A stretch of 43,515 nucleotides of DNA. Origin: Octopus sinensis. Its lineage: Eukaryota. The notes beneath the pieces were generated by a model. It was not told where the DNA came from. It did no database searches and was given only the letters and a program-made list of their open reading frames with translations. Location: NCBI RefSeq assembly GCF_006345805.1, contig NW_021835066.1, positions 1 through 43,515 of the forward strand, given 5' to 3'. Position 1 is the stretch's first letter, and each line of letters starts with the position of its first letter. Shown here one piece after another: positions 1-43,515 of this stretch. The translations under genes and the position numbers were made by a program.

Positions 1-2536
1 ACTATAGTCAATTGGTTTGTAACTGAGAACGTTGTACGATACTCGAAAATAAGCACGATGCTAATCCGCAGAAAGTAAAAAAAAAAGTACTATTTCTTAT
101 AGAAATTCATCTTGAATTTTTTCTATATATTAGAATTGGCCCTTGATTACAGATTTCAAATTGTGATTATGTGTGGTGGTATTAAGAAAAGCAAAAGTGT
201 ATATGGTGTACAAATAAACGCACCACACACACACACATATACACATACGTACACACACAATGGTGGATTAACAAAATAACCGATGGTTTCATTCGGAGAG
301 AGTATCCACAATTCTTCAAATGAAGAATAGGGCAATCGTCTCAATTTTGGATGAGAAAACACTATGTCATATTAATTGAGACAACTTGGGATTCCAAAAT
401 GAATACGTAGACAGTGGAGTTATTCTAATTGACATTTCCCTTACACTGACCCTGGGATGTGAAACCAATAAAAGAATACAGAATATATATATATATATAT
501 TATATATATTATATATATATATATAGATATATATATATATATATATATATATGCATATATATACATACTTACATACACGCACACATATATGTATATATAC
601 ATACATATACATACACATATGTATATATACAGTATAGTATTATACAGTATTATATGGAGAGTTGGGCGATGGGTAAGTAGGAAAAGTTAGATGAGAAAAT
701 TAAATTTTAAATTTAAGGTAGAACGGATGAAGATAGATTCCAAAGAAAGAAATATATACACATATACAAATATACGTGTATAGACACATGTGAGCATACG
801 TCCACACATATGTGCGTACGTACGTACACACAAACATAAACATATGTTTACTCACACACACATACTACACATACATACACACAGGTAAAATGAAACATCA
901 TGAGACTGAGTAAGATTTTCCTTCTTTTTCTTAAAATAATCCGCATCAATGCAAGTTTAAAAATAAAGAGCAACCTGAATCAAAAACAAAGGTTTCCGCA
1001 TACATACATAAATACTTACATACATACATGGCCACACATATTATTTATCTTCTTTTTGGATATCATTGGCTTACAAATTTGTTTTCAAGATAACGGACGA
1101 AGAGACAGATCTATCTGCACAAATTAAAATAACTAATTAGTTATTTTGTAAAAGACAGAATTCTGGAGGAGAAGCCTCTGAACATGCTGATTAGTTGAGT
1201 TAAACCAGAGTAGCTTAGATAGTATCTGCTGGGAATAGACGGATTAATTTGTTTGTCTTAATTAGGATTGCTTCTTCGGTCCTAAAATTCCCAATGTTCC
1301 TTTCTATGGCTTTAACAGTCATTATGATCACCTTGTCTTGACACTACGTTAGAATTTATGACAGAAAAGACTTTTGAATAAATGTGCTCATTAATGAGGA
1401 CGTGAATGTCTTGCGGTTAGTGCAACCGATGTAAGATCCGCCTCATATACAAACACACACGTATACTCAGAGCAATACTATGTTCGAAGGTGTTCCAACT
1501 TTCGTCATCTTGTCTTTCCATTTCAGCCATATATCATATCCCGTATATTCAATAATAAGTCGTATCTGTTTAAAAAAAAACGTCTGGGTTTTGATTATGG
1601 AGAATTTTAACTTCTAGCAGACTGCACAACCTCGTACTGGAATTCTTGTTGTACAAAATGTGATAGAATCTGGTTTACTTAACGATTATTTGCATATCTA
1701 TTCTTAAAAACATCCAGGTAGGTTCTGACTCGAAATATAATGGACGCAGTAGCGTACATCATAAGAGAATAACTTCCTTTTTACGACGACAGTGAGTTCA
1801 ACACTCGGCTCATCGGCGTACGGGATTCTGAGACACTGGTGTTTCACCATGCTGTGTTACGCCAGCTAGAAACACCCTGATCTTTGAGCCTAATCCAAGC
1901 CTGTTCGTTGATCGCGGCTTATATCTTCTAACCGATGAAAAAGCAAAACAGAAACGTTATCTGCACCATGTACAGTAAGATCTGGATCAATTAGTGACCA
2001 ACATATTTTGCATCCGATCCTATCTGGACGTACTTAAGAACAAAATTGCAAAAAATCGTTTCAGATCTCATTGGACTCGGTATAAATAACAATTTTTAGT
2101 TTTATCAGATTAAATGAGTTGGAACAAAACTCAAATTTAGTTCGAATGACACGCTGGAAATACTGGATATAACTCTAAATATTTCAGCTGAAATAGCAAC
2201 GAAAGACGGAAAATATGACGGACTTTATCGGTTTATAAATCTGTAAAGGATCGTTATACAGCCCCAGTCGTTTTCTACACTGAACTATCGACTCTCTGCT
2301 ACTCTTACTTAGATTTCAAAAGCTGGTCTCACCTGCCTTGCAGTATCGCCGTACCTTCAGCGATCAGAACTCGTCTAACGGCAATGTTTCACCGAGATGC
2401 GTTCTTGTCGTACATGAAAAGACAAGATTCTTTTGTTGTATTTCAAACATGACCTGGATGCAGGTGATGGAATCTGTTTATCTGAGCATTTTATCCATTG
2501 ATGATCACCCTATACAAGCATATATATATACATGCT

Positions 2537-2575
<39 letters not shown>

Positions 2576-2910
2576 GAAAGAGAGGGAGAGAGATATACAG
2601 TAAGAAAGAAAGTAAGTCAGCGTGTGTGTGTATATATGCTTGGGAGGTATAGGAATATGCATATATATATGTTTATGTTTTCCAGTTTCAGCTCTATATA
2701 TATAAGAGATGCAAAGAATGATACATATATATTCTTATATGTATAAGAGATAAAGGGAGAATTATATAGACATCGATACACACACATATACATATACCCA
2801 CCCACATAGATATAATACATAAATACATGTATAAGAAAGACAGATTCAAAGCGAGAGAATTATAGAGAAAGAGATAAAGATATATATATGATATATATAT
2901 ATATATATAC

Positions 2911-2992
<82 letters not shown>

Positions 2993-3089
2993 TATTTATA
3001 CATTCATATGTATGAATTTATATATTCATATGTTGAATTTATATATTCATATCTATATCTATATATTATATATATGTATATATACATAC

Positions 3090-3143
<54 letters not shown>

Positions 3144-3638
3144 TATATATATATATATATACATATACATATACACATACATACACAAACACTTATGAAC
3201 GCATGCGACAGCAAATCAATAAATACACACACACACACGCACACATACGCGCACACATTTAGTACACAGTATACCCCCTTACATAGAAACATGTATATAT
3301 GTGTGCGTAGCGTGGGGTGTGTGATTGTTTGAAAATCTATCTATATATACAAACGCCTGTATATGTGAACATACGCAGAAACAAACAGCAACAAAGTTCA
3401 ATACACTTTGATACTATACAAATCCATTGATAAATTGATTTTAGCCCAACTTCCTACAGTAACATAAAACAGAGTAGCAAACTATTACAGGGGCAATGAA
3501 ACATGAATGCAACATAGAATAATATATTTGGATATTTACTGCAACACGAATATTAAAGTAATCCACCCATATACCTGCGTACGTACGAGCTTGTATAGAT
3601 ATAATGTGTACGTTTGTATGAATGCATGCATGTATGTA

Positions 3639-3685
<47 letters not shown>

Positions 3686-3717
3686 ATATATATATATATA
3701 TTAGATATAATATATAT

Positions 3718-3759
<42 letters not shown>

Positions 3760-3761
<2 letters not shown>

Positions 3762-3928
3762 AGAGTTTAGGAAAAAAACAAAGACGAAGATAGGTGGTGT
3801 ACAAAACAACAGATGTATTAGTATAACGCTCAGGAACAAAAAAAGTCTCTTACATTTCGAGCCTACGCTCTTCTACAGAAAGGGACACAGATAAAAACAA
3901 GGAGAGAAAAAAATGTGTGCAGTGGCTA

Positions 3929-3930
<2 letters not shown>
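3760..3930 (-). mobile_element. Short repeat (PLE pseudo-LTR-like) embedded in (TA)n, carrying a degenerate hammerhead-like motif
   Basis: Flanked by (TA)n on both sides. 3760-3857 matches 10972-11072 in the opposite orientation (CGTTATACTAATACATCTGTT..TTTTGTACACCACCT.TCTTCGTCTT). Minus strand 3886-3845 reads gtcccttt CTGTAGA A GAGC gtag GCTC GAAA tg TA agagac. Confidence 0.55.
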
Positions 3931-3990
<60 letters not shown>

Positions 3991-4077
3991 GTATATGTAT
4001 ATATATACATGTATATATTTATGGATTCAATATCATGTACTCATATAAACATAGAGACATGCATGTATATAATCATA

Positions 4078-4385
4078 TGTGGAGCCGCAATGGCCCAGTG
4101 GTTGGGGCAGCGGACTCGTGGTTGTAGAATCGCAGTTTTGATTCCCAGACCGGTCGTTGTGTGTGTTTTTTGAGAGAAAACGCCTAAAAGCCCCACGAGG
4201 CTCCGGCAAAGGGTGGTGACGCCCCCTGTAATATTCTTTTGCTATAACTTTCTCTCACTCTCTCTTCCTGTTTGTTAAGTAACGCTGCGATGGACTGGGG
4301 TCCCGTCCAGCTGGGGGGAACACATACGCCACAGAAACCGGGAAACCGGGCCCATGAGCCTGGCTAGGCTTGAAAAGGACGAAGT
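4078..4385 (+). mobile_element. tRNA-derived SINE with V-domain-like 3' half
   Basis: A-box-like TGGCCCAGTGG and degenerate B box TTTTGATTCCC. 4278-4380 (GCGATGGACTGG.GTCCCGTCCAG...GAAACCGGGAAACCGGGCCCATGAGCC) recurs at 27019-27120. Confidence 0.75.
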
Positions 4386-4608
4386 TTATAGTTATATATT
4401 CATATACTATGAAGATGCATACATCCATACGTATATCCATCCATCCATCCATCCATCCATCCATCCATCCATCCATCCATCCGTCCGTCCGTCCGTCCAT
4501 CTAAATACACATGTATATGTACATGTATACACTCCCCCCCCCACATATATATATATATATTTACATATCATTTTTACACGGTTATATAAACAAAACCAAT
4601 ATAGTAGT

Positions 4609-4830
4609 ATGTGTGTGTGTGTGCGTGTGTATTTGTGTGTGCGTGTGTGTGTGTGCGTGTGTATTTGTGTGTGCGTGAGTGTGTGTGCGTGTGTATTTGT
4701 GTGTGCGTGAGTGTGTGTGCGTGTGTATTTGTGTGTGCGTGAGTGTGTGTGCGTGTGTATTTGTGTGTGCATGAGTGTGTGTGCGTGAGTGTGTGTGCGT
4801 GTGTATTTGTGTGTGCGTGTGTGCGTGCGT
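4609..4830. repeat. (TG)n-derived minisatellite with ~30-bp higher-order unit
   Basis: Repeats of GTGTGTGCGTGTGTATTTGTGTGTGCGTGA. Confidence 0.9.
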
Positions 4831-4941
4831 CAGTGTTTGCATATTTGTGCATAGGTGCGCAAATCATAATTGTCTACCTTGAAATTTCTTGCACGTATTT
4901 ACGTAAATATGTCACCATTTGCAGAGATGAAAGATCCATTA

Positions 4942-5548
4942 CACATACACGTACACGCGCACACACATACACACACACACACAAACATACACACACACAC
5001 ACAAACAAACACACACACATACACACAAACACGCACAATCACACACATACACAAACACATACACAAACACATACACAAACACAAACACATACACACAAAC
5101 ACACAAACACACACTAACAGAAACATACACACACAAACACACACACACAAACACAAACACACAAACACTCACACAAACACACACACACACAAACACACAC
5201 ACATACACACAAACACACACACACAAACACAAACACACAAACACTCACACAAACACACACACACACAAACACACACACATACACACAAACACACACACAC
5301 AAACACACACACACACAAACACACACACCCACACAAACACACAAATACACAAATACACACACACACACACAAACACAGACACACACACACTCACACAAAT
5401 ACACACACACACACACACAAACACAGACACAAACACACACACACAAACGCCCACACACCCACACACACACACAAACACACACACACAAACTCACACAAAC
5501 ACACACACACAAACACACACACATACACACACACCCACACAAACACAT
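4942..5548. repeat. Long imperfect (CA)n / (CACAAA)n microsatellite
   Basis: Visible directly in the sequence. Confidence 0.95.
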
Positions 5549-5785
5549 ATGAAGCTGCAAGATTGATTATTTACAGTAGTTCTATCTCTTCATCCTACGA
5601 ATTGTCGGATTCTTCACAAAAAAAAAAATCGGAAATACGAATATTTCCAGGTTTTCAGGGAAATATATTATATATGGTGATGCTATAAACATTCTAAATT
5701 AATGTTATAAAAAAAAAACAAAATGAATTCCGTTGATAATACTTGAGCAAAACAATTTGGAAGCCATGCTGCGTTGTATAATTCA

Positions 5786-5998
5786 CGAGATGGCTGAATC
5801 GTTAGCACGCCGGGTAATATACGTAGAGGCGTTTCTTACATTCTGAATTCAAATCCTTCCGTGGTCGACTTTACCTTTTTTATCCTTTTGGGGTCGATAA
5901 AATAAATATCAGTTGAGTACGCGGGTCGATGCAATCGACTTGCCCCTACCCACAAAATTGATGGCTTTGTGCCTATAGTAGAAATCATCATTATTATT
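5786..5998 (+). mobile_element. SINE family A (tRNA head, Meta-domain-like body), diverged copy with tail X
   Basis: TGGCTGAATCGTTAGCACGCCGGG head, GGTCGACTTT..ATCCTTTTGGGGTCGATAAA body, TTGTGCCTATAGTAGAAA+(ATT)n tail. Homologous to many other copies in the window. Confidence 0.85.
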
Positions 5999-6382
5999 AG
6001 TTTTCGTTTTTGGAGTTGGTTTGTAAGATTCTTTATGTGAATTCGTGTGTTGAAGCATTTTCTGTTGTGTCTGGGGAGAGTCATTTTCATTTTGTGCCTT
6101 ATAATTTAACACACTCACCGGTAAAATTTCCACCGGAGAAAGGGGATTTGGAAGAGTATTTGCCCTTGGTGTTCATTGAGATCTTGGACGGTGGAGTTCC
6201 CTGATTATCTCTAGAAGTCCTTCTGTATCAGGAGGACTCCATCACTATCGTGATCCCCGCTATGTTTTTAAGCTATGCCTTCTCATTGTATACCGTGTAT
6301 ACTTACTTTTTTTTTCATTCCATTTGTGTCTGTCTTTGTACTGTTCTCCTCATCCTTCGCCGTGGTGGCAAATAAATGAAAG

Positions 6383-6426
<44 letters not shown>

Positions 6427-6474
6427 TACTCGTACTACTACTACTACTACTCGTACTACTACTACTACTACTCG

Positions 6475-6512
<38 letters not shown>

Positions 6513-6740
6513 ACACCACCACTACCACCACCACCACCACCACTACTACAACTACTACTACTACTACAACTACTAACTACTACCGCCACTCCCTCCACGA
6601 CACTACTACTACTACTACCGCCACCATCACCACCACCACTGCAGCTACTACTACTACTACTACTACTACTACCGCCACCACCACTGCTACTACTACTACT
6701 ACTACCGCCACCCCCACCCCACCGACACTACAACTACTAT

Positions 6741-6779
<39 letters not shown>

Positions 6780-6799
6780 CGCCACCCCCACCCCAGCGA

Positions 6800-6844
<45 letters not shown>

Positions 6845-6879
6845 CGCCACCCCCACCCCACCGACACTACAACTACTAT

Positions 6880-6918
<39 letters not shown>

Positions 6919-6945
6919 CGCCACCTCCACCCCACCGACACTACA

Positions 6946-6988
<43 letters not shown>
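6383..6988. repeat. Compound (CTA)n/(CCA)n microsatellite with higher-order unit
   Basis: The spacer CTACCGCCACCCCCACCCCACCGACACTACAA recurs about four times between ~6700 and 6950. Confidence 0.9.
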
Positions 6989-7325
6989 ATGTTGCTGCTG
7001 CTACTGCTGTTTCTGTTTCTGCTGTTGTTGTTATTGCATTTCAGGTTTTAGAGTTTTTACAAGCGTTTGCAGAATTTATTAAAAATGCTACCAAAAAGAA
7101 AAAAAAAATGTCAATATTTGAAAATAGATTTGGAATGTAATTCACAATATGAAAAACAACGAATACCTTACTTTGGAGTTATTTGAATTGAAATATTTGA
7201 ATAACTCCAAAAAGGCATGCGTTATTATATATATTATATATATGTATATATAATATATATATATAATATATATTCTATATATATATATATATATATTATA
7301 TCTATATATATATATATATATATAT

Positions 7326-7621
<296 letters not shown>

Positions 7622-7680
7622 TACATTATTGGTGAATTGAAGAAATGGAGCTGAACGCAGATTGAACAGAAATCGTTTTA

Positions 7681-7768
7681 TTTCTTCTACAACGTGTTTC
7701 GAAAGGCACAAATTACCAAATCCGATTGAATAATGGGACCATATTGTGTCTTTCTCTTCAGGAAGAAA
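7681..7768 (-). ncRNA. Type I hammerhead ribozyme motif
   Basis: Minus strand: stem I tttcttc / CUGAAGA / stem II gaaagacacaa...ttgtgcctttc (10 of 11 bp) / GAAA / c acgtt g / UA / stem I' gaagaaa. All core nucleotides are present, with the short stem III typical of PLE-associated HHRs. Confidence 0.85.
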
Positions 7769-8369
7769 AAAGAAATATCCGTTGGAAAAACAAAAACAGA
7801 ACAGAGGCAGAGCAAAAAACAAATCGAACTGTGCTCCTAAGAGCCCATGGCGAAACTGTTTATCAGTGTATGTTGAGAACCGGTGGCTGAAGAATTCAAC
7901 AGGTCAGGCATCGGTCAAACATGTGGGTGGGGGTGTAAGATGTTCTTTGTGACCGAGAATAAAGTTCTGACTATTTAAAGAATATTGGATGTTTTATAAG
8001 GGCGAGAAAAATCTACTTAGAGACGTGTGTGTGTGTATACTGTTCTATATATGTGTTGTTGGCGTAGGGGTAGAAAACATTTTTTGTGTACGTGTGTGCG
8101 TTTGATCGTTCGGCTGTCAGTGTCTGGCTACTGCCGTGATAACCGTTGGGTGGCAGAAAGAAAAAAAATAAAGAAATTATATATATATATTTTATGTTTT
8201 ATGTGTGTGTGTGTGTGTGTTCATCTAAGCCTACCTTGACAAGGAAACCCCCCGCTGTGAAAAAACAAGCCCCGTTTGTCTTACAGGAGTAATTTCCCTT
8301 GTAGTGGTTAATTGTAGATATCTTAAAATCTATTTCAGAATTTGTTACCAAGGGCTATGGGTGCCGGTC

Positions 8370-8774
8370 TTATTTATAAACGCTATTTAAAGGCCAGATA
8401 AGTGTAACGCCGCCGCCATGGGGGCATCGAAAAGCCGACTGTAAGAGCCCGTTTACCATCCGGCCTCTGGCAAACAAAATATGGAAGAGTTCGGAGACAC
8501 AAAGGTTGCACTGTCTTCTGCCCCTATCAAATGGGAGGGCCACCGACAAATTGACCATTCCAGCCTATAGCTTAAGTTCGCATCCTTCAGTCGCCATATT
8601 AGCTTACTGAGTCCCGTGGTCTGGCGCTTGTTCACGTCCCGAAAAGTTGCGTAATGGTTGGAGACACGCAAAGACAATCTTGAGGACGATGCCCCTATAT
8701 AAGTGAAGGCATCTGAGTTCGTGTAAACCTTGCATTGGTAGACGGCGTTTTTTTGATCTTGGAGTTCGCCGACG

Positions 8775-8776
<2 letters not shown>
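8370..8776 (-). pseudogene. PLE-type C-terminal GIY-YIG endonuclease domain, frameshifted near 8550
   Basis: AVYQCKV...TYIGAS...LRVSNH...TGLSKLIWRLK...WSI in one frame continues as VALPFDRGRRQCNLCVSELFHIL...RMVN...FRCPH in another. This supplies VY/YIG, R, H, CxxC, E and N residues matching PLE endonucleases. Confidence 0.85.
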
Positions 8777-8829
<53 letters not shown>

Positions 8830-9234
8830 TTGGCACGGGTTGCAGTTATGCGAAAAAAATAAACTGTTCGATTAGTTGAAATGTATGCATGATATATTTG
8901 ACCTGTAAAAAACAACGGGGAAAAATTACCACTTTAGGCAAAAGCCATAAAAAATCAAAGCTATTTGCCAGCGATCCCTATGTACTAATATGTGCATTTC
9001 AACCTACATATGCTCTCATTAGTATTAGAACCTGAGCGGAACAACTACGGAATGATTGGAAGCTTTCGATTTTTTGTAAGAAATCAATAGAAATTTGAAG
9101 AATTAATTTGAAGGTATGTGATCACTATCTCTAGCAGACAGGAGACTGGGTTAGTCCATTTATTACGTATGTGTGGTTGTTTTTGGGAATGTTTTCATTT
9201 GTGTGTGCGTGTATTGTATGTGAGTATGTTTGTT

Positions 9235-9309
<75 letters not shown>

Positions 9310-9312
9310 TGT

Positions 9313-9367
9313 TCACTGACGAAGAGAAAGATCTTATGAATTAACTCTGAAATCGGGTCCGATATGG
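9313..9367 (+). ncRNA. Candidate hammerhead motif with weak stem I
   Basis: tca CUGACGA agag...ctct GAAA tcgg gt ccga UA tgg: intact core, 4-bp stem II, 4-bp stem III, but only 3 bp of stem I (upstream is (TG)n). Confidence 0.4.
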
Positions 9368-9587
9368 TGATAACGGAATTTTTTTTAGAAATTTCTGTCG
9401 GCTTTCTTCGAGACGCGTGCTTATAGTGATGAATTATATGGTTACGGACGATGTGTCTAGTTTCGGCATATTTGGCATTAGAAATTTTTTCTTTTGCCAT
9501 TGTTTATAAGTTGTTTATAAATTTAACCTTTAAAGGCATTTTTTAATATGTTGGCCATGGATAACATTTTTTTCGAAAAATGTTTTC

Positions 9588-9644
<57 letters not shown>

Positions 9645-9646
<2 letters not shown>

Positions 9647-9807
9647 GACAGGCCTCTTTTAGTTTCCGTCTAGCAAATCCGCTCACAAGGTTTTGGTCGT
9701 CTCGAGGCTATAGTAGAAAACACTTGTCCAATGTGTCACACAGTGGGACTGAACCTGGAGCCATGTAGTTGGGAAGCAAGCTTCTGACTGCACAGCTTCA
9801 CCTTCGC
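9645..9807 (-). mobile_element. SINE family B, 5' half (tRNA head + CORE-like segment)
   Basis: Reverse complement matches 15408-15570 (GGTTCAGTCCCACTG..GACA.TTGG.CAAGTGT.TTCT.CTATAGC...GACGGAAACT). Confidence 0.85.
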
Positions 9808-10971
9808 TTATTTACGTATTCTTTAAAGAAAAAAACCCCTGGGGTTTATAGATGCATTAAAATGTATAGTTTAGTGAGACAATATACACACGAAAGTAAA
9901 TGCTGCATAGCGAACTTTGTGATTACATATTTAGCGGAGTGAACAACAAATAACTAAGCAGAAGCGAGGAAAAAACACAGCAGCAAAACTAACGGCTATT
10001 TGTTCTACTCGCCATTAAAACGCGAGCTCTTGTGCCACTGTTTGAAATCGATATAACAATAATACTTGGACGTGTAAAGACTTACGTAACAGATGCGTCG
10101 CTATAGTAATAATGCGACACGCAAACGCTTTTATAAAACCAAGTAAGTAGTGATCTGTTGGGAAAAGACTAGAAGATTATTGTGAATACATCATTATGAG
10201 CAGAACTATGTGAAAAGTATGTTAACCAGTACTGAAGAAAATATCTTTTTAGGCGCCATTTGTTATTATCAACATTTTAATCTTAGAGCAGATTTGTCTA
10301 TTATCTGTAGTATGTAAAGAAGGATAAATCTTTTGGATATCATATAGAGATTTATACGCTAGTCAGACAATATTAAGTGTCTATATGTACGTTATGCAAA
10401 GCAGTTTTCTCTCTGTATGTGTATAATGTAACATAAAGGTCGCCATTTTTCTCTCTATGTTGCTTCACATGACGTGTTTGTGTGTTGTGTCATTATAATT
10501 AGCTTCGACTTCATTATTGTCAATACAACATGATATGATGCATTCATTTTTAAAACTCTCACGTCACCGAACATCGATTGAGTCTTTCAAATGGCTTTGT
10601 GCCATAACATTTTTGGCAAAAATCTTTTTTCATTTACTACGACGAATTGGTCAATACGTTAGAGAGTAGAAAAGAATGAATACCTGGCGATGTTTGCTTT
10701 GATTCTAAACAATCAAAGTTCAAATCCTGCTGAGATCAAATTCACTTCTTATCATTTTGAAATTCATAAATGAAATACGAAAGAGTGGATGGTCACGGAA
10801 TAGAATTATTAAAACGTTGGGCCAAGTACTTGTGGTATTTGTTCCGGCTCTCAACCCGGTTAAGTTCAATTCCTATTGCGGTCAAATTCGTAATATATTC
10901 TTTCGAGGTCGATAAATAAAGTAGGTAGCATTCTGAGGTGGTGGCATGGTAGAATATATATATATATATGT

Positions 10972-11072
10972 AAACGTAAAAGAATTTTTCAATTCCCGAG
11001 CGTTATACTAATACATCTGTTTGTTTTGTACACCACCTGTCTTCGTCTTATATTTTTTTCGTGAACTCTCCC
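10972..11072 (+). mobile_element. Truncated copy of the 3760-3930 repeat, in (TA)n
   Basis: Homologous to the reverse complement of 3760-3857. It begins at AAACGTAAAAGA, inside the 3' half of the HHR-like motif. Confidence 0.7.
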
Positions 11073-11208
11073 TATATATATATATATATATACATACACA
11101 CACACGTACATACACACACGCACATACACACACACACACATATATATGTATGTACATATATGTATCTGTCTATATATGTATGAAAGTATGTATATATATA
11201 TATATATA

Positions 11209-11430
11209 TTACGGAGATGTACTTGCATAGCAAGTGATTTGATCTGAGATCGTGTGCTGGAACGAAAACAATTGCAGCGTGGAAGGTGTTTGTAAGCCAT
11301 TGTCAGTGAACAGATCGTGGTCTTATAGCGACGAAAATATTTTGACAAATTAAACTTAAATGTTGAAGTGGATCGAACGGCTTTTGTGTGTTTCTTAAAT
11401 GACTTAGAAACACCTTCCACACTGCAATTG
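11209..11430. mobile_element. Fold-back copy of the G3:C8-hammerhead repeat family, in (TA)n
   Basis: 11209-11300 matches 14634-14725. 11300-11430 is the same family in the opposite orientation. Arms 11269-11301 and 11398-11430 are inverted repeats. Confidence 0.85.
11300..11348 (+). ncRNA. Minimal type I hammerhead motif, G3:C8 variant
   Basis: ttgtca / GUGAACA g / atcgt ggtcttata gcgac / GAAA atat UU / tgacaa. Stem I is 6 bp and the stem III region is the palindrome AAUAUU. Confidence 0.7.
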
Positions 11431-12875
11431 TATGTATATATATTTATATATATTATCGCCACATTCCATTCCATAACAGCAATCTCTGAAGAATGCAGGG
11501 TTACATAATCGGACTGTTGCAAAGTACTCCGTTGAATTCCTTATGCCAAACCAATTAGTAGGATCGGCTGCAATGGATATACAATAATTGAGTAGTAATT
11601 GGATAGTAACGAAAGGGTTTAAGGTCTGTTATGTTGTGAAATGAAATTTTTGTCAAGGTCTTGTGAATATTATTTGCAATATAATTTTTGAATCCCACTC
11701 ATTAATCATTAGTCGCAACGACAGATCTCTTTGTGAATATTTGAATATTCAAGCAGGAATACGATTTCAATGAATACTAGGATACGATATTCATCAAGAG
11801 ATGATTGATTGAACAACAGAAGGAATTATTGAATGAATAATTAATTCATTCCTTAGTTATTCATACGTCTATTCTTTCATTGATTGACTCGTTCTGCCTT
11901 TCGTTTATATTTGTGTTTATCACTAATTTTCTTCATTAAGTATTGTCAAAAAAATTATTATTTAATAATTAATCAAAATTTTCGATGTTTTTCATTCATT
12001 ACAAATTCCCTCTTTCCTTCTTTTTTATTCCTTCATTCCCCTGTTTATTTTGCACATAATTTTTTTTTAGATTCACTTCTTGTATTTTTTTATTACTTCA
12101 ACAAATACAGTCATCAGTTGTTGTTGTTGTTGTTGTTGTTGTTGACATTTGTTGTTATCGCTTATGCCCAAAACAGATTTATCTCTGATCGAACCGTTCT
12201 TTGTACAAAGACACCCTTATGTGCAAGGAATCCCTCTACTCATACTCTAAAGAATATCAGCCTTTTTGATTTTGAAATCTCGACTACAAGATGTAGCGAA
12301 GCTTATCATATGCATTCCAGGCTAATTTCATGGGTATTAAAGAAGTTTTGCTTTCGTTAAGACAGTAGAACTATTTGGCTGTTGTTTCTAGCATTTAGAG
12401 CAACCAGATAGGGACTCTTGGTATCCATTATTTCATTCTTCAGTCATTTTCCATTTAAATTCATTCTTTCATTTTTGCACTCATTGTTTTCGATTCGTTG
12501 GAATGTTGGGTTCTTGACCATAAGGCCCTGGGTTCGATTCATACACTTGGCGAGTCCTGGTGCAACAACTCTCTCTCTCCCTAATTATCGTGTCTTCGAC
12601 GTTCCGCTCTATTAAAGAACTGGGTAGGTGTCTTGGAGTCCTGTATATGGCTGTCTAAACAACATTATAAAACTTTGGGCTAGGCACTGGGGCCACAGCA
12701 TATACAACCACATTACACTTCGATTAGCATTGGGCCTTTAAATCCCTGGCTTCTCCGAACAACTGCATATATGTTAATACCTTTAGGTGGTGCCGGGTGT
12801 CCGTGCATGCTTACAACAACATAGCTACCAAAACAACTAGCGAAAGCATTGTGCATGGTACTAAGTAACACTCTT

Positions 12876-13209
12876 AGGTGGCGAGCTGACAGAAACGTTT
12901 GCACGCCAGGCGAAATGCATAGCGGTATTTCGTCTGCCGCTACATTCTGAGTTCAAATTCCGCCGAGGTCAACTTTGCCTTTCATCCTTTCGGGGTCGAT
13001 TAAATAAGTACCAGTTACACACTGGGGTCGATTCAATCGACTTAATCCGCTTGTCTGGCCTTGTTCGTCCCCTCTGTGCTTAGCTCCCTGTGGCTAGTAA
13101 AGAAATAGGTATTTCGTCTGCCGTTACGTTTTGAGTTCAAATTCCGCCGAGGTCAACTTTGTCTTTCATCCTTTCGGGGTCGATAAATTAAGTACCAGTT
13201 ACGCACTGG
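12876..13209 (+). mobile_element. SINE family A, full unit with tail Y followed by a headless partial second unit
   Basis: Head GGTGGCGAGCTGACAGAAACG, B box GAGTTCAAATTCC twice, junction GAAATAGGTATTTC at 13102-13115. Confidence 0.9.
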
Positions 13210-13264
13210 TACTTAATTGGCTTATTCCATTATTTATTCTTTCACATCTTTTATTTGTTACATA

Positions 13265-13605
13265 TTTCAATTATTGAACTGCAGCCGTGCTGGGGCACCG
13301 CCTTAAAGGGTTTTGTCAAAAAAAAAAAAAAAAATCAACCCCAAAACTTATTTCGTTTCGATTTCGGGTACTTGCAATATAAATCTTTTTTTGTCGAAAG
13401 GCTAAGTTACGGGGACGTAAATAAACCATCTTCGATTGTCAATCTGTGGAATTGGGTAATAAGCACAGCTGCAAAGTCTCCCTCTCTCTCTCACACACAT
13501 ATACACATATATGGTGGGATTCCACACAGTTTCCACCATTTATAGTAGAAGACTCGTGTTTTAGGTACCGCATAGTGGGATCGAACCCCAAGCCATGTAG
13601 TAGCC
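13265..13605 (-). mobile_element. SINE family B, degenerate copy
   Basis: GCTGGGGCACCGCCTT, GCTAAGTTACGGGGACGTAAA and AGTGGGATCGAACCC match the reverse complement of 15408-15853. Confidence 0.7.
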
Positions 13606-14120
13606 TGTTACTATTTTTTCATTCCATTCAATTAATTCACATATTCACATAATTCTTTCATTCGCATCCATTTCAACTAAATGGATCTCAAATCGCTTGC
13701 ATAATTATTCATAACTAATCCGTTACTGCATTCTGTTAGTCAACATTCCATTATTCATTCATTCTTTACTTGTTTGTACCTTTATTCCGTCATTTGGTTA
13801 TTCATCCCCTGCGACCGTAAATTATTCATTCACTAAAATAATTAGTCATTCAGGTGTGAAATATTGATGCCAGTCCAGCAACGTAGTCTAGCGACATTTG
13901 CTTCATTTTCCCAGTTAATTCAAGGCTTAACGATTCACTAATTTTTCAATCTCATCCACCTCCCTGTTAATATTTCTCAATTTTTAAAATTTTTACTGTC
14001 GCACCAAACTCTTATAGACTCACACGCCTTCCTTCTTTTTCTTACTCTTTCTCCTCCTCTCTATCTACCGCTTTCTACTCTTTTGTTCATATTTTTTGCT
14101 TTTAAAATTTCCCTGCTAAC

Positions 14121-14308
14121 ATTTTAGGCACCAAAGCCTAAAAATTTAGCAAGGAAGGGGATAGCCGATTATATCGGCTCTAGTTACCATCTTTTATCGA
14201 TCCCGAAAGTATAAAATGCAATGTCGACCTTATCGAAATTTGAACTCAGAACGTAGAGTAGGAAGAAATACCGCTAAATATGTCGTCCGACGTTTCGGCC
14301 AATTTGCG
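14121..14308 (-). mobile_element. SINE family A, diverged copy
   Basis: TTTATCGATCCCGAAAG..GTCGACCT..AATTTGAACTCAGAACGTAG..GAAATACCGCTAA. Confidence 0.8.
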
Positions 14309-14633
14309 GTCATTTTCTTTTAGTACATTTTACTTTCTCAATGTTTGAGCCCTAATATAACGAGCTCGCACAAAAAAAAAAAGAAAAAATACAGCACATA
14401 GCTAAAACCCTTACATAGATTTCAATTGGAGGGGTAGTTCATCCCTTAGATTGGTCCAGGGACCGGACGATTAAGGAACAGGCCATATTTATACGCTGGC
14501 CTCTTCCAAACACCTTCTCCACAAAATAGAATTCACTGAAGTTGTCTTCCCCCTGACCGTGGAGGTATCTACACGGTAGCTCTCAATATGCTAAAAACAA
14601 CAATTAGGTATCCCTCAATATACAATTTACTAA

Positions 14634-15082
14634 TTACGGAGATGTAGTTGCATAGCAAGTGACCTGATCTGAGATCGTGCGCTGGAACGAAAACAATTGC
14701 AGCGTGGAAGGTGTTTATAAGCCATTTAAGAAACACACATAAACCGTTAGATTCACTTCAACAATTAAATTTAATTTGTTAAAATATTTTCGTCGCTTTG
14801 AGACCGCGACCTGTTCACTGACAAAACTTCGTGCTGTATCAAATTGAAATGTTGAAGTGAATCGAACGGTTTTTGTGTGTTTCTTAAATGGCTTATAAAC
14901 ACCTTCCACGCTGCAATTGTTTCCGTTCCAGCACACGATCTCAGATCAGGTTACTTGCTATGCAAGTACATCTCCGTAATTCCGAAAGCTTGAGCCAGGC
15001 TACTAAAAAATCTGAGGAAAGCCGTTACTTGTGAGATGCAGCACGAAGTTTTGTCCGTGAACAGGTCGCGGTCTCAAAGCGC
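14634..15082. mobile_element. Non-coding hammerhead-containing retroelement insertion (inverted + permuted tandem) with 13-bp TSD
   Basis: TACAATTTACTAA occurs at 14621-14633 and 15083-15095. 14634-14840 is the unit on the minus strand. 14841-14979 is its 3' part on plus, followed by a 55-nt spacer (14980-15034) and then its 5' part (15035-15082). Confidence 0.85.
14775..14825 (-). ncRNA. Minimal type I hammerhead motif, G3:C8 variant
   Basis: Minus strand: tttgtca / GUGAACA g / gtcgc ggtctcaaa gcgac / GAAA atat UU / taacaaa. Stem II is a perfect 5 bp and stem I has one mismatch. Confidence 0.75.
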
Positions 15083-15407
15083 TACAATTTACTAAGTTAT
15101 ATTAGAAAGGAAGCATACATCGGATAAGGTAGTCCTAGATAGACTATGTCTGAAGAAACACGAATGATAAAGACACGCACGTCTTTGATTATAGGTTTTT
15201 CGATCTTGGTTTTTGTTACTAGCTGGGCCTGGAAGGAAGGGTGGTACTGTCTCTTACTGGCCCTCCTGGCCGTCCTACAGACGTGACACGAACAGAGAAC
15301 GAATTGAAACCAGTTTTATGGACTCGAGTCGTCGGATGCTTGACTTGTACACATCATCACTTCCGGTCGCTAGAGCAGACGCATATTTACAAAAATTTAG
15401 CAATTTA

Positions 15408-15569
15408 GCAGGAGTGACTGTATGGTAAGTAGCTTGCTTACCAACCACATGGTTCCGGGTTCAGTCCCACTGCGTGACATCTTGGGCAAGTGTCTTCTGC
15501 TATAGCCCCGAGCCGACCAATGCCTTGTGAGTGGATTTGGTAGACGGAAACTGAAAGAAGCCTGTCGTA

Positions 15570-15645
<76 letters not shown>

Positions 15646-15853
15646 TGTGTGTGTGTTTGTCCCCCTAGCATTGCTTGACAACTGATGCTGGTGTGTTTAC
15701 GTCCCCGTCACTTAGCGGTTCGTCAAAAGAGCCCGATAGAATAAGTACTGGGCTTACAAAAGAATAAGTCCCGGGGTCGATTTGCTCGACTGAAAGGCGG
15801 TGCTCCAGCATGGCCGCAGTCAAATGACTGAAACAAGTAAAAGAGTAAAAGAG
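15408..15853 (+). mobile_element. SINE family B, full length, with internal (TA)n(TG)n microsatellite
   Basis: A-box-like TGACTGTATGGT, B box GGTTCAGTCCC, CORE-like CTTGGGCAAGTG, internal microsatellite at 15568-15660, (GTAAAAGA)n tail. A co-linear copy lies at 19598-20078. Confidence 0.9.
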
Positions 15854-16451
15854 TATAATGATATTCCATATCGTCTCAGATATACTGTCTGTCTTTTAAT
15901 GTGTTACGCAAGTTGTCAGATGTCACAGTTAGACATTATTGATTGCCTAATAACATGGAGAAAAAGCCAAACGAAACAGACACAGACACACAAGCCCAAA
16001 CACGCGTGTACACACAAACACGCACACACACTCACACACACACACGACGCTCACGCACACACAAATTCATGCGCGCACACACACATATACATATATATAC
16101 ATGCACATGCGCGCCTGCATACACAAAGAAAGAAAATACACATAGACACATTGACACACGAGAAAATCCCACCGTTTTTCGTTCAAGAGATTTATACGAA
16201 GGATTATTTTTTTGTGCATTTTGGAAATTTTGTTTCGGAAGGTTATATGCAAAGAGAATGGAATTTCATGCATCGAGAAAAGGTGTGTGGGGGGAGGGGC
16301 AGGAAAACGAGAAAAAAAGAAAAGGAAAAAGAAGAAAAATGCAAAAATAAAATAAAAGATAAAAAGACAAGGAAATTGTAGATAGAAATGGAGAGAAAGG
16401 TTGAGAGATGGAATTAAGGGAATAAGGAGAGAATGAAAGATAGATAGGTAA

Positions 16452-16452
<1 letters not shown>

Positions 16453-16512
<60 letters not shown>

Positions 16513-16602
16513 TGAGAAAGATAAGGGAGTGATGAGAAAGATAAGGGAGTGATATAAGAGAGGGAAAGAGAGAAATTAAATTAGAGACCTCGAAAGCAAG
16601 TG

Positions 16603-16655
<53 letters not shown>

Positions 16656-16740
16656 TAAGGGAGTGATATAAGAGAAAGAAAGAGGGGATTAAATTAGAGA
16701 CCGCGAAAGCAAACGAGAAAGAGAGAGAAAAAGTCTGAGC

Positions 16741-16779
<39 letters not shown>

Positions 16780-16853
16780 TGTATAAGCGAGAACGACAGA
16801 GAGTGAGAGAGAGTGAGGGAGATTGCGAGAAACAGAAGAGAAAGTAACCGAGC

Positions 16854-16895
<42 letters not shown>

Positions 16896-17401
16896 GAGAG
16901 AGAGATAAGGAGATAATGGAGTGATATAAGAGGGTAAAAGAGAGAAATTAAATTAGACCTCTAAAGTAAGCGAGAGAGAGAGAAAAAGTGTGAATGAGAG
17001 AGAGAGAGAGAGAGAGAGAGATTGAGATTGAGAGAAAGAGACAGAGCGAAAGAGACCGAGAGAGAAAGAGTCCGAGAGTCTGAGAGAGAGAGAGAGAGTA
17101 TATACAAGAGAGCGAGTGAGAGTGAGTGAGTGAGGGGAGTGAGAGGAACAGAAGAGTGAACAACCGAGCTAGGGAGGGAGGGAGAGAGAGAGAAAGAGAG
17201 AGAAAGAAAGAGAGAGAAAGAAAGAGAGAGAAAGAAAGAGAGAGAAAGAAAGAGAGAGAGAGAGAAAGAGAGAGAGAGTGGAAAAGAAATAGTGAGAAAG
17301 AAAGAGAGAGCGAACGACTGAGAGACAGGAAGAAAGAGAGAACGAGTTTAAGCCAACGATAGAAAGAGAGGGGGAAGGAGAAAGGGTGTTAGCAAGCGAC
17401 T

Positions 17402-17463
<62 letters not shown>

Positions 17464-17485
17464 AGAGACACACACACACACACAG
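16453..17485. repeat. Polypurine (GA)n tract with higher-order duplications
   Basis: GATAAGGGAGTGATATAAGAG..AAATTAAATTAGA recurs near 16540, 16655 and 16910. ACAGAAGAG..AACCGAGCTAG recurs near 16830 and 17150. Confidence 0.9.
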
Positions 17486-18142
17486 AGATTGTGGGACTAA
17501 TATAATGGAAAATAAAATTATGCCCATGTCTGAAAACTAAGAAAAGAAATTATGAACAGCCACGCATCAAAACCCGTTGATTTGATTAAAATGTAATGAA
17601 TACTTAGGTCCCGGCTAAAAGAAATAATGTCGACATCACTCAAAAAGATCCATTTTATTGGTTTTCCTTTGATCTTTTGCTAAAGTAAGACACCAAAACC
17701 AGGATTAAGAAAAAAAAAAAACAAAATGGCGGTTTTATCATTTGTTTTGCGCGCCATGGATCATAATGAAATTAAAAATGGACGAATAAAATAAAATTAT
17801 AAATAAATAAAAAATTGAATTAAACGAACCGGTTGAAGCATTGAGGGCAGCTTTTATTTCCCAATAAACTTATAATTAAGTTTATAATCTCACTATTTCA
17901 GCGTTCTTTACATTCTCTATGCTTTTCGTTTTTTTTCTCTTTGCTTTCTTTCATTTCCCTGGTTATCTCCACCTTTCATCTAAAGTCTCTGTTTGTCTGC
18001 CTGTCAGCTTGTCTCTCTCTCTTACTCTCTCTCTCTCTTACTCTCTCTCTCTCTCTAGTCATTGCTTTGCTATTTCATATAAATATTTAAATTTAAATGA
18101 AGAAATAATAGTTACATTCTTAGAACTATTATGAATTTGGAC

Positions 18143-18239
18143 ATTATTATTATTATCATTATTATCATTATTATTATTATAATAACAATAATAATTATTA
18201 TTATTATTATCATTATTATCATTATTATCATTATTATTA

Positions 18240-18283
<44 letters not shown>

Positions 18284-18375
18284 TTATTATTATTATTATT
18301 ATTATTATTGTTGTTGTTGTTGCCGTCGTCGTCGTCATTGTTGTTGTTGAGTGAGAGAGCAGTGCATGCCATCAC

Positions 18376-18420
<45 letters not shown>

Positions 18421-18488
18421 TAATAAAAATAAAAATAAAAATAATAATAATAATAATAATGATGATGATGATGATGATGATGATGATA
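18143..18488. repeat. (ATT)n then (AAT)n/(GAT)n trinucleotide tracts in opposite orientation
   Basis: Visible directly. The orientation flips at the 28-bp insert 18347-18374. Confidence 0.9.
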
Positions 18489-18677
18489 ATTCTCACTGGG
18501 CCCCACCTGGAAGGTCATGCGCTGTTTATCTTGATATGAGATCACCATGTCGCGCACATGTGGTTGTTATGCATGTGCCTGGTGTACCCTTATCAGACGG
18601 GTAGTCATGGTGGGTATACTGGGCTTCGTATATTTTACTCCAGTGTCACTTTGATGGCATGCACTGCTCTCTCACTC

Positions 18678-18732
<55 letters not shown>
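18489..18732 (+). mobile_element. Probable non-LTR retroelement 3' end terminating in (AAT)n
   Basis: About 190 bp of complex sequence inside trinucleotide tracts, ending TGATGGCATGCACTGCTCTCTCACTCAA+(TAA)n. The same terminus is inverted at 18347-18374. Confidence 0.5.
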
Positions 18733-19126
18733 GTCCTTTCTACTATAGGCACAAGGCTTGAAATTTGGTAGGAGGAGACTAGTCGATTACATCAACCCCA
18801 GTGTTTTACTGGTACTTATTTAATCGACCCCGAAAGAATGAAAGGCAGAGTCGACGGAATTTGAACTCAGAACGTAGCGGCAGACGAAATACCTATTTCT
18901 TTACAGTCCACAAGGGGCTAAACATAGAGTGGACAAACAAGGGCAGACACAGGGATTAAGTCGATTACATCGACCCCAGTGCGTAACTGGTACTTATTTA
19001 ATCGACCCCGAAAGGATGAAAGGCAAAGTCGACCTCGGCGGAATTTGAACTCAGAACGTAGCGGCAGACGAAATACGGCTATGCATTTCGCCCGGCGTGC
19101 TAACGTTTCTGCCAGCTCGCCACCTT
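18733..19126 (-). mobile_element. SINE family A dimer (head-body-tail Y + headless body-tail X)
   Basis: Head at 19126, junction GAAATACCTATTTC at 18886-18899, second unit ends in the TTGTGCCTATAGTAGAAAGGA tail. Confidence 0.9.
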
Positions 19127-19597
19127 AATAATGATGATGATGATGATGATGATGATAATGATGATGGCGACAGCGACGACAACGACGATGATAATAACAA
19201 TAACAATAATCTCGTTCTTTTTTCCTTTTTAACACAGAAAACCCTTCTGGACAATTTTCTCTGAGCCAAAAATATTAATTTCTTTGTTACCCACTGAGCC
19301 GAAAATATTGCAGCTAACACCATACCATGTTTTTATAGATATTTTGAATGTTATACGCAGCAGTTTTTTCATGTAAGGCACAAATTCACGTTTATTTGTA
19401 AACAGTAACAATTGAAATAAATAAATAAATAAATAGATAAACGAATAAGAAATATAAGCTAAGAAATTATTAAAAAAACCCCAAAGAAACGAAAAGAAAA
19501 GGACAATTCTTCGATAAGGATCCAGAAGCTTGTAAGAATGTCGAGGAATCTTACGGCTAAATGTTCAATTTTCACTTCGACCTAATTTACGTTTACG

Positions 19598-20078
19598 GGC
19601 ACAGAGATGCCTGTGTGGTAAGAAGCTTGCTTCCCAAAACCTGGTTCTGGTTTCAATCCCACAACGTGGCCCCTGGATGGCAAATGTTTTCTACTATAGC
19701 CTCAGGGCCAACCAAAGCCATGTGAGTGGATTTGGTAGATAGAAACTGAATAAAGCCCTTACATATATGTATGTATATATCTATCTATGCATCTGTCTGT
19801 CTGTATATCTACCTACATATACATACATACATTTATATTTGTGTGTGTGTATGTGTGTTTGTGTATGTGTTTGTCCCCCACTACCACTTGCCAACTTGTG
19901 CTGGTTACGTCGCCGTAACTTAGCGGTTCGACAAAAATATCCCAACAGAATAAGTAAAAGCCTTTATAAAATAAGCACCTCGGGTACTTATTCATTCGAC
20001 CAAAAAATTCTTCTAGGCGTTGCCCCAGCATGGTTGCAGTCTCGTGACTGAAGCAAATGGAAAATATAAGATAAAAGA
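19598..20078 (+). mobile_element. SINE family B, diverged full-length copy
   Basis: Co-linear with 15408-15853, including the internal microsatellite and the CCAGCATGG..GCAGTC..TGACTGAA end. Confidence 0.85.
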
Positions 20079-20121
20079 TTACGAACATTACAAACAGTAA
20101 TCCTTAATATGACATAATACA

Positions 20122-20848
20122 ATAATCCTTTCTATTATAGAAATTTGGGGGGAGAGGGGCCAGTCGATTAGCTCGACCCCAGTACGCAACTGGTACTTAA
20201 TTTATCGACCCCGAAAGAATGAAAAGCAAAGTCGACCTCGGCGGAATTTGAACTCAGAACGTAGCGGCAGACGAAATATCACTAAGCAATACAATAATAA
20301 TCCTTTCTCCTCTAGGCACAAGGCACGAAATTTTTGGGTAGGGGTCCAATCGACTAGATCGACCCCAGTACGCAACTGTTACTTATTTATCGACCCCGAA
20401 AGGATGAAAGCTAAAGTCGACATCCGCGGAATTTGAACTCAGATCGTAAAGACGGGCGAAATACTGCCAAGCAATACAATAATCATCTTTTCTACTCTAT
20501 GCACAAGGCTCGAAATTTTTGGGGAGGGGGCCCAATCGACTAGATCTACCCCAGTACGCAACTGGTACTTATTTATCGACCCCGAAAGGATAAAAGCTAA
20601 AGTCGACATCCGCGGAATTTGAACTCAGATCGTAAAGATGGGCGAAATACCGCCAAGCAATACAATAATAATCTTTTCTCCTCTAGACACAAGGCTCGAA
20701 ATTTTTGGGGAGGGGCCCAGTCGATTAGATCGAGCCCAGTACGCAACTGGTACTTAATTTATCGACCCCGAAAGGATGAAAAGCAAAGTCGACCTCGGCG
20801 GAATTTGAACTCTGAACGTAACGACAGTCGAAATAGCACTCAGCAATA
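20122..20848 (-). mobile_element. Tandem array of four headless SINE family A units with tail X (~185 bp)
   Basis: CCCAGTACGCAACTG..TTTATCGACCCCGAAAG..GCGGAATTTGAACTC occurs four times. Units are joined through AGCAATACAATAAT. Confidence 0.9.
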
Positions 20849-21775
20849 CAGTAATAATACAGAAATACTATAGAATTTTGTGATGCACCTAATTTCGTGG
20901 TATTGAGTGCACCGATGATTTTTTTCAAGTAAGGTAATTTGAGAATGATCCTTTTTGCTTTTATTGCCGTAGGCGTTTTTAGATTAATTTGGAATTCAGC
21001 TGAAAAATCTGTTAAGTTTGCGTGATTCATTTTGTATCAATTACAAACCATTCTGGCTACTTGCAGCGAAGCATTGCACCGTGCCTGTTTTCAGTCGAAG
21101 AAATTCAACCATAGTTATGATGTGATCAACAACAATCACTCGAAACCTAATCTAAAGCATGTGATATTCCAAGAAAAAAAAAAAGAGAGAGAGAGAGAGA
21201 AAATACTTAAATTACCTCTTGTTATCAATATCAGGCAACTACGTTTAAATTTCGTGAACACCCAACTAACGAACAATGAAATTAGTGAATTCAATTGCAA
21301 ACATATATTTTGGATAGCATAACATGACTGCAAGTGTTATGTTGAGTATGGAACTACGATGCTTTTCCCCCCGGCTAACCATGCACTCGCAACAAAACAA
21401 CTGCATTACATAACATCGTTGAATACAAAACAATTCTATTTTTGTATATATAAAGCGTTTTCTGCCTGTATGCGAATAATTACGCTTACGCGCACATCTA
21501 TGTATGAATGCACGTATGCATGTATATGTGTTTTTAATGCATTAACTCTCTACCCACCCGCTCTCTGTCGCTCCTCATCTATTCCTCTCTGTGTGTGTAT
21601 GTATGTATATATATATATATTATATATATATATATATTATATATATATTGTACTGTTCTGATCGACAAAAAGAAAAGAACAAGTACTCCATCTATTGAGA
21701 GATAAATATTATTTTATGAGCTAAAAATAGTATCATGCGATGAAAACATCTCAGACGCCTGGTGCCTTATACAAG

Positions 21776-21913
<138 letters not shown>

Positions 21914-22034
21914 TATGTATATACATACATACACACACACGCATACCACACAGACACGTACACACATGCGCACACATACATACACACATACACTCACGCA
22001 CATACACAAACACACACATACATACACACAATCA

Positions 22035-22155
22035 TTACAGCGATGTATTTCATGGCAAGTATTTCGATTTGAGATCGTGTGTTGAATCTATCACGGTAGC
22101 AACGTGGAAAACACAAGTTAGTCATTCAGGTACACAAAGACCTTTCACTTTACTG
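22035..22155 (-). mobile_element. Highly diverged 3' end of the G3:C8-hammerhead repeat family
   Basis: TTACAGCGATGTATTTCATGGCAAGTATTTCGATTTGAGATCGTGTGTTG aligns with TTACGGAGATGTACTTGCATAGCAAGTGATTTGATCTGAGATCGTGTGCTG at 11209. Confidence 0.6.
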
Positions 22156-22280
22156 ACATAGTTATTGTTTTTAATATAGTTTTGTATATATATGTCGGTA
22201 TATGTGTGTATTCACGTGTGTATATATTTGTGTGTGTGTGTGTGTGTGTATGCGCGTGTATTTGTGTGTCTATCTATGTA

Positions 22281-22846
22281 TTGGGTTGTCCGGGAAGTTC
22301 GTGCCGATTTATAGTAGCTTACCTGTCGACTTATTTTATAACATGGTTGAGTCCATAAAATAAGATTTGACTACACCTCCATTTAGAGCACAGTTTAAGC
22401 TATTTTTTCGTGGAAGAAGGTTTATGTTCCTATAACCTGTGTTAATCCTGTAATCCTTTAAAATGGAAGATAAGAAAGTTCATTTTCGGCACTTGATGCT
22501 TTGGGAACCAGACAAAAATTGCTGCAGCTCGGCTGGGATGTGTTTCCCCACCCTCCATATTTAACAGATATTGCTCCTTCGGATTTTCACTCGTTCAGGT
22601 CTCTGCAGAATAGTCTTAATGGTAAAAATTCCAATTCCTTGGATGACGTAAAAATATACCTTGATGAATTCTTTGCCATGAAACGACCTCAATTCTGGGA
22701 AGAGGGTATTTTTAAGTTAAACGAAAGCTGGAGATGCATTGTGCAACAAAATGGTTCATATTTGGTTGATTAAAAATGTAATGGCAAGTATTTATTGACC
22801 TTTTGCTTTCCTTTAAAAATCGACACGAGCTTTCTGGACAACCCAA
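22281..22846 (+). mobile_element. Internally deleted mariner (Tc1/mariner) transposon
   Basis: 30-bp terminal inverted repeats (TIRs) TTGGGTTGTCCGGGAAGTTCGTGCCGATTT / AAATCGACACGAGCTTTCTGGACAACCCAA with TA on both sides. N-terminus MEDKKVHFRHLMLWE (22463) is fused out of frame to C-terminal LGWDVFPHPPYLTDIAPSDFHSFRSLQN (YSPDLAPSD motif). Confidence 0.95.
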
Positions 22847-22854
22847 TATATATG

Positions 22855-23118
22855 ATGGAGTCTCCCGTCGAAGGCGACGTATGAATGTCCAGCTTTTGGC
22901 GAAGGAGCTGTACAAATGATTTATTTGTAGGGATCAATTGTATGTGATGGACATTAACTCACTCCTTGCATCAAATCGAAATCTGACGCCGGAGTGATCA
23001 CAGCGCAATGCAGCATGATGTATTTTGATCACGTGCACAACGCACTACCTGGTCTAGGGATTGAAACCACGATTTCAAGATCGTGAGTGCAACGCCCTAA
23101 CCACTAGGTCATGCATCT
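22855..23118 (-). mobile_element. tRNA-derived SINE, diverged
   Basis: Minus strand head GCATGACCTAGTGGTTAGGGCGTTG..GGTTTCAATCCCTAGACC..GCGTTGTG resembles the heads at 26876 and 40115. The 3' boundary is uncertain. Confidence 0.6.
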
Positions 23119-23370
23119 CCACACACACGCATACACACACACGCACACTCACACACACACACACGTACCCACACACGCACGCACTCATGCACACTCACAC
23201 ACACACACGCACACACACACACGCATACACACACACACTCACACGCATAAACACACACACACACACACGCACGCACGCACGCACGCACACTCTCACACAC
23301 ACACACACACGCACACACACACGCGCACACACGCACACACGCACACACACACGCACACAAACACACGCAC

Positions 23371-23408
<38 letters not shown>
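23119..23408. repeat. Imperfect (CA)n/(CACG)n microsatellite
   Basis: Visible directly in the sequence. Confidence 0.95.
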
Positions 23409-23409
<1 letters not shown>

Positions 23410-24335
23410 AGTATATACAAATATATCTTTGACAGCCTCTGGCTGTATTCATTTGATTAGGCGTTTTCTTTCTGGTTTTCTGAATCTCAGCTTCTCTAAA
23501 CATTAGCACTAAAGCTGTTAGTCACGTAAGTGCTTCAATAATTATTGGTAAAAATCTAAAGCTATAACCCAGATCGAGTATCTTCGGTTTTTCCATTAGG
23601 TTGGCGTAAATGTTTTCCCTTTCGCTAACATTTAACACTTACGTTGACATCTGTCGTGCAACAGTTTTAACTGCTAAATTTTCCTTCCTCTGTCCTAAAT
23701 CATTATATCCAGTCTGTTGTGTTCGCATATTATTGAAGTCTCAACGGGGATAATCTGTCAGTATTCTTTCAAATCATGTGTGGTTATATCTTCCACGCCA
23801 CTGTAGCTCTTTACCTCTGTCTTAGGATTATCCTTCCTATGGATTTCATTATATAGTATTTTAGCCATAACAACATATCTTCTGGGTATATACTACCGTG
23901 AAGACATTTTCAGGCAGCTACTTAATGGTACTGCTGACATTCTCAGTGTTATTGCTACAAATTACAAAACACAAAACCCGCCTCGGTTTTTGCATTTTGA
24001 TGGTTTATCTGCATTTCTATTCGTTTTGTGCCTCAGGTATTTCGTGGCTATTTTCTGTCTCTGTATTACAAAAGCATATCCTTGAAAGCAAATGCTAATA
24101 TCCCAGTTGTTATTTCAGGATAGATTCTGGTTGTAAATGCTGCAGTAACTCCAGGGAATATAGCTACGCAAGATCTTTTTCGAATATGTATGCAACCTCC
24201 CTTCTGATGATTCGTTGCGGTAGAGTAAACCCAGAGTGCCACACAGTCGGACTGACTCCAAAACCACGTGGTAGGGCTGACTTCAAAACCACGTGGTACA
24301 GAAGCGAACTTGTTTATCACACAACCACACCGCAC

Positions 24336-24556
24336 GGCAGAATCGTTAGCACGCCGGGCGAAATGCGTAGCCGTATTTCGTGTGCCGTTACGTTCTGAGT
24401 TCAAATTCCGCTGGGGTCGACTTTGCCTTTCATCCTCTCGGGGTCGATTAAATAAGTACCAGTTATGCACTGGGGTCGATATGATCCACTAAATCCGTTT
24501 GTCTGTCCTTGTTTGTCCCCTCTGTGTATAGCCCCTTGTGGGCAGCAAAGAAATAA
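24336..24556 (+). mobile_element. SINE family A monomer with tail Y
   Basis: GGCAGAATCGTTAGCACGCCGGGCGAAATG...GAGTTCAAATTCC...AGCCCCTTGTGGGCAGCAAAGAAATA. Confidence 0.9.
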
Positions 24557-25408
24557 ATATCGGTGGTAATTGCACATTTTTAAAGCAGTTTACAATTAAA
24601 CTGCAAAATATATTGTCGATGAATTATCCGTTGAGTCCTATGGGAGGTTATAACTCTCTACACCGTGTATCTTCTCCAGAATTAACTTTGATAATAAAGT
24701 TATATATTTAAATATTGAACAAACCAAGTTATTTTCAGCATCTTGTTTGTTTTGTAATCAGACTTATCACTTTATTCCAGTTATAGTTTCAGAAAATCTG
24801 TCCTGAACTCTTGGGAAATTATAGAGTTATAATTTGAAGAATAAATACAAAAACAAGCCAGAGACTGATGATTTGTCTCGTAGCTTGACAATTTTCTATG
24901 CCGCAAAGCATAAATGATATAGAAAAAAAACTAACACACCACCGGGCGTAATAAATTCGTATCGACCAACAAAAGTATATCTATAAATTTGACTGATAGC
25001 AATAATTTGAGTAGATCTTCTGCTTTATTCTCTATTGACTGGACTATCTTTTCATTGGCAGTTAAACCAACTAATACATGTCTATTTTTATTGGTCATTA
25101 AAGCAGAAATTTCTATGCGCATGAATAAAAAGCTATTTATAATATTCTCGAATCGTTTGATATTACAATTTACGTTCTACGATTTGATGAGCTTTCGTTT
25201 TATTCCAGCCTGATTAACATTGCCTTTAATACAATTGCCAACTTTTCGTGTCAAAATGGAAACAGTTTGTTATTATATTTGAAATTTACTTCAATCAGGC
25301 ATTTTGTTTATGTAAATTCAAACCTCATAAACAATTGTCTGTATAATCATTTCCTGTCAGGGTTAGTGGAATTTCGGTACGACCAGTTTCTTCCTTTGTC
25401 TCGAAACC

Positions 25409-25712
25409 AATGGAGAAGTTCTTAAGCAGATAAGGCCGAAAATGTCGCTAGAAGCTGGGATCACCAAGCGTAGATTGGCATATTTCGGTCATATTATGCG
25501 GAGAGAATCCCTGGAGAAGGATATCATGCTCGGAATGGTCAGTGGCAAGAGAGGAAGAGGCCGACCAAGAACCCGCTGGCTTGACACCATCAGGAGTGAT
25601 ACGGGAATGGACATGGCCAGTCTGAATGAAGCGGCTCAGGATAGAACTGACTGGAGGACACTGATCCAAAGAGTGACCGAGAGTCGGCTTCGACTGAGCG
25701 GTTAGAGAGAGA
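25409..25712 (+). mobile_element. 5'-truncated RTE-clade (BovB-like) LINE with 11-bp TSD
   Basis: RLAYFGHIMRRESLEKDIMLGMVSGKRGRGRPRTRWLDTI...AAQDRTDWR is an RTE C-terminus. The stop is followed directly by (GA)n. GTCTCGAAACC occurs at 25398-25408 and 25713-25723. Confidence 0.92.
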
Positions 25713-25971
25713 GTCTCGAAACCTTTATTACTAAGGTAAGCTTTCGTGATTCAGGAATTGTACAGAACTGCTTAGTCCATCCATTCCGATCTGAAGAACT
25801 TTTCTGCTTCGAAACCTCTGTTACTATTGCTCAGCTGTAATGATTCTGAGAAGGTGACAGCGCAGATTTCTCATTACTTAACCCATTCTTCTTGCTAGAA
25901 TTCCAAGAACATTTAAAGAAAGGACAAAAGGAAAAGCTATATCGCTGTGATGTCTTTGTCTTTCTCGTGTA

Positions 25972-26150
25972 TTTCTTATGCTTTACCTGTTTAGGTTCTT
26001 GGACTGCTCCCATCGTGGGGCGCTGCTTCGAAGGCTTTAAGTCTAATACATCGACCCCAGTACTTATTTTTAAAGACCGGTTCTTATTTATCGGTCACTG
26101 GAGACGTAAACAAAACAGCACCGGCTATCAAGCGGTCACACACACACATA
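25972..26150 (-). mobile_element. SINE family B, degenerate 3' half
   Basis: TCGACCCCAGTACTTATT and GACGTAAACAAAACAGCACCGG.T.TCAAGC followed by (CA)n match the reverse complement of 15660-15850. Confidence 0.65.
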
Positions 26151-26480
26151 TAAGTAACAAGTGAAATGTGATACGTGGAGATGAGACAAGTGTAGTAATT
26201 TCTGAATGTAATGAAATGAATTAACAAAAGTTAGTCAAAACTTATAACAATTTTCTTTCAGTTGTTACGATGTCACACAGCTGCAACGAGTCGGAAGAAA
26301 ACACAAAGACGTGTATTATGTACAGCAGACTTTGCATTGAAATCTATTGTACAATCCTCACAGTAGTCTTCCGCTAAATATATGGAAGTATGAAAAGAAA
26401 AAACGTTCAAGAATCGCGTGAAAAATATTCGTTAGTGTCTGCGTCATCGAGATTACTAAAAATGATAGGAATAACATATC

Positions 26481-26631
26481 TATTTCTTTACTACCCACAA
26501 GGGGCTAAACACAGAGGGGACAAACAAGGACAGACAAAGGGATTACGTCGATTGTATCAACCCCAGTGCGTAACTAGTACTTAATTTATCGACCCCGAAA
26601 GGATGAAAGGCAAAGTCGACCTCGGCGGAAT
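26481..26631 (-). mobile_element. SINE family A, 5'-truncated, tail Y
   Basis: TATTTCTTTACTACCCACAAGGGGCTAAACACAGAG...GTCGACCTCGGCGGAAT. Confidence 0.9.
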
Positions 26632-26875
26632 AAAATATATGAATGAAAGCCACAGAAGAAAACTGTAAATTACAGAAGGCACTGGATGATTGGCTTCTTT
26701 TTAATAGATATTGCGAATATATAACTGTGATAAAGCGGAATTAGATTGCTGTTAATCCCAGTTGGTCGGCCAGAACGAGGTGCATCTTGAACGGTAAAAG
26801 GTCGAAATCTGGAAAACCTCTTCTGGTATACTCACACGTTTCGTAAGTGAATTTTCTCCGTATATAGTATATACG

Positions 26876-27127
26876 TGGAGGAGCGTGGTTTAGTGGTTAG
26901 GGTATCAGCATCATGATCGTTAGATTGTGGTTTCGATTCCTGGACCGGGCGACTCGTTGTGTTCTTGAGGAAGACACTTCATTTCACGTTGCTCCAGTCT
27001 ACTCAGCTGGCAAAAATGAGTAACGCTACGATGGACTGGCGTCCCGTCCAGCTGGGGAACACATACGCCATAGAAACCGGGAAACCGGGCCCATGAGCCA
27101 AGCTAAGCTTTAAAAGGGTGCATTTAT
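26876..27127 (+). mobile_element. tRNA-derived SINE with V-domain-like 3' half
   Basis: TGGTTTAGTGG A box and GTTTCGATTCC B box. The middle is shared with 40115-40250 and the 3' half with 4278-4380. Confidence 0.85.
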
Positions 27128-27369
27128 TATTTTTTTTATAATACATATATTCCTGCAGATTTCCGCTTCTTTCTAGCTGTTTTTTGGCAATAAAAAATGT
27201 TTGACGTATCGATGATGTTCGATTTGGTTCTTCATTTTCAGGGGTGATCTCAAGCGAAACGAAATACAACCCGTCTCGTCTAAAATACGCGTCGAATCGC
27301 GTTAGCGTATCGGGTCTCTACCGAATACGCATGTGCAAAGGAGACAAAAAAACCGAACAAACTTCTTGG

Positions 27370-27370
<1 letters not shown>

Positions 27371-27415
<45 letters not shown>

Positions 27416-27562
27416 ACAAACACACACAGACACACAAACACACACACACAAACACACACAAACACACACACAAACTCACACACACTCACAAACACACACA
27501 AAAGCACACATACAAACACACACACACAAACACACACAAACACACACACACACACACACACA
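27371..27562. repeat. Imperfect (CA)n microsatellite
   Basis: Visible directly in the sequence. Confidence 0.95.
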
Positions 27563-27659
27563 TGAATGAGTGTTTGTATGTATATCTCACTGTTGAACTT
27601 GCTCCTCTCTGTATGCTTACAGAAAAAAATCTATTAATGGGTCAGAAGTAGAGTATTAC

Positions 27660-27802
27660 TCCATCATCGTCGTCGTCGTCGTCGTCATCATCAGTACCTC
27701 TCGAAACATTCGCATCCAATTTACCATCAGCAATTCCAGCATCATGTAATAGTTGATGTAGTTATCGTCATCATCATCTTCTACTTCATGAATGTCATCG
27801 AT

Positions 27803-27847
<45 letters not shown>

Positions 27848-29545
27848 GTCATCGTCATCGTCATCGTCGTCGTCATCGTCGTTATCCTCGCTATCATCAT
27901 TGCTACCGTCGACATTGTCGTCGTCATGGGCAACGTGGTTACCATGATCCACATGATCATCGCAATCATCGTTGTCATCAACCTCATCCTCATCGCCGTC
28001 GTCGTGGGCCCACTCCTCTACCACCTCTTCTCCTCCTCCTCATCAGCATCATCTTCTTCTTCCTCCTCCTCCTCATCAGCATCAGCACCATCAGCATCAT
28101 CAACATAATCATAATCATCTTCAACATCTTCATCATCAACATCGTCGTCGTTGTCCTCTTCTTCATCTCCCCTCTTCTTCTTCTTCTTCTTCTTCTTTTT
28201 CTTCTTCTTTTTCTGCTGCTTCTTCCTCCTCCTCCTTTTCCACCACCACCACCTCCTCCTCCTCCACCTCCTCCTATTCTTCTTCTTCTTCTTCTTCTTC
28301 TTCTTCTTCTTCTTCCTCCTCCTCCTCCTCATCATCATCATCATCACCACCACCATTATCGTCATTCTGTTACCATGACCACTGCTTCTAATATCTCTAT
28401 TATATTCACGTATTATCCTTAGGCATCGGTTGAGGAGGAGGAGGAGGGGGTTGAGGAGAAGGAGGCGCAGTAATAGGAGTGGCAATAGTGATGGTGGTGG
28501 TCTTTGCACTGCTTATTAACACAAGCACTTCAGACGACTATCTGGTCTTTCAACAGCCGAACTCAAGTGTGGAGTGGGCATAACCAAGTGCTTACACCAT
28601 ACACGTCATCACCGATAGATCCAGCACGCTCTGCTGCCACCACCGCCGCCAGCAGCAGCGGCAGCACCGCCGCCAGCAGCAGCAGCAGCACCGCCAGCAT
28701 CGCGACCACGACAACTAAGATCACGACGACAACGACGACACCGACGGCGCCGATGACCACACCATCACCACCACTGCCACCAGCAGCAGCAACAACAACA
28801 GCAACAACAACAGCAACAACAACAGCAATAACAACATTCCAACCACAGCTACATCACCACCACCACCACCACCACCACCAACACCAACAACAACAACAAC
28901 AACAATAACAGCAGCAACAACATCAACAACAACATCATTCCGACCACAGCTACATCACCACCACCACCACCACCACCAACACCACCGCCACCACCACCAC
29001 CACTACCACCACCAGCAGCACTATTATTAGCTTCACCACCACAAACACCACCATCATTAAGACTACCAGCAACCACCGGGGACCACTGTCACCACCACCA
29101 TCACCACCACCGACACCATCACCAAAAACAACAACAACACCGACACCAACACCCTCATTACCACCACTAGCAACTACCAGCAGTAACAACAACAATCCCC
29201 CATCACCGTTACCATCACCACCACCACCACCACCACCACCACCACCACAACAACAACAACAACAACAGCAACCACATTACTACAACCACCAGCAACTACT
29301 AGCAACAGCAACCCCCCCAACAATAACAGCAACAACAACAAACAAGAATAACACTTCTAGCACCAGCGGCATCATCACCATCACCAACACCATCGCAAAG
29401 AGCTGCACTAATCAGCATCATAATCAGCATCATAATCACTATCAGCAATATCACCATTACTACAAATAGTACGACGCCGCTTCCGACGGCGACAGCAGCG
29501 ACGATGAGGATGACCACCATCGCCGCCACCACCACAACCACCATT
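27660..29545. repeat. Compound trinucleotide low-complexity region (CAT/CGT/CTT/CCT/CAC/CAA/CAG)
   Basis: Visible directly. Parts are duplicated at 31820-32220 and 41330-41660. Confidence 0.9.
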
Positions 29546-29996
29546 ATAACTTTCAGTTTCACTTTCGTTTTCTCCGTGGCCGATTTCCATTTCTTCTTCA
29601 GCTCTGTTTTTTTTTTCTTTTCCTTTTCGTTGTGGATGTTCTTATCTATTTTCTTTGATTCTGTATTTCAAAACATCTGTTATTTCCCGTTAGAATATGA
29701 TTTCGTTTGTCTTTGAGTGTTGCTTTCGTCAATCTGTTTACCTATTTTATTTACTCCCCCCTCTCACTCTTTCTCTTTTTCTCTCTGTCTCTCTCTCTCG
29801 ATGTAATAGTTTCTCTTACCATCATTCTTCTTCGCATTTCTTTATCTGTAACAATTTATCACTCAGTGTGCTTGTATGCTACCTACATGTCAGTCTCTTG
29901 ATGTATATATAAATCTACACACACGCGCGCGCGCGAGCATGTGTGTGTGCTTGTGTGTGTCTACATATACATACATCATACATCATATCTATCTAT

Positions 29997-30063
<67 letters not shown>

Positions 30064-30310
30064 ATCAAAATAAGCAACAATGATACCCAGAGGTAACGCA
30101 ATACGATCGTTTTATGAAACTCCATTTAATTAAACAATGCAATCATTACATCAATGTAAAATGCAGCGCAATCCTCAGCTGCACAAAGACATAGAATTTA
30201 ATTAAATTAGAACAGATGGACACAGTAGTATAATTATACCTAAAATCTCCAAGCAGTTAAAGAGATAGACAAAGTTTGATCATGGACAATTCTGTACACA
30301 CACACACACA

Positions 30311-30346
<36 letters not shown>

Positions 30347-30366
30347 ATATATATATGTATATATAA

Positions 30367-30440
30367 ATTAAATTAGAGATAAAACCACTATTAGGCAAAT
30401 CAAATAGTGAAAAACAAACCAAAACATAAAAAAAAAATAT
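30367..30440 (-). mobile_element. Diverged terminal fragment related to the 38541-38881 element
   Basis: AATTAGAGATAAAACCACTATTAGGCAAATCAAA matches AATTAGAGACAAAACCACTATTTTGCAAATCAAA at 38546. Both follow a TA-rich tract. Confidence 0.65.
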
Positions 30441-30625
30441 ATAACAAAATATATAAAATATAAAATTTTAAAATTAAATTATTAAATTTTAAATTAAAAT
30501 TATTAATTTATATTATATATACATGTGTACAGAATTGTACATAATCAACTTATTAAATTTATTATCTAAGTAGAAATACATGCATTCATACTATTATGTA
30601 TATCTTTCAATATCAACGATCTCTC

Positions 30626-30733
<108 letters not shown>

Positions 30734-30829
30734 CATATATATATATATATATAATTTTTCTATGTACGTCACTATACACACACACACACACACACAAGTA
30801 ACCACAGAAATCTACCTATCTATCTCTCC

Positions 30830-30906
<77 letters not shown>

Positions 30907-30908
<2 letters not shown>

Positions 30909-31530
30909 AGGCTTGGATGGTCTGCTCTACCAACTTTATTGTCATATGCCAGACTTGTTTGGGGGCGTGTTACTGGCTGTCTACTGCAACTGGCAGCAAA
31001 ACGGGAGTATCCTCGTCTTTGTAAAGCGAGGAGCAGTGGCACTGCTAAAGAAAGATCCAAACAAGGGGAACGTCATAGATAACTTCAGGCCCATCACTCT
31101 GTTCAACGCAGATTTGAAAATTTTGGCCAAGGTGTTAGCCGAGAGAATGGCGCTTGTCATTGAGAAACTAGTCGACAAGGCGCATACGTGCGCCGTACCG
31201 GGTAGGAGTATCCGTGACAACCTCCATCTGATACGTTACATCATAGACAGGGTAGCTACGACTCCTGGCATGAGCGGGGCGCTGATCAATTTGGATCAAT
31301 CAAAAGCTTTCGACAGGGTAGACCATCACTACTTGGAGGCGGTTCTTAAAGCGGCTGGCTTCGGTCCCATCTTCCGCGGTTGGACCGCTGCCTTATACAG
31401 CGGCATTCGCTCGGTAGTTAGCGTAAATGGTCATCTATCCAGACCATTTAACATCATGCGTTCGGTTTGTCAAGGATGCCCCAACTCGTAGCTTCTGTAT
31501 GTATTGATTCTTGAGCCACTAGCGACGCTG
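30907..31530 (+). pseudogene. L1/Tx1-clade LINE reverse transcriptase fragment
   Basis: GLDGL..Y, NFRPITLFNADLKILAKVLA, GRSIRDN, LDQSKAFDRVDH, VNGHLS, SVCQGCP motifs, then a premature stop followed by LLYVLILEPL. It starts right after (TATC)n. Confidence 0.92.
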
Positions 31531-31819
31531 AGTGACATCCCACGATGCTGTGTTCAATGAAGAAAGTAGACGGCTATGGATGCCATTGATATCATATCAA
31601 CACCATCGTATCGATACGAACACTAACTCCACAAACGAGTTTTTCCATACATTTTTTTCCTGCGATGCATCAATATCCACCGTCCGTGATGTTTCCTCAG
31701 ATCATTCAGTGTTTCGAGTCTTTCAACAATCAGACACTCGCACCGGGACACTCACCGGGATTGATCAAGGCCCATCCTATGTCCAGTTGGCATCACCACC
31801 CCTAACTGCACAGACCCTT

Positions 31820-32220
31820 CCAGCAGCAGCAGCAATAACAACAACAACAGCAACAACATTCCAACCACAGCTACATCACCACCACCACCACCACCACCAC
31901 CACCACCAACACCACCACCACCGCCACCACCACCATCACCACCACCACCACAACAACAACAACAACATTCCGACCACAGCTACATCACCACCACCGCCAC
32001 CGCCACCACCACCACCACTACAACCTCCACCAGCACTATTATTAGCTTCACCACCACAAACACCACCATCATTAAGACTACCAGCAACCACAGGGGACCA
32101 CTGTCACCACCACCATCACCACCACCATCACCACCACCAAAAACAACAACAACAACGACACCAACACCCTCATTACCACCACTAGCAACTACCAGCAGTA
32201 ACAACAACAATCCCCCACCA
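31820..32220. repeat. Dispersed duplicate of low-complexity block 28780-29202
   Basis: Shared anchors ACATTCCAACCACAGCTACATCACC, GCACTATTATTAGCTTCACCACCACAAACACC, GGGGACCACTGTCACC and CCCTCATTACCACCACTAGCAACTACC. Confidence 0.9.
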
Positions 32221-32713
32221 CCTTGAAGCAATCTGCGCTGCTTCCACATCCAACCCAATGGCCTCCTATCTAGTGGACCCCGTGATCCCAAACACATAAC
32301 TCTACAGAGGGACTGACCAACAAACCCTATCAAATCTATGAGTTGTCTAAAGAGAGCTTGTTATTCTCACTTCACTTTTAAGTCTTTGCATTTACACATT
32401 TTATTCCGGTGCTATGTAATACCAGCGAAGATCCTTCTGTCAGCTTTCGGAAGCTTTTAAATAGAAGTTCTCCAAATCACTTTGCGGTTAAATAGATTCG
32501 ATGACGGCTATCATTTTTGTTGGAAAAATTGCTCTTCCCGATAGCAATTGTTCCCCCAATTCCTATGATATTTCTCGATTTTCTGAAGATATTAAAAACA
32601 AGCGAAAAAACTGCCACAGCAGAGAACAATATAATTGTAAGCAAACAATTGACGTTGCCATAACCACTATTAAACTCGCACACACACACACACACACGCA
32701 CATAGATACATGC

Positions 32714-32747
<34 letters not shown>

Positions 32748-33464
32748 ACGCGTACATATACATGTGTACATATACATGCATACATATATATATATCTATA
32801 TATCTATCTATCTATCCATATATATATATACGTGTGTGTGTAGTATTAATACTCAACTATATATGCACACACATTCCCTCTATCACACACACACACACAC
32901 TCATACACACACACACTCACACACACTCATACACACACACGCACACATTACCTCTGCGTACGTATAAATAACAAACCTTTTTTCGACGTGAATTGGGGGA
33001 AAAAAAAAACTTCCATACCATTCTTATGTTAAAAGTTATTGACGATATTACTCTGAGATTACCTGAACATATATAAAAACAACAACACACTGGACTATAA
33101 ACCCCTGCTTGCAAATAGAAGTTATTATATGGAGTTATATCGAGGTTATCATTCTGAGTTTAAAAAAAAAAACCCATCTAGAAGATACCCACAGCGCACA
33201 CGGTAATGGAATATCTAAATATAAGCGAGCGATATGGATAACAAAAGAGATAATCTAAAATAAAAGATAAAAAAGTGCGCTGCAGAATCAGATATTTAAG
33301 TACCATTATAATACATATGGTGAATAATGTATTCGTATCACACCAACTACATTGTATGAAAATGTCTGATAAAAGTCCTTTGCGGTTTTACGCGACAAAC
33401 TCTTGAAGGGAAGTTAGTAATTTTAAAACGTGAAATGAAGACTGAGCGAGAAACTACGATAAGC

Positions 33465-33610
33465 ACAGGCACGGGTGCATGGCTAAGAAGATCGTTGTGC
33501 AACTATGTGGTATTGGATTAAGTCTTAGTGAGGTGCTGTGGGCAAATGTCTTCTAGTATAGCTCTGGACCAATCGATGTGTTGTGGGTGAATCTGGTTGG
33601 CAGAAAGCCA
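33465..33610 (+). mobile_element. SINE family B, degenerate 5' half
   Basis: TGGGCAAATGTCTTCTAGTATAGCTCTGGACCAATCGATG..TTGTGGGTGAATCTGGT aligns with 15480-15545. Confidence 0.6.
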
Positions 33611-33612
33611 TA

Positions 33613-34785
33613 AGGCGGCGAGCTGGCAGAAACGTTTGCACGCCGGCCGAAACGCCTAGCGGTATTTCGTCTGCCGCTACGTTCTGAGTTCAAATTCCGC
33701 CGACGTCGACTTAATCCATTTGTCTGTCCTTGTTTGTCCTTTCTGTGTTTAGCCCCTTGTGGGCAGTAAGAAATAGGTATTCGTCTCCTTCGAACGTTCT
33801 GAGTTCAAATTCCGCCGAGGTCGACTTTGCCCTTCATCCCTTCGGGGTCGATAAATTAAGTACCAGTTACGCACTGGGGTCGATATAATCGACTTAATAC
33901 CTATGTCTGTCCTTGTTTGTCCCCTCTGTGTTTAGCCCCTTGTGGGTAATAAAGAAATAAGAATTTCGTCTGCCGTTACGTTCTGAGTTCAAATTCCGCC
34001 GAGGTCGACTTTGCCCTTCATCCCTTCGGGGTCGATAAATTAAGTACCAGTTACGCACTGGGGTCGATATAATCGACTTAATCCGTTTGTCTGTTCTTGT
34101 TTGTCCTTTCTGTGTTTAGCCCCTTGTGAGTAGTAAAGAAATAGGTATTTCGTCTGCCGCTACGTTCTGAGTTCAAATTCCGGCGAGGTAGATTTTGCTT
34201 TTCATCCTTTCGGGGTCGATAAATTGAGTACCAGTTACGCACTGGGGTTGATATAATCGACTTAATCCATTTGTCTGCTGTCCTTGTTTGTCTTCTCTGT
34301 GTTTAGCCCCTTGTGGGCAGTAAAGAAATAGGTATTTCGTCTGCCGCTACGTTCTGAGTTCAAATTCCGGCGAGGCAGATTTTGCTTTTCATCCTTTCGG
34401 GGTCGATAAATTGAGTACTAGTTACGCACTGGGGTCGATATAATCGACTTAATCCGTTTGTCTGTCCTTGTTTGTCCTTTCTGTGTTTAGCCCCTCGTGG
34501 GCAGTAAAGAAATAGGTATTTCGTCTGCCGCTACGTTCTGAGTTCAAATTCCGGCGAGGCAGATTTTGCTTTTCATCCTTTCGGGGTCGATAAATTGAGT
34601 ACTAGTTACGCACTGGGGTCGATATAATCGACTTAATCCGTTTGTCTGTCCTTGTTTGTCCTTTCTGTGTTTAGCCCCTCGTGGGCAGTAAAGAAATAGG
34701 TATTTCGTCTGCCGCTACGTCCTGAGTTCAAATTCCACTGAGGTCGACTATACCTTTCATCCTTTTGGGTCGATATAATCGACTT
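33613..34785 (+). mobile_element. SINE family A concatemer: one head plus six headless units (184-bp period)
   Basis: Unit starts at 33776, 33960, 34144, 34331, 34515 and 34699. The first and last units carry internal deletions between repeated TCGA motifs. Confidence 0.95.
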
Positions 34786-35372
34786 ATATATATATATATA
34801 TATTATATATATATATATATATATAATAAGTATACACACACATGTAGAGAGTCGAAGAAATAGGTATATTACCTTTTTTCCTATATTATTTCGTACACGG
34901 AATTGAGTTTGCCAATAAAATATAAAAATAAAAATAAAAAGATATAAAGATAAAACTGATTTATTCCTAGCAGGAATTATATAACCAATAATTTTGTTAT
35001 GACTATTCTATAGATTTTTTTTTTTCTAAATCCTTTTCTTTAGACACTCAGCAAGCTCTTTCAACGATGCGGACTACAGTTCAAAGAATGTTTTAGTAAA
35101 GATTCCTTGCTTTATGAAAGTTCTTGAACTCAACTTTGTCTCAATGATTTCACATTGTCCTATTGTTGAATAATATTCTCCAGGCCATAATGAATTCTAA
35201 ATTACCCTGTCTTGGAGAAGTTGGCATCATTAAACAGAGCGTTATCATTATGGTATACTGCCAATCTCAGTTAAACAAAACTAATGTGTAATAGGTGAGT
35301 GGTAAATGTTTTTGTGAAAAATTTCTGCTGTGACGTATTTACTAAGGAATATAATTAATCCAAACGTCTGGA

Positions 35373-35720
35373 CCAGTTGCACTCAAACATTTGTTGTCTA
35401 TGGACCCCTTTGATTACAATATAAAGTCGCTTACTAGCACACACCAAGCCATTCGTTGTTCAAATACTAGTTTTATAGACATTTTTTCAAAATTTCCGTT
35501 TTGTTTTTCACCCATTAACTTGTGTAGATTGAACTAAGTAGTGTTAGAGAAACAAACGTAGCTGTTTCTTCCAATATATACCAATATATACATCTAGAGA
35601 AAAATAGTATTTTAAGGGGCCCTTAAAAACTATTGTTGATCCCCAATTTCCTATTTTGCTGTGTAGTCTCTTGAAAATGAATCCTTAAGGGCCATATGGA
35701 CCCTGAGGAATGTTTGAAGG
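35373..35720. mobile_element. Possible degenerate non-autonomous hAT-like DNA transposon
   Basis: CAGTTGCACTCAAAC..ATGGACCCC start and GGGCCATATGGACCC..TTTGAAG end resemble Charlie-type termini. The TIR match is poor and no TSD is seen. Confidence 0.3.
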
Positions 35721-35721
35721 A

Positions 35722-36060
35722 TATTAAGCGACTACAATCCTGCGTTGGCTGGGTCATGCTCTCCGTCGTCAACCAGGAGAATTCATCTACGAAGCAATTG
35801 CCCCAGCTCCCCTTCAGGGTTGGCGAAAGCGATGTGGTGGACAACGAAAAACCTGGCTGATGACAGTCAAGGCTGGTCTGGAACCTAACGTAGGCCTCCA
35901 TATCTACGGCGTTCGCCGCTGGAATAAGGAGTGGTCGGAGATCACGCGGTCGTTAGACTCAAATCGCCAGGACTGGTCGGCGTTTGTGAGAGATGCAGCA
36001 TTGAGGATGAATGAAGCCAGCTCAACCCACCCCGGGTGAATGCTGTCAAGTCAAGTCAAA
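35722..36060 (+). mobile_element. 5'-truncated RTE-clade LINE 3' end with (CAAGT)n tail
   Basis: 35740-36039 is open: LRWLGHALRR...GWRKRCGGQRKTWLMTVKAGLEP...NRQDWSAFVRDA...STHPG*, followed by ATGCTGTCAAGTCAAGTCAA. Confidence 0.88.
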
Positions 36061-37275
36061 TCATATTGATTCTCATTCCATTTTAGATATACACAATTAT
36101 TTTTTTTTACCACCTCTTAACCTTTCCGGGACGACACAAACTTTGCCGTAATTTTCTTTGATCTCAGATATTTATGTTCGTTATGTCAGAAGATAAAACT
36201 TCACGAAAAGGTTTCAACCCTTTTCTGAGCTGTAATTCAATGGCTGCGTGTGTGTTTAAGAAGTTCTATTCGCTACCGTATGGTTACGCGTTCAATCTCA
36301 CCGCGCGGCACTTTGATACTTAAATGTGATACTTAAAAGCATTGGTCCCTTGATATACTTTCTTATCACTTTGCTTTTTCTACTGCTACTATAATGGTTA
36401 TTTCTTCTGGAAACTGGTTAGTATGGTACCTTCTCGACTTAACTACACTTGGCTAATTCAACTCTTCTTTTTCATCATTTTTGTGTCCGTTTTAACCCTA
36501 TCAGTCTCACTACTCCAGAGAACCTGCGTTAGCTAAGGACACCACCTCTTCCACCAGACCCAATACAACAAAGCATATTAAAAAACAACAACAACACTAG
36601 CCAGTGCGAATATATATGAATCAAGCAAAAATAGATTCGGAAAATTTCCAACAAGGTTTAGATTGGCCACAACGGTTTTATCGAACATGTCACTGCTAAA
36701 ATACAAAATGCTCATATTTTCGTCCAGGCTGTGCTTCTTATTTTTCAAGTATCGTCTCTCTTCCTTTTACGAACGCTTTTAAATGACCTCCTTGTTAAAA
36801 TTTAACAAAATTAAATACTCTAGAAAAATTGCTACTGCCAGTTGGATCGCCATTAAAGGTTACTTGCGCATAACTCATTTCATCACTGTAGTGGACTATG
36901 TCAAAATGACATTGCAACGGGTAATAATACCGGATAATTTATCGGCAGAAAAATTACAAATATTATTGAAAATTAAGGCAATTAAACGATGCATCTGTTG
37001 CTCTCCAACATTTCCCACCCACTTTATTCCCCAAACCGTTACAAAATTATCCACCCCATCATAGGACAGTACCGCCTACTTTGAAAAGCACTGATTATAA
37101 TGTGGTTTTAAAGAGCATGGCCACTTTGAATTTAAAATCCCCGAATTGGCTCGTTCTTATTGCTTGTATGTCATTAGCTGGGTGAGAAACGGGTTTCGAA
37201 AATTCTAACAGAAAATTTTTGAAGTAGCAACACTTGCCGAAAAAATCTTGTATGTAAATATTTTGCGATAAAAAT

Positions 37276-37610
37276 GGTAAAGACCCTCTTCGGTCAAGAA
37301 TGACTATAGGATTGCAACTTGAGAGTCCGTCTTCCGAGGTGCAAGTCCAGGCAAGGTTCTTTATGGAAGACCAGCCGTCACCCAAGCAAACCAGCCTCCC
37401 TACTCCACGCTACCGATGTTGTCTAGAGGAAAGGCAAAGCCGACACACCTTGGTACCAGTGACGACGCAATTAATTCCTACAGTTAAGTGAACTGGAGTA
37501 CGTGAAATTAAGTGTCTTGCTCTAGAATACAACACACGGTCCGGTTCTGGAATCGAACTCACTACTTCATTATTGTGAGCCCGATGATCTAACCACTGAG
37601 CCATGCACCT
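37276..37610 (-). mobile_element. tRNA-derived SINE (same family as 40115-40437)
   Basis: Minus head GGTGCATGGCTCAGTGGTTAG..GAGTTCGATTCC. The ends match (TGACCGAAGAGGGTCTTTACC versus TGACCGAAGGGGGTCTCTACC). Confidence 0.85.
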
Positions 37611-38074
37611 TTACTTTTTCTACTATTTAGTAATATTCTCTTCTTCGTAGTGCAGAAATTACATGTACGATGTACAGTTTATATATGGATTGCTCTGTTC
37701 CGTTATGTTCTCCTTCGTTTCATGACCAATGTTGTCTTTCATAATTCCGTGTTGATAAACCAGTAAACATTGTATGGACACAATTAGACAGATACACCTC
37801 CACTCAGAATTACTAATATTCTAGCAATAAGTCCTTTTATATCTTTGCTTGCCTGAGTATCAAAATCAATAGGAAGCAGTACAAAAATGTTTTTAGGTCC
37901 TGAGTTCAAGTTTTGATGAATTTACTCGAGTCTTTCGTCCTGGGTAATTGAAAAAGCCAGAACGCCATGAAATAATGTCTTGAGGTAGGAGGTTATGTCC
38001 CCTTTCTATTAACTTTGAATTTCATTATTCTCGGATAGATAAGTCACCTTAGAAAAATATTTTTTCTACCTACC

Positions 38075-38200
38075 TCCCTACGTACGTACGTACGTACCTA
38101 TCTACCTGCCTACCTACCTACCTACCTACCTACCTACCTACCTACCTACCTACCTACCTACCTACCTACCTACCTACCTACCCACCCACCTACCTACTTA
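38075..38200. repeat. (TACG)n/(TACC)n microsatellite
   Basis: Visible directly in the sequence. Confidence 0.95.
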
Positions 38201-38307
38201 CTTATCTAACAATCTATCTCCGTGTGCGTGTGTGTGTATATATAATGTATATATATATATAATGTATATGCGTATATATATATATAATGTATATGTGTGT
38301 ATATATG

Positions 38308-38359
<52 letters not shown>

Positions 38360-38482
38360 TGTATAGGAGGGTGCATGGAAACAGACTAGCTAGTATACTT
38401 ATGCGTATGTATAAAACGATATATATATATATCAACACACACACATACACGTATTTATATATGTATATATGTATATATATAT

Positions 38483-38547
<65 letters not shown>

Positions 38548-38633
38548 TTAGAGACAAAACCACTATTTTGCAAATCAAACAAGGAAAGACTTAATCAATA
38601 CATAAAAAAATTTAATATAAAGTAAATAAATCG

Positions 38634-38677
38634 CCACTACAACTGTTTCCTGTCTTCAAATGACATTCATCAGGTGG
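38634..38677 (-). ncRNA. Minimal type I hammerhead motif (left arm)
   Basis: Exact reverse complement of 38743-38786. Confidence 0.7.
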
Positions 38678-38742
38678 ATTTCATATCTTCTATTCAATTT
38701 TAGAGACTTCATAACTTTAAAATTGAATAGAAGATATGGAAT

Positions 38743-38786
38743 CCACCTGATGAATGTCATTTGAAGACAGGAAACAGTTGTAGTGG
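38743..38786 (+). ncRNA. Minimal type I hammerhead motif (right arm)
   Basis: ccac / CUGAUGA / a tgtc atttgaa gaca g / GAAA / c agtt g / UA / gtgg. The core is complete; the first stem II position is an A.G mismatch. Confidence 0.7.
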
Positions 38787-39014
38787 CGATTTATTTACTT
38801 TATATTAAATTTTTTTTTATGTATTGATTAAGTCTTTCCTTGTTTGATTTGCAAAATAGTGGTTTTGTCTCTAATTAATATTATATAATATTTTACTATA
38901 AAATTGGATTCAATCCTAAATCTGATTTTTCCCTGTAAATTTGGATTTATTCCCTAATATTTATTATTATTATTATATATATATTATATATGCATATGTG
39001 GTGTGTTGATATAT

Positions 39015-39056
<42 letters not shown>

Positions 39057-39208
39057 GTTATATACATACGCATTACGTATACCACTTGGTCTGTCTCCAT
39101 GCTTTCCACCATATATGTATATATACGTACACCTGCGTCTACTTGATTGAACGTCTGCTTATGTATTCCTAGTAATATCATCAACAATATGCATATACAT
39201 ACATACAT

Positions 39209-39266
<58 letters not shown>

Positions 39267-39874
39267 ACATGAATATTATCGAATAAATTTGTCTACTAAA
39301 ATCTCTGGTCTCGTACCTGCCTATAGTAATAATAATAATAAAAAAATCTCAAAACCAAAAACATTTTGGTTATTAAATATAATTAAATCGTTATTGTAAC
39401 ATTTTGTGGAAAGTGAAATAATTTATATCGAATTTTCTATGTGATGGGAATAAATTAGACAAATCAAATCAAATCAATTCGATTGATTTATTAAGACTAA
39501 TCGAATTTAAACCGATTTTATAACTGCAACAACCAGGTGTTGGATTCGATGAAACTAACAAAATGATTGACAAAGCATTGTAACTATGCTGTTAACTCGA
39601 AATAAAATATATTGTTATACGTGTTGCAGGTACAGGTGGGATTAACGTCTGTCTACAGTAAATATTAACGTTTCTTTTTTATCAAAGAGAAGCTTGCTTT
39701 ACAACCACGTAGCTACGAGTTCAGTCCCTCTGCGTGACACCTTGGCCACCCAGCGACCAAGGTGCCGACTCATGTCTTGTAAGGTACCAGACTGACCTAT
39801 GTCTTGCAAGTGAATTTTATAAGGTGGAAACCATGTGAAAACCTGTTGTAACTATTAAGAACTTCCCTTAGTAG

Positions 39875-40072
39875 GTTAAGTTAAGTTAAGTTAAGTTTAT
39901 TTTTTGGCTCAAAAAGCAAAAAGCAAGGCCATGTCGGGGGACATGGAGTTATGTACAGGGAGGGTGCTCATGCAAAGAGTTCAGGCCATTTCTGGTCAAG
40001 AGAGACTTTGAACCGAGCGGTCGTCGGCATCTTCGCTATCTCGTCCGGCAGCTTATTCCACGGATTTACTGA
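39875..40072 (-). mobile_element. CR1-like LINE 3' end with (TTAAC)n tail
   Basis: VNPWNKLPDEIAKMPTTARFKVSLD matches the WNxLP...FKxxLD C-terminus of CR1/L2-group ORF2. It is followed by a short 3' UTR, AATAAA and (CTTAA)4. Confidence 0.8.
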
Positions 40073-40114
40073 CTTCCAGCAATTTTTATTCCCTTCTACA
40101 TTTTCTGTTGTAAA

Positions 40115-40437
40115 GGCGCATGGTGCAGTGGTTAGAGTGTTGGGCTCACAATCATGAGGTAGAGAGTTCGATTTCCGAACCGGGTTGTGCGTTGTGTTCT
40201 TGAGCAAGACACTTTATTTCACGTTGCTCCAGTTCACTCAGCTGTAAAAAAGAGTTGTGACGTTTCTGGTGCCAACTGTATCAGCCTTTGTCAGTGGCAT
40301 GGAGAAGGGACGCTGGTATGTTTGGGTGACTGCTGGTTTCCATAAGCAACTTTGCCCAGATTTGTGTCTCATAGGGTAACTTTCCAGGTGCAATTCCAAG
40401 GTCATTCATGACCGAAGGGGGTCTCTACCCTTTACCC
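40115..40437 (+). mobile_element. tRNA-derived SINE
   Basis: TGGTGCAGTGG A box, GAGTTCGATTTCC B box, GTTGTGTTCTTGAGCAAGACAC CORE-like segment. Homologous to 37276-37610. Confidence 0.85.
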
Positions 40438-40491
40438 AAACATTTTAATTTTTTATGTGTTGTATAAATACGTCATAAGCTGACCCAATAT

Positions 40492-41216
40492 CTGCAGAGA
40501 AGAGCACACATTCACTCTCTGCGTGCGATTAGACTCGGAAAGCTTGTGACCCAATTTGCTGGACTTCCGATGGCACGCAGGTGTCGATGAATGGTTGAAT
40601 AACTAAATCCATGCTTCTCTGCTAGTTCCTCGACAGTTACGGTGGGATTTTGCTCCACCAGAGTTTGCAGGACGTCCTCGTCGAGCTCTACAGATCTTCC
40701 AGGACGAGGCTCGTCTTCTAGGCTGTAGTTTCTGGAACCACCATTTCTTTACTACCCACAATGGGCTAAACACAGAGAGGACGAGGACAAACAAGGACAG
40801 ACAAACAGATTAAGTCGATTACATCGACACCAGTGCGTAACTGGTACTTAATTTATCAACCCCGAAAGGATGAAAGGCAAAGTCGACCTCGGCGGAATTT
40901 GAACTCAGAACGTAACGGCAGACGAAATACCACTAAGCATTTCACCGTTAACGTTTCTGCCAGCTTTGTTGCATTGTTGCTTTGTTGAACTCATAAAGCA
41001 AAATATACCGAATATGATCCTTTGTCACTTCTATTATAGCTTTGAAAAAATAATTTAAAATCGAACTGCACTCTTCAAAACTTGCACTAAGAATAAGTAC
41101 AAGGTAAAATTGCTATCTGTTTTTATAGCAAGATGATGCAGACAGTTTATCCCGTCCTCCTCTGAATTTTAGTTAATGCAATTGAAAAAAATCGCATTAT
41201 TTATGGGATGATCCAA
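40492..41216 (-). mobile_element. Mariner relic (5' terminus + N-terminal transposase), interrupted by a SINE
   Basis: Minus strand: TA+TTGGATCATCCCATAAATAATGCG terminus, then EVTKDHIRYILLYEFNK near 41030-40980. After the SINE come WFQK, NYSLEDEPRPGRSVELDEDVLQTLVEQNPTVTVEELAEK..STIHRHLRAIG and HKLSESNRTQRVNVCSSL, with frameshifts. Confidence 0.85.
40743..40965 (-). mobile_element. SINE family A monomer, tail Y, nested in the mariner relic
   Basis: Reverse complement of the 24336-24556 type sequence. Confidence 0.9.
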
Positions 41217-41329
41217 TATGTATGTATGTGTGTGTGGCTGTGCACATCCGTGTGTGTACATGTGTGTGTGTGTTTACATGTATCTATGTGTTTGAACATG
41301 TGTGCTTGTATCATTGTTATCCTTACGAT

Positions 41330-41510
41330 CATCATCATCGTCTAGAAACATTCGCATCAAGTTTATCATCAACAATTCCGGCATCATGTAATAGTTGGTG
41401 TATCTATTATATCATCACCATGGTCATCATCATCATCATCATCGTCATCATCATCATCATCATCATCATCATCGTCATCACTGTCATCATCATCATCATC
41501 ATCATCATCG

Positions 41511-41542
<32 letters not shown>

Positions 41543-41552
41543 GTCATCACTG

Positions 41553-41602
<50 letters not shown>

Positions 41603-41745
41603 TACGTAAATGTCATCGATATCATCATCGTCGTCATCGGCATTCATCATCGTTATCCTGACCAACAATAACAACAACAATAGCAACAACAAGAACAGCA
41701 GCAGCAACAACAACAACAGCAGCAACCACCACCACAACACCAACA
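41330..41745. repeat. (CAT)n/(CAA)n compound repeat related to 27680-27890
   Basis: Shared anchors GAAACATTCGCATC, CAATTCC.GCATCATGTAATAGTTG and AATGTCATCGATATCATCATC. Confidence 0.85.
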
Positions 41746-42147
41746 GCTCTATCGAAAGTATTCTATCAATAAATTTACTAGACAAGAAAGAATTTAAAAG
41801 TCTTATGCATTAGTGTTGATATCAACTGTCAGTGACTTCACAAAAAGTAATTTATGTATGAAGCATAGTTTGCTAAAAGTGCATCTGAACGAAGGAACTA
41901 CTTGAAACATAGGGTATGAGCTGATTGTTACTGAGCTGGAACTAGATAAAAGCAGTTCAAAGCAAACCGATATTAAGTTTTCGCATTAATAAATTCACAA
42001 AACATCCATGGAGATAAATATATAGAAATGATAGAAAGAAAGAAAACCATTCGCCATGCACGCGATGCGGAATACATACTAATAATTTTAATTTTTGTCC
42101 GATCGCTGTATGGCGGAGAAGATAAAGGAAGAAACTGAGACCATACC

Positions 42148-42340
42148 ACCCATCCATCCATCCATCCATCCATCCACTCACCCACCCATCCATCCATCCA
42201 TCCATCCATGCATCCATCCATTCATCCATACATCCATCCATCCTCCCTCCCTCCCTCCATCCCTCCATCCATCCATCTTTCCATCCCTCCATCCCTCCAT
42301 CTCTCCCTCCCTTCCTCCATCCATCCATCCATCCATCCAG
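42148..42340. repeat. (CCAT)n/(CCCT)n microsatellite
   Basis: Visible directly in the sequence. Confidence 0.95.
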
Positions 42341-42839
42341 TCAGCCAGTCAGCCAGTCTTCTTTTCGCACTTTTCGCGCCGACCACTCCTGAGAAGGCTG
42401 TGGAGGACAGAGTACTTTGGCTCGCTGTCCATTGGGTTCTTTCAAAAGTAACCGTCATTATACTTTCCGGTTGAATTCCTCAAGCGTGACCAGATGAGAC
42501 TACAGATATTATCCAACCATTTCATTCTCAGTCTATCTCCGGTTTGACTCGGCCTTGTGATTCTTTCCTACGTCATTCTAATCGCATGTCTGTATTATTG
42601 GAGATGTGATTTCTGAATGGGGGCAGAGATTTCCTCCAGAGATATTCTCTAATTGTTTCCTTCTTGGTCTACCTTTAGCTCTCTTGTTGGCTGGGTCCAC
42701 TCGAAGAAATCAAACCATCAGAAATAAAAGGCAGTGGAAGAATGATGCAAGAACATAAACGTATAATATATAAAAAAGTGGCACCAATATCGGAAAACTG
42801 TTTTCTGATAAGAAGAATGGATCTAAATACGTATAAAGA

Positions 42840-42995
42840 TGGCAAGCTGGCAGAATCGTTAGCATATTGGGTAGAACACCTAGCGCTATTTCGCCTGTCG
42901 TTACGACCGGGGTTCAAGTTCCATCTAGGTCGACAATGCTTTTAAATGGCGGTGCCCCAGCATGGCCACAGCTTGTGAGCTGAAACTAGATAAAA
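42840..42995 (+). mobile_element. Degenerate SINE A head followed by a SINE B tail
   Basis: GGCAAGCTGGCAGAATCGTTAGCA..GGTTCAAGTTCC..GGTCGAC, then GGCGGTGCCCCAGCATGGCCACAG..CTGAAAC. Confidence 0.6.
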
Positions 42996-43301
42996 ACAAA
43001 TCATCACGTAGTGTTTTTTGTGTTCTGCTTGCTCGTTCTTGAGAGAGAGGTAGGGCTAATGGTTCTCGTAGGCTCACCTAAACCAGAGAGTTTGGGACCA
43101 TTAATGCTCTTCTTGAGCTTTGTAAATCATATTTCTAGCAGGCAATATTTGAACACACAAAGGATATTACTAGAGGGAAGACACTTTGGAAAGGAAGGAC
43201 TGGGTGTAAGAATTTGCAGATTTGGGGCAACAAAGGTATGGAGAGGGAAAGACGAAATGGTCGAGGATGACCAAGAGGTGGAGACAGAAGCAATACAGAA
43301 A

Positions 43302-43302
43302 C

Positions 43303-43390
<88 letters not shown>

Positions 43391-43515
43391 CCTACCTACC
43401 TACCTACCTACCTATCTATCTATCTGTCTATCTATCTATCTATCTATCTCTATCTACCTACCTACCTACCTACCTACCTATCTATCTGTCTATCTATCTA
43501 TCTATCTATCTATCT
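43302..43515. repeat. (TATC)n/(TACC)n microsatellite
   Basis: Visible directly; runs to the window end. Confidence 0.95.

What the first reader, a model, noticed from the sequence alone, without database searches (positions are those of the whole stretch)
14621..15095. TSD-flanked, permuted ~260-nt hammerhead unit: candidate retrozyme / circular RNA element
Seen: a 13-bp TSD (TACAATTTACTAA) bounds a non-coding insert. The insert is one minus-strand unit (14634-14840), then on plus its 3' part, a 55-nt spacer and its 5' part up to HHR stem II. The plus segment therefore reads end -> spacer -> start of the same unit, giving a monomer of about 262 nt. Known: animal non-LTR retrozymes are tandem type I HHR units of a few hundred nt that yield circular RNAs and are thought to use PLE machinery; PLEs make tandem/inverted insertions. 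Inference: this is a retrotransposed copy of a multimeric or circular HHR RNA. I cannot tell whether the family is already catalogued.
Basis: partly seen in the sequence, partly recalled or inferred. Interest (0 to 1): 0.85.

Follow-up and report, generated by a model that had tools for sequence, protein, structure and literature searches.

The report
Penelope end fragment with swapped hammerhead
This 462-base insert is a rearranged scrap of the terminal repeat and first codons of an abundant Penelope-like retrotransposon in an octopus genome, likely stitched together once by its reverse transcriptase rather than copied from a circular RNA, though the family carries an unusual swapped-core hammerhead motif and has produced tandem hammerhead arrays elsewhere in the genome.

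Summary
The anatomy is real: a 13-bp TSD, a 207-nt unit on minus, then its 3' part, a ~53-nt 'spacer' and its 5' 47 nt on plus. The unit is the pLTR of a Penelope-like element (PLE), and the 'spacer' is part of its ORF start; in other copies it runs into an RT plus GIY-YIG frame. The 262-nt junction occurs once in 2.7 Gb, and the plus strand lacks the GAAA and the cut site. Family inserts end at two fixed sites (133 of 136 segments), often as inverted pairs (47 of 85 loci), as described for PLE internal priming. 869 copies, like this junction, carry a G before the unit start, likely the copy of an RNA cap. Best reading: a one-off PLE insertion with a template jump. The hammerhead is genuine in form, with a G3-C8 core where a sister family has C3-G8. 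A separate lineage of ~170-nt and ~400-nt tandem units, mostly on contig C30, fits the retrozyme idea far better.

The parts
14621..14633 (+). Left target-site duplication (13 bp; the last 2 nt also match the template)
   Evidence: family TSDs of 8-16 nt at 26 of 45 loci without (TA)n flanks
14634..14840 (-). Complete short pLTR arm (unit 1-207), its 3' end at the family's downstream end site (~U205-207)
   Evidence: 78 of 136 segments end at 193-208
14775..14825 (-). Minimal type I hammerhead with G3-C8 core, bulged G, 5-bp stem II, palindromic helix III; predicted cut between 14782 and 14781; stem I C-G pair broken at 14780 in this copy
   Evidence: 14780 differs from the family
14838..14979 (+). 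Second pLTR piece (unit ~66/73-207), head-to-head with the minus arm, 3-nt overlap at the inversion point
14888..15032 (+).
15033..15033 (+). G not found upstream of the unit in full-length copies; likely the copy of an RNA cap
   Evidence: 869 copies with G; 30 of 30 sampled have unrelated upstream DNA
15034..15081 (+). 5' end of the pLTR (A at position 0, unit 1-47), stopping inside hammerhead stem II before GAAA
15083..15095 (+). Right target-site duplication; 15080-15090 resembles the family's upstream end site (unit 137-146) with one mismatch

Best explanation
The insert is a short tandem/inverted insertion of the pLTR and first ORF codons of an abundant Penelope-like element, likely made in one event by target-primed reverse transcription from both target ends plus a template jump, and likely not copied from a circular RNA. 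Shown: the pieces are pLTR and ORF start; family inserts end at two fixed sites ~60 nt apart inside the ORF start, start at a fixed point often preceded by a non-genomic G, and often form inverted pairs with 8-16-nt TSDs. Inferred: (1) the template is a capped RNA beginning at position 0 of the pLTR; (2) the left target end primed at the downstream site (U207) and was copied to U1, giving the minus arm; (3) the right target end primed at or near the upstream site (~U140) and skipped to U47, or primed at U47, ran to the capped 5' end (G), then jumped to a second RNA at ~U257 and copied it to ~U70; (4) the two cDNAs were joined head-to-head at a 3-nt overlap. The hammerhead is a passenger in this insert.
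For: Spacer runs into the ORF in L002, L007/L008, L013, L023, L029. L031-L033 hold RT, a CxxxCxxC linker and GIY-YIG frames, and L033 is pLTR-ORF-3'UTR-pLTR ending in (TA)n. Junction unique. 133 of 136 segments end at 138-150 or 193-208; 47 of 85 loci are inverted pairs with one arm at each site; 0 of 85 carry unit-spacer-unit; 4 of 136 start at 55-65 around the hammerhead cut, against 47 at -5..6. G before the AG start: 869 copies against 1181 with A/C/T; 30 of 30 sampled G copies have unrelated upstream DNA, while 21 of 30 H copies (23 by eye) have the native upstream. Other spacer-bearing copies end at scattered points (254, 261, 278-319, 390-392, 415) and four different ORF-start-to-unit-start junctions exist. 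PMC11167929 shows two internal initiation sites, extension of both target strands, and no need for hammerhead cleavage in a purified PLE.
Against: The right end at U47 is not one of the two family end sites; the link to the upstream site rests on about 4 nt plus 5 nt of target homology. The spacer end shares GTTACTT with the native sequence upstream of the unit, and the ORF continues with TTGAGA a few bases on, so deletion by microhomology could also give the junction. The cap origin of the G is inferred from DNA only, and in some inverted pairs the G may come from the other arm. The native upstream sequence also looks like a branch point plus 3' splice site. The end tally is from the first 100 listed matches, all on C1, chosen on a 33-mer at unit ~100-132, with BLAST-called ends against one subfamily, and some loci are duplicates of each other.
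Confidence: 0.78

Rival explanations
1. A longer PLE insertion (inverted pLTR plus pLTR-ORF-3'UTR-pLTR) lost its ~4.1-kb middle, and later unit 48-137, by deletions after insertion.
For: GTTACTT is shared by the spacer end and the native sequence just upstream of the unit; the right end resembles the upstream end site; long inverted repeats are deletion-prone (general knowledge).
Against: A clean deletion at that homology would leave the native TCTCAG, not GTG-AG; the G-AG start is the family's commonest non-native start and also sits at the C30 junction; two independent deletions are needed.
Confidence: 0.11
2. The plus arm copies a linear transcript of a master locus that already had pLTR-ORF start-pLTR in tandem (a nascent non-autonomous lineage like the C30 one), now lost or unassembled.
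For: Such lineages exist: a ~400-nt junction at 6 places in 4 differently flanked loci, and a ~170-nt junction at 87 places.
Against: This junction has 1 match in the assembly; no sibling insert was found among 30 spacer loci.
Confidence: 0.07
3. One reading: copy of a 262-nt multimeric or circular hammerhead RNA (non-LTR retrozyme).
For: The plus arm does read end, spacer, start; the family has a well-formed hammerhead; retrozymes derive from PLE pLTRs (bioRxiv 10.64898/2026.07.22.740005).
Against: Junction unique; spacer is ORF; no two same-strand hammerheads here; the junction bears the G of a linear 5' start; family starts avoid the cut site (4 of 136).
Confidence: 0.04

Closest known systems
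Penelope-like elements with C-terminal GIY-YIG endonuclease and CX2-5CxxC linker (Nematis/Neptune clades; PMC8557442)
   Same: Single ORF with RT then linker then GIY-YIG; pLTRs; inverted 5'-truncated arm; 'tail' at one end; hammerhead in the pLTR; (TA)n target bias (40 of 85 loci).
   Different: Tail ~60 nt rather than 30-40; ~1-kb microsatellite-rich 3' UTR; most sampled inserts are just the ~150/205-nt pLTR end with a fixed start. Clade judged by eye (short linker like Nematis), no tree built.
Poseidon of Anolis (PAc), internal initiation of reverse transcription (PMC11167929)
   Same: Two internal initiation sites in the first part of the ORF define insert ends; ORF starts within the pLTR; AT-rich targets; both strands extended.
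   Different: Sites here lie at about ORF +30 and +90, 60 nt apart; shown here from genomic ends only; each arm of an inverted pair uses a different site.
Minimal type I hammerheads of metazoan PLEs (PMC4209133)
   Same: Extra nucleotide between 9 and 10.1, G10.1-C11.1 pair, tiny palindromic helix III, mostly single dispersed copies.
   Different: Core is G3-C8; the parts of that paper read report U3-A8 as the natural covariant, and PMC11167929 reports G3-C8 only as an engineered partial rescue. Activity untested here.
Animal non-LTR retrozymes (PMC7229834; bioRxiv 10.64898/2026.07.22.740005)
   Same: Short hammerhead unit related to a PLE pLTR, large TSD, low GC.
   Different: This insert has no two consecutive same-strand hammerhead units and no family; the C30 arrays of the same pLTR do have them.

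Membership tests
Penelope-like element (EN+), pLTR fragment | Sequence continues into an ORF with RT and C-terminal GIY-YIG | tested here: met
   RT motifs (DKSG, SMDVVSLYPSI, YVDD) and VYQI..YIGET..R..EH read by eye; Pfam gave no hit for it at E<=0.01; relatives hit RVT_1 and GIY-YIG below cut-off
Penelope-like element (EN+), pLTR fragment | pLTR on both sides of the ORF, tandem/inverted inserts with a tail | tested here: met
   L033, L032; 47 of 85 loci inverted pairs with two end sites
Nematis versus Neptune clade | CX2-5CxxC linker and RT phylogeny | tested here: inconclusive
   Linker present and short, like the Nematis rows of Fig. S2 of PMC8557442 (by eye); no tree with reference RTs
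Minimal type I hammerhead | Core, 3-8 pair, stems I-III with covariation | tested here: met
   5 of 15 pairs change on both sides between this family and a sister family, including 3-8 (5 hand-picked sequences from two lineages, so few independent events); Rfam no hit
Minimal type I hammerhead | Self-cleavage | not testable with these tools
   No assay; the window copy has a broken stem I pair
Non-LTR retrozyme | At least two consecutive units each with a complete hammerhead on one strand | tested here: not met
   One complete motif on minus, a truncated one on plus
Non-LTR retrozyme | A repeated monomer with a fixed junction in the genome | tested here: not met
   1 match for the junction, 2 mismatches allowed
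Non-LTR retrozyme | No protein-coding sequence in the monomer | tested here: not met
   Unit 116-207 and the spacer are the PLE ORF start
Non-LTR retrozyme | Monomer-size linear and circular RNA in cells | not testable with these tools
   Only assembled contigs of runs not on record as RNA were available

The most novel reading that the evidence does not exclude
The insert is a snapshot of how retrozymes are born: the PLE reverse transcriptase runs off a capped pLTR RNA, jumps to another RNA and so writes head-to-tail hammerhead units; units that land behind a pLTR promoter become non-autonomous tandem families, as the ~170-nt and ~400-nt lineages on C30 have, and their natural G3-C8 hammerhead is active and releases monomer or circular RNAs.
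Probability: 0.25. Interest if true: 0.68.

Novelty: new member of a known kind. Interest (0 to 1): 0.33.

Why it matters
The insert itself is ordinary PLE debris. The family around it is a useful natural test bed: thousands of short inserts record where PLE cDNA starts and stops (two priming sites, one per target end; a likely capped 5' end; no pile-up at the hammerhead cut), which bears on the open question of what PLE hammerheads do. It also offers a natural G3-C8 hammerhead beside a C3-G8 sister, and young tandem arrays that link an identified autonomous PLE to retrozyme-like offspring in an invertebrate.

Tried and rejected
Rfam scan of the window: 98 matches at E<=1, none a hammerhead, mostly microsatellite-driven miRNA models. 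Single-strand folding is uninformative: z -0.76 for the window motif, -1.50 for the L033 motif, which does fold into stems I and II. Pfam does not recognise the family ORF. RNA: no RNA holder listed on record; contigs of runs guessed as RNA showed no joint from the ORF start back to the unit start among the joints displayed, and contigs cannot show RNA ends or circles, so this is no evidence either way. No listed contig spans the spacer-to-start junction and no empty-site joint was among the 15 joints shown, 88 not shown; the left flank has 1 match in the assembly. Back-splicing as the origin of the junction was rejected: no GT donor follows the junction point in the ORF, and copies starting G-AG share no upstream exon (30 of 30). 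Earlier scan notes: none for this genome or sequence. Loci L165-L167 were fetched but left out of the tallies because they came from a different search. Literature searches found no paper on a natural G3-C8 PLE hammerhead (one listing each, not read), none on a cap-derived G in PLEs (0), none on this octopus family (4 listings); the library is partial, Dfam and Repbase could not be searched, and the supplements of PMC4209133 and the bioRxiv preprint, not seen, may list such variants.

Full report
Observation. The 13-mer TACAATTTACTAA lies at 14621-14633 and 15083-15095 and nowhere else in the window. Between the copies are a 207-nt unit on minus (14634-14840; called U, numbered from its 5' end), then on plus U66-207 (133 of 142 identical), about 53 nt of other sequence, a G, and U0-47. 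The described anatomy is therefore real. Two details are wrong or missing: the plus strand lacks U48-65, which hold the GAAA and the predicted cut, and the insert contains an ATG at 14888 that opens a reading frame through the 'spacer'.

Host and family. A protein labelled Octopus vulgaris matches this genome at 99%, so the host is an Octopus. A 33-mer from the middle of U has 6,458 exact matches and the hammerhead pattern 4,042, against 0 for the reversed controls. A second copy lies in this window at 11208-11431.

The spacer is the start of a PLE ORF. A genome search with the spacer scored 40 of 1,650 candidates and gave 30 loci, one being the window. In 6 of the 29 others (L002, L007, L008, L013, L023, L029; L007 and L008 hold the same sequence) the spacer runs on into coding sequence. 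Extended stretches show a 597-608-aa frame from the ATG in U to RT motif A, and downstream frames with YVDD, a CxxxCxxC linker and a GIY-YIG domain. L033 is a near-complete element: part of the 3' UTR plus U, ORF, ~1-kb microsatellite-rich 3' UTR, U1-148, then (TA)n. These motifs were read by eye; Pfam found nothing at E<=0.01, while relatives give sub-threshold RVT_1 and GIY-YIG hits. The short linker resembles the Nematis rows in Fig. S2 of PMC8557442; no tree was built.

The 262-nt junction is a singleton. A 24-nt pattern across it has 1 match in 2.7 Gb with 2 mismatches allowed, the window. Spacer-bearing copies end at scattered places in the ORF start (254, 257 here, 261, 278-319, 390-392, 415 in L033 numbering), and four different junctions back to the unit start were seen (window, L024, L026, the C30 group).

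What the family's ends say. I took all of the first 100 listed matches of the 33-mer (all on C1) and mapped them on L033. Of 136 segments, 55 end at 138-150, 78 at 193-208 and 3 elsewhere. Of 85 loci, 47 are head-to-head pairs with one arm at each site, 35 single, 3 other; none has unit-spacer-unit. 5' starts: 5 upstream of -5, 47 at -5..6, 37 at 7-22 (many an artefact of subfamily differences), 24 at 23-54, 4 at 55-65 around the predicted cut, 19 beyond. Forty loci have (TA)n flanks; of the other 45, 26 show a repeat of 8-16 nt at the ends by a rough measure. Some loci are duplicates of one another, so these are not all independent events. The pattern matches PMC11167929 (main text read): a purified PLE protein cuts and extends both strands of AT-rich DNA, starts cDNA at two internal sites in the ORF start, does not need hammerhead cleavage, and no RNA ends were seen at the cut site. 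PMC8557442 (passages) describes the inverted arm and tail as general PLE features.

The G at the junction. In full-length copies U is preceded by CTAAC..TTACTTTCTYAG. Genome-wide, 869 copies have G before that AG and 1,181 have A, C or T. All 30 sampled G copies have unrelated upstream DNA, where G makes up 40 of 270 letters at -2 to -10; 21 of 30 sampled H copies (23 by eye) have the native upstream. So roughly seven in ten copies that begin exactly there carry a G absent from the element. By analogy with the extra G of full-length L1 copies (recalled) I read this as the copy of a cap on an RNA starting at that A; an internal pLTR promoter is documented for Penelope (PMC2377424, passages). 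The same upstream sequence also looks like a 3' splice site, and the Penelope intron ends at hammerhead helix I (PMC4209133, parts 1-2 of 4 read), so another kind of capped end is not excluded. The window junction reads TTGT-G-AGATG, the signature of a linear 5' start rather than of a circle.

Mechanism. Shown: identity of the pieces, the two end sites, the fixed start, the G, TSD sizes. Inferred: the left target end primed at U207 and was copied to U1; the right end primed at U47, or at the upstream site with a skip to U47 (15080-15090 differs from U137-146 by one base), reached the capped end, jumped to a second RNA at ~U257 and copied to ~U70; the arms were joined at a 3-nt overlap. Against this, the right end is atypical and the spacer end shares GTTACTT with the native upstream sequence, which leaves room for later deletion of a longer insert.

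The hammerhead. The motif has stem I, core GUGAACA, a bulged G, a 5-bp stem II, GAAA and a palindromic two-pair helix III, the form of PLE minimal hammerheads in PMC4209133. The core GTGAACAG was found in 51 of 60 sampled copies. A sister PLE family in the same genome (55% protein identity) has the same layout with core CUGAUGC. On an alignment of 5 hand-picked copies, 5 of 15 pairs change on both sides, including 3-8 (G-C against C-G), a stem II pair and a helix III pair; two lineages give few independent events, and the pair-count control was not exceeded (77 of 500 shuffles). G3-C8 is reported as an engineered partial rescue in PMC11167929; my searches found no report of it as a natural PLE variant. 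The window copy has a broken stem I pair at 14780, and activity is untested.

Where the retrozyme idea does fit. A junction defining ~170-190-nt units (U5-146, (TA)n, a 10-nt linker) has 87 matches, nearly all on C30 and unplaced contigs. The 20 loci fetched plus L035, L037, L038 have different flanks apart from two apparent duplicate pairs, arrays of up to 24 units, outer ends mostly at the family's two end sites, first units often at U0-2, and at least one clear TSD (L239). A ~400-nt unit (U plus ORF start, again with G-AG) occurs at 6 places in 4 differently flanked loci, twice in a row in L039. These meet the operational definition of the bioRxiv preprint 10.64898/2026.07.22.740005 (parts 1-3 of 5 read; supplements not seen), which argues that animal retrozymes derive from PLE pLTRs. 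The longest array has lost G3 in all 20 of its minus-strand units listed, which points to amplification without an active ribozyme. PMC7229834 (passages) does not mention octopus.

Verdict. An ordinary, one-off PLE end insertion; not a retrozyme by the features tested. New member of a known kind, interest 0.33, carried mainly by the family-level side findings.

Noticed in passing
G000:C30 11.1-15.1 Mb and unplaced contigs (L229-L248, L035-L039): Tandem arrays of ~170-190-nt hammerhead-bearing pLTR units, 87 junction matches, up to 24 units per array, different flanks, PLE-type ends; a subset carries a ~400-nt unit. Best retrozyme candidate of this family; concentration on one chromosome unexplained.
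   Followed up: partly
genome-wide: 869 copies begin with a non-genomic G before the AG start of the pLTR unit, a likely cap signature.
   Followed up: partly
L249:4639-4686 and other loci L249-L259: Sister PLE family with intact-looking frames of up to 1,120 aa, an Asn-rich insert and a hammerhead with C3-G8 but C at position 9.
   Followed up: partly
window 11208-11431: Second, canonical inverted pair of the same pLTR (ends at U207 and ~U146) in a (TA)n site.
   Followed up: yes
window 8453-8845 minus: Fragment with a GIY-YIG-like motif (VYQCKV..YIGAS..R..NH), probably from another PLE family; Pfam gives no hit.
   Followed up: partly
L087, L114, L138, L141, L158, L159 (G000:C1): The same inverted-pair insert with an identical internal junction at six places on C1, so it was duplicated or carried inside a larger mobile unit.
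   Followed up: no
L033:1010-1044 and other full-length copies: Sequence just upstream of the unit looks both like a branch point plus 3' splice site and like an initiator.
   Followed up: partly
window 30802-31491 plus; 25367-25705 plus; 35728-36039 plus: Fragments resembling non-LTR retrotransposon RT and C-terminal regions.
   Followed up: no
window 38650-38770: A long near-perfect hairpin (sub-threshold miRNA model hits), probably a palindromic repeat or MITE.
   Followed up: no
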